Shown: in pieces, positions 1 to 64,000 of the stretch | How the letters are laid out: every line of letters begins with the position of its first letter | How positions within the stretch are numbered: position 1 is the stretch's first letter | Assembly: GCA_963810935.1 (NCBI GenBank) | Contig: CAWEPK010000008.1 | Span: 32,001 to 96,000, forward strand | DNA length: 64,000 nucleotides | DNA from: an uncultured delta proteobacterium | Lineage (GTDB): Bacteria > Desulfobacterota > Syntrophorhabdia > Syntrophorhabdales > WCHB1-27 | Direction of reading: 5' to 3' | Program-made: the position numbers and the translations under genes | Notes under the pieces: model-generated | Database searches by the model: none | Told to the model about the DNA's origin: nothing | The model's input: only the letters and a program-made list of their open reading frames with translations

Positions 1-372
1 TACAGGCCGCCCGTACGCGCTTCCGTTCAGCACGGGCACGCCGCCGTTCTATTGTCTTTCTCGATTACCTGTTTTTGCCTTCCGACCTTCGACTTCCCGG
101 CCGTAGGCTATGGACGGCCCTATCGGCGCCGGGCGGGGAAGGTGGAGGGGCTCATTGAAGGTCGCACGGACCTCCACGCAATCGATCAGATCGACATTTT
201 GCTTAGATAGAGCACTCTATGAAACCTCCATTGCCATCAAAGTATAACTAGGTTATTAGTATCATACTGCGGTGGAAGAATCAAGGGAAGGCTGCGCAGG
301 ATAGGCTCATGTGCCTTTAGCGACTGTGCGAGGTTTGTAATTAGATGCGCCCGGCGCGCGGCGATTTTTTAA

Positions 373-401
373 TTGACATGACGGGTAAAGGGGTTTAAGT
401 T
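373..401 (+). promoter_or_regulatory. sigma70 promoter of the porin leader
   Basis: TTGACA (373-378), 17 nt spacer, TAAGTT (396-401). Confidence 0.65.
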
Positions 402-433
402 TAAGAAAATTTGGGTAGGAAGGTGTGTGCGCA

Positions 434-517
434 ATGGAAGACGACCCTGGCGGTCATATACAACTCGGTTGGAGCGGTGGACATGCTGCAGCTTCCGGGT
501 GTCGTCGGACCCTCTGA
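434..517 (+). CDS. putative leader peptide MEDDPGGHIQLGWSGGHAAASGCRRTL (27 aa)
   Basis: ATG with upstream GGAAGG; first 22 nt identical to the leader ORF upstream of mgtA; stop codon lies in a hairpin loop. Confidence 0.7.
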   Translation: MEDDPGGHIQLGWSGGHAAASGCRRTL

Positions 518-725
518 GAGTTCCGACCACTCCCGGTCCGGATAGCGTCTCCTCCGGGAGAGGATCGTATCATGTATTCCCCAAACCACTCTTCTGACTG
601 GCTCCAGCCATAGAAACAAAATATGAATTTGCTGGTATCAGCGATCAACCTGCGGGCAGCATGCCGCTTATCGGCGTGCCGTTCAAGTCTGTGAGATATG
701 CCGTCCGCCCGCAACAGAAGGAGAC

Positions 726-2105
726 GTGGAAGTGCGATTCTGCATTCGCCGGAAGACAGGCTTGTTCATTCTGGCCCTGGGCGCCCTCGCGGCGCTGGCG
801 GCTCCCGGCCTCGTGCGCGCCGCCGACCCCCAGTCCTCCCTTCCCCCCTGGTTCCCCCAGCTCTTAGGCGCACAGGTAAACGGGGTCTACCAGAACTCCC
901 CTTCCTTCCATAGCCCGTACACGGGAGACAAGAGCTTCATCTTCGATCATAGCTTCAAGCAACAGTTGACCCATGTCTACGGCCTCTATTTAGGCTCCCA
1001 GATAACACCTTCACTCCAGGCATACGGTGACTTCGAGATGTTTCGGGGGTCGGGCATAAGCAACGGCATTGGTTTGGGCGGTTTCAGTAATGCGGACGTC
1101 ATAAGGGCAGGGCCTGCCAATTTAGGCCAGGAGCCCTACCTTGCCCGCCTCTATGCCAGATACGTCATCCCCTTATCGAATGCCGTGACGGACCCGGTAG
1201 AGAGGGGCATGGACCAGATACCGGGTAGCCAGGCTGCGGACCGCATAGAGATAAAGGCAGGCAAGCTCGCCCCTACGGACGACTTCGACCAGAACCGCTA
1301 TGCCAATAACGGCCGCACGCAGTTCATGAACTACGACTTTTTATTTAATACGGCCTGGGACTATGCATCCGATACAAGGGGATACTCCATAGGCTTCTCC
1401 GCCGCTCTTGTCCATCCCACGTGGAGGCTTATCTTAGGAAGCTACCAGGAGCCTACATCCAGAAACGGCATGAACCTGGACAATAATATCTCCAAGGCCA
1501 GAGGGGACCAGATGGAGCTTGACCTGGCGCACTGGGAGAAGGGCCCCGTAGTCCGCCTTTTAGCCTTCAGGAACGAAGGGAGGATGGGCGACTACAGGGA
1601 CGCCATCGCCTTAGGTGCATTAACAGGTAACGTACCCGACACCACCCTCAACGGGCGGCCCGGCCACGTCAAGTACGGCTTCGGCTTAAACATAGAGCAG
1701 CCCCTTGCCAATGACGGGGACACGGGCATCTTTGCAAGGTTCGGCTGGGCCAACGGGAATAACTCCAACTGGTCCTATACCGAATCCGACAGGCACGCAA
1801 GCACAGGCGTCCAGATAAGCGGCAAGAACTGGGGCAGGCAGGAGGACCAGGCAGGTCTGGCCTTCGGCCTGAACGGCATCACGTCCTCCCATCAGCACTA
1901 CCTCCAGCAGGGAGGCATAGGCATGCTCGTAGGGGACGGGACGCTGAACTACGGCCTGGAGCAGGTGACGGAGGCCTACTACAGGATACAGGTAGGCAGG
2001 TACGTGCAGATAAGCCCCGACTTCCAGTACATCTGGAACCCTGCCTACAACAAAGACAGGGGGCCGGTGCAGGTCTACGGGATGAGGATGAGGGTGTACT
2101 ACTAA
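726..2105 (+). CDS. OprB-family outer-membrane porin, MnoP (divalent cation porin)-like
   Basis: Signal peptide; motifs YLARLYARY, FDQNRYAN..RTQFMN, AWDYASDTRGY, C-terminal EAYY...SPDFQYIWNPAYNKDRGP and terminal aromatic residue. Confidence 0.8.
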   Translation: MEVRFCIRRKTGLFILALGALAALAAPGLVRAADPQSSLPPWFPQLLGAQVNGVYQNSPSFHSPYTGDKSFIFDHSFKQQLTHVYGLYLGSQITPSLQAYGDFEMFRGSGISNGIGLGGFSNADVIRAGPANLGQEPYLARLYARYVIPLSNAVTDPVERGMDQIPGSQAADRIEIKAGKLAPTDDFDQNRYANNGRTQFMNYDFLFNTAWDYASDTRGYSIGFSAALVHPTWRLILGSYQEPTSRNGMNLDNNISKARGDQMELDLAHWEKGPVVRLLAFRNEGRMGDYRDAIALGALTGNVPDTTLNGRPGHVKYGFGLNIEQPLANDGDTGIFARFGWANGNNSNWSYTESDRHASTGVQISGKNWGRQEDQAGLAFGLNGITSSHQHYLQQGGIGMLVGDGTLNYGLEQVTEAYYRIQVGRYVQISPDFQYIWNPAYNKDRGPVQVYGMRMRVYY

Positions 2106-2164
2106 CTACCGGGTGGTTGGTGGTGATAAAGGCAAAGGCGGATGTTGTGGCGGGGTTTGGACTC

Positions 2165-2286
2165 GCCGCATGGAGGATACTCCCTCTGCGGCGCACTGTT
2201 CGCCTTGCGCCCTACGACGTACCTGCGTACGCCTCCGGGCGGCAAGGCTCCCATTGCATCCGCACATGAAGCATCCTCCATGCGGC
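2165..2286. repeat. nested palindromic intergenic element (CGTAC..GTACG core)
   Basis: Perfect 14-bp IR GCCGCATGGAGGAT/ATCCTCCATGCGGC enclosing inner stems; related copy at 12301-12420. Confidence 0.6.
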
Positions 2287-2371
2287 TCCTCCGACCACGG
2301 CTGCAATTGGACCGAGGGCCAATTGCAGCAACTGCGGGTGGGAAGTAATTGTAGGGCGGCTATTTACTTCC

Positions 2372-2399
2372 GCCATTCCGGCGGAAGCCGGAATCCAGG
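2372..2399. repeat. REP-like palindrome CATTCCGGC-GGAA-GCCGGAATCC
   Basis: ATTCCGGC/GCCGGAAT stem, resembling the widespread GTCATTCCCGCGAAGGCGGGAATCC repeat family. Confidence 0.5.
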
Positions 2400-2431
2400 G
2401 TTGAGGGGCTGTGGAGCGGCCCTGAGGCTCG

Positions 2432-3241
2432 TTATTTTTTTTGCGCTGCCTTTGAGATAGCTACCCGTATCGCGAGGCAATCGTACACCACACGGTCGGC
2501 CTGGTAGACGACGGTTCCCCGGCTCACTACGCGCCACCCTCCGTTTTCATAAACGCCGTTGGACGCAAGCGCTTCGATGAGGCCGGGTGCGGAATCGAGG
2601 GATTCCACGAGACCGGGGTTCTGGGCAAGGACCACGTATTTCATGCCTGGGGCAGTCACCAGGGTCAGGGGCTCGATCAGAAGGCTCGACAAATCAGGCG
2701 CTACCTCTTCCGCGACAGTGGCCCTGGCCTGGAGCTGGATCATCCTCGCCCTGGTGTCGGGCCCGGCCGTTTCCTTCGCGGAGCTTATGAGATCGAGGAG
2801 GTCGTCCCGGACCTCGTTCAACTCCTTGACAGAGCGCCACTTCTCAGCCCCTTCATAGGCCGTGAGGGCCTTGGCCAGCATGGAGACCTCTCTCAGGTAG
2901 TGGTTCCGCTGGTTCGCGGGCACGAGATACATGGCGATGACAGAGACCGGGACGCCGTCGGGAGCGCCGTAATCGATCCCTGTCGGGCTCCAGCCCACAA
3001 CGCACATCAAGTCTTCTTCGAAGGGCACCCGCGCGTGCGGGCATGCCCAGCCTTTTCCGATTGACGTGTTGAACGAGGTCTCCCTCGACATTACCAGTCC
3101 CACCACATCGGTCCCGGAGGGCACTGACGGGATTGCTTCGAGGATGTGGGCGAGGACGCGCAGGGCGTCATCCTTGTCATTGTCGGGCAGCTCGATCAGC
3201 CTGCCTTCCTGAAGTGCGTCGAGAAGGGTGTCCATAATCAA
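2432..3241 (-). CDS. PTS IIA (PtsN/fructose-mannitol type) domain protein with C-terminal extension
   Basis: RE..FNTSIGKGWACPHAR (phospho-His motif), GIDYGAPDG.PV; overlaps the mgtA stop. Confidence 0.8.
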   Translation of the reverse strand: MIMDTLLDALQEGRLIELPDNDKDDALRVLAHILEAIPSVPSGTDVVGLVMSRETSFNTSIGKGWACPHARVPFEEDLMCVVGWSPTGIDYGAPDGVPVSVIAMYLVPANQRNHYLREVSMLAKALTAYEGAEKWRSVKELNEVRDDLLDLISSAKETAGPDTRARMIQLQARATVAEEVAPDLSSLLIEPLTLVTAPGMKYVVLAQNPGLVESLDSAPGLIEALASNGVYENGGWRVVSRGTVVYQADRVVYDCLAIRVAISKAAQKK

Positions 3242-5955
3242 TAACCTCCGTACCGTTTAAAGAACCACGTTTTGACGAGGTGCGTCAGGGTGGCGTACGA
3301 AAAGAGGAAGAAAGCGATCCATGCCCAATAAATAGGCGGCAAAGGCACAAACCCCAAGGTAGGCGCGAACGACGAATAGGGCAGCCAGGCGCCGATAGCC
3401 ATCACGAGGATCGTCATGAAGGTCATCGGCATGGACGCGTGGCTGCCTATAAAGGGTATCCGGCGGGTCCTGATGATGTGGACTATCAGCGTCTGGGTCA
3501 GAAGGGATTCCACGAACCATCCCGTATGGAAAAGCCTCGCGGCGGCCTCGCCCGCCAAAGGCCCCGCGCCTGCATAGCCCCGGCACCCGAAAAAGAACCA
3601 CATCAGGGCAAAGGTCGCGTAGTCGAAGATCGAGCTAACCGGCCCTATGAACACCATGAAGCGTTTTATATTGGCTATGTTCCACTTGAGTGGTTTTGTG
3701 ATCTGCTCGGGGTCAACGCTGTCTGTCGGTATGCCGGTCTGGGAAAAATCGTAGAGCAGGTTGTTCAGAAGCACCTGTATGGGCAGCATGGGCAGGAAGG
3801 GCAAGAGGTAGCTGGCGCCGACTACGCTGAACATGTTCCCGAAGTTAGAACTTGCTCCCATCCGTATGTATTTCACTATGTTGGCAAAGACCTTCCGGCC
3901 TTCGATGATGCCCTCGGCGAGAATCAGCAGGCTTTTCTCAAGAAGCACGATGTCCGCCGACTCCTTGGCGACATCGACTGCCGAGTCGACTGATATGCCT
4001 ACGTCTGCCGCCCGGAGGGCCGGCGCATCGTTGATCCCGTCTCCCAGGAACCCTACAACGTGCCCGTTAGACCTGAGGTTGCGGACGATCTCCTCCTTTT
4101 GCGTCGGGGTAAGCTTGACGAAGACATCGGTCTCCCGCACGGTCCTGGAGAAGTCCTCTGCCGACATGGCGGATAGCTCCCCGCCTGTAATGATGGTCTC
4201 TGCCAAAAGGTCGACGTCCCTGCACACCTTTTGCGTGACCAGATAGTTGTCCCCGGTCAGCACCTTCACTTTTACGCCTGCCTGGCTCAAAAGGTCCAGC
4301 GCTTCCGCGGCCTCGGATTTCGGAGGGTCGAAAAATGCGATATACCCGAGGAGGATCATCGCCGATTCGTCGCCGGCCGTGAAAATGCTCTTGTCCCTGG
4401 GAAACTCACGGTATGCGATGCCCAGCACCCGGAAGCCGTCCGTGTTGAGCCTGTCGACCTCCTCGAACAGGTCTGCCCGGATCATTGGGATCAGAGGGTA
4501 CACCTCATCGCCGATCTGGTAGTGGGTGCAGCATGCGTAGATTTCCTCTACGGCCCCTTTGCAGATGAGGACGTTGTCGCCCTCGTAATCGACGACGACC
4601 GACATACGGCGACGCTGAAAGTCGAACGGCAGCTCGTCCACGAGGGTGCAGTCCCGCTCCACGTCGAGGTCCGCGTGCTCGAGCACGGCGCGGTCGATCA
4701 GATTGCGAAGGCCCGTCTGGTAATAGCTGTTCAGGTACGCGTAGGTCAGCACGTCGGTGCTCGGATGGCCGATGATGTCGACGCTGCGCTCCAGCACGAC
4801 CTTGTCCTGGGTGAGAGTACCCGTCTTGTCGGTGCAGAGGATGTCGATGGCGCCGAAGTTCTGGATCGAAGGAAGGCGTTTGACGATGACCTTTTCCTTA
4901 GCCATGGCGAGGGCGCCCTTGGCCAGGTTCACCGTTACGATCATGGGCAACATCTCGGGGGTAAGGCCGACCGCGACCGAAAGGCCGAAGAGAAGGGCTT
5001 CCAGCCAATCGCCCTTGGTCATGCCGACGATGAAGAAGACGGCGCAGACCAGGACGGTCATGTACCTGATCATGAGCCAGGTAAAGGAACGGACGCCCTG
5101 GTCGAAGCTAGTTTCTTCCCTCTCCCCCGCCAGCCGCTCGGAGATAGCCCCGAAGATAGTGTGCGCCCCGGTGTTTATCACAAGCCCCCGGGCGGAGCCG
5201 CTGGTGGCCGTGGTGCCGAGAAAACAGGCGTTCGGCAGCTCCAGGGCGGAGTGGCGCGGGACGTCTTCGGCGTCCGCTGTTTTTTCCACCGCCATCGACT
5301 CGCCGGAGAGGGCCGATTGGCTGACAAAAAAGTCTTTCGTCCAGAAGAGGCGCAGGTCTCCGGGGATGAGCGACCCTGCCTGGAGTAGCACCACGTCGCC
5401 GGGCACGACCTCGGATATCCTTATCTCCACCGCAGCCCCGTCTCTGAGTACGACGGTCCGTGACTGCACGCGTTTCCCAAGGGACTCGACGGCACGGTTC
5501 GAGCGGTTGTCAAGGACGTAGGAAAGGCCTACGCTGAGAAGGACCATCGCGCCGACGATGAAAGACGACCTGATCTCGCCGATGACGCCGGAAACAACGG
5601 CTATAACCAGAAGCTGGATAACCAGGGGGCTTTTGCAGCGATGGAGAATGTCTGCAAAAAAACCGACGTGCCGTGTGTGGGAAAGCTCGTTGGGCCCGTA
5701 TTCGTCCAGCCGGCGTTCGGCCTCTTCGCTATTGAGGCCCCCCGGGGTCGTCCCAAGGACCTTTACGGCCTCGGATACAGGCACTACGCAAAGGTCGATG
5801 AGGCGGCGTTCATCCTCCGGGGTATTGCGGTGATTATTGGCCGCTTGAGGGTCGCGCCTGGACTTATTCGAGAGGTTGGTAAATACGCCCTTGTTCGTTT
5901 TGCAGCCTCCGCTCTTCCCCGGGTGCGCGACGGACCCCGAGACAGGCATGAACAA
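3238..5955 (-). CDS. mgtA: Mg2+-transporting P-type ATPase (IIIB); exact start uncertain
   Basis: SGES, AVGLTPEMLP, DKTGTLT, ELPFDF.RRRMSV, GDGINDAP, SSNFGN, NLLYD, TGWFVESLLTQ. Confidence 0.95.
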   Translation of the reverse strand: MFMPVSGSVAHPGKSGGCKTNKGVFTNLSNKSRRDPQAANNHRNTPEDERRLIDLCVVPVSEAVKVLGTTPGGLNSEEAERRLDEYGPNELSHTRHVGFFADILHRCKSPLVIQLLVIAVVSGVIGEIRSSFIVGAMVLLSVGLSYVLDNRSNRAVESLGKRVQSRTVVLRDGAAVEIRISEVVPGDVVLLQAGSLIPGDLRLFWTKDFFVSQSALSGESMAVEKTADAEDVPRHSALELPNACFLGTTATSGSARGLVINTGAHTIFGAISERLAGEREETSFDQGVRSFTWLMIRYMTVLVCAVFFIVGMTKGDWLEALLFGLSVAVGLTPEMLPMIVTVNLAKGALAMAKEKVIVKRLPSIQNFGAIDILCTDKTGTLTQDKVVLERSVDIIGHPSTDVLTYAYLNSYYQTGLRNLIDRAVLEHADLDVERDCTLVDELPFDFQRRRMSVVVDYEGDNVLICKGAVEEIYACCTHYQIGDEVYPLIPMIRADLFEEVDRLNTDGFRVLGIAYREFPRDKSIFTAGDESAMILLGYIAFFDPPKSEAAEALDLLSQAGVKVKVLTGDNYLVTQKVCRDVDLLAETIITGGELSAMSAEDFSRTVRETDVFVKLTPTQKEEIVRNLRSNGHVVGFLGDGINDAPALRAADVGISVDSAVDVAKESADIVLLEKSLLILAEGIIEGRKVFANIVKYIRMGASSNFGNMFSVVGASYLLPFLPMLPIQVLLNNLLYDFSQTGIPTDSVDPEQITKPLKWNIANIKRFMVFIGPVSSIFDYATFALMWFFFGCRGYAGAGPLAGEAAARLFHTGWFVESLLTQTLIVHIIRTRRIPFIGSHASMPMTFMTILVMAIGAWLPYSSFAPTLGFVPLPPIYWAWIAFFLFSYATLTHLVKTWFFKRYGGY

Positions 5956-6092
5956 TGAAACCCCTTGCCGGAAAGGAACTTAACCGGCCGGGAAAATGTT
6001 CTTTACTTCAGCGTCTGTTGCTTATCTGTCTTAGGAGCGAATGAGGAGAGTTTTCCCCTGATGCCGCCCGGGCTCAGGGGGAGATAAGAAGG

Positions 6093-6173
6093 CTAACGAA
6101 TCTTCCCGTAGTGCTGAGGAGGAGCGGCTTCGCTCCGACCAAACCAAGTAGGACCGCCAGGGTCGTCTTCCAT
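6093..6173 (-). CDS. putative MgtL-like leader peptide MEDDPGGPTWFGRSEAAPPQHYGKIR (26 aa)
   Basis: ATG with GGAAAGG RBS, between the promoter and mgtA; acidic-Pro N-terminus; 4 Pro codons. Confidence 0.75.
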   Translation of the reverse strand: MEDDPGGPTWFGRSEAAPPQHYGKIR

Positions 6174-6215
6174 CAAGGACCTTTCCATAGTGTAGTATTA
6201 CAACAACTCCTTCGA

Positions 6216-6244
6216 ATTCTAATTCATATAAGCTCTTTGGTCAA
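6216..6244 (-). promoter_or_regulatory. sigma70 promoter of the mgtA leader
   Basis: TTGACC, 17 nt, TAGAAT on the minus strand. Confidence 0.75.
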
Positions 6245-6259
6245 CAAAAAAATAAGCCC

Positions 6260-6289
6260 TTGCCTTCATTAATGTTATCTTTTTATAAT
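6260..6289 (+). promoter_or_regulatory. sigma70 promoter of the divergent redox/nrdJ genes
   Basis: TTGCCT, 18 nt, TATAAT. Confidence 0.5.
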
Positions 6290-6317
6290 ACTTATCGCGG
6301 CGAGAGGGAGGGAGCCC

Positions 6318-6791
6318 TTGGACGAAGGGATATCGATAACGATTGATGCGAGCGTCTCGGAAGTCATCGAGAAAAGAGGCATAAGGCGGGAAGACGTCGT
6401 AATGGTCCTGGCATACGCCCAGGAGACAGGGAATTTCTTCGCAAACGGCTCGGGGGAGCGTCGCCTGGCCTATCGGAAGGCGGAAAAAACGACGTTCTGG
6501 GTTGAATACGCGAGGGAGGGGGACGGGTACAGGGCCCTGTGCGCCTACTCCCATCGTATGGAGATACTGGAAGGGCTCAACATGCCGGCCGGGCCCAGGG
6601 ACGAGAAAATCGATTGGCTCTGCGCCCGGTGCCGTAAGGCCCTGGAGTGGGCCACCGTGAAACTGGCGTACCTGGACGAGACCTTCGCTGCGGACATCCC
6701 TGCCTGCCCCTCCTGCCAGCGTCCCCTCGTGAGCGAGGAGAACGCAGTCGGGAAGATGGCGCTGGCCGAAAAAATGCTGGAAGACAAATAA
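6318..6791 (+). CDS. DVU_1557-like Cys-rich redox protein with extra N-terminal domain
   Basis: CARC and CPSC motifs, C-terminal GKMALAEKMLEDK; TTG start with GGAGGG RBS. Confidence 0.65.
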   Translation: MDEGISITIDASVSEVIEKRGIRREDVVMVLAYAQETGNFFANGSGERRLAYRKAEKTTFWVEYAREGDGYRALCAYSHRMEILEGLNMPAGPRDEKIDWLCARCRKALEWATVKLAYLDETFAADIPACPSCQRPLVSEENAVGKMALAEKMLEDK

Positions 6792-6804
6792 AGGAGCCGT
6801 TCCG

Positions 6805-7257
6805 ATGGAGCGCGTTATCAATCTCAGCGGAAGAGAAATGGACATCATGGTCCTTACGCATAAAGGCTACTGTTGCAGCCAGGTGATGGCCATCCTCATG
6901 CTGAGGGAGATGGGGCGGGAAAACCCCGACCTCGTAAGGGCCATGGGCGGCCTCTGCTACGGTATCGGGTACTCGGGCGAGATGTGCGGGGCCCTGTCGG
7001 GCGGGGCGTGCCTTATATCCCTCGTTGCAGGCAAGGGCGAAGACGGCGAATCCCCCAAAGAAAAGATGCCCCTCATGCTGAGCGAGCTTGTCGATTGGTT
7101 CAGGGAGAAGGTGCAAGGCCCTTACGGGAGCGCGAAGTGCGACGATATCCTGGGGTCGAATGCCGACAAAAGGCCCTGCATGGCCCTTATCGCGGAAACA
7201 TACGACAAGACAATGTCGATCCTCAAAGCGCATGGGATAGGACCGGCTGCGGCCTGA
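6805..7257 (+). CDS. C-GCAxxG-C-C family (DVU_1555-like) putative redox protein
   Basis: GYCCSQ, GEMCGALSGG, two further Cys. Confidence 0.8.
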   Translation: MERVINLSGREMDIMVLTHKGYCCSQVMAILMLREMGRENPDLVRAMGGLCYGIGYSGEMCGALSGGACLISLVAGKGEDGESPKEKMPLMLSELVDWFREKVQGPYGSAKCDDILGSNADKRPCMALIAETYDKTMSILKAHGIGPAAA

Positions 7258-7327
7258 ACAGTCGTCCACTTTACGTGGTCTGGAGACCGGCCTTATGTTA
7301 CCTTCAGGGGCACCCGAAGGAGCGGAC

Positions 7328-8974
7328 ATGGTAACGCTCGACGAGAACGCGCTGCTAGTCCTTAGTAAAAGGTACCTCGTCAAGGACGAGACAGGGGAGC
7401 CGGTCGAGACGCCGGACGGCCTCTTCCGCCGTGTCGCGGAGCACGTGGCCGCTGTCGAGGACGGCTATCCGTCCGGGCGGCGCCGCGAGATGAGCGACGC
7501 TTTTTACCGGATGATGGCAGATCTCGAATTCCTGCCAAATTCCCCGACGCTCATGAACGCAGGCCGCCCCCTGGGGCAGCTTGCCGCATGCTTTGTCCTG
7601 CCCGTTGAAGACTCCCTCGACTCGATCTTCGACCAGGTAAAGCTGACCGCCAGGATCCACCAGACAGGCGGCGGCACCGGTTTTTCCTTCTCCCGCCTCA
7701 GGCCGAAGAACGACGTGGTGAGGTCCACGACGGGGGTGGCGAGCGGTCCGGTCTCCTTTATAAGGGTCTTTAATTGCGCGACCGGCGTCATGAAGCAGGG
7801 CGGGACGAGGCGGGGCGCCAACATGGGAGTGCTCAGTATCGACCATCCCGACATAGAGGAGTTCATAACGGTCAAGAAGGACCCGGCGGAGCTTACCAAC
7901 TTCAACCTGTCCGTCGCCGTGACGGACGAATTCATGCAGGCATTCGAGGCGGGCCGCGCATTCCCTCTCGTTAATCCCAGGACCGGCAAGGAATCGACGA
8001 AGGTAGACGCACGAGGACTCCTGATGTTGATTGCGGAATCCGCCTGGTCCTCCGGCGAGCCCGGAGTGATCTTTATCGATACGGTCAATAAGGCTAACCC
8101 CACGCCCCGCATAGGAGAGATTGCCGCCACCAACCCCTGCGGAGAGCAGCCGCTTCTGCCCTATGAATCATGCTGCCTTGGGTCTATCGACCTGGCTAAG
8201 ATGGAAAGAGACGGGGACGTGGATTGGGACAGGCTAAAGCGGCTGACGCACCTCGGCGTGCGGTTCCTCGACAACGTGATTGACGCGAGCGTCTATCCGG
8301 CAGAAGAGATCGCCGCCATTACGAGGTCGAACAGGAAGATCGGCTTAGGCGTCATGGGTTTTGCGCACCTGCTGATCCGTCTCGGCATACGGTACGACTC
8401 GGATGAGGCCGAAAAGCTGGGCGGCAAAATAATGGAATTCATCCAGGCGGAGTCGAAGGCAGCGTCCGGTGAGCTTGCGGGGGAGCGCGGCCCGTTCCCT
8501 AATTTTAAGGGGAGCGTGTGGGACAATAAGGGCCTCCCCCAGCGGAACGCAACCACGACCACGGTGGCCCCTACCGGCACACTGAGCATTATCGCAAATA
8601 CGTCGAGCGGCATAGAGCCGATCTACGATGTGGCGTACAGCAGGCTGATCCTCGGCGGGATAGAAGTGCACGTGGACGACCCGCTGTGGCGCAGTATCAA
8701 GGGCCGGCCCGACGCCGCGAACGCTATGGACAGGCTTTTCCGCAAGGCTTACCAGGTAGCCCCCATCGACCACCTGCGGATACAGCGGGCCTTCCAGGAG
8801 CACGTGGACAACGCTGTGTCGAAGACCATCAACCTGCCCGAGACGGCCACGCCGGACGAGGTGCTCGACATCTACGTCCAGGCCCACCGGATGGGCCTGA
8901 AAGGCACTACGATCTTCAGGAACAAAAGCCGCGATTACCAGATACTCTCCTGCGGTACGCACCAGATCTGCTGA
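7328..8974 (+). CDS. nrdJ: adenosylcobalamin-dependent (class II) ribonucleotide reductase, short form
   Basis: PNSPTLMNAG..QLAACFV, GGGTG, TNPCGEQPL, VAPTGT, AVSKTIN, LKGTT; ATG with GGAG RBS. Confidence 0.9.
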   Translation: MVTLDENALLVLSKRYLVKDETGEPVETPDGLFRRVAEHVAAVEDGYPSGRRREMSDAFYRMMADLEFLPNSPTLMNAGRPLGQLAACFVLPVEDSLDSIFDQVKLTARIHQTGGGTGFSFSRLRPKNDVVRSTTGVASGPVSFIRVFNCATGVMKQGGTRRGANMGVLSIDHPDIEEFITVKKDPAELTNFNLSVAVTDEFMQAFEAGRAFPLVNPRTGKESTKVDARGLLMLIAESAWSSGEPGVIFIDTVNKANPTPRIGEIAATNPCGEQPLLPYESCCLGSIDLAKMERDGDVDWDRLKRLTHLGVRFLDNVIDASVYPAEEIAAITRSNRKIGLGVMGFAHLLIRLGIRYDSDEAEKLGGKIMEFIQAESKAASGELAGERGPFPNFKGSVWDNKGLPQRNATTTTVAPTGTLSIIANTSSGIEPIYDVAYSRLILGGIEVHVDDPLWRSIKGRPDAANAMDRLFRKAYQVAPIDHLRIQRAFQEHVDNAVSKTINLPETATPDEVLDIYVQAHRMGLKGTTIFRNKSRDYQILSCGTHQIC

Positions 8975-9132
8975 CGAAAGAACCTGCGTAATAATTATAA
9001 GAGATGCCGTCGCGCCGGAGGTGCCTCCGCCTCCGCTTCCCGCTGATCTTGTCTGCCTGAAGCAGGGTACATACATTAGGCGTAACAAAAAAGGGCGGCG
9101 ATGAGCGCCGCTTTTCGTGAAGGAGGCAATCA

Positions 9133-10347
9133 ATGAAGGCAATGGTTTTTGAAGGGATAGGAGACATACAGGTCGAAAACGTGCCGGACCCGAAGATCGA
9201 GCAGCCGACGGACGCCATCGTGCGCCTCACGGCTTCCGCCATCTGCGGGACCGACCTGCACATGGTAAGAGGGACGCTGGGCCACATGAAACCGGGGACT
9301 ATCCTGGGGCACGAGGGCGTGGGCATCGTTGAAGACTTCGGGCCGGGGGTCAGAAACATGAAGAAGGGCGACAGGGTTATAATACCATCCACTATCGCCT
9401 GTGGCTATTGCTCGTACTGCCGGGACAGCTATTACTCGCAATGCGACAACGCCAACCCGAACGGCAGGCTCGCCGGCACCGCCTTCTTCGGGGGGCCGCA
9501 GGAATCGGGGCCGTTCAACGGCTTGCAGGCGGAGTTTGCCAGAGTCCCTTACGCGAACGTCGGGCTCGTAAAGATGCACAACGGCATCGAGGACAGGCAG
9601 GCGATCATGCTCTCCGACATATTCCCTACGGGGTATTTCGGCGCTGACATCGCACAGATCGAGCCGGGCGATACAGTGGCCGTCTTCGGGTGCGGGCCCA
9701 TCGGCCAGTTCGCCATAGCGAGCGCGCTGCTCATGGACGCCGGCCGGATATTCGCGATAGACCATGTACCCTGCCGCCTGCAGATGGCCCTGAACCAGGG
9801 CGCGGAGATCATCAATTTCGAGGAAGAAGACCCTGTGCAGGTGATACGCGATCTGACGGGAGGCATCGGCGTGGACAGGGCCATAGACGCGGTCGGCGTC
9901 GACGCGCAGCGACCCCATCAGGGCCCGGCGGCGTCGAAGGCCCAGGCGGACGAGGCCGAGTTCACGCGGGAATTGAGCGAGATCGCGCCGGAGACGCACC
10001 CCCAGGGCCGGACGTGGGTGCCGGGCGACGCTCCTTCGCTCGCGCTTACGTGGGCGGTAGAGGCGCTCGCAAAAGCGGGCACTCTCTCGGTCATCGGGGT
10101 CTATCCGCAGCCGCTGCGCGCATTCCCGATGGGTGAGGCGATGAACAAGAACCTTACGGTGAACATGGGGAACTGCAACCATCGTAAGTATATCCCCAAG
10201 CTCCTGGAGCTGGTGCAGAACAACACCATAGACCCCTCGAAGATGCTCACCAACGTAGAGCCCCTGACGTCCGCCTCCGACGCGTACAAGTCCTTCGACG
10301 AGCGGCAGCAGGGATGGATCAAGGTGGAGCTGGTGCCTGGGAGGTAA
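9133..10347 (+). CDS. Zn-dependent alcohol dehydrogenase (glutathione-independent formaldehyde dehydrogenase-like)
   Basis: ICGTDLH, GHEG.G, CGYCSYC..C, SDIFPTG, GCGPIG. Confidence 0.9.
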   Translation: MKAMVFEGIGDIQVENVPDPKIEQPTDAIVRLTASAICGTDLHMVRGTLGHMKPGTILGHEGVGIVEDFGPGVRNMKKGDRVIIPSTIACGYCSYCRDSYYSQCDNANPNGRLAGTAFFGGPQESGPFNGLQAEFARVPYANVGLVKMHNGIEDRQAIMLSDIFPTGYFGADIAQIEPGDTVAVFGCGPIGQFAIASALLMDAGRIFAIDHVPCRLQMALNQGAEIINFEEEDPVQVIRDLTGGIGVDRAIDAVGVDAQRPHQGPAASKAQADEAEFTRELSEIAPETHPQGRTWVPGDAPSLALTWAVEALAKAGTLSVIGVYPQPLRAFPMGEAMNKNLTVNMGNCNHRKYIPKLLELVQNNTIDPSKMLTNVEPLTSASDAYKSFDERQQGWIKVELVPGR

Positions 10348-10353
10348 CGGACG

Positions 10354-10986
10354 TTATTTTACCGCCCTGACGATGTAGCCGAGGGGGAAGGCGGCGCTGG
10401 CCGGACCGAGCCTCGCAAAAAGCGGGTTCAACAGGTTGAGTGCGACCCGCGACGGCCTGTAGTCGTTATTGGCGATATGCCATGCCGCCTGAAATCCGTT
10501 TCCATGAGGTTCCACGCGAACCTCCGAAAAGGCCGAGCAGAGGGCATTCAGGGAATCGGGCGTGTACCTGTAGTAATCGAACGGGTCGGGATGGTAACGG
10601 TAAATGAAACGGGTAGAGGCGATAAAGACGCCTCCAGGTTTGAGGACCCTGTGGATCTCGGCGATTGCTTTTTGCGGCTCGCGCAGATGTTCGAGGACTT
10701 CGAGGGCCAGCACTGTATCGAATGAGCCATTTGCGGCCGCAATATCGTGGAGGTCGCAGCAGATATCGGGCCTTGCCTCGCCGCAGATATCGAGCGTAAC
10801 GTAGCGGGTGCTTTTTATGAGGCGCCTGTAGGGCGCGTACTTTGCGCCCACGTCGAGAATCCACCCGCCGTCAATCGAGGCGAGCACAGGCGCGAGCCTC
10901 CGCATCAGGCTCGTCCTGACTACGGACGGTATCCGGAGCGTCGGGCAGGCGTCAAAAAGGCTTTTAATCCATTTTTGTCTGGTCAT
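10354..10986 (-). CDS. class I SAM-dependent methyltransferase
   Basis: ILDVGA, FD.V...EVLEH, EIHRVLKPGG. Confidence 0.85.
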   Translation of the reverse strand: MTRQKWIKSLFDACPTLRIPSVVRTSLMRRLAPVLASIDGGWILDVGAKYAPYRRLIKSTRYVTLDICGEARPDICCDLHDIAAANGSFDTVLALEVLEHLREPQKAIAEIHRVLKPGGVFIASTRFIYRYHPDPFDYYRYTPDSLNALCSAFSEVRVEPHGNGFQAAWHIANNDYRPSRVALNLLNPLFARLGPASAAFPLGYIVRAVK

Positions 10987-12236
10987 GGCGTACCGGCCGA
11001 AAGCACCCGGTCCATCGTCTCCTTAAGCGTCCGGGACAGGTTGGCGTAGTCGAATTTCTCTATCTCCGCAATCTCCGGGGCATACGGGAGCGTGCCGCTC
11101 TCCTGCCATGGGCATATGCTGCGGCCAATGCGCCTTCCACCTCCGCCTATGCGGCAGGCCGGTATCGTCACACCCGTCCTTGTCTTTTTTATGATGTCGT
11201 CCACGTCGCCGTTTTCTTCGGCGATTGCCAGGACGGGTTTCGCCATGGCGAGATAATAATAGAGCTTATGAGGGACAATTGCCTTGCTGTACGGGGTCTC
11301 GAACATCAGAAGGAGCAGCATGTCGCACCTGCCGACGATCTCGAACGCATCGGCGTGGGGCAGGTTGCCGTGGACGATGACCCGGTCCGCCATCCCCTCA
11401 CTCTGGATGAAATTCCTTGCCTGGAGCGATACCGGGCCGCATATGTGGAGCTTGATCCGGGGATGCGGGGGCGCGCCGGCCAGCCGCTTCAGCGCAAGGA
11501 TAAACTCCTTCCACGGGAAGCCCCTCTTGTCGAAGTATCCCATGTAACCGACGGTGAATTCATCCGTCCTGGCGGTCATAGGCACGGCCCTTTCCCTGCC
11601 GTCGTAGCCGTTTGGTATCACCGTTATCTTGCTTGCGTCGATGCCGAAAGACTCCCGGTAGACGCGCTCATTGCCCATGGTGTTCGCGATGATGTGGTCG
11701 CACCTGTCGTAGACGAGGCGCTCCATCCTTTTGACTATGAGGTCGTGCAGCGGGGTAGGGGGCCGGTAGACGACCTTCTTCGTCGTCCAGAGGTCCTGGA
11801 AATCGGCGATCCAGCGGACGCCCGTCAGCCTGGCGAGAAGCATGCCTGTTATATGTATGCTTTCCGGGGGCGACGTGGTCAGGACGAGGTCGATAGCCTC
11901 TTTTCGTATCATGCGGCAGCCCTTTATGAGGGCGCTCGGCAGCCACGTCACGTAGAGGTCGGGGATGAAGAAGAGGCTTTCGAAATATACGGTCATGGCC
12001 CACGAGTGGAAGAGCTTTGAGAACACGCGGAAGGGGGACTTGCGCATGCAGAGCGTACGCTCAACGCGCAGGCCGTTGGACTTTGGGCCGGACAGGGGCA
12101 ATTCGCGCTGCCGGCCTGTCCTGACAGTCAGGATCACAGGCTCGTAGCCGAGCGCGGGCAGGCGGTGGGCGAATTTGTCCAGACGAAGCCCGCCGCCACC
12201 GGGAAAGTCGTGGGTTACGATCAGGACCTTTCTCAT
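10983..12236 (-). CDS. glycosyltransferase family 4
   Basis: TTSPP..H, WIADFQDLW, VIPNGYD, VPHKLYYYLA..KPVLA. Confidence 0.85.
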   Translation of the reverse strand: MRKVLIVTHDFPGGGGLRLDKFAHRLPALGYEPVILTVRTGRQRELPLSGPKSNGLRVERTLCMRKSPFRVFSKLFHSWAMTVYFESLFFIPDLYVTWLPSALIKGCRMIRKEAIDLVLTTSPPESIHITGMLLARLTGVRWIADFQDLWTTKKVVYRPPTPLHDLIVKRMERLVYDRCDHIIANTMGNERVYRESFGIDASKITVIPNGYDGRERAVPMTARTDEFTVGYMGYFDKRGFPWKEFILALKRLAGAPPHPRIKLHICGPVSLQARNFIQSEGMADRVIVHGNLPHADAFEIVGRCDMLLLLMFETPYSKAIVPHKLYYYLAMAKPVLAIAEENGDVDDIIKKTRTGVTIPACRIGGGGRRIGRSICPWQESGTLPYAPEIAEIEKFDYANLSRTLKETMDRVLSAGTP

Positions 12237-12300
12237 TGGTCTTGCAATGAGATTAATATTGGTACGTTCTAGTGATTGTCAACTTGCGGGGTAGGGGCGG

Positions 12301-12420
12301 CCGGGATCTTTTCGCGGCAAATGCGGGCGACCCGTCGGCGCAGCGTCCTCACGTACCAAATGTGTACGCTCCGGGCGCGCGCTCTCCGGTTCTACGCATT
12401 ACCCACGAAAATCTCTCCGG
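12301..12420. repeat. second nested palindromic element (ACGTACC..GTACG core)
   Basis: Outer TTTTCG/CGAAAA and AATGCG/CGCATT stems; core CGTCCTCACGTACCAAATGTGTACGCTCCGGGCG resembles 2207-2241. Confidence 0.55.
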
Positions 12421-12456
12421 CCTCAGGCTGTTAAAAAAAACAATGGCCGCCGCTAA

Positions 12457-13621
12457 TCAAATGTCCGGGTTCATCTTAAAGACGGCAAAGTCCCTCTGTC
12501 CGAGCTTTTCTGCCTTAGTCAGCTTGCCCGATGCTACGGCGATGATCTCGTCGAAGATGCGTTTCCCTGCGTGGGCCGGCGTCTCCTTTCCCTGGAGGAG
12601 CCTGTCCATGTCCATGTCCATATTATCGCGCATGGCAAGGAAGGTCTGGTGGTTAGCCGTTATCTTGATGACCGGCGAAATCGGCGATCCGCAGGGTGTG
12701 CCCCTGCCTGTCGTGAACGCGACTATCTGGGCGCCGCCTGCGACCATCCCGGTAAGCTGCTCGATGTCATGGGCCGGGGTGTCCATATAGATGAGGCCCT
12801 TCTTTGACGGCCGCGAGGCGTAGGCGACCAGCTCTTCGAGCCGGGCGGTCCCTGCCTTGTAGATGCAGCCGAGCGATTTTTCTTCCAGGGTCGTGATGCC
12901 GCCCGCGATGTTGCCGGGCGCGGGGTTGCTCTGCCTGATGTTCTGGCCCGACGCAAGAGTTCTCCGTTCCCACCACGCGACCGCTTCGACGATCTGCCTC
13001 GCCACCTTCTTTGTCCGCGCCCTGGCCGCCAGAATGTGCTCCGCGCCGATGATCTCCGGCGTCTCGGAAAGGATCACCGAGCCGCCTTCCGCAATCAGCA
13101 TGTCGCTCGCGAAGCCGAGGGCGGGGTTCGACGCCAGGCCGGAGTCTGTAATCGGACCCTCCGCATTCCGTCCCGAGGAGCAGCTCGCCCGCAGGTATCG
13201 GCCGCCGTTTAAGGGCGGCTGCCTTGCGAAGCATGCCGGCAACGATCTTCCTGCCCTGCGCCGTTGTCTTGCGCGTGCCGCCCGCCTCCTGGATGACGAG
13301 CGTCTCGACCGGTTTGCCGGCCTTTGCGATATCGCCGCCAAGCTCCTGGGCGGACAATTCTTCGCAGCCGTTCCCGACGACGAGGACGGAAAAGACGTTG
13401 GGGTTCATGCCGAAGCCCGAAAGCGTCCGTCGGACGATAGCCCGATCCTCGCCCATCTGGCCGCACCCGAAGATATTGGGCAGGCAGACGACGCCCTTGA
13501 ATCCCCTGGCAATCGACTGGGCGCATACCTGCGAGCAGCCGACGCTCGGGATAACGAGCACGTGGTTCCGCGTCCCCGCACGGCCGTCGCTTCGTTTATA
13601 ACCCTGGAAGGTCGTCGTCAT
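12457..13621 (-). CDS. UxaA/GarD/SuyB-family dehydratase or lyase large subunit, frameshifted near 13150
   Basis: GY.R.DGR.GTRN, GCGQ, ECGGSD in one frame, then SGLASNP, PGNIAGG.TTLEEKSLG, FTTGRGTP.G in another. Confidence 0.8.
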
Positions 13622-13908
13622 CGCGCGCCTCCTTTCGGCCCGCTGACGAGGTTGTGGACATGGACGTGCTCGCCCCGCGCAACCTTCGATACGGCCCGCC
13701 CGATGGTCTCGCCGTATTTTATGACCGCCTCGCCCTTCTTGATCGGCCTCAGTGCGAGCTTATGGCCCTTCGGCACGTCCGACACAAGCTGGATATCTTC
13801 AACGCCCCCTTTCAGCTCTACGGAGACGGTCGCCCCTTTTTCGAGGCCGTCGAGGGCGGTCGCCACATTGTCTTTCACGTTGATAACTATTACCTTCGCC
13901 TGTCTCAA
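13618..13908 (-). CDS. SAF-domain small subunit of UxaA/SuyA family
   Basis: DNVATAL, P.GHKLAL, IKYGE.IG, GEHVHVHN. Confidence 0.85.
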   Translation of the reverse strand: MRQAKVIVINVKDNVATALDGLEKGATVSVELKGGVEDIQLVSDVPKGHKLALRPIKKGEAVIKYGETIGRAVSKVARGEHVHVHNLVSGPKGGAR

Positions 13909-13927
13909 TTCTTCCTCCTTTCAGTAA

Positions 13928-15229
13928 CTACTGCCAGTCGACGATGGGGATGACGAGGCCGCCTGATGGCAGTACTGCGACTTCCGCCTTCGGGTAGGAG
14001 GCCGCGAGCCGCTGCAAGCCTTCGGCAAGCGTGGGTGCATGCTCGAGGCCCATAGCTGCCGCCTCCTCGGGTGATATCATGGTCGAGACTAGGACCGTGC
14101 GGACCTTTTCACGGAGGAAGAAACACGACATTGCCATGTTGAATTCAACGGCCTTATCCGTAAGAAAGGGGCGTCCGGCGGACATTGTCTCCCTTATGTA
14201 TCCGGCCGGGTCCGCGCCCGCGCATTTCTCCGCCACGCTTCTGAATGCCGAAGTGAAGAAATCGGGCACCGGGTGCACGAGTGGCGCGACCAACAGGATG
14301 GCGCCCGTCTGCCTGGTGATCAAGTCCGGCGCGCTTAAGCCCTTTGCAAACTGGTGGCCGTGCGTGTGGGGGTAAGTAGACGCGATCGTGATATCGACCT
14401 TGCCGGGAAAGGGGTGGCCGAGCTTCTCCGCGCAGACTGCGCACGCCGCCTCGAAGGCGCCGTCCAGGCTGCCGCCGATTATGCCGATGATTTCCCCCTC
14501 CTGGTTATAGACGCAGTTGATGGAAAAATCGAGGCCGATGGCATGGGCGACCTTCATGCAATCTTCATGGAAGGGGTTGCCCTTCGTCCTCCCTGCTCTT
14601 GCCCCCGGGTCCACCGTGTTCTTCATGTGGTGGGCCATGATGAAGTCGAAGTTGCAGACGCCCGGCATGAGGATCTTGGGCCCTCCGCCGAAACCGGCCA
14701 TGGGGTGGGGCAGTATGGAACTGAGGCTGATCTTGAAATCTGCCCCTGCTACTACCGGGTTTATCTTTAGCTGTCTGGCGTCGCCCGGTATGGCGATGGG
14801 GACGAGGTCCGCCTGGCTTGCGTTGTGCTGGACTATGCGGTAAGAGGAGACGGTCTCTTTCCCGACTCTGTGCTCCAGCTCTTTCGGGTCGAGGGGCACG
14901 TGGGTGCCGAGGGCGACAACTATCGTGACGCTATCCCTCGGTATTCCTGCGTCGAGAAGGGCCGGCAGCAGGACGCTGAGTATGCCGGCCACCGGGGTAG
15001 GGCGCGTGCCGTCGTCGATGATGACGGCGAATTTCTTCGACCCGGCGCAGGCCTCCCGCAACGGCTTCGAGCCGACAGGCTTTGTCAGCGCGGCCAGCGC
15101 CATCTCATTGACCGGCGCGGCCTCAGCGGGCGGGCTTTCGACGAAGTGGGTCACCTCCCATCCGGGCGGGAGTGTGAAATACTCTTTTTTGCCGGGACCG
15201 GTGCACAGATAGAAACGCTGCTCCATCAT
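13928..15229 (-). CDS. LarA (nickel-pincer lactate racemase) superfamily protein
   Basis: DD.TRPTP, ALGTH, PH..AGFGGG.K..PG, GNPFHED. Confidence 0.85.
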   Translation of the reverse strand: MMEQRFYLCTGPGKKEYFTLPPGWEVTHFVESPPAEAAPVNEMALAALTKPVGSKPLREACAGSKKFAVIIDDGTRPTPVAGILSVLLPALLDAGIPRDSVTIVVALGTHVPLDPKELEHRVGKETVSSYRIVQHNASQADLVPIAIPGDARQLKINPVVAGADFKISLSSILPHPMAGFGGGPKILMPGVCNFDFIMAHHMKNTVDPGARAGRTKGNPFHEDCMKVAHAIGLDFSINCVYNQEGEIIGIIGGSLDGAFEAACAVCAEKLGHPFPGKVDITIASTYPHTHGHQFAKGLSAPDLITRQTGAILLVAPLVHPVPDFFTSAFRSVAEKCAGADPAGYIRETMSAGRPFLTDKAVEFNMAMSCFFLREKVRTVLVSTMISPEEAAAMGLEHAPTLAEGLQRLAASYPKAEVAVLPSGGLVIPIVDWQ

Positions 15230-15351
15230 ACCCTCCCATCGAAGAGTCCTGTTTGCGGGCCTTTGCGAAGACCCGGCCGGCACGCGTGAGCGCCTGGTAC
15301 ACTATAACATGCGTGCGACTATTTTTGTCTGGAATAGTTGCAAAAAAAAGC

Positions 15352-15376
15352 AAAGGCCCTCTGGACGAGGGCCTTT
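15352..15376 (-). terminator. intrinsic terminator downstream of csp
   Basis: AAAGGCCCTC/GAGGGCCTTT stem followed by a T-run on the minus strand. Confidence 0.7.
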
Positions 15377-15387
15377 ATCCGGCAGGC

Positions 15388-15588
15388 TTAGACAGGCACT
15401 ACGTTTGTGGCGCGCAAACCCTTCGGCGTCTTTTCGATATCGAACTCAACCGCCTGACCCTCGGTCAGGGATTTGAACCCGCTGCCGCTGATCGACGTGT
15501 GATGAACAAAAACATCTTCGCCGTCTTCCCGGGCAATAAATCCGAAGCCCTTCGAGTCGTTAAACCATTTTACGGTTCCCCTAGGCAT
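15388..15588 (-). CDS. cspA: cold-shock protein
   Basis: GTVKWFN..KGFGFI, DVFVH, GFKSL.EGQ.V.F. Confidence 0.95.
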
Positions 15589-15698
15589 CCCCGAACACCT
15601 CCTTTCATAGATTGAAAGGTTACGAAACGCAATAAAAAAAACCGCAAAGGACGTTCGTCTTTGCGGCCTTCATTACGGCAAAAACGTAAACCTGGGTT

Positions 15699-15727
15699 AG
15701 TATGTCACGCGTATTAGGTGTTGTCAA
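15699..15727 (-). promoter_or_regulatory. sigma70 promoter of csp
   Basis: TTGACA, 17 nt, CATACT. Confidence 0.7.
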
Positions 15728-15847
15728 GAAAATTTGTATGGCTTTTTCACAAGGCCGGATTTTCGCTGCTTCCATTTTTCTGATAGAATATTGCGGTCGC
15801 AAATATGTGTTTCGGTAAATACGGTCCAAGGAGAGAACGGGCACGCT

Positions 15848-17020
15848 ATGATAACCTATGAAGACCGGGGAGTTTCGGCAGGCAAGGCAGACGTGAAGGC
15901 GGCAATAAAGGCGGTCGATCCGGGCCTTTTCCCAGGGGCTTTTTGCAAGGCCGTGCCCGACGTTCTGGGAGGCTCTCCCGACCATTGTCTTCTGCTTCAC
16001 GCGGATGGGGCGGGCACGAAGGCGGCGGTCGCCTATATGCATTACCGCCGCCACAAGGACGCCTCCATATTTTATGGTATTGCCCAGGACTCGCTGGTGA
16101 TGAACCTGGACGACCTGGCCTGCGTGGGGGCAAGCGGTCCCTTCGCACTCTCCAATACGATAGGGCGGAATGCAAAGCTGGTCCCCGGCGAGGTGATCGA
16201 GGCGATTGTGACCGGCTACGAGATGCTCGCGCAGAAGCTGAAAGGCTATGGGATAGATATCCACGGCTGCGGCGGCGAGACGGCGGACGTGGGCGACCTG
16301 GTCAGGACCATCATAGTCGATTCGACAATGGCCGTGCGCATGGCGCGGGCAGACTTCGTCGATTGCAGCCGGGTCGCGTGCGGCCACGATATCGTGGGGC
16401 TCGCGTCGAGCGGCCGGGCCGTATATGAAGAGACGTACAACTCAGGAGTAGGCAGCAACGGCTTCACCGCCATGCGCCACGAGGTCCTCGCCGGAAAGTA
16501 CCGTGAGGAATTCCCCGAGACGTACGCGCCGGAGATCGCAGGCATTGCCTACACGGGCAAATGGGACATTGACGACGCCCTGCCGGGGACGCCGATGACT
16601 GTCTGCGAGGCACTCCTTTCCCCGACGCGCACGTACGCGCCGGTCCTCCGGGAGATAATCGGCCGTTACAGGAATGCGATCTCGGCCGTCTTCCACAACA
16701 CGGGCGGGGGGCAGACGAAATGCCTGTCTTTCGGGGAAAACATCAAATACGTGAAAGACAATCTCTTCCCGGTGCCGCCGGTTTTCGCGTTTGTCAGGGA
16801 GCAGACGGGTTTGTCCGAGAGAGAAATGTACAGGGTATTCAACATGGGGCACCGCATCGAGATAGTATGCGAGCCGGTCGTTAGTGCTGCAATCATTGAT
16901 ATATCCGGAAAATTCGGCATCGAGGCGCGCGTGGTCGGACGCACGGAGGTCGGCGACGGCGGAGTCTCGCTCGACGTCATCGCCCCCGGAGGGACCATAA
17001 GCTATCGAAAAAATGGGTGA
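15848..17020 (+). CDS. purM: phosphoribosylformylglycinamidine cyclo-ligase (AIR synthase), long type
   Basis: RGVSA.K, HADGAGTK, MNLDDL, GGETADV, GSNG, LLSPTRTY, VFNMG. Confidence 0.85.
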   Translation: MITYEDRGVSAGKADVKAAIKAVDPGLFPGAFCKAVPDVLGGSPDHCLLLHADGAGTKAAVAYMHYRRHKDASIFYGIAQDSLVMNLDDLACVGASGPFALSNTIGRNAKLVPGEVIEAIVTGYEMLAQKLKGYGIDIHGCGGETADVGDLVRTIIVDSTMAVRMARADFVDCSRVACGHDIVGLASSGRAVYEETYNSGVGSNGFTAMRHEVLAGKYREEFPETYAPEIAGIAYTGKWDIDDALPGTPMTVCEALLSPTRTYAPVLREIIGRYRNAISAVFHNTGGGQTKCLSFGENIKYVKDNLFPVPPVFAFVREQTGLSEREMYRVFNMGHRIEIVCEPVVSAAIIDISGKFGIEARVVGRTEVGDGGVSLDVIAPGGTISYRKNG

Positions 17021-17115
17021 TATGCAAAGTTTTTTGGTGACACGGACAAACATATCTTATAGAATGTTTCTCAACGAGTCGTTGGAGACTCTTGAAGGTA
17101 TGGAGGTAGAAGATT

Positions 17116-17976
17116 ATGCCTTTGGACCTTGGTAATATCGGCCAGGTTTTAAAAAATGCTCGTGAGGAAAAAGGACTCACCATCGAGCAGGTGGCCGCCC
17201 GCCTCTTCATAAGCAAGGGAAAATTGGACGCAATCGAGAACGGCGACTGGAGAAGGTTGCCGCATCAGGTTTACATCAGAGGATACATCATTCAGTATGC
17301 GACGTTCCTGAATGTGCTGGACCTCGTGCGGGCCGAGCTTGCGGCCCCTGAAGCGGAAGCAGATCAGGCCAGGCAGAAGGATGCGCCGAAGGGGCGCGTG
17401 GCCATACCTATGAGCCAGGGCCTGAGGAAGAGGGTAGTAAGCATTGGGATAACGGGCGCAGTGCTGCTCGGCTTCCTTATTTTTATGAACGTCCGGACGC
17501 CGCACCATGTCGTGCAGCAACCGCAGCAACAGGCATTGAAGGGAGCGCCGCAGGCGGCTGCCGAGCAGGCAGCGGCTGCGGCGAACCAGCAGGATGGTGC
17601 AGCGGCTGGCGCGCAGACAGTGGCGGGCCAGCCGCAGGACCAGAAGGCCGCTGCGCAGGCCGGCGAGGAGGGCTACCAGACCGTCGCCGGGCAGGACCGC
17701 TCGGAAGCCGTCTATGACAAGAGACAGGACAAGCTGGTCCTTGCGCCCAAGAAGCTGATGATCGCATGCCAGGAACGGACGTGGCTGGCCATCGTAATCG
17801 ACGGCACGGAGCGGAAGGAGTTTACGCTCAATCCGGAAGAGGTGGTCGTGCTGAACGCCAACGAGAAGTTCGACGTCCTCATCGGCAACGTCGGAGGCGT
17901 CAAGCTGTTCTACAATGGTAAAGAAGTGAGCCTCCCCGGGGAGAGCGGAGAGGTAAAGCGCGTTACCCTCTCGTAG
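17116..17976 (+). CDS. RodZ-like HTH + TM + DUF4115 protein
   Basis: IG..LK.ARE.KGL, AIE.G..LP..VY.RG...YA..L; TM segment; C-terminal IGN.GGVKL.YNG. Confidence 0.8.
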   Translation: MPLDLGNIGQVLKNAREEKGLTIEQVAARLFISKGKLDAIENGDWRRLPHQVYIRGYIIQYATFLNVLDLVRAELAAPEAEADQARQKDAPKGRVAIPMSQGLRKRVVSIGITGAVLLGFLIFMNVRTPHHVVQQPQQQALKGAPQAAAEQAAAAANQQDGAAAGAQTVAGQPQDQKAAAQAGEEGYQTVAGQDRSEAVYDKRQDKLVLAPKKLMIACQERTWLAIVIDGTERKEFTLNPEEVVVLNANEKFDVLIGNVGGVKLFYNGKEVSLPGESGEVKRVTLS

Positions 17977-18078
17977 CCGACGCCGGTCCCCCAAAACCCG
18001 TTTACACCATCAATCGCAAACGCCCGGGAAATTTTGATTGCACTCGCCGGCGTATTATGAGAAACCATATACTGACTT

Positions 18079-18573
18079 ATGGTTATTCTCGGTATAGATC
18101 CAGGATTGGCAAACACGGGTTTCGGGGCTATCACCTGCGGCCGGGGTTCTGTTTCGCTGGTGAGGTGCGGGGCTATAACGACTTCGCCCCGGTCCCACGT
18201 TGCGGAGCGGTTCTTCCAGATCCACAGCGACCTCGGTCAACTGATGGACGCCCTTAAGCCGGAGGTCGTAGCCGTGGAGAACATATTTTCTCTCGTGCGC
18301 TATCCGAAAGCGGGCCTGACGCTCGGCGGTGTCATGGCCGTCGTTTACCTGGCCGGCTCCCAGAGGGGCACCCGCGTTATCGAGGTGACGCCCAGGGAGA
18401 TAAAGAACGCGCTTGCGGGCTACGGCAATGCGGCCAAGGTGCAGGTCCGGGAGGTTACAAAAAGGGCGCTCGGCGTCGGGCAGGTCAAATCCTTTCACGC
18501 TGCAGACGCGCTCGCCGTAGCGTTGACGGTTTTTTACAGGAGCTACCGGGGGAAAAATGATATCCTACCTTGA
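18079..18573 (+). CDS. ruvC: Holliday junction resolvase
   Basis: ILGIDPG...TGFG, G.A.K.QV, AADALAVA. Confidence 0.95.
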   Translation: MVILGIDPGLANTGFGAITCGRGSVSLVRCGAITTSPRSHVAERFFQIHSDLGQLMDALKPEVVAVENIFSLVRYPKAGLTLGGVMAVVYLAGSQRGTRVIEVTPREIKNALAGYGNAAKVQVREVTKRALGVGQVKSFHAADALAVALTVFYRSYRGKNDILP

Positions 18574-19171
18574 AGGGGTGCTCAAAAGGCTGTATGCGGA
18601 CAGGATCATGCTTCTGGTCGGGGGGACCGGCTACGAGGTGCTGATCCCCGCCTACGTGATGAGCGAGATCAGGCGCACGGTGAAGGCGGACGAGGCCCTG
18701 AAGCTCTACATCTCGTTCAACCAGACGGAGAGGCAGCCCAAGCCCGTGCTCGTCGGTTTCAGGACGGAGCTTGACAAGGAGTTCTTCGAGCTGTTCATAT
18801 CGGTGGAGGACATCGGTCCTTCGGCCGCGATCAGGGCGCTAACGAGGCCAGTGCGGGAGATCGCGCGGTCGATAGAAGAAAAGTCCGTGAGGGACCTGCG
18901 TCAATTGAAAGGAATAGGCGAGAGGAAGGCGGAGAAGATCATAGCCACTCTCAAAGGCAAGGCGGCCAAATACGCCCTCATACCGCAAGAGGAGCTGCCC
19001 GCCGAAGTGCCGGAAGACTTCAAAACCGAGGTCGAGATGGTGCTTACAACGCAGTTGGGCCATAAGCCGCTCGAGGCAAGGAAGATGATAGAAGAGGCCA
19101 TGAAAAGGGCGCCTTCGATAGCGACGTCCGAGGAGCTCTTCGAAGAGGTCTACAGGGGCCAGAAGAAATGA
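18557..19171 (+). CDS. ruvA: Holliday junction branch migration protein A
   Basis: MISYLEG, GG.GYEV, HhH motifs IGP..A and GIG.RKA; between ruvC and ruvB. Confidence 0.9.
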
Positions 19172-20217
19172 TAGAGGACGAGTCGGATAAACTCACCGTC
19201 GCGGAAAAGGAAGATGCGGCCGACGAAGATTTCCTGAGCCTGCGGCCGAAGGCGCTGACCGAATACGTCGGGCAGGATAAGGCCGTCGAGACCCTGAAGA
19301 TAGCGATAGAGGCGGCGCTCAAGAGAGGAGAGGCGCTGGAGCATATCCTTTTAAACGGGCCGCCGGGCCTGGGAAAGACCACGCTCGCCCACATCATCGC
19401 CAACGAGATGAACACGAAGATCATCACCTCTTCGGGGCCGGCCCTTGAGAAAGGCGGGGACCTGATGGGCCTGCTTACCAATATGGAGAAGGGGGACATC
19501 TTCTTCATCGACGAGATACACCGGATACCGAAGATCGTGGAGGAGTTCCTTTACCCGGCCATGGAAGACTTCGCAGTGGACTTCATATTCGACCGCGGCG
19601 TCCACGCCCGGACACACAGGTACCGGCTGGAGAGGTTCACGCTCATAGGGGCCACGACAAGGGCCGGGCTCCTGTCGTCGCCTCTGCGCGAGCGGTTCGG
19701 CATCGTGCGGGACCTCGATTTTTACGAAGAGCCGGACCTTGTGCGCATTGTCAAGCGGTCGGCCGTTATCCTGCAGATACCCGTCCACGAAGACGGGGCG
19801 TACGAGATAGCCAGGAGGTCGAGGGGCACGCCAAGGGTGGCCAACAGGCTGTTGAAGCGCGTCCGCGACTACGCCCAGGTAAGGGCGAAGGGCGTTATCA
19901 CGAAGGCCGTTGCCATCGAGGCCCTGTCGCTCGAAGGCATCGACGAGCAGGGCTTAAGCGAGCTGGACAGGAAGCTGCTCAAAGTGATCATCTTCAATTA
20001 TAAAGGCGGCCCGGCGGGCATAGAGGCCCTTGCGGCAACTCTCCAGTTGGAGACGGACGTGCTTCTGGAGGTGGTTGAGCCCTATCTCTTGAAGACGGGC
20101 CTTGTGATCAGGACATCGCAGGGCAGGAAGGCGTCCGAAAAGGCGTACGAACACTTAGGGCTGCAGCACCACGGGAAAGCCCACGGGGCGTCAGGCCTGT
20201 TCGAAGACAAGAAATAA
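19168..20217 (+). CDS. ruvB: Holliday junction branch migration ATPase
   Basis: [35 protein letters not shown]. Confidence 0.97.
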
Positions 20218-20349
20218 AGTCTTTCATCCCCCCACGAAAATGCTTGACAAGTATCCGGGAACCGGCTGAAAATAGGTGCAACCGGACACCGGGTGAGGCA
20301 ACAGGCCCGCGAAATCGGATCGTTTTGGTGTCCTTTGTGGAGGCGTATA

Positions 20350-21871
20350 ATGAAGCATTACTCAGCTTTAGGAGAGGGACCGAAAGTATTCCATAAGGAG
20401 ACTACGGTTGCGCGGACGGGCGCACGGAAGGCGATTTCGCTCTTGTGCCTGCTCGTTTTTCTGTTGCCGGTGGCGATCGCAGGCTGTGGACCTACGACCG
20501 AGGAGATCGCGGCGCGAGAGCAGGCGAGGGAGAGGCGGCAAGCCGCCCTGCACGTGCAGGAGGAGGCCAGGAAGCGTGAAGAAGAGGTGCGAAAGCGCGA
20601 AGAACAGGCCAGGCAGGAGGCCCGGATAAAGGCAGAGGCCGCGCGCCTCGCGCGGATCGAGGCGGCCATATCCGCTGCTGACCAGGCGGGATCCCAAAAC
20701 CGTCCGGACGTCGCCCTTGCGCGTCTCCTTGAAGCCCTTAAGGACATAAAGCGCTACGAACCCGAGGTAGTAGGGATAGGGGTGCAGATAGCCATCAAAG
20801 ACGGCTTCCCGTCCGTTGTCTCCATTTCCGGGCAGTCACCCGCATATAAGGCTGGGGTCCGGGCCGGCAACCGGATCGTAAAGGTCGAGGGGCAGCCGAC
20901 TCAGAATATGGAGCTCGCGGGCATCGTCAGGACGTTGAGGGGGGCAAAAGGTGCGGCGGTCACAGTGACCGTTTCGGCCGAAGGCGGCGATCAGGCGACC
21001 GAGTGCCGGATCGTGCGTGACACTGTTTACCCCGGCGACCGGCAGATCAGGGAGAAGATAATAAAAGTGGTCAGGGCAATGAAACCGGCCCCAGCGCTTC
21101 CCGAGGAGGCCGTCCGCTCGATGACGAGGGGGGATACCAAGGTGCGGATGGGAGGGACCGGCGCCTATGCCGCCGCCGCCGTCGAGATGGAGCAGGCGGT
21201 ACTGGCCGCGCCCTGGAACGCGGACTATTATTTCAGGTTGGGCATGGTCCAGGAGAGGGCGGAGATGTACGGCGAGGCGAGCCAGAACTATCTGCTCTAT
21301 GTGGCGGCGGCGCCCAACGCGCCTAATGCCTCAGCCATGCGGAACAAGGTCTACAGCCTCGAAGTGATGCAGGAAGAGAAGGAGAAACTACTTTCCCTCG
21401 CTGGGCCGTGGAAAAGCAGGGGAGGCAACATATACACCGTATCGGTAGAGGGACGGAGGATAAAGATCGACGGCGAGCTCTCCGGAGAAGCTGGCCAACG
21501 GCACCACGCAGAAATGGTATTACTCCTTCGACCTCGAGGCCACGGGCAACTCACTTGAAGGGGCCAACACGATTGCACGCGACCCTCATTCAGGGTGCAG
21601 CTTTCCGAACGAGACGGTACAGGCATCCGGAATGATAGGCGATGGGGCCGGCTCGCTGAAAATCAACTGGAAGAATACGATCTATTCATGGACATGGCAG
21701 GGTAACGCGTGTACGGAAGTTAACTCCATGGGCGTACGGGACGAGGTGCTGGACCTGGTGGAGCGCACAACTGCCACCCAACAGGCCGCCCAGCAGGTAA
21801 GTCAGCCGAGCCCTGCACAGGAGCAACCCGCCAGATCGAGAGGGCTTAAACGCAAAGCAGTCTCGCAGTGA
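20350..21871 (+). CDS. lipoprotein with coiled-coil, PDZ and TPR regions; apparent frameshifts near 21480-21630
   Basis: IAGC lipobox-like; GIGVQI..SPAYKAGV.AGN.I.KV.G PDZ; APW.AD.YF.LG TPR; downstream ORF fragments. Confidence 0.6.
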
Positions 21872-21960
21872 GGCGCGGGAAAGAGCTAATAGGTTAACGC
21901 GCGAAAGGTCGGAAAAAAGGAATTTTGCAGGCGGCTGGTGAGGCGTTTAGAAAAAGCGCC

Positions 21961-22713
21961 TTACTGGCTGAGCCTCTCCATCTCCTTGGTCGATATATCG
22001 AAGTTGGCGTGTACGTCCTGCACGTCGTCCGAATCTTCCAGGATTTCCATGAGCTTAAGCATGGTCTCGGCGGGTTTCCCTTCGAGCTTTACGGAGGTCT
22101 GGGGAACCATGTCGATCTGGGCGACGCTGTATTTCAGGTTGTTCTGGTCGAAGACCTTCTTGACGGACTCGAAGCTGGCGGCGTCGGTAAATACCTCCAC
22201 GACGTCTTCATCTTCGGTAACGTCTTCTGCGCCCGCTTCCAGGGCCACTTCCATTATCTTGTCCACGTCCACAGCCTGTCTCTCAAAGGAAAGGTAACCC
22301 TTTTTACTGAATATCCAGGCCACGCTGCCCGCCTCGCCGAGGTTCCCGTTATAGCGCGAGAAGATGTGGCGTATCTCCGCCGTGGTCCTGTTCTTGTTGT
22401 CGGTGAGCGTTTCGACGAGTATGGCCACGCCGCTGGGCCCATAGCCCTCGTAGGTGTACTCTTCGTACATCTCGCCGCCTTCCTGGGCGGCCGCGCCGCG
22501 TTTTATCGCCCTTTCAATGTTCTCCTTGGTCATATTCTCCGACTTTGCCTTGAGCACGGCAACCCGGAGACGGGGGTTGGCCTCTGCGTCCCCGCCGCCC
22601 GTCCTTGCAGCGGTGGTAATCTCTTTGATAATCTTGGTAAAGATCTTGCCCCGCCGGGCATCAGCGGCGCCCTTCTTGTGCTTAATGGTGCTCCACTTGC
22701 TATGTCCGGACAT
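21961..22713 (-). CDS. yebC: YebC/PmpR family protein
   Basis: MSGHSKW.TIKH.KG..D, YEGYGP.G, LTDN.NRT, DDVQDVH.N. Confidence 0.95.
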
Positions 22714-22734
22714 GGTCCCCTCGGGAAAGATTAG

Positions 22735-22811
22735 TGGTGGGCAGTACAGGAGTCGAACCTGCGACCTCTGGTATGTGAGACCAGCGCTCTAACCATCTGA
22801 GCTAACCGCCC
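22735..22811 (-). tRNA. tRNA-Val (anticodon CAC)
   Basis: 77-nt cloverleaf GGGCGGTTAGCTCAG...CTGGT-CTCACAT-ACCAG...GGTTCGACTCC...ACTGCCCACCA with encoded CCA. Confidence 0.95.
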
Positions 22812-22822
22812 TTTTTCCTTAT

Positions 22823-22850
22823 AGTATAATGAACACCGAATCAAAGTCAA
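22823..22850 (-). promoter_or_regulatory. sigma70 promoter for tRNA-Val/yebC
   Basis: TTGACT, 16 nt, TATACT. Confidence 0.65.
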
Positions 22851-22978
22851 TACAGACCTGCGGCCTAAAAGGCATGTCGGCAGCGACTTTGCGGACAAGT
22901 CATGCGCGGACGCGTTGCGCCCCCGGTCCGCTCCGTGGGATACTACCACCTGGCTGGAAGCTGCTCATGGAGAGTGGA

Positions 22979-23707
22979 ATGAGAAAGGGCGGAGTGGCCG
23001 GCGCCCCGGAAATCGTTGAGATGCTGCGGGCCCTAGGCGACCCGGAAAGGGCCGGGGCCATGCAGAGATATTTCAAGACAGGCCCGGGTGAATACGCGGA
23101 GGGCGACCCTTTTCTCGGCATCACCGTGCCCCAGGTAAGGAAACTCGCCGCCCGGCTCGGCCAAGTGGGTCTTCCCGAAACGTTGAGGCTCCTCCGGTCG
23201 CCCATTCACGAGGCGAGGCTCCTCGCCCTGATCGTCATGTGCAGCGCGTACGAAAAGGCGGACGGGGACATAAAGGAGTCCATATTCCGCGCATACCTTG
23301 CGAATACAAAGTTCATCAATAACTGGGACCTCGTAGACGTTTCCGCGCCGAGGATCGTGGGGGCGCATCTGGCCGGTTGCGGAAGTCGCGACATCCTTCG
23401 CCGCCTGGCCGCCTCAAAGCTCCTCTGGGAAAGGCGGATCGCCATCATAGCCACCTTTTATTTTGTGCGCAGGGGAGAGTATGCGGATACCCTCGATATA
23501 GCGCGCCTGCTCCTCGACGACCGGTCCGACCTGATACACAAAGCGGCAGGATGGATGCTCAGGGAGGTCGGCAAGCAGGACCGCGAGGCCGAGGAAGCCT
23601 TTCTGAAGACCTATTGCAGACGCATGCCGAGGACGATGCTGCGGTATGCCATAGAGAAATTTCCCGAAGCGGTAAGGCGGCAATACCTTAAAGGCGAGAT
23701 CGCATGA
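22979..23707 (+). CDS. DNA alkylation repair protein (AlkD-like HEAT family)
   Basis: YFKTGPGEYAEGD.FLG..VP, INNWDLVD, LWERR, DLIHKA.GWMLRE.GK, MPRTMLRYAIE. Confidence 0.9.
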   Translation: MRKGGVAGAPEIVEMLRALGDPERAGAMQRYFKTGPGEYAEGDPFLGITVPQVRKLAARLGQVGLPETLRLLRSPIHEARLLALIVMCSAYEKADGDIKESIFRAYLANTKFINNWDLVDVSAPRIVGAHLAGCGSRDILRRLAASKLLWERRIAIIATFYFVRRGEYADTLDIARLLLDDRSDLIHKAAGWMLREVGKQDREAEEAFLKTYCRRMPRTMLRYAIEKFPEAVRRQYLKGEIA

Positions 23708-23751
23708 GCGGGGGTCGTGGCCCGGTGCGCCCAGCGAGCCCCCGCAGTTCC

Positions 23752-23778
23752 TTAAGTTTTGGCAGTCCGTAGCGATAA
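23752..23778 (+). promoter_or_regulatory. sigma28 (FliA) promoter upstream of cheX
   Basis: TTAAGTTT-N11-AGCGATAA vs consensus TAAAGTTT-N11-GCCGATAA. Confidence 0.6.
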
Positions 23779-23874
23779 TCCGTTGAGACGCCGTAATTAT
23801 ACGTCCGATCCGGCCGGGGAAGGGCCGGGTGCGGACCTTGGCCAAGCCGGGGGGTAGCCCCGCTGGAGGAGAAA

Positions 23875-24348
23875 ATGGACGTCAAGTTTATCAACCCTTT
23901 CGTCGCAGCCACCCAAACGGTCTTCAAGACCATGCTCAATATCGACCTGCTCCTGGGAAAACCGAGCCTTAAGCAACAGAGGACGACATCTGCCGACGTG
24001 ACGGGCATCATGTCCATGGTGGGGGACAAAAAAGGGACGATTGCCCTCTGTTTCAAAGAGAAAGGGGCGCTTTTCGTCTTCAACAGCCTTATGGGCGACA
24101 ATGTGTCCGCCATATCGGCTGAAGTCGTCGACGCCATAGGCGAGCTTACCAATATCGTCTCCGGCCAGGCTCGGAAGGAGTTCGAGAAGAGCGATATAAA
24201 CCTGAAGGCATCCATCCCTATGGTCGTAGTAGGGCAGGGCGTCGAAACAAACTTCATCACGAGCGTTCCGATAATCACGCTGCCTTTCACCTTCTCCGTC
24301 AATAATGGAGTGGACGAGCCGTTCAACCTGGATTTTTCGTTCGAATAG
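23875..24348 (+). CDS. cheX: chemotaxis phosphatase CheX
   Basis: INPF..A, DVTG, DAIGELTNIVSG (ExxN), SIP.VV.G. Confidence 0.9.
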   Translation: MDVKFINPFVAATQTVFKTMLNIDLLLGKPSLKQQRTTSADVTGIMSMVGDKKGTIALCFKEKGALFVFNSLMGDNVSAISAEVVDAIGELTNIVSGQARKEFEKSDINLKASIPMVVVGQGVETNFITSVPIITLPFTFSVNNGVDEPFNLDFSFE

Positions 24349-24506
24349 ACGGGCTGACCGGGAAAGGGAAGGTATCGTAAGCCGCTGCCCCGTTGTCGAA
24401 CCATCGACGTTCCGCCATCGAATATGTGTTGCAATCTTTCTTTCAATGTGGGAAAAGAATATGGGAGTTGACCCGGCAGCTTTTGCCGTGTCACAAGGAG
24501 GTAGGA

Positions 24507-24802
24507 ATGGTGTGTCGCAGCAGGACGTGGCAGGTTGCGTCGTTGCTCGTTGCCCTGGCGTCGTCGGCCCCTTCGGCCCGGCGCTGGCCGGTGAGGGCCG
24601 CGATGGGCAGACAGGCGGCCCGGCACCGGCGCCCCCTCCCGTGATCGACGTACAGCGGGACAGTGAGAAGACCGTTTATACGATCGGAAGCTCTCCCAAG
24701 GCCAAAGGAAAGACAGATAAAGACAGGTCATGGGATATGCTCAACAATGTGCTGATCGACGCGAGAGGCGTTAATGGAAAAAGGCCGGATAATAATCGTT
24801 GA
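24507..24802 (+). CDS. small exported hypothetical protein, probably frameshifted near 24600
   Basis: AAGGAGG RBS + ATG + hydrophobic signal in one frame; Pro-rich/charged body in another. Confidence 0.4.
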
Positions 24803-26216
24803 TGATGAACAGGGCATCCTGGACACCCTCAGCGAGTTCCTGAGGGCGAAGGGTTACGAGGTAGACCCTTTCGCCGACGCGATCAATGCGCTGCCTGCCC
24901 TGAAGAACAACGGCTACGACGTCCTGATCACCGATATCAAGATGCCGAAGATCGATGGGCTTCAAATCATCAATTTCATTCAGAAAGAGTATCTCAACAC
25001 CCTTGGTATCGTAATCACGGGGTACGCCAGCCTGGAAACGGCAGTGGCCGCAATGCGCTGCGGCGCCTTCGATTACATCAGCAAGCCGTTTAAGTCGGAA
25101 GACGTGCTTGCGATCGTCGAGTCGGCCATGCAGTACGCGAAGCTGCTTGCCGGGGACAGCATACCGAAAAAGCTCACCTCCAAGGCGAACCTGCTGAGGC
25201 GGTTCTCGGAAAGCCGCGTGATCCGCGAGAACACCATGCTCCGCAGCTTCCTCAAAGACAAATACAAGTTCGAGAACATGATAGGCGTGAGCCTGAGCAT
25301 GCAGAAGGTCTTCGAGCTTATTGAGAAGGTGGCCGACACGAACGCGACCGTGCTGGTTACCGGGGAAAGCGGGGTAGGCAAGGAGCTTGTGGCAAGGGCC
25401 ATCCACTTCAATTCTTCCAGGAGGGATAAGCCCCTTGTCGTAGTCAACTGCGGCGCCATCCCTGAGACCCTGCTCGAAAGCGAGCTTTTCGGCTACGAGA
25501 AGGGCGCCTTCACGGGTGCGGTCGCCACGCGCCTCGGCAGGTTCGAGCTGGCCGACGGCGGGACGATCTTCCTGGACGAGATAGGCGACATGAGCTCCAG
25601 CCTCCAGGTCAAGCTGCTGCGCGCCATACAGGAGAGGACCTTCGAGCGCATAGGCGGGAATAAGACAATCGACGTGGACCTGCGCATCATCGCTGCCACG
25701 AACCGCGACCTGGACGGGATGGTAAGGGAGGGCAAATTCAGGGACGACCTGTATTACAGGCTCAACGTCGTCCCCATCCACATCCCGCCCCTGCGCGAGC
25801 GCAAGCAGGACGTCCCCCTGCTGTATGCCCATTTTCTCGAAAGGTCGAACGCCATGAACAACGGCGCCGTCGATGGTTTTTCCGACGAGACCATGGAGGT
25901 CCTGCTCGATTACGACTATCCCGGGAACGTGCGGGAGCTGCAGAACCTGGTGGAGCGGCTCGTTGTCCTGAGGAAGAGCGGCATCATCAAGATCGAGGAC
26001 CTGCCGGAGAAATTTTACCTCCCGCAGCAGAAGAGGGAGCAGACGGGATTCGACCTCGCCCGCGGCTACGATACGCTCGTCTCCGAGTTCGAGCAGAACC
26101 TCATATTAAAAGCGCTCGACGAGACGAACGGCGTCAAAAGCAAGGCCGCCCAAATCCTCAGCATGAACAGGACTACGCTGATAGAAAAGATGAAAAGACT
26201 GGGCATCGCGGATTAA
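24774..26216 (+). CDS. sigma54-dependent response regulator (REC-AAA+-Fis), candidate FleQ/FlrA-type master activator
   Basis: IVDDE, TDIKMP, GESGVGKE, GAFTGA, FLDEIG, C-terminal HTH. Confidence 0.9.
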   Translation: MEKGRIIIVDDEQGILDTLSEFLRAKGYEVDPFADAINALPALKNNGYDVLITDIKMPKIDGLQIINFIQKEYLNTLGIVITGYASLETAVAAMRCGAFDYISKPFKSEDVLAIVESAMQYAKLLAGDSIPKKLTSKANLLRRFSESRVIRENTMLRSFLKDKYKFENMIGVSLSMQKVFELIEKVADTNATVLVTGESGVGKELVARAIHFNSSRRDKPLVVVNCGAIPETLLESELFGYEKGAFTGAVATRLGRFELADGGTIFLDEIGDMSSSLQVKLLRAIQERTFERIGGNKTIDVDLRIIAATNRDLDGMVREGKFRDDLYYRLNVVPIHIPPLRERKQDVPLLYAHFLERSNAMNNGAVDGFSDETMEVLLDYDYPGNVRELQNLVERLVVLRKSGIIKIEDLPEKFYLPQQKREQTGFDLARGYDTLVSEFEQNLILKALDETNGVKSKAAQILSMNRTTLIEKMKRLGIAD

Positions 26217-26260
26217 ATCCAGACAAAAAGAAGAAACTCCCCGGCCATGCCGCAAATGTG

Positions 26261-27295
26261 TCACAAACGATAGACGTCGGTCAGGCTGACCCGTTTCCCC
26301 GGTGAAGTCAGAATGTTCTCGAATCCGGCTTCGTGCAGCATAGTTTTGCAGTCCCGGATGTCCAGCCCGCGATGCCCGGCAGTATCCTTCTCCGTGTCTC
26401 TGGGGTTGGCCCCGGTCTCCGCGAAGACCGTGTTCGCCCCGGCGGTGATGCCCAACAGGTTGGGCTCATGGACCCCGATGCATCTCGTTTCGGAACATGC
26501 CAGGGTCGCCATGGCAATCACGGCTGTTACCTGCGCCAGCCTCAGTTCCGAAATCTGGCCGTACGGAGACAGCGGGGCCGACGGAATATAGACTCGCCTC
26601 ATTGCGGCGTGCTGGACGCATCCGTATTCGATCCCGACGAACATCTGCTCTATGAGTTCCTCTGTGGTATGTTCCGGTCCTATCGGCTCGCAGCAGTAGT
26701 AAAAGTCCAACCCGGCGTCCTTGATGGTCCGCATAGTCGCCTTTCTCCGCTCGGGGTCGAGCGACGTGTCGATGCCTTCCCGCAAGCGGCAAACATGATA
26801 AGCCCCGTCTACGCCCGCCGCTTTCAGGTCGCGCGCCTGGGCTTGATCGAAGTCGCCGATGTTGACCACAATCCCCGTTTCCCGGGGGATGCGCTCACGC
26901 ACGCTCCGCACGACGCGGATCAGCCGCTCAAAGTCGAACGTGTGCATCGTCATCAGGAAAAGGGCGTAGAGGTCTCCGGAGGCCGTCAACTCGCCGGCCC
27001 TATGTAAAACGTCCTCGTCCGTCATAACGCTCGGCTCAAATACAGTGTGACCCTCGCCGAAACTGCAAAACTTACACTTGCCAGGACAAGCCGCGATCTC
27101 GATGCCGATCTGGGCAAGGACAATGCCTCCATTGTCGAACCGTCGCCTGGTTACCGAATCACCCACGGCGCGTAAGACGGCCGCCTCGAACGACCTTTCC
27201 GGCAATTCCAGAAGAAAAGCGCACTCCGCCCTGCCTGGGGCGCGGCCCTCCTGCGCCCGGTCGAGAATTCCAGCAACTGTCGCATGAATCTTCAT
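26261..27295 (-). CDS. radical SAM protein (BioB/HydE-related, function unknown)
   Basis: CPGKCKFC motif; YYCCEPIGPEH; AGAN; AAAGGAG RBS. Confidence 0.8.
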   Translation of the reverse strand: MKIHATVAGILDRAQEGRAPGRAECAFLLELPERSFEAAVLRAVGDSVTRRRFDNGGIVLAQIGIEIAACPGKCKFCSFGEGHTVFEPSVMTDEDVLHRAGELTASGDLYALFLMTMHTFDFERLIRVVRSVRERIPRETGIVVNIGDFDQAQARDLKAAGVDGAYHVCRLREGIDTSLDPERRKATMRTIKDAGLDFYYCCEPIGPEHTTEELIEQMFVGIEYGCVQHAAMRRVYIPSAPLSPYGQISELRLAQVTAVIAMATLACSETRCIGVHEPNLLGITAGANTVFAETGANPRDTEKDTAGHRGLDIRDCKTMLHEAGFENILTSPGKRVSLTDVYRL

Positions 27296-27443
27296 TCGTA
27301 TCTCCTTTATGCCGGCAACTAACACCTGGCGTTGTCCATCCCTTATTGTGATACCACTTCCTGGTTGGCACAGCAACAGGAAGGCGAAACCCGTATTGCG
27401 ACAAGGCATGGCGGGAGGGTACGCCTATAATTGTCTACCCCCT

Positions 27444-27457
27444 GTCAAAACCGTGAC
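27444..27457. promoter_or_regulatory. FleQ-box-like activator site
   Basis: GTCA-N6-TGAC; same flanks as 40361-40374. Confidence 0.55.
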
Positions 27458-27533
27458 GGAACCATCTGGAGCCCGCCCGCCGTTTCCCGCAAATCTCCTT
27501 TCATTTCAAGCAAGTCCCCTCAAACCTGAATTT

Positions 27534-27549
27534 TGGTACGCGTTTTGCT
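27534..27549 (+). promoter_or_regulatory. sigma54 -24/-12 promoter
   Basis: TGGTAC-N5-TTGCT. Confidence 0.75.
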
Positions 27550-27561
27550 TAGGAAGCCTTC

Positions 27562-28653
27562 ATGCAATCTTCAGAGACACAACTGCTCAAGAATGCGTTC
27601 CAGGAATTCGTAAAGGCATCCGACTCACTCAGCGGTTATTACCTCGTGCTGGAAGAGCGGATAAAACGCCTCAACGAAGAGGTCAACGAGAAGAATAAAG
27701 AGCTGGAGAAGGCTAAGGAATACTTTTACAACATCCTCAACTCGCTGCCTGTAGGGGTCGTCGTGCAGAAGGGCGAGTCGGTCCTTTTCACCAACAGGGA
27801 GGCTGAAAAATTCGGATGGGCCGAGCTTTCCGGCCAGCTCAACCGGGCGGGTTCGCTCATAGGGGAGGTCAAAAACGGCAAGGGCTTCTTCCGGTGGCGG
27901 AAAAGCGGCCTGACGAACGGCTCGGCCGGCAAGGACGTGATCGTCCTGGAAGACGTAAGCGAAATCCAAAGGATGAAGGAGCGTTCCGAGAGGGACGAGA
28001 GGCTCCGGGCAATGGGGGAGATGGCCGCAAGGATCGCCCACGAGATAAAGAACCCCCTTGGGTCGATGCAGCTCTTCCTTTCCATGATACTCAGGGGCGA
28101 GGTCGGCGACAAGGAAAGGGAATATGTCAATTCGGTGATCTTCGGCGTCAACACCATCGACAGGATAATCAACAACATCCTTTCGTACACGCGGCCCAAA
28201 ACCCTCGTCCGGAGGGAAGCGCTGCTTTCCGCCATAGTGAAAGAGACGCTCGATTTCATGGGCATCTCCGTCGTCAAAAAGAACATCAGGATAGGTTTTG
28301 CGAGCGAATTCGACGAGAAGACCTGGTTCGACCCGGACCTTCTGAAGCTGGCGCTCATGAACTTTATAAGCAACGCCTTCGAGGCCCTGCCGGAGAACGG
28401 CTCCCTCGACGTTGCGATAAGAGAGGAAGGGGCATACGCGTCGGTTGCCCTTGCGGATAACGGCGTGGGGATGGACGAGGAGACCAGAAGGAGCATATTC
28501 AACCCCTTCTTCACGACGAAAGACAAAGGCGTGGGCCTCGGCCTTTTCATAGCGCACAACATCGTGAAGGCGCACGACGGCTACATAGAGGTGGAGTCGG
28601 CGGAAGGGAAGGGATCGACCTTCACCGTCTACCTTCCCAAAGGACAGTCATGA
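27562..28653 (+). CDS. cytoplasmic sensor histidine kinase, FlgS/FleS-like
   Basis: AHEIKNPL H-box, N-box, DNGVG, PFFTTK.GVGLGL; no TM; precedes regulator and flgB. Confidence 0.88.
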   Translation: MQSSETQLLKNAFQEFVKASDSLSGYYLVLEERIKRLNEEVNEKNKELEKAKEYFYNILNSLPVGVVVQKGESVLFTNREAEKFGWAELSGQLNRAGSLIGEVKNGKGFFRWRKSGLTNGSAGKDVIVLEDVSEIQRMKERSERDERLRAMGEMAARIAHEIKNPLGSMQLFLSMILRGEVGDKEREYVNSVIFGVNTIDRIINNILSYTRPKTLVRREALLSAIVKETLDFMGISVVKKNIRIGFASEFDEKTWFDPDLLKLALMNFISNAFEALPENGSLDVAIREEGAYASVALADNGVGMDEETRRSIFNPFFTTKDKGVGLGLFIAHNIVKAHDGYIEVESAEGKGSTFTVYLPKGQS

Positions 28654-29945
28654 GAAATATCCTTGTTGTCGATGACGATTACCACATGCGCATGGCCCTA
28701 ACCGAGGCGCTTTCCAAGGCAGGCTATGACGTCTGCGCGGCTGAGGACGGAAGGGTCGCCATGGAGTCCATGAAGAAATCGGTTTGCGACCTCGTCATCA
28801 CCGACGTAAAGATGCCCTATGTCAACGGGATCGACCTGCTGGGGCGCATAAAAAAGGAGCACTGCTCCCTTCCCGTTATAGTTATAACCGCTTACGGTAC
28901 TGTCCAGCACGCGGTAAACGCGATCAAGGAAGGGGCGTTCGACTACATACAGAAGCCCTTCGATACGGACACGCTCTATGAAGTCGTGCAACGCGCCCTC
29001 GGGCTCGAAAGCGGGCGGATCGTCTGCGTCTCCAGGATCATGAAGGACCTGCTCGTGCGGGCGCAGCAGGTTGCGCGCTCGGACGCAACTGTCCTCGTCG
29101 CGGGTGAGAGCGGAGTAGGCAAAGAGCTGATCTCCAGATATATCCACGAAAACAGCGACCGGGTAGATATGCCTTTCGTGGCCGTAAACTGCGCGGCACT
29201 GCCGGAAAACCTTCTGGAAAGCGAGCTTTTCGGATACGAGAAGGGCGCCTTTACGGGCGCGATTGCGCGGAAGCCAGGCAAGTTCGAGCTTGCGGACAAG
29301 GGCACCATCCTCCTGGACGAGGTCACTGAGATGGACCTCAGGCTCCAGGCAAAACTCCTCCGCGCGCTTCAGGAAAGGGAGGTCGAGGTAATCGGCGGGA
29401 AACTGCCCAGGAAGGTCGATGTAAAGGTAATCGCGACGACGAACAGGAACCTCACGCAGCTCGTCGAAGAGGGCAAGTTCCGCGAAGACCTTTATTACAG
29501 GCTGAACGTCTTCCCCATCACGGTGCCGCCTCTGCGCGAAAGAAGGGAGGACATACCGGAGCTTGCAGCCAACCTATTGAAGAAATACGCCCGAGGCGCA
29601 GACACGCGCATCGAAGAAGAGGCGATGTCGCACCTGATCTCGCGCCGGTGGAGAGGCAACGTGCGCGAGCTCGAGAACGTGATAGCGCGGGCGTGCATCC
29701 TTTCCGACTACAGGGTCATCAAGCTGGCGCACCTCCAGGAGCCGGGCGACGAGAGGGCCCAGGTGCAGCCCTCGCAGATAGAGACGGTCGGCTCAGTCAG
29801 GCAGATGGAGATGAAGCTTATCCTGGAGGCCTTAAAGACGGTGAACGGGAACAGGACCAAGGCCGCCTCCGTCCTGGGAATAACGTCCAGGACGCTGAGG
29901 AACAAGATAAGGGAATACCGGGACCTCGGTCTCGCAGTGCCTTAA
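28650..29945 (+). CDS. sigma54-dependent response regulator, FlgR/FleR-like
   Basis: REC, GESGVGKE, GAFTGA, RTLRNK HTH; directly before flgB. Confidence 0.9.
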   Translation: MRNILVVDDDYHMRMALTEALSKAGYDVCAAEDGRVAMESMKKSVCDLVITDVKMPYVNGIDLLGRIKKEHCSLPVIVITAYGTVQHAVNAIKEGAFDYIQKPFDTDTLYEVVQRALGLESGRIVCVSRIMKDLLVRAQQVARSDATVLVAGESGVGKELISRYIHENSDRVDMPFVAVNCAALPENLLESELFGYEKGAFTGAIARKPGKFELADKGTILLDEVTEMDLRLQAKLLRALQEREVEVIGGKLPRKVDVKVIATTNRNLTQLVEEGKFREDLYYRLNVFPITVPPLRERREDIPELAANLLKKYARGADTRIEEEAMSHLISRRWRGNVRELENVIARACILSDYRVIKLAHLQEPGDERAQVQPSQIETVGSVRQMEMKLILEALKTVNGNRTKAASVLGITSRTLRNKIREYRDLGLAVP

Positions 29946-29957
29946 ACGGGAGCGACC

Positions 29958-30302
29958 ATGGGCATGATCGACCTGATCGAAAAAGCACTCGACATCAGGG
30001 CCTTCTATCAGAGGGTGCTGGCGACCAACATCGCCAATGTCGAGACGCCGGGGTACAAAGAGAGGGAGCTGGACTTCAAGACGGAGCTGGACAGGCTTGC
30101 CGACGACAGCACGGGAAGCGCAATCCGGGTAGGCGAAAAGACGGAAGGCGCGGGAAGCAGCGCAGTGGATGATAATACGGTGGTTATCGAAGGCCAGATC
30201 GTCAAAATGACGGAAAATACTTTGATGTTCAATTCCCTGGTCCAGCTCATAAACAAGAGATTCTCGATGATTCGTTACGCGATCAACGAGGGGAGGAAGT
30301 AG
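29958..30302 (+). CDS. flgB: flagellar basal-body rod protein
   Basis: NIAN.ETPGYK; position. Confidence 0.9.
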   Translation: MGMIDLIEKALDIRAFYQRVLATNIANVETPGYKERELDFKTELDRLADDSTGSAIRVGEKTEGAGSSAVDDNTVVIEGQIVKMTENTLMFNSLVQLINKRFSMIRYAINEGRK

Positions 30303-30303
30303 C

Positions 30304-30735
30304 ATGGATATGCTCGAGATCCTGCGTATAAGCTCGTCCGGCATGAGGGCGCAGAGGACCAGGATGGAGGCCATCGCCACGAACCTGGCGAACGTAAACT
30401 CGACGAAGAGCGACGAAGGCGGGCCGTTCAGGAAGAAAGAGGTCGTCTTCGCCACCAGCGACGTATCGGAAGGCAGCACGTTCGGCTCGGTTTTAGAGAA
30501 GAAGCTCGAGGGCGTTAAGGTCGACCAGGTAATCGAGAGCCAGAGGCCCTTCGAGCGGACTTACGACCCCTTCCATCCCCACGCGGATAAAGACGGCTAT
30601 GTCTCCATGCCCAACGTAAACGTGATGGAAGAGATGTCCGACATGGTGTCGGCGACGAGGGCCTACGAGGCCAACGTCAACGTGGCGGGAAGCGTTAAGC
30701 AGATGTTCATGAAGTCTTTGGAGATAGGCCAGTAG
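30304..30735 (+). CDS. flgC: flagellar basal-body rod protein
   Basis: SGM.AQR.R..NLAN, YDP.HP.AD..GYV.MPNVN, RAYEAN. Confidence 0.95.
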   Translation: MDMLEILRISSSGMRAQRTRMEAIATNLANVNSTKSDEGGPFRKKEVVFATSDVSEGSTFGSVLEKKLEGVKVDQVIESQRPFERTYDPFHPHADKDGYVSMPNVNVMEEMSDMVSATRAYEANVNVAGSVKQMFMKSLEIGQ

Positions 30736-30743
30736 GAGACGCC

Positions 30744-31031
30744 ATGAAGGTAGAAAAGCTCGTATTGGACGACTTCTCGAAGCAGCAGACCGCCAAGGCG
30801 CAGAAAGCGGAAACTTCCTTTTCAGACATACTGAAAGAGTCCATCGACAAGGTTTCGGAGCTTGAAAAGGAAGCCGGCGTCCAGACGGAAAAACTGGTGA
30901 AAATGGAGAGCCAGGACGTCCATAACACCATGATCTCCGTTCAGAAGGCAGACCTCACGTTCCAGATGATGATGCAGATCCGGAACAAAATAATCGATGC
31001 CTATCAGGAGATCATGAGGATGCAGGTGTAA
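30744..31031 (+). CDS. fliE: hook-basal body protein
   Basis: IRNKIIDAYQEIMRMQV. Confidence 0.95.
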   Translation: MKVEKLVLDDFSKQQTAKAQKAETSFSDILKESIDKVSELEKEAGVQTEKLVKMESQDVHNTMISVQKADLTFQMMMQIRNKIIDAYQEIMRMQV

Positions 31032-31034
31032 AAG

Positions 31035-32639
31035 GTGGATACGGTTTTCGATAATATCAGGGGTCATCTGAAGACCATACCGAAAAACAAGCTCTACCTT
31101 TACGTTATGCTTCTGCTCGGCGGCATAGGTGCTGCCGTCATCGGCCTTTCCTTCATCGAACGGGAAGAGTATCAGCCGCTTTTCATAGGGTTGACTACCG
31201 AAGACGCCTCCAACGTAGTGTCGAGGCTGAAGGAGCAGAAGATACCCTATAAGCTGGGCGCCAGCGGGACGACCGTTTCCGTGCCCAAGGAAAAGCTGTC
31301 CGACGTCAGGCTGGTCCTCGCCTCCCAGAACGCGCTTCCGGGCGGAGGAGGGGTGGGCCTGGAGCTTTTCGACAAGACGAATTACGGCATGACCGAGTTC
31401 ATGCAGACCGTCAACTATAAGAGGGCCATACAGGGAGAGCTGACCAGGACCATCAACCAGATGCCCGAGGTGAAGGCCTCCCGCATACACATAGCTATAC
31501 CGGAGAAGTCGCTTTTCACGGAGAGGGAAAAAGAGGTCACGGCCTCGGTGTTCCTGAAGCTGAAGCCGGGCAGGGACCTTTCCAGGGAACAGGTGGCCGC
31601 CGTCGTGCAGCTCGTTGCGGGCAGCATAGAGGGACTCAAGGCGGACAACGTAGTCGTCATTGACTCTTCCGGTAAGGTACTCCATAAGAGCGGCGAAGGC
31701 GACTCCGGACTGGTGCTTTCCGGGCAGCAGTACGAGCTGCAGAAAAGCGTGGAAAAGAAGATAGAGGATTCGGTCGCCTCGATGCTCCAGACGGTGCTGA
31801 TGAGCAGCAGGTCGATCGTCCGGGCGAGCGTCGATCTCAACCTCCGCAAAGTAGAGAGGATGGAGGAAGAATACGCCCCCGACAAAAAAGTTGTGACGCA
31901 GGAAAAGAAGACGAGAGAAAAATCAGTCAACGGCAAGCCCAAGGCCGGCGGGGTGCCGGGGGCAGCGGCAAGTCTCGCGGCTGCGGCTGCAAAGACGCAG
32001 AAAGACCATAAACAACACGAGGAGTCTTCTTCGACGATAAGCGAAACCGAGCGCGAGGACACACAGACGGGCTACGAGGTCAGCAAATCGGTGCGGAAGA
32101 TCGTCGAGCCCTTCGGTGACATAAAGCGGATATCCCTCGCCGTACTGGTAGACGGAAAATATGAAAAGGTGAAGGGAAAGAACGGCGAAGAGCTGAAGTA
32201 CATACCGAGGACGCCGCAGGAGCTGAGCAACATCAAGAATATAGTGGCAAGGGCGGCCGGCCTCAACGACGAGAGGGGCGACAAGGTCGAGGTCCTCAAT
32301 ATGCCCTTTGAAGTGGAGGTCATTCCCGAGGAGAAGACCCTGCTGAAACCCGAGAACAAAGAGCTGGCGCTCGGCCTGGGGAAATATGTGTTCTACCTGG
32401 TGATAGTGCTCTGTGTCTTCATGTTCGCGCTGAGGCCCATGTTCGGCGCCATGAAGGGCAAGGGCGGCCCTGGCGCTGTTCATGTCAAAGACGTCTATGT
32501 AAAGGCCCCGGTCGCAGGCGCTGTTGCCGCCGCCGCAATACCGGCCGTGGAAAAGGCGCAACCGGCGCTCTCCGAAGCGCTCAAAGATAAGGCACTCGTC
32601 GGCTCGATAATTCATGAATGGGTAAAGGAGAATGCGTGA
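31035..32639 (+). CDS. fliF: MS-ring protein
   Basis: GLELFD..GMTEF, RAIQGEL.RTI, TASV, two TM segments. Confidence 0.95.
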   Translation: MDTVFDNIRGHLKTIPKNKLYLYVMLLLGGIGAAVIGLSFIEREEYQPLFIGLTTEDASNVVSRLKEQKIPYKLGASGTTVSVPKEKLSDVRLVLASQNALPGGGGVGLELFDKTNYGMTEFMQTVNYKRAIQGELTRTINQMPEVKASRIHIAIPEKSLFTEREKEVTASVFLKLKPGRDLSREQVAAVVQLVAGSIEGLKADNVVVIDSSGKVLHKSGEGDSGLVLSGQQYELQKSVEKKIEDSVASMLQTVLMSSRSIVRASVDLNLRKVERMEEEYAPDKKVVTQEKKTREKSVNGKPKAGGVPGAAASLAAAAAKTQKDHKQHEESSSTISETEREDTQTGYEVSKSVRKIVEPFGDIKRISLAVLVDGKYEKVKGKNGEELKYIPRTPQELSNIKNIVARAAGLNDERGDKVEVLNMPFEVEVIPEEKTLLKPENKELALGLGKYVFYLVIVLCVFMFALRPMFGAMKGKGGPGAVHVKDVYVKAPVAGAVAAAAIPAVEKAQPALSEALKDKALVGSIIHEWVKENA

Positions 32640-33640
32640 TGGAAGCTGCTGAAGACCTTTCGGGAGTAAAAAAGGCTGCAATACTTTTGCTTACAATGGA
32701 CGAGGATCTCTCGAAGGAGATTATAAAGGACCTCGACGACGAAGATATAGAGGCGGTAGGGCAGGAGATATCCAAGCTCCGCATCATACCCGGCGAAGTC
32801 GTCCACAAGGTCCACGACGAGTTCACGAAGAGGGCCGATTTGACGAAGAAGAATATGATCGGCATGGAAGACAAATTCAAGCTGCTCGTGCAGAGGAGCC
32901 TGGGGATAGAAAAGGCGGAGATGTTCCTCGGCAATATAGAGGCGAGGAAATCGATGCCGGGTGAGTTCCTGAGGACCGCTGATGCAAAAATGCTCGCCAA
33001 CGTGCTGCGTGGGGAGCACCCCCAGACCATCGCCCTGGTCCTGTCGATGCTCAACGTCAAGAAGGCGCATGAGCTTGTCAGCCATCTTCCCGACAAAGTC
33101 CACTACGACGTCCTCACCCGGATGGCGTATCTCGAAAAGGTGGACAGGAAGATCATCAAGGACGTAGAGAACGTTCTAAGGGAACAGCTCGAAACTTCCG
33201 GCACCGTGGAAGGCAAGCAGCTCGGGGGTGTAGAGGCGGTGGCCGGCATAATCAACCAGATGGACAGGAAGATAGAAACGGAGCTGCTGACGAAGATCGA
33301 GGAGCACGACGCGGCCCTCGCCGAAAAGATAAGGATGCTCATGTTCACCTTCGAGGACATCCTGAGGATCGAAGACCGCGGCATGCAGACGCTGTTGAAG
33401 GAAGTCACCACCGAAGAGCTGGCTCTGGCGCTCAAAGGCGCATCCGACGCGATCACGGAAAAGATATACAAGAACATGTCGGAAAGGGCCTCCGGTATGC
33501 TGAAGGAAGACATGGAAGCAATGGGCCCCGTCCGTCTCTCCGACGTTGAGCGGGCGCAGGCCAAGATAGCCATGGTAGCGAAGAACCTCGAATCCGAAGG
33601 CAAGATTATGCTCGTGAGGGGCAATGAGAGATTCGTGTAG
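32639..33640 (+). CDS. fliG: motor switch protein
   Basis: KAAILL, EHPQTIA, GG, MFTFED, NMS.RA. Confidence 0.95.
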   Translation: MEAAEDLSGVKKAAILLLTMDEDLSKEIIKDLDDEDIEAVGQEISKLRIIPGEVVHKVHDEFTKRADLTKKNMIGMEDKFKLLVQRSLGIEKAEMFLGNIEARKSMPGEFLRTADAKMLANVLRGEHPQTIALVLSMLNVKKAHELVSHLPDKVHYDVLTRMAYLEKVDRKIIKDVENVLREQLETSGTVEGKQLGGVEAVAGIINQMDRKIETELLTKIEEHDAALAEKIRMLMFTFEDILRIEDRGMQTLLKEVTTEELALALKGASDAITEKIYKNMSERASGMLKEDMEAMGPVRLSDVERAQAKIAMVAKNLESEGKIMLVRGNERFV

Positions 33641-34256
33641 GCATTCCGCACCCTTCAACTTCGACGACCTCTCCCAGGAAAGGAAGAAGCGGGCCGAAAG
33701 ACCGTTCGTGGCCCTTTTCAATCCGGAGGAGGCGGAAGCCGTTGAAGAAGAGCCGGAAGAGCAGCCCTTAACCGTCGAGGAACAGGCCAGGAAGGTCTTC
33801 GACGACGCGTACGTGGAGGGCGAAAAGGCCGGTCACGAGATGGGCATGAGGCGGGCCGAGCTGGTCGCAAAGAGGCTGGAAAAGCAATTGAACGAATTGA
33901 CATCGTTCAAGAAGACCCTCGAAGAGAAGTACGAAAAGCTGGCGGTCGAGCTGGCGCTCCTCTTCGCTGAGTCGCTCGTCCTGAAGGAATGCGAGGCGAA
34001 CAGAGATCTTATGGTAGGGATGATGAGGAAGGCGCTTCAGGCGTGTGAGGAAAGGGGCGAGATCATAATACGGGTAAGGAATGAGGACCTCAAGCATATA
34101 GAAGGCATCAACCAGGCCAACGTAAGGGTGATTAGCGACGACGCGCTCAAGGAGCCGGGGTTCGTGATAGAGACGTCCCTGGGCGACATAGACGGGAGGA
34201 TCGCCTCCCAAATCGAAGAGCTGAGAAACGCGCTGGTGGGCTATGTCGACGCATGA
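33624..34256 (+). CDS. fliH: flagellar assembly protein
   Basis: AY.EG..AG..G repeats, G..IET..G.IDG; between fliG and fliI. Confidence 0.85.
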   Translation: MRDSCRHSAPFNFDDLSQERKKRAERPFVALFNPEEAEAVEEEPEEQPLTVEEQARKVFDDAYVEGEKAGHEMGMRRAELVAKRLEKQLNELTSFKKTLEEKYEKLAVELALLFAESLVLKECEANRDLMVGMMRKALQACEERGEIIIRVRNEDLKHIEGINQANVRVISDDALKEPGFVIETSLGDIDGRIASQIEELRNALVGYVDA

Positions 34257-35565
34257 GGGCCTCCTGGAAGACGTAAAAGGGAAGCTCGCCGGCATATATC
34301 CCTACAGGATATATGGAAGGGTAAGCCAGGTGGTCGGCCTCGTTATAGAGGGCAAAGGCCCGCTGTCGTCCGTGGGCGACTCCGCCCTGATTTATCCCCT
34401 GGACGATTCAGCGCCCATCCACGCGGAGGTGGTCGGTTTCAGGGACGGGAAAACGATGCTCATGCCCCTCGGCGACTTACGGGGCATAGGCATAGGATCG
34501 AGAATACTGGCGAGAAAAAGCACGGTGAGCGCCCGCGCAGGAAGTGGGCTGCTGGGCCGCGTCATCGACGGGCTGGGCAACCCCATGGACGGGAAAGGGC
34601 CGCTGGACGCCGTCGAATCCGTACCGATCCACCAGGACACCACCAACCCGATGAAAAAGCGGCGCATCCGTGAGCCCCTCGACATGGGAGTGAGGAGCAT
34701 CAACGGCTTGCTCACATGCGGCAAGGGCCAGAGGATGGGCATCTTCGCAGGGTCGGGAGTCGGCAAGAGCGTGCTCCTCGGCATGGTGGCTCGCCATACG
34801 GAGGCACAGGTCAACGTCATAGGGCTCATAGGAGAACGGGGCAGGGAGGTACGGGAATTCATCGAGAAAGACCTTCAGGACGGCGCCGGCCACTCAATAG
34901 TCGTTGTCGCAACCTCGGACCAACCCCCCGTCATAAGGGTAAGGGCCGCCTTCCTGACCATCGCCCTGGCGGAATATTTCCGGGACCGGGGAAACGACGT
35001 GCTCCTTCTCATGGACTCGCTTACGCGCTTCGCGATGGCTCAGAGGGAGATAGGGCTGGCCATAGGCGAGCCTCCTACGTCGAAAGGCTATCCGCCGAGC
35101 GTATTTTCCCTGCTTGCAAAACTACTGGAGAGGGCGGGAAACGGGGAAGGGCAGGGTACCATGACGGCCATCTACACAGTACTGGTCGAGGGTGACGACC
35201 TGGACGACCCTATAGCCGATGCTGCCAGATCGATCCTGGACGGCCATATCGTGCTGTCGAGGAAGCTGGCAAACGAGAACCAGTATCCGGCGGTTGACGT
35301 GCTGAAAAGCATCAGCCGTATAATGAAGGACATCGTTCCGGCCGAGCAGACGGGCTATGCGGGCAAGTTGATCGAGATCCTGTCGGAGTATGAGAGGGCC
35401 GAGGACCTCGTCAATATAGGGGCCTATGTTTCCGGCAGCAACAAAAGAATAGACTACGCGCTTTCCATGATGGAGAAAGTTAGGCTCTTCCTGAGGCAGA
35501 AAGCCGACGAGAGGGCCACGCTTGAGAATACGATGGACAGTATGAGGATCCTTTTCTGTGCCTAG
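34243..35565 (+). CDS. fliI: flagellar export ATPase
   Basis: FAGSGVGKS, GERGREV, DSLTRFA.A.REIGL, SILDGHIVL. Confidence 0.97.
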   Translation: MSTHEGLLEDVKGKLAGIYPYRIYGRVSQVVGLVIEGKGPLSSVGDSALIYPLDDSAPIHAEVVGFRDGKTMLMPLGDLRGIGIGSRILARKSTVSARAGSGLLGRVIDGLGNPMDGKGPLDAVESVPIHQDTTNPMKKRRIREPLDMGVRSINGLLTCGKGQRMGIFAGSGVGKSVLLGMVARHTEAQVNVIGLIGERGREVREFIEKDLQDGAGHSIVVVATSDQPPVIRVRAAFLTIALAEYFRDRGNDVLLLMDSLTRFAMAQREIGLAIGEPPTSKGYPPSVFSLLAKLLERAGNGEGQGTMTAIYTVLVEGDDLDDPIADAARSILDGHIVLSRKLANENQYPAVDVLKSISRIMKDIVPAEQTGYAGKLIEILSEYERAEDLVNIGAYVSGSNKRIDYALSMMEKVRLFLRQKADERATLENTMDSMRILFCA

Positions 35566-36010
35566 CTTCCATTTCCGTTTCGACAGGTTGATAGAAGTGA
35601 AGGAAAAGCTCGCGGAGCACAAGCAGCGGGAGATGGAGATAACGGCCGCAGAGGCGGTGGCGCTCCAGCAAGAGGCAAGCTCCATAAGCAGGCAGATATC
35701 CAAACACTACGAAGAAATGGAATCGTGCTGCGTAAAGGGTGAAGAGTTCTCCATGTTCCTCGGGTCGGTACGCTACCTCGATATGCAGAAGGCCGCGGCC
35801 CTCAAGGAAAAAGCAAACAAAGAAGCGCGGGTCGATGTGCTCAGGGCGGAGCTTTTGGGCCTCATGGTCGAGGTTAAAGTGCTCGAGAAACTGAAGGTCA
35901 AGGCATATCGGGCCGCAAAAAAAGTCATTGCCAGGAAAGAACAAAAGATCATGGACGCCATGGCTGCGCGTTCCTCGGACCCTCAAAACGCGGGCGCCCT
36001 GCTCCGGTAG
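35558..36010 (+). CDS. fliJ: flagellar export chaperone
   Basis: F.FRF..L N-terminus, coiled coil, EQK..D; follows fliI. Confidence 0.8.
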   Translation: MPSFHFRFDRLIEVKEKLAEHKQREMEITAAEAVALQQEASSISRQISKHYEEMESCCVKGEEFSMFLGSVRYLDMQKAAALKEKANKEARVDVLRAELLGLMVEVKVLEKLKVKAYRAAKKVIARKEQKIMDAMAARSSDPQNAGALLR

Positions 36011-36051
36011 ACATCCCCATCTCCAAACTCGCAACTCTCTGAAATGCAGGC

Positions 36052-36083
36052 GGAAAATTCTTCCCCGCTCGGAATATTTTTCC
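36052..36083. promoter_or_regulatory. tandem GGAA-N5-TTCC activator sites
   Basis: GGAAAATTCTTCC (36052) and GGAATATTTTTCC (36071); recur upstream of cheB and flgF. Confidence 0.55.
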
Positions 36084-36150
36084 ACAGCCGCGCTTTCCGG
36101 AAACAGGCGCGCTGCTCCGTTTTCCCGCACAGACAGGGCTTTGTTGCACG

Positions 36151-36165
36151 TGGCACGCTTCTTGT
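36151..36165 (+). promoter_or_regulatory. sigma54 promoter of fliK-flgDE
   Basis: TGGCAC-N5-TTGT. Confidence 0.7.
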
Positions 36166-36178
36166 TTAAGAAGCAGTT

Positions 36179-37734
36179 ATGGAACAGACCCTCATGAGTC
36201 TGATCAATGCAGCAGCCAACGTCGAGACAACCACTGCGACGAGCCAGGCATTCTCTTCGTCGGGCGCGGGAGGACTCTTCGCCGATCTGCTCAGCAAGGC
36301 AGTCAGTGAAGGCGGCAACGCCGCTGCAACCTCCGCCTCGGATGCCAATGGGGCGAAGACGCCCTTCGACCTCGCCGAGCTACTGGCCGCCCTTGTCGGC
36401 AAGGGCGGCAGCGACCTCTTCGAAGCGCTCCAGTCGGCTTCGGCAAAAAATGTCACAAGCGGCGTCACGGAAACATCGGACGTACGTGCGAGGGCGAGCG
36501 CTGCCTCAAACGGCGCAGGGGCAACCGGGACGGCGCAGGGAAAAGCTTCGGACACAGTAAAGAGCGGAAGCAGCACAAACCCGGACCTGCAAAACCTCCT
36601 TATGGGATTGCTTGCGCTCGTTATGAAGGATAGCGCAGGGACCGCAGAGACGTCAGGCACGACAACGGACGAAGACACCGGCGACGATAAAACGGCAGCG
36701 GACGCGGCGGCGGCATCTCAGACGGCGGACGCAACGGCGGCCGGCGATAAATCGAAGCAGGACGGCCAATCGATCCTCCAGGCCCTCGGTCTCCTGCTCT
36801 TCGCCGCCCTCGAGGCGGCCGGGGCTGCGCAGAACGGGGCCGTAGCAGTGGGCGGACAGGCCGAAGGCCGGACGCAGGGCGAGACGGAGCAGGCCCAGGG
36901 CAATGCGACAAGCGCGAGCCTCCTTGTGTCCCAGGGCCGGACGGGTCTTGCCGGTAAGTCTGCCTCAGGCGCTGTAGAGGCCGGTTCGGCGGGACCCAGC
37001 CGGAGGAGACGGACGTCGCGGCGTATGCAGCCGCGGCCGCGCAAAAGTCACCGCCCCAGGACGAACGGACTGCCGCCCCCGGGATGGTGACGGTCTCCAC
37101 CGCCATCAAAGAAAACGACACAGCTAAAAACAACGTTACGCTGACGATAAATAGCGTGCAGAATATAAACGGCCAGGCGCTGACGGTGGTCAAAGAGTTG
37201 GCGACCACGATGGATGCGGGCGGCGGGACAGGATCGGACGGCAACGGGACCGGCAAGGAAAAATCGGCTGACCGTGACGTTTACCCACTGACCCCCGACA
37301 ACGGCAGCTCCGCAACGAGCGTGTCCGCACAGGAACAGACGTCGCCGGGAACGGCCAATGTGTCGGGCAGCATCGAGAGGTTCGACAAGGTCATCGAGCA
37401 GCTCGCGGGCAGAAGCGGCTCACACGACCTGACCGTCAGGCTCACCCTCGATAATAACGAGAGCCTCGTCCTGGGTCTTAAAGACCTCGGCCAGAGCATA
37501 ACCGTAGACGTCAGGTCCTCGGACCAGGGGATGATCGGCCTGCTGCAATCGCAGAAGGACACCATCATGCAGCACCTCGACAGCCAGGACGTACGCGCGC
37601 AGATCGTGATCGACCCCAACGCATACGGAACACCCGATCAGAAGGGAAAGCAGCAAGAGGCAAGGCAAAGGAGTTTTACGCCCCGAAGGCAGCCAAGCGC
37701 TACTTTCGGTGCGTTTCTTGAGACATTCGCGTAA
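36179..37734 (+). CDS. fliK: hook-length control protein-like, frameshifted near 37000-37080
   Basis: Long Ala/Ser/Thr/Gly low-complexity region and C-terminal globular domain; between fliJ and flgD. Confidence 0.65.
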
Positions 37735-37746
37735 AGGAGGAAACAA

Positions 37747-38361
37747 ATGTCAACGGTAGCTTCCTCGACGAACACCGCCAACACAACGAATACCGCAACG
37801 AGTTCCAGCAACGCCACTCTCAGCCAGAACGATTTCCTGCAGATCCTGATGACCCAGCTCCAGAACCAGGACCCCTTGGATCCCACGGACACGAACAGCT
37901 TCGTACAGGAGATGTGCCAGCTCACATCGACACAGGCGATCACGCAGATGCAGACGGACTTCAGCAACCTCGTGAGCAGCCTCCAGAACAGCAGTATGGG
38001 GCAGTGGGCTTCCACGATAGGGGACTACATGCAGGTAAGCAGCACATCGATCTCCGAGGGCGACAAGGTCACGCTGAGCCCGACCGGGAGCTATGACAGC
38101 CTCAGCCTTACGCTGAAGGATTCGTCAGGCAACGAGACGACCAAGACGTTCAGCTCCACCGATACGCCGACATATAGCGACACGGACGGAAACTATACGA
38201 TCGTGAGCGCCAGCCAGACGACTAAGGGCGTATCCACTACATGCAATTACAACGTCTACCGGGTCATATCGGCGATCCAGGGCGGCACGTCGGGCACGTC
38301 CCTCGTCGCAAGCGACGGCACGGCCTACGCTACGAGCAGCATAAATCAGATAGTCCAATAG
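37747..38361 (+). CDS. flgD: hook capping protein
   Basis: FLQILMTQLQNQDPLDP. Confidence 0.92.
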   Translation: MSTVASSTNTANTTNTATSSSNATLSQNDFLQILMTQLQNQDPLDPTDTNSFVQEMCQLTSTQAITQMQTDFSNLVSSLQNSSMGQWASTIGDYMQVSSTSISEGDKVTLSPTGSYDSLSLTLKDSSGNETTKTFSSTDTPTYSDTDGNYTIVSASQTTKGVSTTCNYNVYRVISAIQGGTSGTSLVASDGTAYATSSINQIVQ

Positions 38362-38378
38362 GAGGAGAGGAGGATACC

Positions 38379-40250
38379 ATGCTCAGTTCACTCTATTCAG
38401 GCATAAGCGGACTTCTGGCGAATTCGGACGCGCTGGATGTCATAAGTAATAACATATCCAACGTGAACACGGTCGGCTACAAGTCACAGGGCGCCCAGTT
38501 CGAGGACCTGCTCTACCAGACCATCGTGGGCGCAAACGGCACCTCCCAGGTAGGCAGGGGCGCCGCTCTGGAGTCGGTAAATACGGACTTCTCGCAGGGG
38601 TCCTTCGAGACGACAAACTCCAGCACCGACCTCGCCATCGGCGGGCAGGGGTTCTTCATCGTGAATAAGCCCGACAGTGATACTCCGTACTATACGAGGG
38701 CGGGCAGCTTCACGCTCGACAAGAACGGCGACTTGGTCGACGACGCGGGCGATTACGTCCAGGGAAAGAGCATCGACCAGTCGACAGGCACGGCCTATGG
38801 CGTAGACGGCAACATCGTCATATCGCAGCAGCCGAGCGAGCCGAAGCCCTCGTCGACGATCGATATGGTCGTCAATCTCGACGCAGGCTCCGCGTGGGCG
38901 GGCAGCGCGAGTATTACGAGCGGGTCTCTTGTCACCAACATCGCGGCAGCGAGCGGACATTATCCTACGTCGGGCAATTACAGCGTTTCCGTCACTGGCG
39001 CCGCGACCGACGGCTCTTATCCCATCGCGCTCACCCTACCCGACGGCTCTACGGTCTATGGCTCCGCGACGGCCGACCAGAGCGTAAGCGATTTCGTCGG
39101 CAATACGAAGGCGGACGGGAGCGGCACTTCGGTCGATACAGGGCTCAGCCTGACTTTCGGCACGCTGTCGTACAGTCCGTCGTTCGCCGAAAGCGGCGTC
39201 GTCACTGAGGCGGCTGCTGCGACGGGCGACTCGCCCGGGGCGGGCACATATACGATCACCGTTACGGGCGCAGCGGTAAACGGCAGCTACCCTATCTCGA
39301 TCCAGATGCCGGACGGGACGACGCTTACCGGGACGGCCGCTAACGGGACCGTGAGCGACCTGGTCGCGACGGGCGGGACCGATACGGGGCTCAGCCTCAC
39401 GCTTTCCGGGTTGAGCTGGAATGCCGGTACGAGTACGGGCAGCACCGGTACGGTCACAGTCAGCGGGAGCGGCGCCACTGCTTTGGCCATCGGTGGCTTC
39501 GACGCCACTTCGGCGAGCTCAATGTCGGCCACGTCTAATTATTCATCTTCGATAACGGTCTATGATTCCCTCGGAACAGCTCACGTCGTCACAGCCTATT
39601 TCAGGAAAGACGACTCGAACTCCTCGGGCGCCACGTGGGACTGGTACGTGGAACCGCAGAGCGGCGATTCCATCACGTCGGGCGGTTCTGGGACCCTCAC
39701 GTTCAACAGCAGCGGCACTTTGATAGCCGGCGGGGCGGCCCAGCCTACGACCTTCAACTTTGCCGGCGCGCAGACGGGACAGGTGGTGAACCTCGTGTTA
39801 GGTTCGGCCTCAGGCGAAGGCTCGACAACGCAGTACTCGTCGACTACCTCCTCTAACACGGTCTATCAGAGCCAGGACGGCTACGCGCCGGGCGTGCTCC
39901 AGAGCATCTCCGTAAGCCAGGACGGCGTCATATCGGGAAGCTACGACAACGGCCAGAGCCTGAAGCTATACCAGCTAACCCTTGCTGACTTCAGCGACCC
40001 GCAGGGCCTTTCTTCGGACGGCGGCAACCTCTACTCTGCGACGCTAAGCTCCGGAGACGCCTACACCTCGGTGCCCGGAGCGGACGGCATGGGGAAGATC
40101 AGCGCGAACTCCCTTGAGGAATCGAATGTGGACCTCGCGACCCAGTTCTCACAGATGATTATCGCGCAGAGCGGCTACGAGGCCAACTCGAAAGTCATAA
40201 CGACGACCGACGAGTTACTCCAGACCCTGATGAACATGAAGACCACGTAA
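38379..40250 (+). CDS. flgE: flagellar hook protein, long form with internal duplication
   Basis: SGL..NNISNVNTVGYK, DLAI.G.GFF, YTRAG.F, LEESNVDL. Confidence 0.95.
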   Translation: MLSSLYSGISGLLANSDALDVISNNISNVNTVGYKSQGAQFEDLLYQTIVGANGTSQVGRGAALESVNTDFSQGSFETTNSSTDLAIGGQGFFIVNKPDSDTPYYTRAGSFTLDKNGDLVDDAGDYVQGKSIDQSTGTAYGVDGNIVISQQPSEPKPSSTIDMVVNLDAGSAWAGSASITSGSLVTNIAAASGHYPTSGNYSVSVTGAATDGSYPIALTLPDGSTVYGSATADQSVSDFVGNTKADGSGTSVDTGLSLTFGTLSYSPSFAESGVVTEAAAATGDSPGAGTYTITVTGAAVNGSYPISIQMPDGTTLTGTAANGTVSDLVATGGTDTGLSLTLSGLSWNAGTSTGSTGTVTVSGSGATALAIGGFDATSASSMSATSNYSSSITVYDSLGTAHVVTAYFRKDDSNSSGATWDWYVEPQSGDSITSGGSGTLTFNSSGTLIAGGAAQPTTFNFAGAQTGQVVNLVLGSASGEGSTTQYSSTTSSNTVYQSQDGYAPGVLQSISVSQDGVISGSYDNGQSLKLYQLTLADFSDPQGLSSDGGNLYSATLSSGDAYTSVPGADGMGKISANSLEESNVDLATQFSQMIIAQSGYEANSKVITTTDELLQTLMNMKTT

Positions 40251-40260
40251 CAACCACGGT

Positions 40261-40304
40261 AAGGGGGGCGGGTGGGCATAGGCCCGTCCGCCCCCCTTTA
40301 TTTT
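40261..40304 (+). terminator. intrinsic terminator after flgE
   Basis: AAGGGGGGCGG...CCGCCCCCCTT stem followed by TATTTT. Confidence 0.75.
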
Positions 40305-40360
40305 GCCTGCACGCGTCACGCATGTCCCCCAAGTATCTTCCTATCCCGCAAGTCACGCAT

Positions 40361-40374
40361 GTCAAGAAAGTGAC
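40361..40374. promoter_or_regulatory. FleQ-box-like activator site
   Basis: GTCAAGAAAGTGAC (GTCA-N6-TGAC). Confidence 0.55.
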
Positions 40375-40485
40375 GGAAGTCGCTCCCAACACCAACACCT
40401 GAAAGGCCTCGGAAGCACGGACCGCGCCGCGTCTCATCGTCCATATCCCCTTTAATAGAGCGGGTTTACAACGATCTAAGCGCAC

Positions 40486-40501
40486 TGGCATACATATTGC
40501 T
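40486..40501 (+). promoter_or_regulatory. sigma54 promoter of the fliL operon
   Basis: TGGCAT-N5-TTGCT. Confidence 0.75.
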
Positions 40502-40527
40502 GTTTCGTGTCCCAAGGAGGATGGTAA

Positions 40528-41031
40528 ATGGCTGAAGCAGAGACACAGGAAAAGGCAGCGCCCGAAGCAACCGAAAAGCCCGCGAAAGGGAAGAAAGGGC
40601 TCATCAAGATGCTCATAATCGTGCTCGCAGCGCTGGGGATCGCAGGCGCCTGTGGGTACTACTTCTACGGAAAGAACGCGCTGGCGCATGCCTCGAAAGA
40701 GAAGGCCGAGAAGAAGAATGAAAAGGTCGAGGTAGGTCCCATCGTCTCATTGGAGCCTTTCATCATCAATGTCTCCGGCGATTCCTCCAAATACGTCAAG
40801 ATCTCGGTTGCCCTCGAGCTGAAAAACGAAAAGGGAGTGGAGCACGCAAAGAAGATCACGCCTGTCATCCGCGACGTCATGCTGGGCGTGCTGGGCAGCA
40901 AGACACCTGAGACATTCATCGACGTGACCGGGCGGAACGCGATAAAAAAGGAACTCTTCACGACTGCCGACCGGCTCTTTGCGGACAACGGTCTAAAAGC
41001 GGTCTACATAACCGACATCGTCATGCAGTAG
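40528..41031 (+). CDS. fliL: flagellar basal body-associated protein
   Basis: Single TM, L.PFIIN, IRD, VYITD.VMQ. Confidence 0.9.
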   Translation: MAEAETQEKAAPEATEKPAKGKKGLIKMLIIVLAALGIAGACGYYFYGKNALAHASKEKAEKKNEKVEVGPIVSLEPFIINVSGDSSKYVKISVALELKNEKGVEHAKKITPVIRDVMLGVLGSKTPETFIDVTGRNAIKKELFTTADRLFADNGLKAVYITDIVMQ

Positions 41032-41042
41032 GAGCGATTAAC

Positions 41043-42053
41043 GTGGAGCAATTACTTTCCCAGGAAGAAATCGACGCCCTTCTCAAGGGGATCTCCGAAG
41101 GAGACGTGGAGACGGGGACTGAGGAAATGGAGGCGGAGGCAGAGGGACAGGCCGCAACGGAAGCGGTGCGCGTGCCGGCCACCGCGCAACTCCTCGATTT
41201 CGCAAAGTACACGAAGGTCAGGAAGGAGAAGCTGATTTCTCTGGACTTCATAAACGACCGGGTGTCGAAGTCCCTGCGGTCCGCTCTCACGCTGTTCCTC
41301 GAGAGAGAAGTCGAGATAAACGTCGGCCCGTCGCAGTACCTCGAATACGGCGAGTTCATCAAGACGCTCCCGCTGCCCACGAATATGAACATCGTCACGA
41401 CGGACAACCTCAAGGGCTTCTTCATCGTCATCTTCGACACGAAGCTGATCTTCTGCGTCCTCGAGACGGTATTCGGCGGAAGCAGCGTAACGGCGCCGAA
41501 AATAGAGGGCAGGGAGTTCACCAAGATTGAGTTTAACGTCATAAAGAAGCTGGTCGATATCGTCTGCACGGAAATGGAGCGCGCCTGGGAGCCGGTCTAC
41601 GAGATAAGATGCAGTTATTCGAGGTCGGAGATAAACCCCAATTACGTCACAATGGTCTCGATGGAAGAGACGATTGTTATGACGGAGTTCTCCATAGAGA
41701 TAGCCGACATAGCCGGTTGGATGAAGGTCTGCATACCTTACGGGATACTCGATACGATAAAGGACCACCTTCTGACGACGCCCTCGCGCGAAGACCTGGA
41801 GATGAGGCAGAAGTGGATGCAGAAACTGCGCGACCGCGTGAAGGAGGTGCCCCTCAACCTGAGGGCCGTTCTCGGCAAGAAGAAGCTCACCGTCGAGGAG
41901 TTCCTGAAGATCAAAAAAGACAGCCTGATCGTGACCGATACGCCCGTGGACGAGCCCATCGACGTTCGCATCGGAAACAAGACGAAGCTCAGAGGCAGCA
42001 TGGGCATCCATAAGGGCAGCAAGGCAGTCAGGATCGAGCAGATAGTTTATTGA
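41043..42053 (+). CDS. fliM: motor switch protein
   Basis: LLSQEEIDALL, FGG, REFT.IE, C-terminal SpoA domain. Confidence 0.95.
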   Translation: MEQLLSQEEIDALLKGISEGDVETGTEEMEAEAEGQAATEAVRVPATAQLLDFAKYTKVRKEKLISLDFINDRVSKSLRSALTLFLEREVEINVGPSQYLEYGEFIKTLPLPTNMNIVTTDNLKGFFIVIFDTKLIFCVLETVFGGSSVTAPKIEGREFTKIEFNVIKKLVDIVCTEMERAWEPVYEIRCSYSRSEINPNYVTMVSMEETIVMTEFSIEIADIAGWMKVCIPYGILDTIKDHLLTTPSREDLEMRQKWMQKLRDRVKEVPLNLRAVLGKKKLTVEEFLKIKKDSLIVTDTPVDEPIDVRIGNKTKLRGSMGIHKGSKAVRIEQIVY

Positions 42054-42056
42054 GAG

Positions 42057-42374
42057 GTGGAAGTGATGGAGCAATTCGCTGAAGAAAAACAGTCCGGCAA
42101 CGGAGAAGGCCGCGAGATGAGCATCGACAGTCTGCTCGACATCCTGGTCGAGATCTCTGTGGAGATAGGAAGGACGAAGATGCCTATAGGCGAGCTGCTT
42201 TCCGTGGGCAGAGGATCGATCGTCGAGCTGAACAGGCTGGCCGGTGAGTCAGCCGACATCTACGTGAACGAGAAGCTCGTCGGGAAAGGAGAGATCGTAG
42301 TGGCGAACGAGCGGCTGGGCGTCAGGGTGCTCGAGATAGTGACCCCGAAAGAAAGGGTCCAGAAGCTGGGCTGA
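42057..42374 (+). CDS. fliN: motor switch protein
   Basis: LLDI.VE.SVEIGR, GSIVEL.RLAGE, GEIVV. Confidence 0.95.
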   Translation: MEVMEQFAEEKQSGNGEGREMSIDSLLDILVEISVEIGRTKMPIGELLSVGRGSIVELNRLAGESADIYVNEKLVGKGEIVVANERLGVRVLEIVTPKERVQKLG

Positions 42375-42661
42375 TGGAAAGCATATACTTTAGCGCTCTC
42401 AAGATGTTCTTTGCCTTGGCGGCCATGGTTTTCGCCGCTCTGGTCTGTTATCGCTACATGGGCAAATGGCGGGAGAAGCTTAACCTCAACCTGAAGCCCA
42501 GGGGACATCGATACGGGCTGCAGAAGACGGAAACGATCCATCTCGGCTACAGGAAGTTCGTCTCGGTCGTCGAGGTGCACAACCGCGTCCTCGTAATCGG
42601 CGTCGGGGACAAAGAGATAGCCCTCCTGGCGGAATGGCAGAACGCGGAGACCGCAGGATGA
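42374..42661 (+). CDS. fliO: flagellar biosynthesis protein
   Basis: N-terminal TM, LG.RK...VVEV....VIGV; position. Confidence 0.8.
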   Translation: MESIYFSALKMFFALAAMVFAALVCYRYMGKWREKLNLNLKPRGHRYGLQKTETIHLGYRKFVSVVEVHNRVLVIGVGDKEIALLAEWQNAETAG

Positions 42662-43434
42662 TGAAAGCAGTCCTCCTTGTCATCGTAATGGTCTGCCTGA
42701 TCGGCCTGCCCTGCGTCTGCTACGCGAAAGCGCATCAAGCAAAGGCGGCCGCCGCTTCCGCGGGACCGACCAAATCCGACCTCTTCGGCTCTCTTATCGG
42801 GGCCCAGGGGAACAAGAACCTTCTCAACATCGTCATCGTCCTTACCATCCTGACCTTTGCCCCCGCGATCCTTCTATTGATGAGCTCGTTCACGAGGATC
42901 GTCATAGTACTTTCGTTTTTGCGGCAGGCGATGGGCGTACCGCAGCTCCCGCCGAACCAGATCATTGTCGGCCTTTCGCTGTTCCTGACATTCTTCGTGA
43001 TGGCGCCGACGTACACCCGCATCAACGAAGCGGCGTTCGCCCCGTTCATGAGCGATAAGATCGGCTACGAAGAGTTCCTCGGCCGCTCGTCGCAGGAAAT
43101 GGGCAAGTTCATGTTGAAGTTCACCAAAGAGAAGGACCTGGCGCTCTTCATGAACATAGGCGGCTTGCAGCGGCCGGCAAACGAGAAAGACGTGCCTTTC
43201 AGGGTCATAGTGCCGGCGTTCGCGATCAGCGAGCTGAAGAGGGCCTTCCAGATAGGTTTTCTTCTGTACATACCTTTCCTGGTGATAGATATGGTGGTAG
43301 CCAGTATCCTGCTTTCCGCGGGTATGATGATGTTGCCGCCGGTATTCATATCATTGCCGTTCAAGTTAATGCTGTTCGTGCTGGTTGACGGGTGGAACCT
43401 GCTTACAGGCTCACTCATCAAAGGATTCTTATAG
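42658..43434 (+). CDS. fliP: export gate protein
   Basis: SFTRIVIVL..LRQA.G, PPNQ, PAF.ISEL, GMMMLPP, LFVLVDGW. Confidence 0.97.
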   Translation: MMKAVLLVIVMVCLIGLPCVCYAKAHQAKAAAASAGPTKSDLFGSLIGAQGNKNLLNIVIVLTILTFAPAILLLMSSFTRIVIVLSFLRQAMGVPQLPPNQIIVGLSLFLTFFVMAPTYTRINEAAFAPFMSDKIGYEEFLGRSSQEMGKFMLKFTKEKDLALFMNIGGLQRPANEKDVPFRVIVPAFAISELKRAFQIGFLLYIPFLVIDMVVASILLSAGMMMLPPVFISLPFKLMLFVLVDGWNLLTGSLIKGFL

Positions 43435-43443
43435 GGGGATGGA

Positions 43444-43713
43444 ATGAGCCAGGACCTGATCGTCCAGATATTCAGGGACATGTTGAAAACGTCGTTCCTA
43501 CTCACCGCCCCCTTGCTCGGCGTGGCCCTCGTCGTCGGTCTGGCCGTCAGCATTTTCCAGGCTGCGACGCAGATACACGAGATGAGCCTGGCGTTCGTCC
43601 CCAAGGTGCTTGCCATTATGGCCTGCCTTATGTTCCTGTCGCCGTGGATGCTGCACCAGCTCGTATCGTTCACCACCGGCATCATTTCGAACATACCGGT
43701 GTATGTGAGGTAG
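43444..43713 (+). CDS. fliQ: export gate protein
   Basis: SIFQAATQI.E..L.FVPK, PWML. Confidence 0.95.
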   Translation: MSQDLIVQIFRDMLKTSFLLTAPLLGVALVVGLAVSIFQAATQIHEMSLAFVPKVLAIMACLMFLSPWMLHQLVSFTTGIISNIPVYVR

Positions 43714-43715
43714 GC

Positions 43716-44480
43716 GTGATCGACTTAGGCCTCGACGTCCAGAGGTTCATCCTCGTCTTCTTCCGGGTAGTGTCCATGATCTGGCTGCTGCCCCTTTTCG
43801 AGTCGAAGAGCATATCGATTGTCTACAAGGCGGCGCTTTCCCTCCTGATCGCCTTCCTGCTGTTCAAGACGGTGCCGATACCCGATATGGGCGGGGACGC
43901 CTTCCTGCTCCTGATAGCTATAGGCAAGGAGATGCTTATCGGCCTCTCCGTGGGGTTCATGGTCAAAATAATCTTCGCCATGGTGAGCGCGGCAGGTGAG
44001 GTAATCTCGATGCAGTCGGGCATGTCGTTCGCCCGGTCCCTCGACATGACGATGAACGTGCAGACCTCTGTGATCGAGCAGTTGAAGAACCTCCTCGCCA
44101 TAATGATATTCCTCGCCATAGACGGCCACCATATCGTTTTGAAAGGCATATCGACGAGCCTGAAATACGTTCCGCCGGGCGCGGTCATCATGCGGCCCGG
44201 ACTTTTCGAGTATATGATCGACGCTACGGGCAAGCTCTTCGGAGCGGCCCTGAAGATCGGGGCTCCGGTCATCGTGACGCTTTTCCTCGTCGAGCTGGCG
44301 CTGGGCGTGCTCGCGCGCCTCGTGCCGCAGGTAAACGTCTTCGTCGAAGGTGCTTCCATTAAGATTCTGATCACGCTCACCGTGCTCGCCCTCTCGCTGA
44401 ACCTGATCGTCCCGGTCATAGCGACGGCGTTCAGGGGGATGGACGGTGAGATGCTCAAGCTTATGAAGCTGATGATATAG
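43716..44480 (+). CDS. fliR: export gate protein
   Basis: Multi-TM, E..IG, AG...S.Q.G, DGHH, R.VPQ.NVF; GTG start. Confidence 0.92.
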   Translation: MIDLGLDVQRFILVFFRVVSMIWLLPLFESKSISIVYKAALSLLIAFLLFKTVPIPDMGGDAFLLLIAIGKEMLIGLSVGFMVKIIFAMVSAAGEVISMQSGMSFARSLDMTMNVQTSVIEQLKNLLAIMIFLAIDGHHIVLKGISTSLKYVPPGAVIMRPGLFEYMIDATGKLFGAALKIGAPVIVTLFLVELALGVLARLVPQVNVFVEGASIKILITLTVLALSLNLIVPVIATAFRGMDGEMLKLMKLMI

Positions 44481-44498
44481 GGAGATAAGAGGCTTAAC

Positions 44499-45563
44499 AT
44501 GCCTGAGACGTTCCAGGAGAAGACAGAGCAACCCACCGATAAAAGGCTTCAGGACGCGCGCAAGAAAGGACAGGTCGCGCAGTCCCCGGAGCTCGCCTCC
44601 TGCTTCGTCATCATCTTCATGACGGTCTTCCTTTACTATTCGATGTCCCGGGGCTTCGACAAGATGTTCACCGTTTACAGCCATTACATCCGGGGCGCTA
44701 ACGCCGACATTACGATATCGAGCGTGCAGGGCATCTTATCCTTCGCCCTCTCGCAGTGGCTTTTCATGGTTGTGCCTGTCTTCGCCCTGCTTATCGCCCT
44801 CGGTCTTTTCTCCGGGTTCATCCAGACAGGGTTTATGTTCAGCTTCGAGGCGCTTACGCCGAAACTGGAGACGCTCGACCCCCTTAAGGGGATAAAGCGG
44901 CTTTTTTCGCAAAGGTCGTTTTTCGAGATGATCAAATCGGTCATCAAGATAGTCGTCCTCACATATTTCGTCTATTCCCTGTTCACACGGGAGATGCCCG
45001 CGATACTCTCACTGAGCGGTCAGGAGACGGGGGCGATACTCCGCTTTGTCGGTCGCTCGGCCTTCGGCCTGACCATGAAGCTGGGGGCCACTTTCCTCTT
45101 CCTTGCCGGGCTCGATTACGCGAGGCAGAGGTGGCAGCAGAGGAAAGACCTGATGATGACGCGGCAGGAGATCAAAGAGGAATATAAGGAGAGAGAGGGC
45201 AGCCCGCTCGTCAAGTCGAGGATCAGGAGCATCCAGAGGGACGCGGCGCGCAGAAGGATGATAGAGGACGTGAAGAAGGCCGACTTTGTCCTGGCCAACC
45301 CGACGAGCCTCGCCATCGCCATACAGTACATCTCGAAGCAGATGCCCGCCCCGAGGGTCGTAGCAAAGGGCGGGGGGTTCGTGGCGGAGCGGATAAAACA
45401 GACCGCCAGGTCGGCCGGGGTGATGATCATAGAGAACAAGCCTGTCGCACGGGCGCTTTTTTACACGATAAAAGTCGGGGATTACATCCCGGAGAAGTTC
45501 TACGTGATCGTAGCCGAGCTTCTTGCACAGGTCTATAAACAAAGGAACAGGGTGGCAATCTGA
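44499..45563 (+). CDS. flhB: export switch protein
   Basis: EKTEQPT.KRL..AR.KG, MT.QE.KEE.K..EG.P, NPTS, P.VVAKG. Confidence 0.95.
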   Translation: MPETFQEKTEQPTDKRLQDARKKGQVAQSPELASCFVIIFMTVFLYYSMSRGFDKMFTVYSHYIRGANADITISSVQGILSFALSQWLFMVVPVFALLIALGLFSGFIQTGFMFSFEALTPKLETLDPLKGIKRLFSQRSFFEMIKSVIKIVVLTYFVYSLFTREMPAILSLSGQETGAILRFVGRSAFGLTMKLGATFLFLAGLDYARQRWQQRKDLMMTRQEIKEEYKEREGSPLVKSRIRSIQRDAARRRMIEDVKKADFVLANPTSLAIAIQYISKQMPAPRVVAKGGGFVAERIKQTARSAGVMIIENKPVARALFYTIKVGDYIPEKFYVIVAELLAQVYKQRNRVAI

Positions 45564-47620
45564 TGGAAACGATCGTCAGCAAGATACGGGACAAGGGCGA
45601 CGTCGTAATCGCCGTAAGCATAGTTTTTGTCATTCTCATCATGCTCGTTCCGCTAACCCCCTTTCTAGCCGATATGTTCCTCACCTTGAGCATATCAATC
45701 TCCCTGCTCGTCATCTTTGTAGGGATGTATATACGCAGGCCGCTGGACTTCTCGGTTTTTCCTTCCGTGCTTCTCATTACGACGCTCTTCAGGCTTTCCC
45801 TCAACATCGCCTCGACCAGGCTGATACTCCTGCATGGCGATGAAGGGCCGCAGGCCGCAGGACGGCTCATCAAGGCGTTCGGCGCATTCATCATAGGCGG
45901 CAACTACGTGGTCGGGTGCGTCGTCTTCCTGATCCTGGTAATCATCAATTTCGTCGTTATCACGAAGGGCGCAGGGAGGGTCGCCGAGGTGGCCGCCCGT
46001 TTCACCCTGGACGCCATGCCGGGTAAGCAGATGAGCATAGACGCGGACCTCAACGCCGGGCTTATCGACGACGTTACGGCCAGGAAGAGAAGGGAAGGCA
46101 TCGCGATGGAGGCCGACTTTTACGGCTCGATGGACGGCGCGAGCAAGTTCGTAAGGGGAGACGCCATAGCCGGCATCATCATCATATTCGTCAATATCCT
46201 CGGCGGCTTCGCCATCGGCGTGCTCCAGAAAGGCATGGGCATTGGAGACGCCCTGGCTAACTATACGATCCTGACAATAGGCGAGGGCCTTGTCAGCCAG
46301 ATACCCGCCCTCCTTACATCTACGGCGGCCGGCATAATCGTGACAAGGGCGGCGAGCGATTCAAACCTCGGCAAAGACATGATAAGCCAGATCGTCATGC
46401 AGCCGAAGGCGATAGTCCTCGCCTCTGCGATCATCCTTTCCCTCGGCCTTGCGCCGGGCATGCCTTTGATGCCCTTTATGGCCCTTTCGACAGTCACCTT
46501 CGCGGCGAGCTACGCCATTAACAAAGCCAAGAAAGAAGAGGCGGCAGCGCTCCCCGCACCGAAGAAAGAGCCTACAGAAAAGGAAGAAACGGTGCAGCCC
46601 ATCGAGCTTTTGGAGCTGGAGATCGGCTACGCCCTTATCCCCTTGGTCGATGCCGAGCACGGTGGGGAGTTGCTCGACAAAATACGGGCCATAAGGAAGC
46701 AGATGGCCCTGGAGCTGGGTATAGTCGTTCCTCCCATGAAGCTGAAAGATAACCTACAGCTAAAGCCGACCGAGTATGTGATCCACATGAAGGGCATAGA
46801 AGTCGGGAAGGGCGAGCTGCTTCTCGGCCACGTCCTTGCCATGAGCCCCGAAGGCAACGAAAAGCATGTGGACGGCGTACCTACGAGGGAGCCGGTCTTC
46901 AACCTTGAGGCTTACTGGATCAAGGAGAAGGACCGCGAGAAGTACGTCGCAGAGGGCCTGACCATCGTGGACCACCCGACTATCGTCGCCACGCACCTGA
47001 CGGAGATAGTGAGGAACAACGCGGCGGAGCTGCTCTCCCGCCGGGAGACGCAGAAGCTCCTGGATTCTATCTCCTCGACGCATCAGAAAGTTATGGAGGA
47101 GATCAATCAGAACCAGGTGAGCATGGGCGTCATACAGAAGGTCCTCCAGAACCTCCTGCGGGAGCAAGTGTCGATCAGGGACCTCGTAACCGTCCTGGAG
47201 GCAATAGCGGACTCCTGCGGCACCATCAAGGACCCGGACATCATAACGGAATACGTCCGGCAGAAGATGGCCCGGAGCATATTAAAGCCTTACCTGACGG
47301 ACGGCGTACTAAACATAATGCTGATGGAGAAGAGCCTGGAGGAAAAGGTGATCGCCCGTCTCCAGGCGTCCGACGACGGCGGCATCCTGGCCCTCGACCT
47401 GGGCTTCGGGCAGAAGCTCGTCGAAAAAATCGGCGAAGAGTCGAGGAAAGCGATGCTCAAGAGCGTCCAGCCGATACTGCTGGTGCACCCGATCATACGC
47501 GGGAAGCTGCGGAGGTTCCTTGAAAGGCATATCCAGGGGATCACCGTGATATCGCACAACGAGATCCCGCCGCAAATAAGAGTGCAGTCCGTGGGCGTTG
47601 TTAAGATGAGCGACCAATAG
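45563..47620 (+). CDS. flhA: export apparatus protein
   Basis: RVAEVAARFTLDAMPGKQMSIDADL, FYGSMDGASKFV.GDA, LLRE.VSIRDL. Confidence 0.97.
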   Translation: METIVSKIRDKGDVVIAVSIVFVILIMLVPLTPFLADMFLTLSISISLLVIFVGMYIRRPLDFSVFPSVLLITTLFRLSLNIASTRLILLHGDEGPQAAGRLIKAFGAFIIGGNYVVGCVVFLILVIINFVVITKGAGRVAEVAARFTLDAMPGKQMSIDADLNAGLIDDVTARKRREGIAMEADFYGSMDGASKFVRGDAIAGIIIIFVNILGGFAIGVLQKGMGIGDALANYTILTIGEGLVSQIPALLTSTAAGIIVTRAASDSNLGKDMISQIVMQPKAIVLASAIILSLGLAPGMPLMPFMALSTVTFAASYAINKAKKEEAAALPAPKKEPTEKEETVQPIELLELEIGYALIPLVDAEHGGELLDKIRAIRKQMALELGIVVPPMKLKDNLQLKPTEYVIHMKGIEVGKGELLLGHVLAMSPEGNEKHVDGVPTREPVFNLEAYWIKEKDREKYVAEGLTIVDHPTIVATHLTEIVRNNAAELLSRRETQKLLDSISSTHQKVMEEINQNQVSMGVIQKVLQNLLREQVSIRDLVTVLEAIADSCGTIKDPDIITEYVRQKMARSILKPYLTDGVLNIMLMEKSLEEKVIARLQASDDGGILALDLGFGQKLVEKIGEESRKAMLKSVQPILLVHPIIRGKLRRFLERHIQGITVISHNEIPPQIRVQSVGVVKMSDQ

Positions 47621-47660
47621 GCGACGGAAGCGACATAAGGGCATTGAGGAGCGATAAACG

Positions 47661-48428
47661 ATGCAGTCATTATCCCAGGCAGGCGTGATGAGCAGACGGA
47701 GACGGATCGTAGCGGTGACCAGCGGAAAAGGGGGCGTCGGAAAGTCGTCCATCGTGTCCAACATGGCTTATTTGCTGACCGGTATGGGCGAGAGCGCGTA
47801 CATATTCGATGCGGACCTCTCCCTCGGTAATATCGACGTGATGCTGGGCCTGGTCCCAAAGGTCAACGTGAGGGACCTTATAGAAGGGAAGAAGGTCATC
47901 GCGGACGTTGTCGTGGAGGGGCCGTTCGGCATAAAGGTCATCCCGGCGACATCCGGCGTCGCGGAGCTTTCCAACCTGAGCATCGAGGAAAGGCAGATCC
48001 TTCTTTCGTCCTTCAGGGAGCTGCCCGATCACGACTTCCTCATAATCGACACGTCCGCCGGGCTTTCGTCGAACGTGATGTATTTCAACGCCATAGCCGA
48101 CGATATCTTCATAGTCGTCACGCCGGACCCGGCGAGCTTTACGGATTCATACGCTGTGATAAAGGCGCTTCGAGGCAGGACCGGGCGCAAGAACTTCAAC
48201 ATAATTGCGAACCTGGTGCGCGACGAGAAAGAAGCGCTGTCAATATTCAACAAGATCGTGACGGTTGCGGACCGGTTCCTCGACGTCTATCTCGACTTCT
48301 ACGGGTACATACCCGTGGACTCCAACATAAGCGCGGCGACGAGGAAGCAGAGGCTCTGGGCGGAGGCTTTCCCCCAGGCCGCTGCAACGAAAGCGCTTAC
48401 AAATATATGCAACAGGTTGGTAAAGTGA
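47661..48428 (+). CDS. flhG: MinD-like flagellar number regulator FlhG/FleN
   Basis: SGKGGVGKS, DADLSLGN.D, IDT.AG, TPDP.S.TD.YA.IK. Confidence 0.92.
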   Translation: MQSLSQAGVMSRRRRIVAVTSGKGGVGKSSIVSNMAYLLTGMGESAYIFDADLSLGNIDVMLGLVPKVNVRDLIEGKKVIADVVVEGPFGIKVIPATSGVAELSNLSIEERQILLSSFRELPDHDFLIIDTSAGLSSNVMYFNAIADDIFIVVTPDPASFTDSYAVIKALRGRTGRKNFNIIANLVRDEKEALSIFNKIVTVADRFLDVYLDFYGYIPVDSNISAATRKQRLWAEAFPQAAATKALTNICNRLVK

Positions 48429-49195
48429 TGATTCCAAAAGCCTACGCAAAGGCAGACAAGGACCAGCGGGAGAAAGTAATAGAGGAGTTCCTGCCCGTCA
48501 TCAAGCACCTCGCCTACAAGATGGCGAGGGGGTTTGAAAACGACAACTTCGTTGACGACCTCGTCTCCGCGGGCATCATCGGGCTCCTTGAGGTAATGGA
48601 GAAGTACGACCCGAGCAGGGGGGCGAAGCTGAACACCTTCGCCTACCTTCGGATCAGAGGGGCGATGATAGACGAGCTTCGCTCCAGGGACTGGTTCCCC
48701 CGAAGCGCAAGGGCCAAGGCGCGAAAAATCCAGGAAGTGTCAAGGAAGCTCGAGCACGAGATGGGGAGGTACCCGGATGAGGAGGAAATGGCCCGGGAGA
48801 TGAACATGGACCTCGACTCCTACCTTTCAATGATAAGGAGCTGCGGCAACCTCTCCGTAGTTAGCATCGAAGACATGAGCGAGGCGGTGGGGGAGAGCCG
48901 GGACAAGGTCATCGGCTACGTCCTCGAAGACGATGAAAGCCCCGAAAAGTACGCCGAGTTCTACGAGCTTGAGAGGATACTCGGCCAGGAGATTGACAGG
49001 CTTTCGGAACGCCAGAAGATGGTCCTTACGCTCTATTACCACGAAGACATGAACATGAAGGAGATCGCCAAGACCTTAGGCGTCACGGAGGCGCGGGTCT
49101 GCCAGATACACGCGCAGGCGGTTACCAACCTGAGGCCCGCGATGGAGAAGCACTTTAAGGGGGAACGGTCGTATGTAGGGAAGGGCGCTTCTTAA
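48428..49195 (+). CDS. fliA: flagellar sigma factor sigma28
   Basis: DDL.SAG.IGL, RIRGAMIDELR..DW.PRS, LYY.E...KEI...LGVTE.RV.QIH. Confidence 0.95.
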   Translation: MIPKAYAKADKDQREKVIEEFLPVIKHLAYKMARGFENDNFVDDLVSAGIIGLLEVMEKYDPSRGAKLNTFAYLRIRGAMIDELRSRDWFPRSARAKARKIQEVSRKLEHEMGRYPDEEEMAREMNMDLDSYLSMIRSCGNLSVVSIEDMSEAVGESRDKVIGYVLEDDESPEKYAEFYELERILGQEIDRLSERQKMVLTLYYHEDMNMKEIAKTLGVTEARVCQIHAQAVTNLRPAMEKHFKGERSYVGKGAS

Positions 49196-50355
49196 GGAAG
49201 CTCTTTCATGTAAAATGGAAGGAAGCTCGACAGGGCGACCAGGCAGCCCAAGGCTATATAGCCGACCCGGAAGCCGACCAGGTCGCCTGAGAGGCCCAAC
49301 AGGTAAGAGCCCAGGCCGCTGCCTGCGAACAGGCTGAAAGTAAGCACCACCCCCGTAGCCATGCTCCTCATGCTGGTGTTGAATACCCTGGCTATCGAAA
49401 CCAGTCCAACCGGAAAAAATCCCGTAACGAAAATCACCTGAAAAAAAAGGGCAACGCCGACCATGCCGGCGGAGGAGACCCCCACTGCTATAGTCATCAG
49501 GCCGGTAAGGAGCATCATGACGAAAGTGATCTTCTTCAGGCTGAACCTGTCCACCAGCACGCCGCAGAGAATGGCCACCCCAATCCCTCCGAGCCTGGAG
49601 AGGCCGAGGGTAGTGCTCGCGTAGGCGACGCTCAAGGAAAGCTCTTTGGTCAGGAAAAGTGGGATAGTGAAGTAAACTCCCCAATATGCGCCCGACGCGC
49701 AAATCCAGAGGGCCGCCATGATCCATAGCGAGCGCTGTTTGAAAAGCTCCGCGTGGACACGGGCGGTGGGCCGGACGACTTTCACTTCACGGCCTGCGAT
49801 GAGGAAGGGAACGGCACAGGTGCAGATGACGAACCCGAAGACGATGAATATCCCCCTCCACGGCAGAAAGTGAAGGATGGAAAGGGCGATGAGCGGGGTG
49901 GCGACTATGCTGAAGGACGCGGCGGAATCGTGGATCGCTATCGATTTGCCCCAATGCCTTTCACCGAAATAATCGGTGATGAGCGGCAGGGCGGCCGGCA
50001 GGTACACACCCGCTGCCGCGCCTGATACGCAGGCAAGCACGTAAAGCATCGAGATGGAGCGTGCAAAGGGCACCAGGAAGCAGACGGACGCAGCAACGCA
50101 AAGGCAAAGGATGATCGACCTCTTGTAGCCGAAAGCCCCGGCAAACATGCCCGCGAAGAAGATGGAGACACCGTAGCCGATCGATTGGAACATGAAGATG
50201 CTGCTCGCGCGGGCGTGCGTGATGGCGAACTCATCCTCGATTATCGGCAATAAGGGCGAAAAAATGGCCCTCATGCCGATGTTCATGAACCAGAGGACCC
50301 ACAGAAGAGAAAGGAACGTGAGCGCTCGACCCCGTAATTCCGCCTTCGATTCCAC
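49192..50355 (-). CDS. MFS transporter (start uncertain)
   Basis: About 12 hydrophobic segments, AGAFGYKR and G.LVDRF loop motifs. Confidence 0.85.
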   Translation of the reverse strand: MESKAELRGRALTFLSLLWVLWFMNIGMRAIFSPLLPIIEDEFAITHARASSIFMFQSIGYGVSIFFAGMFAGAFGYKRSIILCLCVAASVCFLVPFARSISMLYVLACVSGAAAGVYLPAALPLITDYFGERHWGKSIAIHDSAASFSIVATPLIALSILHFLPWRGIFIVFGFVICTCAVPFLIAGREVKVVRPTARVHAELFKQRSLWIMAALWICASGAYWGVYFTIPLFLTKELSLSVAYASTTLGLSRLGGIGVAILCGVLVDRFSLKKITFVMMLLTGLMTIAVGVSSAGMVGVALFFQVIFVTGFFPVGLVSIARVFNTSMRSMATGVVLTFSLFAGSGLGSYLLGLSGDLVGFRVGYIALGCLVALSSFLPFYMKELP

Positions 50356-50466
50356 ACCTCCATATAAACACGGACGAGGGAATAAAGGCAAGACTACTTT
50401 TCGGGACCGGGGGCTAAACGGTAGGGTGTTATCTGCTCTTTCAAGAAGACGCGGCCGGTGGCGTAA

Positions 50467-51271
50467 TCATAGACCCAGAGCCTCCAGCAGGTCGGATACC
50501 AGGTAATAATGGCCGAAGCCGTTCCCGGGAATAGTAGGTGAGAGACCCGGGCCTATCGAAAGGCCCTCCGCGGATGCCCGGGGCGCGCAGACCAGGAGCA
50601 CCGAAATGTCCTTCGGCAAAGGCGGCTCGTCCGTTGACGTCTTCCCATGCAAGCTTATATATACCCCCGACCTGTCCCCCTCTATCTTTTTTCCAAGCGA
50701 CTGACCGTCAGTGCCGGAAACTTCCCACAGGATCCACCTCGTCGCCTCCTGCGCAGGTGCGCGCCCTTTCGCTTCGTGGTGGTAGCCGACAACGACGAGG
50801 GCAAAGTTTTCCGTCTCTATGTTTCCCTCCGCGTCAAAACAGGGCTCTACCCGGATGCGGACCTTAAAGAGGCCGTGGTCCGCATCATACCAGAGATGGT
50901 TGCCCGGAGGACCGGCCGCGATGCTCACCCTGAAGGCGTACAGGTCGCCGTGCTCGCTTTCCCCGGCGCTGCCTCCATGCTGCCCCGGCCCCGGCTGCGT
51001 CGCCTCATGCCGGGTGTGCTGCCCGGACTCGAACGAGGCGTAAACCACCGTGATGTCGTGGCCGTTGTAATGCGGGGGCAGGTCCGCCTTGCTCGCGTCG
51101 AAGGGCGTGGTGTCGAAGATTATGGGCGCTTTACCGTTCTTATGGCCCCCGCCGAATTGAACGTCCTTTGCGCGGGAGCCCAGCTCGCGGCTTAAGAAGG
51201 CCGCCGCCCCGGCAACCGAAAAGAAGGGGAGCGGCCACGAGCACGAGTAATATTAAAAGAATCTTCTTCAT
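50467..51271 (-). CDS. hypothetical membrane-anchored/exported protein, frameshifted near 51215
   Basis: MKKILLILLVLVAAPLLF leader in one frame; long open frame continues to 50467. Confidence 0.45.
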
Positions 51272-51285
51272 ATGCATGCCAATAT

Positions 51286-51753
51286 TTAATCGATCATCAC
51301 CCTGTCGTTCGTTCCTTTCGGTTGCGAAGGCGTAAAGATGGAGATATATTGGAGCTCGCTGCCTGCTACGGCGCGGGTCGCGTGGGCCACACCGCGCGGG
51401 CAGGCATGGAAGTCCCCCGCCTTGACCGGGACCCATTTGCCGTTGATGTACATCTCCCCGTTGCCTTTGAACACGTAGATTAACTCGTCCACCGTCGTGT
51501 GGATGTGCCTGCCCAGGCCCCTGGTGTCACGGTTCGTCGTCATGACCGCGCTGCTTCGCGGCGACTCGAAAACCGTATCCCCGCGCGATGTCGTCCCTTC
51601 TTTCGGGGGATGCGCGGCAAACCATTCGTCGAGATGTATCAATACGGACTCCGGGGGAACTGCATCGATGAGGTGCCTGGCTATGGGCGCCGCTACTGCC
51701 TGCCCGAAGAAGAAGACTGCGCAGAGTGCTCCAACGGCCATCATTCGTTTCAT
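51286..51753 (-). CDS. exported cupin-domain protein
   Basis: AAAGGAGG RBS, signal peptide, HIH...DE.IYV.KG.G and P.GV.H motifs. Confidence 0.85.
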   Translation of the reverse strand: MKRMMAVGALCAVFFFGQAVAAPIARHLIDAVPPESVLIHLDEWFAAHPPKEGTTSRGDTVFESPRSSAVMTTNRDTRGLGRHIHTTVDELIYVFKGNGEMYINGKWVPVKAGDFHACPRGVAHATRAVAGSELQYISIFTPSQPKGTNDRVMID

Positions 51754-51913
51754 TGCGGTTGCCTCCTTTAGCAAGGGGTCTGGAAAGCTTATCAATGCTA
51801 CCACGCCCGGCCCGGACGATAAAGAGCAATTCGGTCCACCGGGCGGAGGCGGAAGTGCCGAGCGCCCTAAAGTGCGGCTCGCGCCTTTCCGATAACATCG
51901 ATGGACGGACCCG

Positions 51914-51947
51914 AGAAGAATTTTCCGGGTCATAGGAAATATTCTCC
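51914..51947. promoter_or_regulatory. tandem GGAA-N5-TTCC-like activator sites
   Basis: AGAAGAATTTTCC (reverse complement GGAAAATTCTTCT) and GGAAATATTCTCC. Confidence 0.5.
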
Positions 51948-52001
51948 GGGTGCCCGTGACGCGGGACCGCAAGATACATGAGAAACCATAGCGCGGCTCC
52001 C

Positions 52002-52017
52002 TGGTACGGATCGTGCA
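52002..52017 (+). promoter_or_regulatory. sigma54 promoter of the che operon
   Basis: TGGTAC-N5-GTGCA. Confidence 0.6.
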
Positions 52018-52071
52018 ATGTCGGTCTCGATGGCACCGGAGGCGAGGTACATACCTGCGCAGCGAGGACGG

Positions 52072-53104
52072 ATGATAGATGTACTAGTGGTCGATGATTC
52101 GAGGGTGATGACGCGGATCGTATCGAAGATCCTCGAAAAGGACCCGAACATCCGCGTGGTAGGGGTCGCCGCGAACGGTCTTGATGCCATAGAGAAGATC
52201 GAACAGCTCAAGCCCGCCGTTGTCACGATGGACGTCGCCATGCCCGTTATGAACGGGATAGACGCCCTCAAGCATATCATGGCAAACAACCCCGTTCCGA
52301 TCATCATGCTCAGACTCGCTCTCGCGCGATCATGCAGATATAACCATGGAGGCCCTTAACCTCGGGGCCTGCGATTTCGTTACAAAGGACTTCTCCAACT
52401 GGTCGCTGGCCGACAAGGAGAGGGAGCTTATCAGCAAAGTTAAGAACGTTTCCAGGAGCGGGATCAAGCTGCGCCTTCTCGCTTCCGCCCAGGGACGTCC
52501 GGTCCCGGAACCTGAGCCCGCACCCAGGCGCGTGCGCACCGGGCGGGAAATCCTCTCCATCGGCGCGTCCACCGGCGGACCGCCCGTCCTCCAGTATATA
52601 CTCTCCCACCTGCCGGATGATTTTCCCGTCCCTATCGTTATCGCCCAACATATGCCCCGGACGTTCACGCAGTATTTTGCTGAGAGGCTGGACAGGACGT
52701 CCCGCATCCGCGTCAAGGAGGCCGAGGACGGAGAGGTCCTGGAGCCCGGAGTCGCCCTGGTTTCGCCGGGAGACACGCATATCACGCTGAAAAGGAAGGG
52801 AGAGCGAACGACCGTGCACCTGGTCGTGGACGGCTCTTATATTTACCGCCCCTCCGTGGACCTTCTTATGCGCTCGACGGCCGAGGCCTATGAATCGAGC
52901 TGCGCCGGACTGATCCTCACCGGAATGGGCACCGACGGCCTGGCCGGCATGAAGGAGCTGAAATCGAAGGGTGGTTACGTGATTGCCCAGGACGAGGAGA
53001 CGTGCGTGGTCTACGGTATGCCCAAGGCCGTCGTTAACGCCCATCTTGCCGATGCGGTGCTGCCGACGGAGCGCATACCGGAGGAAATAATCAGGATATT
53101 ATGA
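52072..53104 (+). CDS. cheB: chemotaxis methylesterase (REC + CheB), +1 frameshift near 52314
   Basis: VVDDS, TMDV.MP; removing one base restores MLSSLSRDHADITMEAL; GASTGGP, QHMP, RPSVD, LTGMG.DG. Confidence 0.9.
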
Positions 53105-54957
53105 GGGAAAAGCCGATGGGGGATAGGGGAGCAAGGAAAGGTGGATCGGCCACGCTCGACAGGATGATCGCCCGGCTCGAAAGCTCCGACGACTTCGAAA
53201 GGGCCGGTATTCTGGAAAAAGCGGCGTCGGCGCCGAGCAGGGAGCTGGTGGAGGCCCTGGCGCTCCTCCTCTACGGCAAGAAAACTGCCCTGCGGATGGA
53301 CGTGCTCGACACCCTGCGCAAGATAGGAAATCACGCCATAGAGCCGGTGATCGGGCTTCTTTACAGCGAGCACGAGGACGTCAGGGTCTACGGGTGCGAG
53401 GTCTTGCAGAGCCTTAAAAATCCCCTGTCCCTTCCTCACCTTGTCGAGATGGCGCATGAGGAAAACGAAAACGTGAAGAACGCAGCCGTCGTCGCCCTCG
53501 GCGAGTTCGACGACCCGATGGCGGTAAACGTGCTTCTCGAAGTCCTTCAGGAGGAGGAATGGGCCGCCTTCTCGGCGATTTACAGCCTGGCAAGAATAGG
53601 CAGCAGGCGGGCGGTGCCTTCTCTTATGGACGTCTTCAAGAACCGGAGCGAAGAGCTTTCGCTTGCTGCCTGCGAAGCCCTCATGAGTTTTGACGACGAG
53701 AGGATAGTCGATGAGATAGTCGGCTTCATCGGCGGCCTCGACCCGGACAAGAAGCGCACGGTCGTGAGGATCGTCATGGAGCACGGGGACGGCCGGATAT
53801 TCGGCAAGCTGACCGGGCTCATGGGCGAGACGCTCTTGCAGCAACTGCTCGACCTCATTAAACAGCAGAAAGGGAAGTCTACGAAAATCGTCGACCTTCT
53901 GGCCTATTTCAAACACCCGGATTCCGTGCGGGCGTTGCTCGACATCCTGAAGGATATGGAGCCGGACGGGGGAGAATACGGCCATATCCTCGACCTCTTT
54001 ACGGACATGCGTGAAGTATGGGGTCCGGAAATAGAGGAATATCTCTCTGTTGAGGAGTACCGGCTGCCGGTCATCAGGGCATGCGGGGCGGCCCGCTGCC
54101 ACATAGGCGAGGGCCTGCTCCTTGGTGTCTTCCGCTCCTCGCCGCTCGCCGCCAAGAGGGAGATCATGAAGCAGTTGGGGAGGATCGCCAACGGGAGCGG
54201 CAACGTCATCATAAGCGAGGCGATGCGTGACGCGGACGGCCACATACAGGCGGAAGCGGTAGCCATTGCAGGAGACCTGACCATACGCGAGCTGGCGCCG
54301 GACGTGCTGCGCATTGCTAATAACGGCTATGCGGACGTGCGGGTCAGGGCATTGGCCGCGCTGATCAGGATAGACCGGGAAACGGCCGTTTCGACGATAG
54401 ACCGGTTCGTCAACGAAGGCACCACACAGGACAAAAGGACGTATCTGGCAGTCACGGGGTACCTGGACGGCGGCACGAACTTTTCCTTCCTGAAGACGCT
54501 CCTCAACGACGGCGACGATAAGGTGCGGCAGGTGGCCGTGAGCGTCGTCGGCAACTACGTGGAGGACGAGCGGTACCTCGACCTCTTCAGAGCGATGCTG
54601 GATGGCGGCAACGTGCCGGACGAGATGCTAAAGGTGATAGGAGAGAGGAGGCTGAAAGGTTTCAAGGACGTGCTCCTGAGGATGCTCACAGACCCTCTCC
54701 AGCCGCTATGGACCAGGTATCACGCCCTGGCGGCGCTGGGCGCCTTCAGGGACGCTTCGCTCTTCGCGGTTTTTGCGGACTGCCTGAAGGACAAAAACAA
54801 CCTCATTAAGATAGGCGGACTCAAGGCGTTATCGGCAATCGGCGAGAGGAGGGCCATCCCGCGCATCCGGCCCTTCACTAAGAGCATCGACGAGGACGTA
54901 AGGGCGGCGGCTGTAATCGCGCTGGAGCGCCTATCCCGGGCCGGGGGTTTATGCTGA
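53101..54957 (+). CDS. HEAT-repeat protein
   Basis: Repeated D.DVR..A..ALG-type units. Confidence 0.85.
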   Translation: MREKPMGDRGARKGGSATLDRMIARLESSDDFERAGILEKAASAPSRELVEALALLLYGKKTALRMDVLDTLRKIGNHAIEPVIGLLYSEHEDVRVYGCEVLQSLKNPLSLPHLVEMAHEENENVKNAAVVALGEFDDPMAVNVLLEVLQEEEWAAFSAIYSLARIGSRRAVPSLMDVFKNRSEELSLAACEALMSFDDERIVDEIVGFIGGLDPDKKRTVVRIVMEHGDGRIFGKLTGLMGETLLQQLLDLIKQQKGKSTKIVDLLAYFKHPDSVRALLDILKDMEPDGGEYGHILDLFTDMREVWGPEIEEYLSVEEYRLPVIRACGAARCHIGEGLLLGVFRSSPLAAKREIMKQLGRIANGSGNVIISEAMRDADGHIQAEAVAIAGDLTIRELAPDVLRIANNGYADVRVRALAALIRIDRETAVSTIDRFVNEGTTQDKRTYLAVTGYLDGGTNFSFLKTLLNDGDDKVRQVAVSVVGNYVEDERYLDLFRAMLDGGNVPDEMLKVIGERRLKGFKDVLLRMLTDPLQPLWTRYHALAALGAFRDASLFAVFADCLKDKNNLIKIGGLKALSAIGERRAIPRIRPFTKSIDEDVRAAAVIALERLSRAGGLC

Positions 54958-55778
54958 CAGACCGGGAATTCATACTCCTGAGAGACTTCGTCTACGAGAA
55001 GACCGGCATTTACTTCGCCGAGAACAAGGCCTATCTACTCGAGAGCAGGCTGGCGAACCGGATCGACGAGCTCGGCCTCTCATCCTTCGAGGAGTACCAT
55101 TATTACCTGAAGTACGGCGGCCTAAAGACGAGCCGGGAGCTGACGTCTCTCTTCGACCTCGTCACCACCAACGAGACCAGCTTTTTCCGGAACATGCCTC
55201 AGCTTTATGCCTTCACCACGGTCATTGAGAAAAGCTTCATGAACGGCCACAAGCCCCCGGGCACCGTGCGCATCTGGAGCGCCGGCTGCTCCACCGGCGA
55301 AGAACCGTACACGCTCGCCATACTGATGATGGAGGCGTGCGCGCGGACGGGCAGGAACGTGCCCTTCCACGTCTACGGGACGGACATAAGCTCGAAGGCG
55401 CTCGCCTCGGCCAAAAGGGCAGTCTTCAACAATTACAGCGTGAGGAATACGGACCGGGCGATACTCGATAGATACTTCACCCAGAAAAATGGCGCGTACA
55501 CCCTTTCGGACAAGGTGAAGAAGTACGTCAGCGTCGATTTCCTGAACTTAATGGATTCCGAATCTTACCGAAAATATAGGGAGATGGACATAGTGTTTTG
55601 CAGAAATGTACTCATATACTTCGACGATAGGGGGAAAAAGAAGGTGATTGATAACCTTTACCAGTGCCTGAAGCCCGGGGGGTATCTCACCATTGGCCAT
55701 GCCGAGACCCTTCACAATATATCCAGGGGCTTCAAGCCTTTGATATTTCCCGGCACGATCGCCTATCAAAAGGGATGA
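54951..55778 (+). CDS. cheR: chemotaxis methyltransferase
   Basis: TTNETSFFR, IWSAGCSTGEEPY, FCRNVLIYF, IGHAE. Confidence 0.95.
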   Translation: MLTDREFILLRDFVYEKTGIYFAENKAYLLESRLANRIDELGLSSFEEYHYYLKYGGLKTSRELTSLFDLVTTNETSFFRNMPQLYAFTTVIEKSFMNGHKPPGTVRIWSAGCSTGEEPYTLAILMMEACARTGRNVPFHVYGTDISSKALASAKRAVFNNYSVRNTDRAILDRYFTQKNGAYTLSDKVKKYVSVDFLNLMDSESYRKYREMDIVFCRNVLIYFDDRGKKKVIDNLYQCLKPGGYLTIGHAETLHNISRGFKPLIFPGTIAYQKG

Positions 55779-55780
55779 CT

Positions 55781-56152
55781 ATGAAAAAGATCCTGATTGT
55801 TGACGATTCTCCGACGATAAGAAAATTACTGGGGTATACGCTCAAGCGCAATAGCTACATTACCGAAGAAGCGGAAGACGGTATCGACGCAATGGAAAAG
55901 CTGAGCGGGTCAGAGATAGACCTTGTAATAGTGGACCTGAACATGCCTAACATGGACGGCATCTCCTTTGTGAAGAGCCTGAGAAGCGGTTACTACAACC
56001 TGGATGTGCCTGTAATCATGCTGACGACGACGAGCGACGACGAGCTGAGGGAAGAAGCGTACGGTGCGGGCATCAACCTGTTCCTTACGAAACCTATAAA
56101 GCCGGAGTTCCTTTTGGATAAGGTCGAAAGTCTTTTGGGCGGAGGCGCCTGA
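55781..56152 (+). CDS. cheY: single-domain response regulator
   Basis: IVDDS, DLNMP.MDG, MLTT, KP; inside the che operon. Confidence 0.85.
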   Translation: MKKILIVDDSPTIRKLLGYTLKRNSYITEEAEDGIDAMEKLSGSEIDLVIVDLNMPNMDGISFVKSLRSGYYNLDVPVIMLTTTSDDELREEAYGAGINLFLTKPIKPEFLLDKVESLLGGGA

Positions 56153-57951
56153 TGGAAGAAAGCATATCCGATAAAGACGAAATGCGGGAGATCATAGAGG
56201 AGTTCATCGTCGAGGCGAACGAGCTTGCGGAGAAGGCCATCCAGGACGTCGTCGCCATCGAGAACAATCCCGACGAAGAGCTGATCAACAGCATCTTCAG
56301 GGCGGTCCACACGATAAAGGGCACGTCCAGCTTTCTCGGGTTCGACACGCTCTCCACCCTCTCGCACAAGCTGGAAGATGTCCTGGGCCTGGTGAGGAAA
56401 GGCAACCTTAAGCCCCTGCAGGACGTGACTAACGCCTCTCTTGAGTCACTCGACCTGATCAGGGCGCTCCTCGAAGAGATAAAGGAAACGGGCTCGGAGA
56501 AGAGCGATACCGCAGCCGTAACAGAGAGGCTGGAGGCACTGAAGAACCCCGACAAGCAGAAGCTGGGAAAAATCCTCGTCCAGGACAGCGTTATCGAAGT
56601 GGACGACCTTCACGTCGCCCTGAACAAGCAGGAGGGCGGGAGAGACGAAAAACTCGGCCAGTTGCTCCTCGAAGACAAAGTCATGACCCAGGGGCAGCTT
56701 AATGGCTACCTGAAGAAGCAGAAGACCGGCATGCACAAGGAAGAAAGCACCATCCGGATAGAGGTCAAAAAGCTGGACGAGCTGATGAACCTCGCGGGGG
56801 AGCTGGTGCTCGGCAAGAACAGGCTGATCCTGCTCAATAACACGGTCAAGAAGAGCGAAGCCAGGAACAACCTCGCAGACAGTCTGGCCGACATAACGAA
56901 CTACATGGAGCTGGTCACGAACGAGCTGCAGCTCGCGGTCATGCGGGCAAGGCTCGTGCCGATAAGCAAGCTTTTCAACAAAGTCCCGAGGCTCGTGAGG
57001 GACCTGGGCGGCGAGTTCGACAAGGACATCGAGCTGGAGATGGAGGGCGAGGAGACGGAGCTGGACCGCTCCCTGATCGAGGCCCTTCACGACCCCCTCA
57101 TACATATTATCAGGAACTCGATCGACCACGGCATCGAGAGGCCCGAGGAGAGGGAGAAGAAAGGCAAGCGGGGAAAAGGGCAGCTTACGCTTAAGGCATA
57201 CAACGAAGGCAACAATGTCCTGGTGGAGATATTCGACGACGGCAAGGGCATAGACGTCGAGGCCGTCAAGAAGAAGGCCCGCGAGAAAGGGCTGATAACC
57301 GAGGCCGAGATTGCCACGCTGTCGGCGCGGGAGGCCATGGGCCTCGTCTTCGCCGCCGGACTGAGCACGGCCGCCTCGGTAACCAGCGTCTCGGGCAGGG
57401 GCGTCGGCATGGACGTTGTAAGGAACAACGTCGAAAAAATGAACGGCCAGGTCTCCATCGACTCGGAAGAGGGCCGCTGGACGCGCCTGACCCTGCGGCT
57501 GCCCCTGACGCTCGCAATAATGCGGGCCCTTATAGTAAGGGTGTTCGACGAGCTGTTCGCGATACCCCTCAACACCGTCACCGAGCTGGTCAAGCTGGAC
57601 GAGGGGTTGATAAAGTCGGTAGAAAGGAAAGAGGTAATCGTCCTGAGGGACAGGGTGATCCCGGTGGTCGACCTGGCGGACGTCTTCGCGGACGTGCCGC
57701 GGGCGGAGGAAGCGGAGGACAAGTACGTCGTCATCTGCAACGTCGGCGACAGGGCGATAGGCATCAAGGCCCGTGCGGTCGAGGGGCAGGAAGAGGTTGT
57801 CATAAAACCTCTCGGGACGTTCCTCGGCAACGTGAAGGGCGTGGGCGGCGCAACGATAAGGGGGGACGGCAAGGCGATCCTCATCCTCGACATGTCCGCC
57901 CTGATCGATCATATCTCCCTGCATAAGAACGCGTTCAGGAAGATCGCGTAG
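56152..57951 (+). CDS. cheA: chemotaxis histidine kinase with MshEN-like insert
   Basis: FRAVHTIKG, LD.LMNL.GELV, HIIRNSIDHG, DDGKG, SGRGVGMD, LPLTLAI, CheW domain. Confidence 0.95.
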   Translation: MEESISDKDEMREIIEEFIVEANELAEKAIQDVVAIENNPDEELINSIFRAVHTIKGTSSFLGFDTLSTLSHKLEDVLGLVRKGNLKPLQDVTNASLESLDLIRALLEEIKETGSEKSDTAAVTERLEALKNPDKQKLGKILVQDSVIEVDDLHVALNKQEGGRDEKLGQLLLEDKVMTQGQLNGYLKKQKTGMHKEESTIRIEVKKLDELMNLAGELVLGKNRLILLNNTVKKSEARNNLADSLADITNYMELVTNELQLAVMRARLVPISKLFNKVPRLVRDLGGEFDKDIELEMEGEETELDRSLIEALHDPLIHIIRNSIDHGIERPEEREKKGKRGKGQLTLKAYNEGNNVLVEIFDDGKGIDVEAVKKKAREKGLITEAEIATLSAREAMGLVFAAGLSTAASVTSVSGRGVGMDVVRNNVEKMNGQVSIDSEEGRWTRLTLRLPLTLAIMRALIVRVFDELFAIPLNTVTELVKLDEGLIKSVERKEVIVLRDRVIPVVDLADVFADVPRAEEAEDKYVVICNVGDRAIGIKARAVEGQEEVVIKPLGTFLGNVKGVGGATIRGDGKAILILDMSALIDHISLHKNAFRKIA

Positions 57952-57984
57952 CGGGAGAATATATACCCGGAAGGAGGGTAGGCG

Positions 57985-58455
57985 ATGAACGAAGGAAAAA
58001 TCCTGCAGCTCGTGACGTTCAAGCTCGAAAATGAGGAGTTTGCGGTCGATATACTTAAGGTCCAGGAAATAAACAAGATGATCGACATAACCCGCATACC
58101 GAACGCGCCGTCCTTCGTGGAGGGCGTGATCAACCTGAGGGGAAAGATCATACCCATCGTCGACCTGCGCAAGCGGCTCGGCTTCGAAGGCAGGGCCTAC
58201 GACAAATCGACCAGGATAATCGTCGTCGAGCTGGACGCTATGGTGCTTGGCTTCGTCGTCGATTCGGTCTCGGAGGTCCTGAGGGTCTCGGAGAGCACCG
58301 TGGAGCCGCCCCCGCCGATGGTGGCAGGCATAGAGTCGGACTACATCGAAGGGGTGGGCAAGCTGGATAACAGGCTCCTTATACTCCTGGAGCTTAAAAA
58401 GGTATTCTCCGGCGCGGACAGAAGGGAATTAGAGAGGACCGCCGGGAATAACTGA
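57985..58455 (+). CDS. cheW: chemotaxis coupling protein
   Basis: VQEI, IPNAP..EGVINLRG.IIP.VDLR, VDSVSEV. Confidence 0.95.
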   Translation: MNEGKILQLVTFKLENEEFAVDILKVQEINKMIDITRIPNAPSFVEGVINLRGKIIPIVDLRKRLGFEGRAYDKSTRIIVVELDAMVLGFVVDSVSEVLRVSESTVEPPPPMVAGIESDYIEGVGKLDNRLLILLELKKVFSGADRRELERTAGNN

Positions 58456-58465
58456 AGGAGGACCG

Positions 58466-58702
58466 ATGGACTTTAAGAGTTTTTCGGCCGATTCCATCGT
58501 TACGGTACAGGGCATAGGCAGGGAATGGGCAATGCCCGGCAGGCACGGCCCGCCCTTCCTCAAGCGGTACAAAGGCCCTGTTCGGGATAACGACGGGCGC
58601 AGGGCGCCCGACCGGCACGAGCACCCCCCTTCGGAAGAAAGGGACGAGGCCCCGTCGAAGGAAACCGGCAGCCTGAACGAGGGTTTTGAGATTACGGTAT
58701 GA
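58466..58702 (+). CDS. small hypothetical protein
   Basis: AAGGAGG RBS; fills the cheW-flgF gap. Confidence 0.5.
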   Translation: MDFKSFSADSIVTVQGIGREWAMPGRHGPPFLKRYKGPVRDNDGRRAPDRHEHPPSEERDEAPSKETGSLNEGFEITV

Positions 58703-58717
58703 AAAAATTGCTCAGGC

Positions 58718-58730
58718 GGAAAAAAATTCC
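58718..58730. promoter_or_regulatory. GGAA-N5-TTCC activator site
   Basis: CAGGC-GGAAAAAAATTCC, same 5' flank as the site at 36052. Confidence 0.55.
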
Positions 58731-58785
58731 GTTCTAGCCCGCCGCACAGACCCGCAATTCCGCCGGTACACCACGCTTATGGCAG

Positions 58786-58801
58786 CGGTATGACTATTGC
58801 A
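58786..58801 (+). promoter_or_regulatory. sigma54 promoter of the flgF operon
   Basis: CGGTAT-N5-TTGCA. Confidence 0.65.
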
Positions 58802-58812
58802 TAAGCGATGGT

Positions 58813-59544
58813 ATGTTGACCGGCATCTTCACCACACTAAGCGGAAAGACAGCGAGCGAAAAGAAGCTCGACATCATCGCCAATAATGTGGCAAACGCCC
58901 TTACTCCAGGCTACAAGAGCATAGAGGCGGCCTTCGCGACTACCACCCTTGATGATGGCACGGAGCCCGACCAGGTGCCGGTGAACTATGTCAATATTCC
59001 CACTTCCTATACACAGTTTTCTGACGGGCCCCTCATCAATAGTGGGAACCCTCTCGATCTGGGCCTGGAGGGGAACGGCTTTTTCGCGGTGACGACGCAG
59101 GGTGGGACGATGTACACGAGGAACGGCCAGTTCCAGCTCGACGCCACGGGAAGGCTCGTCACGCACGACGGGAACTCAGTTCAGAGCCAGGGCGGCGGCG
59201 ATATCACCGTCCCGGGGGGCGGCAAGGACGTCAGGATCGGAGGCGACGGCTCAGTCTACGTCGATAAGCTTTTCGTGGACAGGCTGAAGATAGCTGACTT
59301 CCAGAACAAGCAGGACCTGAAAAGCACAGGGGGAAGTCTCTTCGTGAATGCGAACCCCAGTAACCAGGAGACCCCGGCGGAGCATTACGTCCTGCACCAG
59401 GGCGCTTACGAGTCGTCGAATGTCGATGTAATGAAGTCGATGGTGCAGATCATTACCGTGTTGAGGGCCTACGAATCGTATGCAAAGGTGGACCAGTCGT
59501 CGAGCGACATGCTTGGAAAGCTGATCGATCTGGGAAAATTCTAG
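58813..59544 (+). CDS. flgF: flagellar rod protein
   Basis: ANN.AN..TPGYK, YTRNG.F, QG..E.SNV; precedes flgG. Confidence 0.9.
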   Translation: MLTGIFTTLSGKTASEKKLDIIANNVANALTPGYKSIEAAFATTTLDDGTEPDQVPVNYVNIPTSYTQFSDGPLINSGNPLDLGLEGNGFFAVTTQGGTMYTRNGQFQLDATGRLVTHDGNSVQSQGGGDITVPGGGKDVRIGGDGSVYVDKLFVDRLKIADFQNKQDLKSTGGSLFVNANPSNQETPAEHYVLHQGAYESSNVDVMKSMVQIITVLRAYESYAKVDQSSSDMLGKLIDLGKF

Positions 59545-59552
59545 GAGGAGTT

Positions 59553-60344
59553 ATGCTAAGGGCTTTGTGGACCGCCAGCACAGGCATGAATGTGCAGCAG
59601 ACGAACCTCGACGTGATCGCGAACAATATCGCGAACGTCAATACGACCGCATTCAAGGCAAGCAGGGCCACGTTCCAGGACCTGATGTACCAGACGATGC
59701 GTCTCATGGGCACGAAGACCGAGCAGGGCAACCAGGTTCCGACCGGCATCCAAATAGGGCACGGTGCGAAGCTGGCCGCCGTCCAGAAGCAATTCACCCA
59801 GGGGGATTACCAGCAGACGGGGAACCAGCTCGACCTCGCTATCGAGGGGAGCGGCTTCCTGCAGATCCAGTTGCCATCGGGCGAGCTTGCCTATACCAAG
59901 GCCGGCTCGTTCCAGCAGGACGCCGAGGGCAGGATATGCACGTCTGACGGATATCTCCTCGACCCGAGCATCACTGTTCCCCAGACGGCCACGGCCGTCA
60001 CCATAGCGAATGACGGCACCGTCTCCGTGCAGTCGCAGAATCAGACGGCGCTCCAGCAGATTGGCACTCTCAACCTCTGGACCTTCCCGAACGTCGCCGG
60101 ATTGAACGCAATAGGCAAGAACCTCTACCAACCGACGGACGCCAGCGGGGCCGCCCTGTCGGGGACGCCCGGCCAGAACGGATTCGGTACGGTCCTTCAG
60201 GGGTACCTTGAGCTGTCTAACGTCAACGTCATGCAGGAGATGATCAACCTCATTATAGGACAGAGGGCATATGAAGCCAACTCAAAGGCAATCCAGGCGG
60301 CCGACCAGATGCTACAGATCTCGAATAATGTCAGGCAGTCGTAA
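59553..60344 (+). CDS. flgG: distal rod protein
   Basis: TGM..QQ..LDVIANN.ANVNT, FQDL.YQ, QRAYE.NSK. Confidence 0.95.
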   Translation: MLRALWTASTGMNVQQTNLDVIANNIANVNTTAFKASRATFQDLMYQTMRLMGTKTEQGNQVPTGIQIGHGAKLAAVQKQFTQGDYQQTGNQLDLAIEGSGFLQIQLPSGELAYTKAGSFQQDAEGRICTSDGYLLDPSITVPQTATAVTIANDGTVSVQSQNQTALQQIGTLNLWTFPNVAGLNAIGKNLYQPTDASGAALSGTPGQNGFGTVLQGYLELSNVNVMQEMINLIIGQRAYEANSKAIQAADQMLQISNNVRQS

Positions 60345-61018
60345 GGGGGTCTTTCTTCCGGCCCTTCTTCTCGTCGCGGGCCTTCTTTTCGCACAGGGGC
60401 TCCAGGCGGGGACCGTAGAGTCGGAAGTGACCGCTTTCGTTAAGCAGATATACCGGGACAACGAGGTCAAGGTCACGTTTTCCGGCCTGCCTCCGCAGGC
60501 CCAGGGGGACGTGCCCGTTAAAAACATCGGTTTCAGCAAGGTGCCCGACATGGGCGGCGACGGCATTTGCATGGTGGCCATAGAGAGCAGGAACGGCAAG
60601 GACGCGAGTGTATACGTGCCGTTTCGGGTGCTCGTCAAGCGATCGCTCTATATCACCAAGCGCAACATAGGTAAGGGGGACGTCATCCACCTTGCAGATT
60701 TGTCGATAAGGGAGAGCTACCTGAACGGAGCGACTGCCAACTATCCGGTCGGGGTAGACGACGTAGTGGGCAAGGGAGCAAAGAAAGAGATAGCGGCCGG
60801 CGCCGTCCTTACGACGCAGGTCCTGGAGTCCGCCGTGGCGGTGCAAAAGGGAGAGGCGGTCAACGTAACGGCGGAGAACAAGAGGCTGACCGTCCAGGGG
60901 AAGGGCACTGCCCTGGAAAAAGGTAAGCTGGGCGACCTTATTAAGATAAAAAGCCAGGGCGGCAAAGAGGCTCGTCGGCAAAGTAACTGGAAATAATTCC
61001 GTGGCGGTGGAGTTTTGA
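60328..61018 (+). CDS. flgA: P-ring chaperone, +1 frameshift near 60970
   Basis: Signal peptide, SAF-like region, V.KG..V, G.ALE.G..GD.I; alternate frame supplies LVGKVTGNNSVAVEF*. Confidence 0.85.
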
Positions 61019-61722
61019 AGAGAGAAGCGATATCGTCCGTAACAGCCGTCTGCCTGCTTTTCCTCGGAGGCTGCATCTCCATAGAGCCCTCGAAGATAGC
61101 TAACGAGCCCCAGACCATCTCGAAGACTTTCAAGGCAACGCCCCCGAAACCCGTCTTTCCGGACGCGAACAACGGGGCCGTGGCGCAGGGAAGGATGAGC
61201 GGACTTTTCGCCGACCAGAAGGCGCGCAACGTGGGTGACGTCCTGACGGTCAATATCGTCGAGGTCTCCCAGGCATCCGAGAGCGCCACTACGGCGACGA
61301 CGAGGAAATCGCAGACCGTCGCCCAGGTCAGCGGCCTCTTCGGCATGGAGAACCATGCCACCGGCCCGTGGAAAAACCTGGGCAACATCATCAACACGAA
61401 CACGCCCAACAATGATTTCACGGGGACGGGGCAGACGACGCGCCAGGGCTCGTTGTCGGCAACCATAACGGCCAGGGTGATGGACGTGATGCCCAACGGC
61501 AACCTCGCCATCGAGGGCAAGCGTGAGATATACGTGAACAACGAGAAGAAGGAGATACTCCTCCAGGGCGTAGTGAGACCGAAGGACATCGCCTTCAACA
61601 ATACGATATCATCCACCCAGGTAGCCGACGCGAAGGTCATTTATACGGGCATAGGTGTGCTCGCAGAGAAACAGAGACCGGGCTGGGGCGCGAGGCTGTT
61701 CGATTTCGTATGGCCCTTCTGA
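61015..61722 (+). CDS. flgH: L-ring lipoprotein
   Basis: LGGC lipobox, LF.D.KA..VGD, PNGNL.IEG, GVVRP.DI, WPF. Confidence 0.95.
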   Translation: MKREAISSVTAVCLLFLGGCISIEPSKIANEPQTISKTFKATPPKPVFPDANNGAVAQGRMSGLFADQKARNVGDVLTVNIVEVSQASESATTATTRKSQTVAQVSGLFGMENHATGPWKNLGNIINTNTPNNDFTGTGQTTRQGSLSATITARVMDVMPNGNLAIEGKREIYVNNEKKEILLQGVVRPKDIAFNNTISSTQVADAKVIYTGIGVLAEKQRPGWGARLFDFVWPF

Positions 61723-61731
61723 CGGGAAGGC

Positions 61732-62903
61732 ATGCATTGGAGGCGCAGCGTGGGTAAGTCAGAAAACGGGAAAATCGGTCGGGCAGGACGGTCGCACGGG
61801 CTTCGTGCGCTCTTCGCCGCCGCCCTCTGCGGCCTCGCCCTCGTCGCGGCCTCACCGCGCGATTGCCTCTCTGCGAGGATCAAGGACATCGCGTACATCA
61901 ACGGCGTGAGGCCCAACATGCTTATCGGCTACGGCCTCGTGGTGGGGCTAAAACGCACAGGCGATAAGGTGCAGACGATCTTCACCACACAATCCCTCGC
62001 CAACATGTTGGAAAAAATGGGGATAACGGTCGACCCTACGGCCACCAAGGTCAATAACGTGGCCGCGGTCATGGTAACGGCCGAGCTGCCCGCTTTCGCG
62101 AAAGCGGGCAACAAGATCGATGCGACGGTCTCTTCCGCCGGGGACGCGATGAGCCTGGAGGGCGGGGTGCTGCTTATGACCCAGCTCAAAGGGACGGACG
62201 GCCAGGTCTACGCAATCGCCCAGGGAGCAATCACAGTCGGAGGCTTTGCGGCAGCCGGAGCCGCCGCCTCGGTTTCTAAGAACCACCCGACCGTCGGCAG
62301 AATCACGAACGGCGCTATAGTCGAGCGGGAGATCGAGTATCCGGCCATGAAAGGCGAGACGCTGACGATCAGCCTCAAGAAGGCCGATTTCACGAACGCT
62401 CGCAAGCTAGCCGAGCGCATCAACGGCCGTTTCTCCGGCTGCGCGGTGTCAAAGGATGGCGGTACGGTCGTCCTTTCCGTGCCCGAGGAGTGCGGGAAGA
62501 CCCGGTCTCCTTCCTGTCCATCGTGGAAAACCTCGACATCAAGCTCGAGTACCAGGCAAAGATCGTCGTGGACGAAAAAACAGGCACCGTCGTGATCGGT
62601 GAAGACGTGAAGATCGCGTCGGTGGCCATATCGCACGGCAATATAAGCGTCCAGATCAAGGAGACGAAGAACGTGAGCCAACCCCTTCCTTTCTCGAGGG
62701 GCGGACAGACGGTAGTCACGCCCGAGACCGAGCTGCGGGTGGAAGAGGACAAGGGGCATTGGTATTACATGGAGGAAGGGACGAGCATAAGGGAGCTCGT
62801 CAACGCCCTTAACGCAATAGGGGTTTCGACGAGAGACGTCATAATCATCCTCCAGACCATAAAAGCGGCCGGCGCGCTTACCGCCGAGCTGGAAGTCATT
62901 TGA
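61732..62903 (+). CDS. flgI: P-ring protein, frameshifted near 62490
   Basis: RIKDI...G.R.N.LIGYGLVVGL..TGD, NVAAVMVTA; second frame TGTVVIG, LNAIG, AGAL.AEL. Confidence 0.9.
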
Positions 62904-62904
62904 G

Positions 62905-63228
62905 GTGTCCGGTATGGATAGCGCGATAAAGACCGACCCTTCCGACCTGGGATTGAAACCCGTAAGCATCAGCCCCGAGAGGAAGAAATCGATGGAAAAG
63001 GCGGCGGAGGGTTTCGAGTCCTACTTTATATTCAGCATGCTGAAGGAAATGGGCAAGACAGCCAGCTTCACGCAGAAGAGCTACACGGAAGAGACCGAAA
63101 TGTCGATTTTTTATGAAAAGGCGTCCGAATTCATGGCCAAAAAGGGCATAGGCATAAAAGAGGTTATAACACGATACCTGACAAGGAACGATGCTAAAGT
63201 TTTCAGTGGAAACGGCGAACATAAATAA
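62905..63228 (+). CDS. flgJ: rod-binding FlgJ (no muramidase domain)
   Basis: KAA..FES.F...MLKEM, GIGI; follows flgI. Confidence 0.8.
   Translation: MSGMDSAIKTDPSDLGLKPVSISPERKKSMEKAAEGFESYFIFSMLKEMGKTASFTQKSYTEETEMSIFYEKASEFMAKKGIGIKEVITRYLTRNDAKVFSGNGEHK
63195..63221 (+). promoter_or_regulatory. sigma28 promoter upstream of flgM
   Basis: TAAAGTTT-N11-GGCGAACA. Confidence 0.65.
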
Positions 63229-63245
63229 GCAGGAGGTATTTATCT

Positions 63246-63554
63246 ATGAAGATTGATAACAATAAACAAGTAGTCCTGCTTAACAACCTTACAAAGCCTT
63301 CCTCCACCAACGGCGGAAAAGGCGCAGGCAGCGACGGCTCGCAGACCGTCACCGACTCCGGGGACAAAGTCGAGCTCTCCGGCTGGAAGGGCGGGGTGGC
63401 GAACCTGACCGCGCAGGCGGCGGCGCTCCCCGACGTTGACGAGGAAAAGGTCGCAAGGGTTAAGCAGGCAATCGAATCAGGGACTTACAACGCGAGCGGC
63501 AAGTTGGTTGCACGCGCCATGATCAAGAGCAACCTGCTGGACGAGACACTGTGA
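63246..63554 (+). CDS. flgM: anti-sigma28 factor
   Basis: DKVELS, EKV..VK.AI.SG.Y. Confidence 0.9.
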   Translation: MKIDNNKQVVLLNNLTKPSSTNGGKGAGSDGSQTVTDSGDKVELSGWKGGVANLTAQAAALPDVDEEKVARVKQAIESGTYNASGKLVARAMIKSNLLDETL

Positions 63555-63555
63555 T

Positions 63556-63975
63556 ATGGAACGTGAAGGGCTGACAGGTCTGGAACAACAGGAGCTTTCC
63601 GCTCTGGGTGATTTCCTCAAGGCGCTCACCGCAGAGAGGGACGCCATAATCTCCTTTTCCCTGGAAGGCATAGTGCGCGAGAACAACAGGAAAGAAGAGA
63701 TACTGAAGCGGCTCGAGTACATCGAGACCGAGAAGGAAAAGCTCCTTGCCTCACCCGACAACGGCCACGGCCCCCAAGAAGCGCCGGGGCCGCTCGCCGA
63801 CAAAATCCAGGGCAAGGTCAGAGAGGTCCGGACGGCGCTCGACAAGAACATGCGCCTCCTCTCGTTTTCCATGGACCACGTCAAATCATCTCTGGAAAAG
63901 GTCGTCGAATTCATTAACAGGACTTCCTACCAGAAGGGCAGGACCATATCCGTGATGGTGTCGAGGCAGGTATAG
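63556..63975 (+). CDS. flgN: flagellar export chaperone
   Basis: Coiled-coil protein after flgM; N..LL pattern. Confidence 0.75.
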   Translation: MEREGLTGLEQQELSALGDFLKALTAERDAIISFSLEGIVRENNRKEEILKRLEYIETEKEKLLASPDNGHGPQEAPGPLADKIQGKVREVRTALDKNMRLLSFSMDHVKSSLEKVVEFINRTSYQKGRTISVMVSRQV

Positions 63976-64000
63976 TGTCGATAGCATCAATACTCAATAT
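63975..64000 (+). CDS. flgK: probable 5' end of hook-associated protein 1 (truncated by window)
   Basis: GTG overlapping the flgN stop, MSIASILN...; based mainly on gene order. Confidence 0.4.

Follow-up and report, generated by a model that had tools for sequence, protein, structure and literature searches.

Predicted Mg2+-acquisition genes in the bacterial order Syntrophorhabdales are headed by a family of conserved 5′ leaders of about 200 nt, in each of which a short open reading frame (ORF) with the start consensus ME(D/E)(D/E)P(G)(G) crosses the 5′ strands of two RNA folds that exclude each other. We recovered 43 distinct leaders from 10 genera of this one order. Judged by comparative analysis, the leader may well be a translation-coupled Mg2+ attenuator that works like enterobacterial MgtL while lying outside the MgtL RNA family, a reading to which we give an even chance. 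Two copies lie in the window, as we call the whole 64,000-nt stretch of DNA analysed here, from an uncultured delta proteobacterium.

Both window copies open with the 22-mer ATGGAAGACGACCCTGGCGGTC, which occurs twice in the whole window, at 434-455 on the plus strand and at 6152-6173 on the minus strand; no further copy with up to 3 mismatches is present in the window, and 0 of 100 shuffles gave a match. Across the genome, a degenerate 20-mer returned two copies, both of them the window's own, and the reversed-pattern control returned none. Search and translation bear out the claim of an earlier note on this DNA that each copy opens a short ORF: leader ORF 1 (MEDDPGGHIQLGWSGGHAAASGCRRTL; 434-517, plus strand) has 27 codons and a TGA, leader ORF 2 (MEDDPGGPTWFGRSEAAPPQHYGKIR; 6173-6093, minus strand) has 26 codons and a TAG, and the invariant block is the first 22 nt of each (434-455 and 6173-6152). 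From leader stop to main ORF we measured 208 nt for the porin gene and 137 nt for mgtA, in agreement with the roughly 140-210 nt that had been proposed. The minus-strand leader also has a second in-frame ATG at 6188, five codons upstream.

The further claim, that a promoter and a ribosome-binding site precede each copy, stands as to promoter-like sites and is weakened as to their quality. The porin-leader site (373-401, plus strand; -35 TTGACA at 373-378, 17-nt spacer, -10 TAAGTT at 396-401) was found by reading and by a regular expression but falls below the promoter-scan threshold, and the mgtA-leader site (TTGACC-17-TAGAAT; 6216-6244, minus strand) was returned by the scan with 10 of 12 matches. 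Both Shine-Dalgarno (SD)-like sequences are weak: AGGAAGG (417-423, plus strand), 10 nt before the porin-leader ATG, and GGAAAGG (6180-6186, minus strand), 6 nt before the mgtA-leader ATG, are the weakest of a family in which most members have AAGGAG. In 27 of 35 leaders a sigma-70-like promoter arrangement, TTGACN-16..18-TAnnnT, precedes the ATG by 60-71 nt, and a G-rich element just 5′ of the -10 box is conserved among the leaders. Among public RNA runs none was listed for window positions 200-6400.

Downstream of the plus-strand leader lies an OprB-family porin gene (726-2105, plus strand; Pfam PF04966, E 3e-32; start codon uncertain), and downstream of the minus-strand leader lies mgtA, for a Mg-translocating P-type ATPase (3238-5955, minus strand, the start as given being the longest-ORF TTG and uncertain). 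The mgtA product is assigned to MgtA (P-type ATPase IIIB) by its 1064 bits against the curated equivalog cut-off of 610.75 for TIGR01524, with Pfam matches in addition. A gene with a PTS EIIA-2 / PtsN-like domain (2432-3241, minus strand; PF00359, E 3e-17; NCBIfam matches under cut-off) overlaps the mgtA stop by 4 nt and probably belongs to one transcription unit with mgtA.

The same classes of gene recur across the family. Among the 36 genome-derived leaders the next gene encodes an Nramp protein in 15, MgtA in 12, an OprB porin in 7 and an MgtE-like protein in 1, and one leader is followed by a contig end; Mg2+ transporters and porins account for all 35 genes identified, none of which is an amino-acid gene. 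The Nramp protein downstream of leader L021 has its best solved match in 7qia, the EleNRMT structure (E 1e-61, versus 1e-16 for MntH structures), and when aligned to 7qia this one protein carries the NRMT signatures DAGG (DxxG) and TTIT (TxxT); DNDAGG was seen by eye in three others. In NRMTs, according to excerpts of PMC8806188, helix 1 has DxxG in place of DxxN, and helix 6 has TxxA/T in place of A/CxxM. By its signatures the tested L021 protein is of the Mg2+-transporting NRMT type. The expectation that the leader heads Mg2+-acquisition genes is thus borne out by MgtA, NRMT-type Nramp, MgtE-like and OprB porin genes.

A search of relatives for short upstream ORFs, as the earlier note had proposed, found them before Mg2+ genes: in the window's family a degenerate peptide pattern matched 17 of 21 genomes, in a sister family 2 of 14, and 27 of its 30 loci are leaders with ORFs of 14-35 codons. 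The family can also be found from its RNA. A covariance model, R1, spanning nt +30 to +165 and containing neither SD, ATG nor MEDDPGG, matches 25 of 96 genomes of the order; outside the order it matches 2 weak places in 151 sampled genomes of the phylum, both apparently within coding sequence. All nine leader matches inspected (seven new, and L004 and L036, already known) have an SD and an ATG 28-31 nt upstream, and the peptides at R1 matches include MEGEPGG, MEDDPNG and MEDDPGS. Because R1 lacks the ORF start, this is an unbiased re-discovery of a family that has the ORF. The exception among the R1 matches is L100, in which a 1-nt insertion shortens the ORF to MEERP and a stop; as the mgtA after it is also frameshifted, an assembly error is possible. 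In metagenomes, 12 of 79 analysable loci found with an RNA-only pattern have the exact 22-mer 37 nt upstream (identical in 12 of 12 metagenome leaders) and an ORF of 24-35 codons, and the remaining 67 differ from the 22-mer at 10 or more of its 22 positions. We rejected as spurious the weak matches L067 (E 0.06), L097, L098 and L101, which lie in apparent coding regions and have no ORF, and L013:1597-1633 on the minus strand, a reverse reading of a near-palindromic hairpin (H3, below); L010:1104-1203 was also set aside among the weak matches.

No relevant Rfam family was found among all 4227 models at E up to 1 in window positions 1-9000 and six other leaders, a MIR1437 match at 2166-2285 being merely a long GC hairpin. 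Literature searches by peptide and by Syntrophorhabdus magnesium leader found no published account of a MEDDPGG leader, and among the matches listed for mgtL homologs and mgtE no title or opening of an abstract described a non-enteric mgtL-like family; a further search for leaders of this kind gave nothing relevant beyond the Chadani preprint. The proposal that a lineage of non-enteric anaerobes has a leader family of its own is upheld.

The ORF is conserved as an ORF. The ATG is kept in all 43 leaders, GGAG or GAGG lies at -18 to -6 in 39 of 43 (and at -13 to -16 in 33 of 35), and a frame-0 stop falls at codons 21-35 in 42 of 43, whereas the other two frames have one there in 10 and 9 of 43. 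The earlier note had named relatives that keep the nucleotides but not frame, ATG or ribosome-binding site as evidence against a translated leader; the relatives instead keep ATG, SD, frame and ORF length. Conservation sets in exactly with the first letter of the ATG, the three positions before it (-1 to -3) carrying 1.7-1.8 bits, and the 10 nt adjoining the 22-mer form a hypervariable spacer at 1.72 bits per position. EDDP is present in 40 of 43 leaders (36 MEDDPGG, 2 MEDDPGS, 1 MEDDPDG, 1 MEDDPNG), and the other variants, EEDP, DDDP and EGEP, retain at least two acidic residues and Pro5. Peptide-level conservation is limited to the first 7 residues.

How far this conservation acts on the peptide is a more mixed matter. 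Over codons 2-7 entropy is 0.285 bits at third positions and 0.072 bits at both first and second positions, yet the codons CCT, GGC and GGT are each unchanged in 42 of 43 leaders, and the variant events in the leader start number about 7 non-synonymous and about 7 synonymous, though non-synonymous sites are more numerous. The synonymous bias for which the earlier note had proposed a test is therefore seen in that third positions vary most, and missed in that the two kinds of event are about equal and the 22-mer is frozen. Since four-fold degenerate sites are nearly invariant, some constraint must act on nucleotides too, which lies outside the attenuator model; the pattern suggests that the 22-mer is held at the nucleotide level beyond the need of the peptide, as RNA, as DNA or through codon identity. 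A functional small protein was considered and rejected: residues past position 8 are unconserved, and in L062 the frame shifts by 2 nt against the RNA helix. The likeness of the two window peptides at G12 and S14, earlier taken as a peptide feature, is likewise due to the RNA helix, since in L062 the likeness changes frame.

The RNA around the ORF can adopt two folds. Fold A is local and consists of H1 (GGAGCG/CGCTCC), H2, which contains the stop codon, and the long hairpin H3; the C-rich, G-poor tail that follows stays unpaired. The long-range fold B is made up of P0, in which GGTTGGAGC pairs with GTTCCAGCC some 140 nt further 3′, H2:3 (ACCGCT with AGCGGT), which disrupts H3, and, less surely, H4. 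In 19 of 27 leaders the ORF stop ends 8-12 nt 5′ of the H3 5′ arm. From the raw MAFFT alignment RNAalifold recovered a 4-bp hairpin and H2:3 only; the remaining helices were drawn up manually from folds of single sequences, and their pairing was then counted. Fold A is paired in 88.2% of cells on alignment A2 (slid controls 44-55%) and in 90.3% on A5. Fold B is paired in 85.4%, with 18 pairs changed on both sides and 0 of 500 shuffles as high, a comparison that overstates significance because leaders from 10 genera of one order are not independent; slid controls for folds A and B overall gave 38-57%. On an alignment not fitted to it H2:3 is 92.9% paired (slid controls 24-57%), and H4 is the weakest helix (74.5% paired, ensemble probability 0.09). 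The folds are predicted to be near-isoenergetic (median B-A +2.9 kcal/mol; B lower in 11 of 26), and with the ORF masked the inner pair probability of H3 rises from 0.34 to 0.66. As this covariation indicates, the leader ORF is embedded in a two-state RNA switch, which the earlier note had not foreseen.

Both window leaders contain the switch. In the porin leader R1 matches 463-601 on the plus strand (57.5 bits), with the H3 hairpin at about 530-560; the P0 5′ strand GGTTGGAGC at 467-475, read from the sequence, pairs with the 3′ strand GCTCCAGCC at 601-609 in 9 pairs, one of them G-U. This 3′ strand sits within the C-rich, G-poor tail. In the mgtA leader R1 matches 6022-6144 on the minus strand (76.6 bits), which also carries H1 (GGAGCG 6136-6131 / CGCTCC 6126-6121), H3 (CCCCTG 6080-6075 / CAGGGG 6060-6055), region 3 (GCGGC, 6067-6063) and the P0 3′ strand TTCGCTCC (6041-6034). 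C makes up 35.7% and G 12.5% of the tail that follows H3, compared with 27.7% and 30.7% elsewhere in the leader. The C-rich tail, together with the presence of a rho gene, is compatible with a Rho-dependent output. A short U-tract follows H3 in some leaders only, and a terminator scan scored no site in either window leader. In Nramp leaders it is possible that a CCCCTC tail covers the main-gene SD, the complementarity being of a generic purine/pyrimidine kind.

The invariant block itself is predicted to be mostly single-stranded save for the 4-bp hairpin, and no covarying partner for the 22-mer was found. Of the pairings tried, GACGAC/GTCGTC occurs in leaders of the Nramp and OprB types but not in those of the MgtA type, GGTC/CGACC is also missing from the MgtA type, and GGCGGT/ACCGCT is uncompensated in L085, L090 and L091. 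Pairing of the SD with the H3 5′ arm was rejected as well, with no covariation and, in L013, a changed arm beside an unchanged SD.

A mechanism like that of MgtL would join ORF and switch. According to excerpts of 10.1101/2021.02.02.429294 and PMC11282234, windows rich in D/E and P directly after the start Met cause ribosome drop-off, which low Mg2+ enhances and bulky residues near the peptidyl-transferase centre counter, and translation of E. coli MgtL breaks off within MEPDPT. A start of EDDP and then GG agrees with all these rules. In low Mg2+, the acidic, Pro- and Gly-containing start would destabilise the ribosome before any peptide fills the exit tunnel, by the intrinsic ribosome destabilisation known from E. 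coli MgtL; translation would abort in the first codons, leaving the rest of the ORF ribosome-free, so that fold B forms and the genes are on. In ample Mg2+, ribosomes would read the full ORF and strip P0 and H2:3, H3 would form and the C-rich tail would be exposed, and Rho-dependent termination (perhaps intrinsic in some leaders) or occlusion of the main-gene ribosome-binding site would turn the genes off. The output would be Mg2+-acquisition genes that are on when Mg2+ is scarce; the assignment of fold A as off and fold B as on is inferred from this physiological logic. Of the MgtL-like Mg2+ regulon first proposed, the distinct family, the conserved ORF and the Mg2+ gene set are supported, ribosome stalling or drop-off and a response to Mg2+ are predicted, and the G12/S14 peptide likeness falls away.

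The alternative that fares best, which we nevertheless think unlikely, is a direct metal-sensing riboswitch: the leader RNA would itself bind Mg2+ or another cation through an aptamer that includes the 22-mer, with folds A and B as the two states of the switch and an ORF that is incidental or just one part of the expression platform. Two mutually exclusive, covarying folds, a 22-mer near-invariant at four-fold sites beside a hypervariable spacer, and a gene set equal to that of the M-box, which the order nearly lacks, would all suit such an RNA, and the enterobacterial mgtA leader was itself first described as a Mg2+-sensing RNA (excerpts of PMC4072509). A riboswitch would not, however, call for a conservation edge at an ATG 6-12 nt past an SD, both kept almost throughout, for a frame open to a narrow stop window in that frame alone, or for third codon positions about 4 times as variable as first or second; moreover, the invariant block is mostly single-stranded in prediction and has no covarying partner, and no Rfam family matches.

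We find it still more doubtful that a trans-acting factor, not the ribosome, reads the 22-mer and carries the signal, translation of the ORF only relaying it to the RNA switch. Such a factor might be a protein that binds the RNA and represses translation of the leader ORF, a small RNA, or a regulator bound to DNA at about +25 to +50 from the transcription start. The 22 nt are invariant at the nucleotide level and have sharp edges, the G-rich element before the -10 box is conserved too, and a pair of GGA motifs about 12 nt apart, one within the SD and one within ATGGAAG, may resemble sites of CsrA-type proteins. Against this, the genome holds no other or antisense copy of the block, which makes a long antisense RNA unlikely; the block is only weakly palindromic (GACC-N5-GGTC), no regulator gene is consistently linked in the neighbourhoods, which were viewed unsystematically, and the coincidence with codons 1-7 and the codon periodicity would be left unexplained.

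That a leader-peptide attenuator senses something other than Mg2+, such as the supply of aminoacylated tRNA-Asp, -Pro or -Gly, the activity of EF-P, the osmotic or proline state of the cell, or ATP by way of an EttA-like factor, is very improbable: the conserved codons are indeed D, D, P, G and G, and mgtL Pro codons reportedly sense proline in Salmonella, but the downstream genes are Mg2+ transporters or porins in 35 of 35 cases with no amino-acid gene, there are one or two codons per kind and no runs, and there is no PP motif of the kind for which EF-P is needed. The ABC-F protein EttA does modulate translation of E. coli MgtL (excerpts of PMC11282234).

Taken as a translation-coupled Mg2+ attenuator, the leader is comparable to three known systems. 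Like the MgtL leaders of E. coli and Salmonella, it places a short predicted ORF in the 5′ leader of mgtA (and, across the whole family, in 42 of 43 leaders), has an acidic/Pro cluster right after Met, MEDDPG and MEPDPT sharing M1, E2, D4 and P5, and overlaps alternative RNA structures. The MgtL start is EPDP after Met (excerpts of 10.1101/2021.02.02.429294), and the C-rich tail and rho gene are compatible with the Rho-dependent output of the E. coli mgtA leader (excerpts of PMC11282234). It differs in several respects. The leader RNA is without homology to MgtL, with no Rfam match at E up to 1; the curated model of the enterobacterial mgtA leader in Rfam is 'Mg_sensor'. The ORF has 21-35 codons against the 17 of MgtL, Gly-Gly follows the acidic block where MgtL has further prolines, the leader codons are almost invariant, the phylum is a different one, and the leader is used across a regulon (MgtA, NRMT, MgtE-like, OprB porin) whereas MgtL serves one gene.

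The M-box (ykoK, RF00380) is associated with the same gene classes, preceding genes for MgtA, MgtE and the Nramp-related NrmT (excerpts of PMC4072509), and its physiological output is presumably the same. It requires no ORF, and neither the window nor the other leaders match it in sequence or structure. An M-box was found in 1 of 96 genomes of the order, at another locus; this near absence implies that M-box and leader seem to replace each other. In trpL/hisL-type attenuators, as proposed here, ribosome occupancy of the leader ORF selects between competing helices, region 2 pairing with region 1 or region 3. Unlike them, the present leader has no run of cognate amino-acid codons and heads transporter genes, its conserved part is the first seven codons and not codons within region 1, and a clear intrinsic terminator (stem and U-tract) is present in some members only.

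We tentatively suggest, as something short of an even chance, that a ribosome-based Mg2+ sensor of origin independent of MgtL was copied before a whole Mg2+-acquisition regulon (outer-membrane porin, MgtA pump, NRMT carrier and MgtE-like channel), replacing the M-box in this order. To our knowledge, ribosome-mediated Mg2+ sensing by a leader peptide has been established experimentally for enterobacterial leaders only, such as MgtL; an unrelated family with acidic-proline logic across a complete uptake regulon would make it a general, convergently evolved principle. The leader family also raises the question of why the codons themselves are frozen. If the suggestion is right, the near-invariant CCU-GGC-GGU codons would mean that nascent peptide, particular tRNAs or codons, and mRNA act together within the ribosome as the sensor, and we know of no codon-level requirement described for intrinsic ribosome destabilisation. 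For OprB-type porins and NRMT-like Nramp genes, which annotation would file under sugar or manganese transport, the leader supplies a signal of regulation and, from it, a role that is probably related to Mg2+. The system is compact, offering 43 natural variants of a two-state RNA with clear compensatory mutations. One of these leaders, L062, comes from the record of Syntrophorhabdus aromaticivorans UI.

The 22-mer ATGGAAGACGACCCTGGCGGTC occurs twice in the window, at 434-455 (+) and 6152-6173 (-), and a whole-assembly search found no more than these two copies in the organism's own 4.06-Mb assembly; the window holds no third copy at up to three mismatches, and 0 of 100 shuffled controls matched. 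We re-found both copies opening short ORFs, as the earlier note had claimed: one of 27 codons, ending 208 nt before the main ORF of an OprB-family porin, and one of 26 codons, ending 137 nt before that of mgtA (main-gene start codons are uncertain). The ATPase reaches 1064 bits with TIGR01524 (cut-off 611), and the porin and mgtA units are convergent. Beyond the 22-mer, the two leaders have in common only a T-run with TTGAC, and GGT.GGAGCG.

These leaders belong to a family that spans 10 genera of one order, and the evidence for it is wholly comparative and thermodynamic. The degenerate pattern ATGGARGAYGAYCCNGGNGG, allowing at most one mismatch, matched 20 of 41 related genomes, including 17 of 21 in the window's family, 2 of 14 in a sister family (f4) and 0 of 5 in two other families; the reversed pattern gave no match in these genomes. 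At 27 of the 30 loci the match opens an ORF of 14-35 codons starting ME(D/E)DPGG or MDDDPGG; we rejected L022, L024 and L030 as chance matches, which lack the ATG or fall within ORFs of 103-207 aa. A 22-base degenerate pattern run against 185,579 species genomes returned 34 stretches, 23 of them leaders, all from records titled Syntrophorhabdales, Syntrophorhabdaceae, "delta proteobacterium" and similar; the leader L062 lies in a record titled Syntrophorhabdus aromaticivorans UI. The other 11, from other phyla, lack a Shine-Dalgarno sequence or lie within long ORFs, and they are about as many as the information content of the pattern would give by chance. Neither the window leaders nor six others had a relevant Rfam match at E up to 1. 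The suggestion of a distinct leader family outside the enterics is borne out. We found no published MEDDPGG leader or Syntrophorhabdus Mg2+ leader and, among the papers listed and judged by title or opening of the abstract, no non-enteric mgtL family, in a literature search with most subscription journals outside its coverage, which is not proof that the leader is unpublished. In one relative, the mgtA and OprB leaders (L008/L096) are neighbours pointing away from each other, with about 200 nt between them, at L096:1161-1296 (-) and 1501-1638 (+), so that the two units diverge, whereas in the window they converge.

Single-sequence folds and alignments revealed two mutually exclusive conformations of the leader RNA. 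Fold A is local: helix H1 pairs GGAGCG with CGCTCC within the ORF; H2 (GATC....GATC) contains the stop codon in most leaders that are not of the MgtA type; and H3 is a long hairpin with an outer CTCCTC/GAGGAG and an inner GAGCC/GGTTC stem. Fold B is long-range: P0 pairs GGTTGGAGC, the "WS" codons, with GTTCCAGCC, which lies some 140 nt further downstream; in H2:3, ACCGCT pairs with AGCGGT of the inner arm and loop of H3; and H4 pairs the H3 3' arm with a pyrimidine tract. Both window leaders hold every element of the two folds; read from the sequence, P0 joins 467-475 with 601-609 (+) in the porin leader and, as a perfect match, 6136-6129 with 6041-6034 (-) in the mgtA leader. Fold A has 88.2% of cells paired on the leader alignment A2 (slid controls 44-55%) and 90.3% on the model-fitted alignment A5 (47-57%), with two-sided changes in 6 of 7 outer H3 pairs. 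Fold B has 85.4% paired on A2 (38-51%), with two-sided changes in 18 of 31 pairs; none of 500 shuffles reached any measure, a count and not a probability, since the sequences are related. H2:3 is 92.9% paired on A5, an alignment not fitted to it (24-57%), and H4 is the weakest helix (74.5% on A2; ensemble probability 0.09). Constrained folding predicts that the two folds are close in energy (median B-A +2.9 kcal/mol, with B the lower of the two in 11 of 26). Ensemble calculations for 24 leaders gave the free RNA a preference for P0 (0.46) and H2:3 (0.59); masking the ORF to 12 nt beyond its stop abolished both and raised the inner H3 stem from 0.34 to 0.66.

The ORF is unlikely to be a by-product of this RNA. 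The covariance model R1 was restricted to nt +30 to +165, which leaves the Shine-Dalgarno sequence, the ATG and the MEDDPGG codons outside it. It recovered both window leaders from their own genome, with one spurious match at E 0.06. Within the order it matched 25 of 96 genomes (18 of 21 in the window's family, 6 of 69 in f4, 0 of 5 in others); beyond the order, a 151-genome sample of the phylum yielded just two matches, of 21-23 bits, both in apparent coding sequence with the ORF absent. Apart from G011:C398, at a contig start, every R1 match missed by the peptide pattern except L100 has a Shine-Dalgarno sequence and an ATG 28-31 nt upstream, including MEGEPGG before the OprB gene of L096, MEDDPNG before MgtA (L085) and MEDDPGS before Nramp (L090, L091). 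In L100, a near-duplicate of L029 from the same assembly, one extra nucleotide in codon 3 makes the ORF read MEERP and then a stop; the mgtA behind it carries a frameshift too, as do the transporter genes behind L009, L012 and L020, so that single-base indel errors of assembly are plausible, in the L100 leader ORF too. A metagenome scan with an RNA-only pattern (H1 and region 3) told the same way. It gave 94 stretches, of which 80 were retrieved and 79 could be analysed: 12 carry the exact 22-mer 37 nt upstream and an ORF of 24-35 codons, and in the other 67 at least 10 of the 22 positions do not match the 22-mer.

Among 43 distinct leaders the ATG is kept in all, GGAG or GAGG at -18 to -6 in 39 (the other four, both window copies among them, still have purine-rich stretches), and a stop at codon 21-35 in frame 0 in 42, as against 10 and 9 in the other frames; relatives thus keep frame, start codon and ribosome-binding site, the loss of which the earlier note had named as refuting its reading. 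The peptide starts MEDDPGG in 36 leaders, MEDDPGS in two, and MEEDPGG, MDDDPGG, MEDDPDG, MEDDPNG or MEGEPGG in one each. Positions -1 to -3 stand at 1.7-1.8 bits, conservation sets in exactly at the A of the ATG, and the conserved block ends at nt 22-23; within codons 2-7, third positions stand at 0.285 bits and first and second positions at 0.072 each. Past residue 8 there is no conservation as peptide, and codons 8-11 are hypervariable (1.72 bits per nt). The two window peptides do align at G12 and S14, but this likeness belongs to the RNA and not to the peptide, since in L062 the "WS" helix lies 2 nt out of register with the frame and both the helix and a 22-codon open frame are retained.

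The signal is most likely Mg2+, judged from the genes downstream. For 36 genome-derived leaders these are Nramp in 15 (11 by Pfam, four by MYW(I/L)SK... N-termini read by eye), an MgtA-type ATPase in 12 (11 by Pfam, L100 by tblastn), an OprB porin in seven (five by Pfam, two by tblastn) and an MgtE-like protein (PRC and MgtE_N, by Pfam) in one; the last lies at a contig end with no gene available. In L011 a 102-aa HMA_2 (heavy-metal-associated 2) ORF at 1802-2107 (+) lies between the leader and the porin gene. The Nramps score 110-146 bits, far under the MntH cut-off of 430, and the single protein we aligned, from L021, matches the structure of the Nramp-related Mg2+ transporter EleNRMT (7qia) at E 1e-61 and MntH structures at 1e-16, with DAGG and TTIT at the signature positions DxxG and TxxA/T described in an excerpt of PMC8806188. 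MgtA, MgtE and NrmT are the gene set given for the M-box Mg2+ riboswitch in an excerpt of PMC4072509, and the leaders, which are not members of the M-box RNA family, precede the same classes. A single M-box was found among 96 genomes of the order (L099, G014:C184:1030-1202, 149 bits), on a 2.7-kb contig whose assembly is rated at 8% contamination, and it may be foreign to that organism.

In E. coli, ribosomes that translate mgtL to its end, as they do when Mg2+ is ample, leave a Rho-dependent terminator accessible; when Mg2+ is low, the ribosome drops off at EPDP, the RNA takes another fold and transcription of mgtA goes ahead (excerpt of PMC11282234). The abortion site lies within MEPDPT; drop-off is caused by D/E/P-rich windows directly after the start Met, is enhanced by low Mg2+ and is countered by long or bulky nascent chains (excerpt of 10.1101/2021.02.02.429294). 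MEDDPGG has M1, E2, D4 and P5 in common with MEPDPT, and right at the beginning of its chain it has four D/E/P residues and then the two smallest amino acids. From this likeness we propose a two-state, translation-coupled switch: complete translation of the ORF would strip P0 and H2:3, leaving fold A and the genes off, and early abortion would free the RNA for fold B, turning the genes on. Drop-off fits better than long-lived arrest, since P0 needs a ribosome-free "WS" region and the leading edge of an arrested ribosome would reach about nt 34-39. The leader would thus work like that of mgtA while belonging to a different RNA family, and we infer a non-homologous family that uses the ribosome as Mg2+ sensor, spread across a whole uptake regulon.

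The output could be Rho-dependent termination, intrinsic termination or occlusion of the ribosome-binding site. A gap of 8-12 nt separates the end of the stop codon from the H3 5' arm in 19 of 27 leaders, so that a terminating ribosome would abut H3. The tail after H3 contains the 3' strands of H4 and P0, is unpaired in fold A only, and is richer in C (35.7%, against 27.7% elsewhere in the leader) and poorer in G (12.5%, against 30.7%); a rho gene is present (700 bits, cut-off 509). MgtA-type leaders, and some others, have 4-5 consecutive U after H3, which most Nramp-type leaders lack; the main gene of the Nramp type begins some 70 nt further downstream, and its Shine-Dalgarno sequence, which is purine-rich, could pair with the pyrimidine tail. 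Given this partial U-run and this complementarity we assign no single output step, and it may differ between leader types.

One observation fits the proposed switch poorly: conservation of the 22-mer goes well past what the peptide would demand. Of 43 leaders, 42 retain the codon CCT, and the same number holds for GGC and for GGT; the 22-mer is identical in all 12 metagenome leaders, and a rough reading counts about seven non-synonymous events, three of them acidic-for-acidic swaps, and about seven synonymous. We found no covarying partner for the block among the leaders; a 4-bp GACC/GGTC hairpin within it is invariant and so uninformative either way, and the other pairings considered do not hold across the whole family. 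The sensor possibly needs particular codons or tRNAs, or the first 22 nt may matter as mRNA held by the initiating ribosome. For the same reasons, over-conservation of nucleotides and no partner found, we retain two alternatives to translational sensing: that the leader is a metal-binding riboswitch with the block as part of it, which we consider unlikely, and that a trans-acting factor reads the block, which we consider a little less likely again.

Translational sensing remains our preferred reading. A G-rich element (AAGGGGTT or GGGCTT; 385-395 in the window) directly 5' of the -10 hexamer and a T-run 5' of the -35 hexamer are also conserved among leaders, and could be promoter features or a regulator site. 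About 600 nt upstream of the mgtA leader in L007, a c-di-GMP-I-GGC riboswitch model match at 2113-2211 (-) is probably noise (29 bits, gathering score 59). In the window, a gene at 2432-3241 (-) overlaps the mgtA stop by 4 nt and may be co-transcribed with it; its 269-aa product has an N-terminal PTS EIIA-2/PtsN-like domain, below NCBIfam cut-offs, and a C-terminal half without an assigned domain. Between the convergent porin and EIIA/mgtA units lies a long, GC-rich, imperfect hairpin (2166-2285), whose sub-threshold match to "MIR1437" is meaningless and which may be a bidirectional terminator.

Follow-up and report, generated by a model that had tools for sequence, protein, structure and literature searches.

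The window analysed here, a 64,000-nt stretch of DNA from an uncultured delta proteobacterium, contains an OprB-family porin gene and an mgtA gene that lie head-on, with the porin on the plus strand and mgtA on the minus strand according to the open reading frame (ORF) list and domain searches. Both genes are preceded by a leader with a short upstream ORF (uORF), and the first 21 nt of the two uORFs are identical, encoding MEDDPGG. The question raised by this locus is whether the two leaders are copies of one regulatory switch, what such a switch would sense and how it would act on the gene behind it.

The porin gene (726..2105, +; PF04966, 112.9 bits) starts at GTG 726 or 732, of which 732 is better spaced from an AGGAG. 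Its annotated relatives carry the name 'carbohydrate porin', and a sequence search found no relative of solved structure. The mgtA gene (3238..5955, -) encodes a Mg2+-translocating P-type ATPase, with a TIGR01524 score of 1064 bits against a cut-off of 611. Its start is uncertain, with TTG 5955, ATG 5949 and ACG 5898 (-) as candidates. The best Shine-Dalgarno sequence (SD) ahead of mgtA, a GGAGG with a 7-nt spacer, points to the ACG (5898-5896, -), which also aligns with the start of MgtA in relatives (MNRGFF, MRKGLF). Either the ACG is a non-canonical start, or it is a sequence error, or the real start is ATG 5949 or TTG 5955. A PTS EIIA-domain gene (2432..3241, -; PF00359) overlaps the end of mgtA and is probably co-transcribed with it.

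Each leader is about 250-330 nt long and follows a near-consensus sigma-70 promoter. The promoter of the porin leader (TTGACA, 17 nt, TAAGTT; 373..401, +) is absent from the list of the consensus scan, which did find that of the mgtA leader (TTGACC, 17 nt, TAGAAT; 6216..6244, -). The porin-leader uORF (434..517, +) encodes 27 amino acids, MEDDPGGHIQLGWSGGHAAASGCRRTL, and is preceded by an SD-like AGGAAGG (417..423, +), where relatives have AAGGAG. The duplex of this AGGAAGG with an anti-SD motif has an energy of -7.7 kcal/mol. The mgtA-leader uORF (6093..6173, -) encodes 26 amino acids, MEDDPGGPTWFGRSEAAPPQHYGKIR. An in-frame ATG lies five codons upstream of it (MERSL-MEDDP; 6188-6174, -) without an SD of its own, and these same codons provide the weak SD of the mgtA uORF. 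By pattern and by profile, the MEDDPGG uORF has two copies only in the genome. A second small ORF in the porin leader (571-612) was set aside, being absent from the closest relative (L013).

The original prediction listed a long-range pairing and several competing hairpins in both leaders, and all of the listed segments are present, position for position. In the porin leader, segment 1 (GGTTGGAGC; 467..475, +; codons 12-14) can form 9 bp, one of them G-U, with segment 5 (GCTCCAGCC; 601..609, +). In the mgtA leader, segment 1 (GGAGCGAA; 6136-6129, -) can form 8 bp with segment 5 (TTCGCTCC; 6041-6034, -) or pair locally with CGCTCC (6126-6121). The stop-codon stem of the porin leader (504..527, +), which holds the uORF stop in its loop, would be the inner part of the same nested fold, called here the ON fold. 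The noted stems at 530-560 and 6080-6055 are also present, as part of a post-stop hairpin, 3:4, which spans 527..563 (+) in the porin leader and 6055..6081 (-) in the mgtA leader and belongs to the alternative OFF fold.

The fold model as first drawn omitted one helix, 2:4, which is the direct competitor of the post-stop hairpin. Segment 2 (479..488, + in the porin leader; 6122..6128, - in the mgtA leader) can pair in the ON fold with segment 4 (543-552; 6069-6063). Since segment 4 is the loop and 3' arm of hairpin 3:4 as well as the partner of segment 2, the two folds are mutually exclusive. The folds also differ in a pyrimidine-rich tract. In the porin leader it runs from 564 to 609 (+), ends in segment 5 and is a candidate Rho loading site, predicted to be buried in ON and open in OFF. 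The tract of the mgtA leader (6034..6051, -) includes segment 5, and its 5' part would pair in ON with a purine arm (6059-6054). A further small hairpin, P0 (GACC/GGTC), lies within codons 4-8 of the porin uORF (443..455, +) and at 6152..6164 (-) in the mgtA leader.

The two sequences taken singly give no signal. The folding z-scores of the porin and mgtA leaders are -0.25 and +0.18, showing no excess over chance, and an equally long long-range helix occurs in 36 of 300 shuffles of the former and 76 of 300 of the latter (12-25%). These values would fit chance stems in a GC-rich leader that the two loci have in common through recent duplication. The pairings gain their meaning because they are conserved across 59 homologous leaders. 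The element occurs in two families of the class and in front of at least four unrelated gene families, and the helices are kept at a mean column identity of 47%. Conservation therefore largely refutes the chance-stem explanation, which we regard as highly improbable; the noted pairings and the shared leader element are confirmed as real and conserved.

Known RNA families do not account for the region either. Rfam gave no relevant match for the window at the gathering score or at E up to 10, and nothing relevant in 13 related loci. Covariance-model searches for M-box (RF00380) and yybP-ykoY, the known riboswitches to be excluded, found neither in the window nor in those 13 loci, and M-box is also without a match genome-wide. 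Nor did either Rfam setting yield a sequence or structure match to the enterobacterial mgtA leader family (Mg sensor). As first noted, there is no clear U-tract terminator: a scan for terminators gives no site in the two leaders. An attenuator of the intrinsic-terminator type (trpL/hisL) has no counterpart in the window leaders, which lack a terminator hairpin with a U tract.

The homologous leaders come from a class that is presumably Syntrophorhabdia (Desulfobacterota). Pattern searches of class genomes and metagenome contigs gave 72 candidate leaders. Nine were dropped, one as truncated and eight for lack of an upstream TTGAC (mostly chance matches), and the 63 that were kept reduce to 59 at <95% identity, which form alignment A2. 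Most of the 59 have sigma-70-like geometry about 60-70 nt ahead of the uORF, although an upstream TTGAC was also the inclusion filter. A profile search finds the element in 29 of the 96 genomes of the class, namely 18 of the 21 from its own family, 10 of the 69 from another and none of the five from two more, and it extended the pattern set by two places only. Outside the class, the 20 best-looking pattern matches in a 401-genome phylum sample were all false, and the five weak profile matches in 150 genomes all lie within coding sequence. A codon-pattern scan of GTDB contigs was discarded; among the matches listed, most are chance, and no range can be derived from them.

The genes behind the leaders point to metal transport. 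By motif test, the 59 leaders precede 14 mgtA, 26 Nramp-like and 10 porin genes and nine unlabelled genes, one of which is MgtE_N/PRC. Pfam searches of six downstream examples found Nramp, MgtE_N plus PRC, HMA_2 and OprB domains. The Nramp gene is followed by an MgtE_N/PRC-like gene in five of six loci checked, and an Nramp and MgtE-N neighbourhood is the context reported for NrmT Mg2+ transporters (PMC4072509).

Several loci have arrangements of their own. In L005, L180 and L213, leader pairs stand back to back on divergent promoters, with mgtA or Nramp on one side and a porin or porin-like gene on the other; the porin-side peptide is MEGEPGG in L005 and L213. In L006, L008, L190, L210, L211, L214 and L333 the leader is followed by a small gene (MTYYIH...; with an HMA_2 domain in L008). 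In L008 and L333 this gene lies upstream of the porin, and in L006 it reads into the porin. L332 (G010:C3) holds a leader copy in which codon 3 carries an extra base, and the mgtA behind it is frameshifted; this is either a decayed copy or part of an indel-rich contig.

Covariation across the homologous leaders, the check attached to the original prediction, is a real signal, and a modest one once kinship is counted, with few independent events. Helix 1:5 at its fitted register is paired in 86% of cells, above all 60 shuffles (maximum 77.5%), and the paired fraction of 0.86 also exceeds all 60 partner permutations (maximum 82.7%). On unfitted MAFFT columns it is 74% paired, with both-side changes in five of eight pairs. 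Its 11 tree events fall within the 10.9-12.6 of the fitted controls, and a tree-based p of 0.0005 was withdrawn as an artefact of register fitting. The stop-codon stem is 86% paired with both-side changes in seven of eight pairs, and shows five independent tree events against 1.1 expected (p 0.005). Helix 2:4 on A2 is 84% paired with both-side changes in six of eight pairs. Such changes occur in six of seven pairs of lower 3:4, two of five of upper 3:4 and three of six of the local helix 1:2, which has four tree events (p 0.006). The tree events of 2:4 (three, p 0.11), lower 3:4 (three, p 0.17) and upper 3:4 (none) are not significant.

The cell-based measures lie above all 500 shuffles and, for pairing, above all slid registers. 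The pair-count measures place the helices at 14/500, 28/500, 216/500 and 244/500, short of the strictest level. When cognate duplexes are compared with non-cognate ones, 1:5 is better than the median in 49 of 59 leaders and 2:4 in only 36. Low covariation would be expected where each segment has two partners, although this is an argument and not a result. GGCGGT (codons 6-7) was also considered as a partner of segment 2 and rejected, since this pairing is no better than shuffles and has a predicted probability of at most 0.14.

The reading frame itself seems to be under selection. The ATG of the uORF is invariant (59/59). In the uORF frame, 56 of 59 leaders have their first stop between codons 20 and 30, versus eight and four in the other frames, a comparison of related leaders that carries no test statistic. 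Codons 2-7 have 16 third-position versus six first- or second-position changes on the tree, a contrast that is inflated by the metagenome rows, which were found with a pattern permitting synonymous change only. D-E swaps make up six of the eight amino-acid changes at codons 2-4, and codons 9-11 have 9-20 changes per column. The frame drifts freely past codon 15 among relatives; therefore, only the start and the length of the uORF would matter. The conserved E-D-D-P places D, E or P at four of the six residues after Met. This pattern of conservation supports translation of the uORF.

The start of the uORF is also conserved as RNA. Its first 22 nt hold GAA in 57, CCT in 57 and GGT in 55 of the 59 leaders, codons that make up 35%, 17.5% (of Pro codons) and 9.7% of usage in the genome. 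The GGT preference is explained by the 4-bp GACC/GGTC hairpin P0, whose four core pairs are almost invariant and are retained in 57-59 of 59 rows. P0 has an energy of -4.8 kcal/mol in 37 of 59 leaders, the sole tolerated change in its stem is a C to T wobble, and the two MEGEPGG variants retain a shifted 3-bp hairpin. The T of CCT lies in the P0 loop, where pairing does not account for it; a codon-specific effect is conceivable.

Conservation at synonymous sites over these 22 nt and the frame shifts after codon 15 could also be expected if the leader were an RNA-only riboswitch that binds Mg2+ directly, with the reading frame incidental or secondary; direct RNA sensing is described as still debated for mgtA itself (PMC11552253). 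Such a riboswitch would not call for the conserved SD, the invariant ATG, the stop position in one frame, the third-position bias or the D/E swaps. The consensus fold has only 15 pairs and no conserved multi-helix aptamer core, and the boundary of the predicted switch coincides with a ribosome footprint. Sensing by RNA alone is very unlikely on these points, and a switch driven by the uORF is preferred with high confidence.

A motif-free look at mgtA loci gave a wider view. Of the 25 highest-ranking mgtA loci in the class, ten have an upstream uORF of the MEDDPGG type, nine one of a longer related type and three a leaderless acidic uORF; one locus has no uORF and two have no upstream DNA. An acidic uORF is thus found in 22 of the 23 top orthologues with upstream DNA, versus none of five weaker paralogues. 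The longer type (36-46 amino acids, MGDSDGS...EEHDDPGS) has two acidic motifs and occurs upstream of mgtA in L232-L234, L236, L237 and L245-L248, and outside the class in L286. The 3' arm of its post-stop hairpin is the SD-like GAGGTGAA. It has ATGG..GAC......GGC.GTC in common with the MEDDPGG type, and a GACT/AGTC hairpin with the same 3' end as P0.

In L241, L251 and L254 the acidic uORFs (MGEQDASE, MGESENSEN) begin about 9 nt past the -10 box and look leaderless, and the post-stop hairpin spans the mgtA start region. Elsewhere in the phylum, acidic or proline uORFs were found at five of 12 mgtA loci inspected; those in L282, L291, L292 and L296 (MKENDDQPP, MEIDTQEPPG, MPSDSPDFP) resemble neither the MEDDPGG nor the MGDSDGS type. 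The acidic-uORF principle seems to be widespread, with the MEDDPGG element as one lineage-specific design.

Constrained folding, with fragment ends taken from the fitted segment 5, predicts how a ribosome on the uORF would act. Blocking nt 1-33 yields 1:5 in 55 of the 59 leaders, 2:4 in 43 of them and the helix between purine arm and tract in 41, and 41% of tract pyrimidines are unpaired. When the whole uORF is blocked instead, 55 of the 59 leaders form 3:4 and the tract is 78% unpaired. The purine-arm/tract helix exceeds shuffles in only 11 of 56 leaders. When a 28-nt footprint is moved along fixed 190-nt fragments, the mean probability of 1:5 is 0.72-0.78 with the P-site at codons 1-6, 0.64 at codon 7, 0.40 at codon 8 and 0.04 at codon 9, and that of 3:4 is 0.71-0.89 at codons 12-20. 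The invariant peptide motif ends where this permissive window of codons 1-7 ends. Together with the comparative data, these predictions support two exclusive folds set by the position of the ribosome, as had been proposed from the two leaders alone.

The ribosome-free fold of both window leaders is the nested fold (0.97 and 0.94); therefore, stalling and drop-off would have the same outcome in them. If a single ribosome sits at the stop codon and leaves the RNA upstream of it free, the ON fold is regained at equilibrium (0.54 overall; 0.76 and 0.98 in the window). The OFF fold must therefore be kinetic or transient, or be held by trailing ribosomes.

The output of the switch is less clear than the switch itself. 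The tract contains more C than G in 58 of 59 leaders and the genome has a rho gene, with which Rho-dependent termination would be compatible. Against it, the tract is about 20-45 nt long, shorter than the optimal rut length of 60-90 nt (PMC12360218). Alternatively, the same switch could act through the main RBS, by pairing with the freed tract, or hairpin 3:4 could serve as a decay signal or a weak intrinsic terminator. The favoured partner of the main SD in the OFF fold is close to segment 5 in 29 of the 49 leaders, but SD duplexes exceed shuffles in only five of the 49 (L006, L013, L210, L211, L214), and SD accessibility is nearly equal in the two states (0.34 vs 0.31); these numbers do not support sequestration of the SD as a general output. 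The main start lies about 50-270 nt beyond segment 5, across a poorly conserved spacer. The hairpin over the mgtA start region in the leaderless type fits RBS control, as does Salmonella mgtQ, which is described as operating in that way (PMC8092293). A U-rich tail (at least five T within 12 nt past hairpin 3:4) follows in 26 of 59 leaders, whereas neither window leader has one. Such an output is unlikely, and Rho-dependent termination is preferred.

The proposed mechanism would run as follows. The uORF with its MEDDPGG start would be translated. At low Mg2+ the ribosome may stall or fall apart on this acidic and proline-containing start, by analogy with the EPDP of MgtL. While the ribosome occupies codons 1-7, or once it has left, the leader is predicted to adopt the nested fold (helices 1:5 and 2:4, stop-codon stem, purine-arm/tract helix), for which there is partial support from covariation; the C/U-rich tract would be buried and transcription would continue. 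At sufficient Mg2+ the ribosome would move past codons 8-20 and strip segments 1 and 2, so that 3:4 is predicted to form and the tract to become single-stranded. Rho might then load on the free tract and terminate transcription ahead of the main gene. The genome has genes for rho and bL31, which adjoin on the same strand (G000:C3:65797-67291). Its ettA-like gene (L334; G000:C15:5110-6766) is split over two overlapping frames through either a frameshift or an assembly error.

Work on E. coli provides the background for the second step. Translation of MgtL is reported to abort within MEPDPT, particularly at low Mg2+; clusters of D, E or P within six residues after Met (the IRD criterion) are reported to cause abortion generally, worse at low Mg2+ (10.1101/2021.02.02.429294). 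EttA is described as acting on MgtL (PMC11282234). Di-acidic starts are described as not invariably destabilising (PMC11282234), a point against the model. 'DPG' is not among the motifs named in the EF-P/EfpL paper.

It could be asked whether the uORF switch mainly reads a different signal, such as Mn2+ and other divalent metals, or the supply of Pro-tRNA (m1G37/TrmD, EF-P) at CCT. One NrmT-group protein encoded beside an MgtE-N gene is reported to have transported Mn2+ (PMC4072509), and MnoP is an outer-membrane channel for Mn2+ (PMC9334652), a precedent that implies no kinship to the OprB-family porin. Against a Mn2+ signal, mgtA scores above the Mg2+-ATPase cut-off, MgtE-N genes are in the same regulon and yybP-ykoY has no match. 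The near-fixed CCT at codon 5, with its base in the P0 loop, and the TrmD-dependent control of mgtL described in PMC6335274 would suit a Pro-tRNA signal, yet there is only one invariant Pro and the TrmD route is itself a Mg2+ read-out. A different main signal is thus doubtful. Given a uORF-driven switch, Mg2+ is probably what is read, by analogy with MgtL.

The complete chain, in which both leaders are copies of one ribosome-coupled attenuator of the MgtL kind that turns Mg2+-uptake genes on at low Mg2+ and acts through Rho-dependent termination, has about an even chance of being correct. A bolder version, which we consider unlikely as a whole, is a two-part sensor: P0 (nt 10-22 of the uORF) would sit at the mRNA entry of the ribosome while E-D-D-P is made and hold the ribosome for a Mg2+-dependent collapse. 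One element would then run a multi-operon Mg2+ regulon without M-box, in which the OprB-family porin would be an outer-membrane Mg2+ channel and not a sugar porin. P0 is retained even at synonymous sites and is also found in the MGDSDGS-type leaders.

The literature found places ribosome-based Mg2+ sensing in enteric bacteria only, and searches for comparable leaders returned enteric or unrelated systems only. A description of the present element was not among them; supplementary motif tables or subscription papers could list it. Here the same logic would operate with unrelated sequence, as a regulon device in uncultured anaerobes. The element marks the 'carbohydrate porin', the Nramp/MgtE-N pair and the small HMA-domain gene as likely Mg2+-uptake genes. 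The 59 natural variants show which residues and helices are kept; therefore, the peptide, the Pro codon and the RNA could be separated as the Mg2+ sensor with few mutants.

Among known systems, the mgtA leader of Salmonella and E. coli is the closest in kind. Judged by sequence, the window resembles an MgtL-type attenuator in that the gene of a Mg2+ importer has a uORF in its 5' leader, and the start of the uORF is acidic with proline in both cases (EPDP in MgtL, EDDP here). MgtL has 17 codons and is shorter and Pro-rich, whereas the present uORFs have 21-28 codons and one invariant Pro. The helix layout differs, the element here is reused before several operons and it has no Rfam match. The mgtA gene there is PhoP-dependent, in contrast to the near-consensus sigma-70 promoter here, which is judged on sigma-70 geometry alone. 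Both systems have two exclusive folds, predicted in the present case. As described in the MgtL studies, a Rho site stays accessible when mgtL is translated in full and is closed upon drop-off (PMC11282234, PMC12360218, PMC11552253, PMC6335274; on the folds also 10.1101/2021.02.02.429294), and a Rho site would be the counterpart here.

The CorL/corA leader of Salmonella and E. coli is reported to have a constitutive promoter and an OFF stem flanked by pyrimidine-rich rut regions that are buried in ON (PMC11552253), which resembles the present layout. CorL has fewer acidic and Pro residues according to the same paper, and is set apart here by Rfam and motif only. The MgtQ/mgtB intergenic switch of Salmonella is similar in that acidic residues of its uORF shift the RNA between alternative stems, upstream of a gene for a Mg2+ P-type ATPase (PMC8092293). 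However, MgtQ has 8 amino acids, is intergenic and governs the RBS, and SD control is unsupported here as a general output. M-box (RF00380) and yybP-ykoY precede the same kinds of gene (mgtA, mgtE, nrmT; PMC4072509), but they are metal-binding aptamers without a uORF and do not match here. The best reading of the sequences and fold predictions is that the element may work like MgtL and CorL without homology to MgtL.
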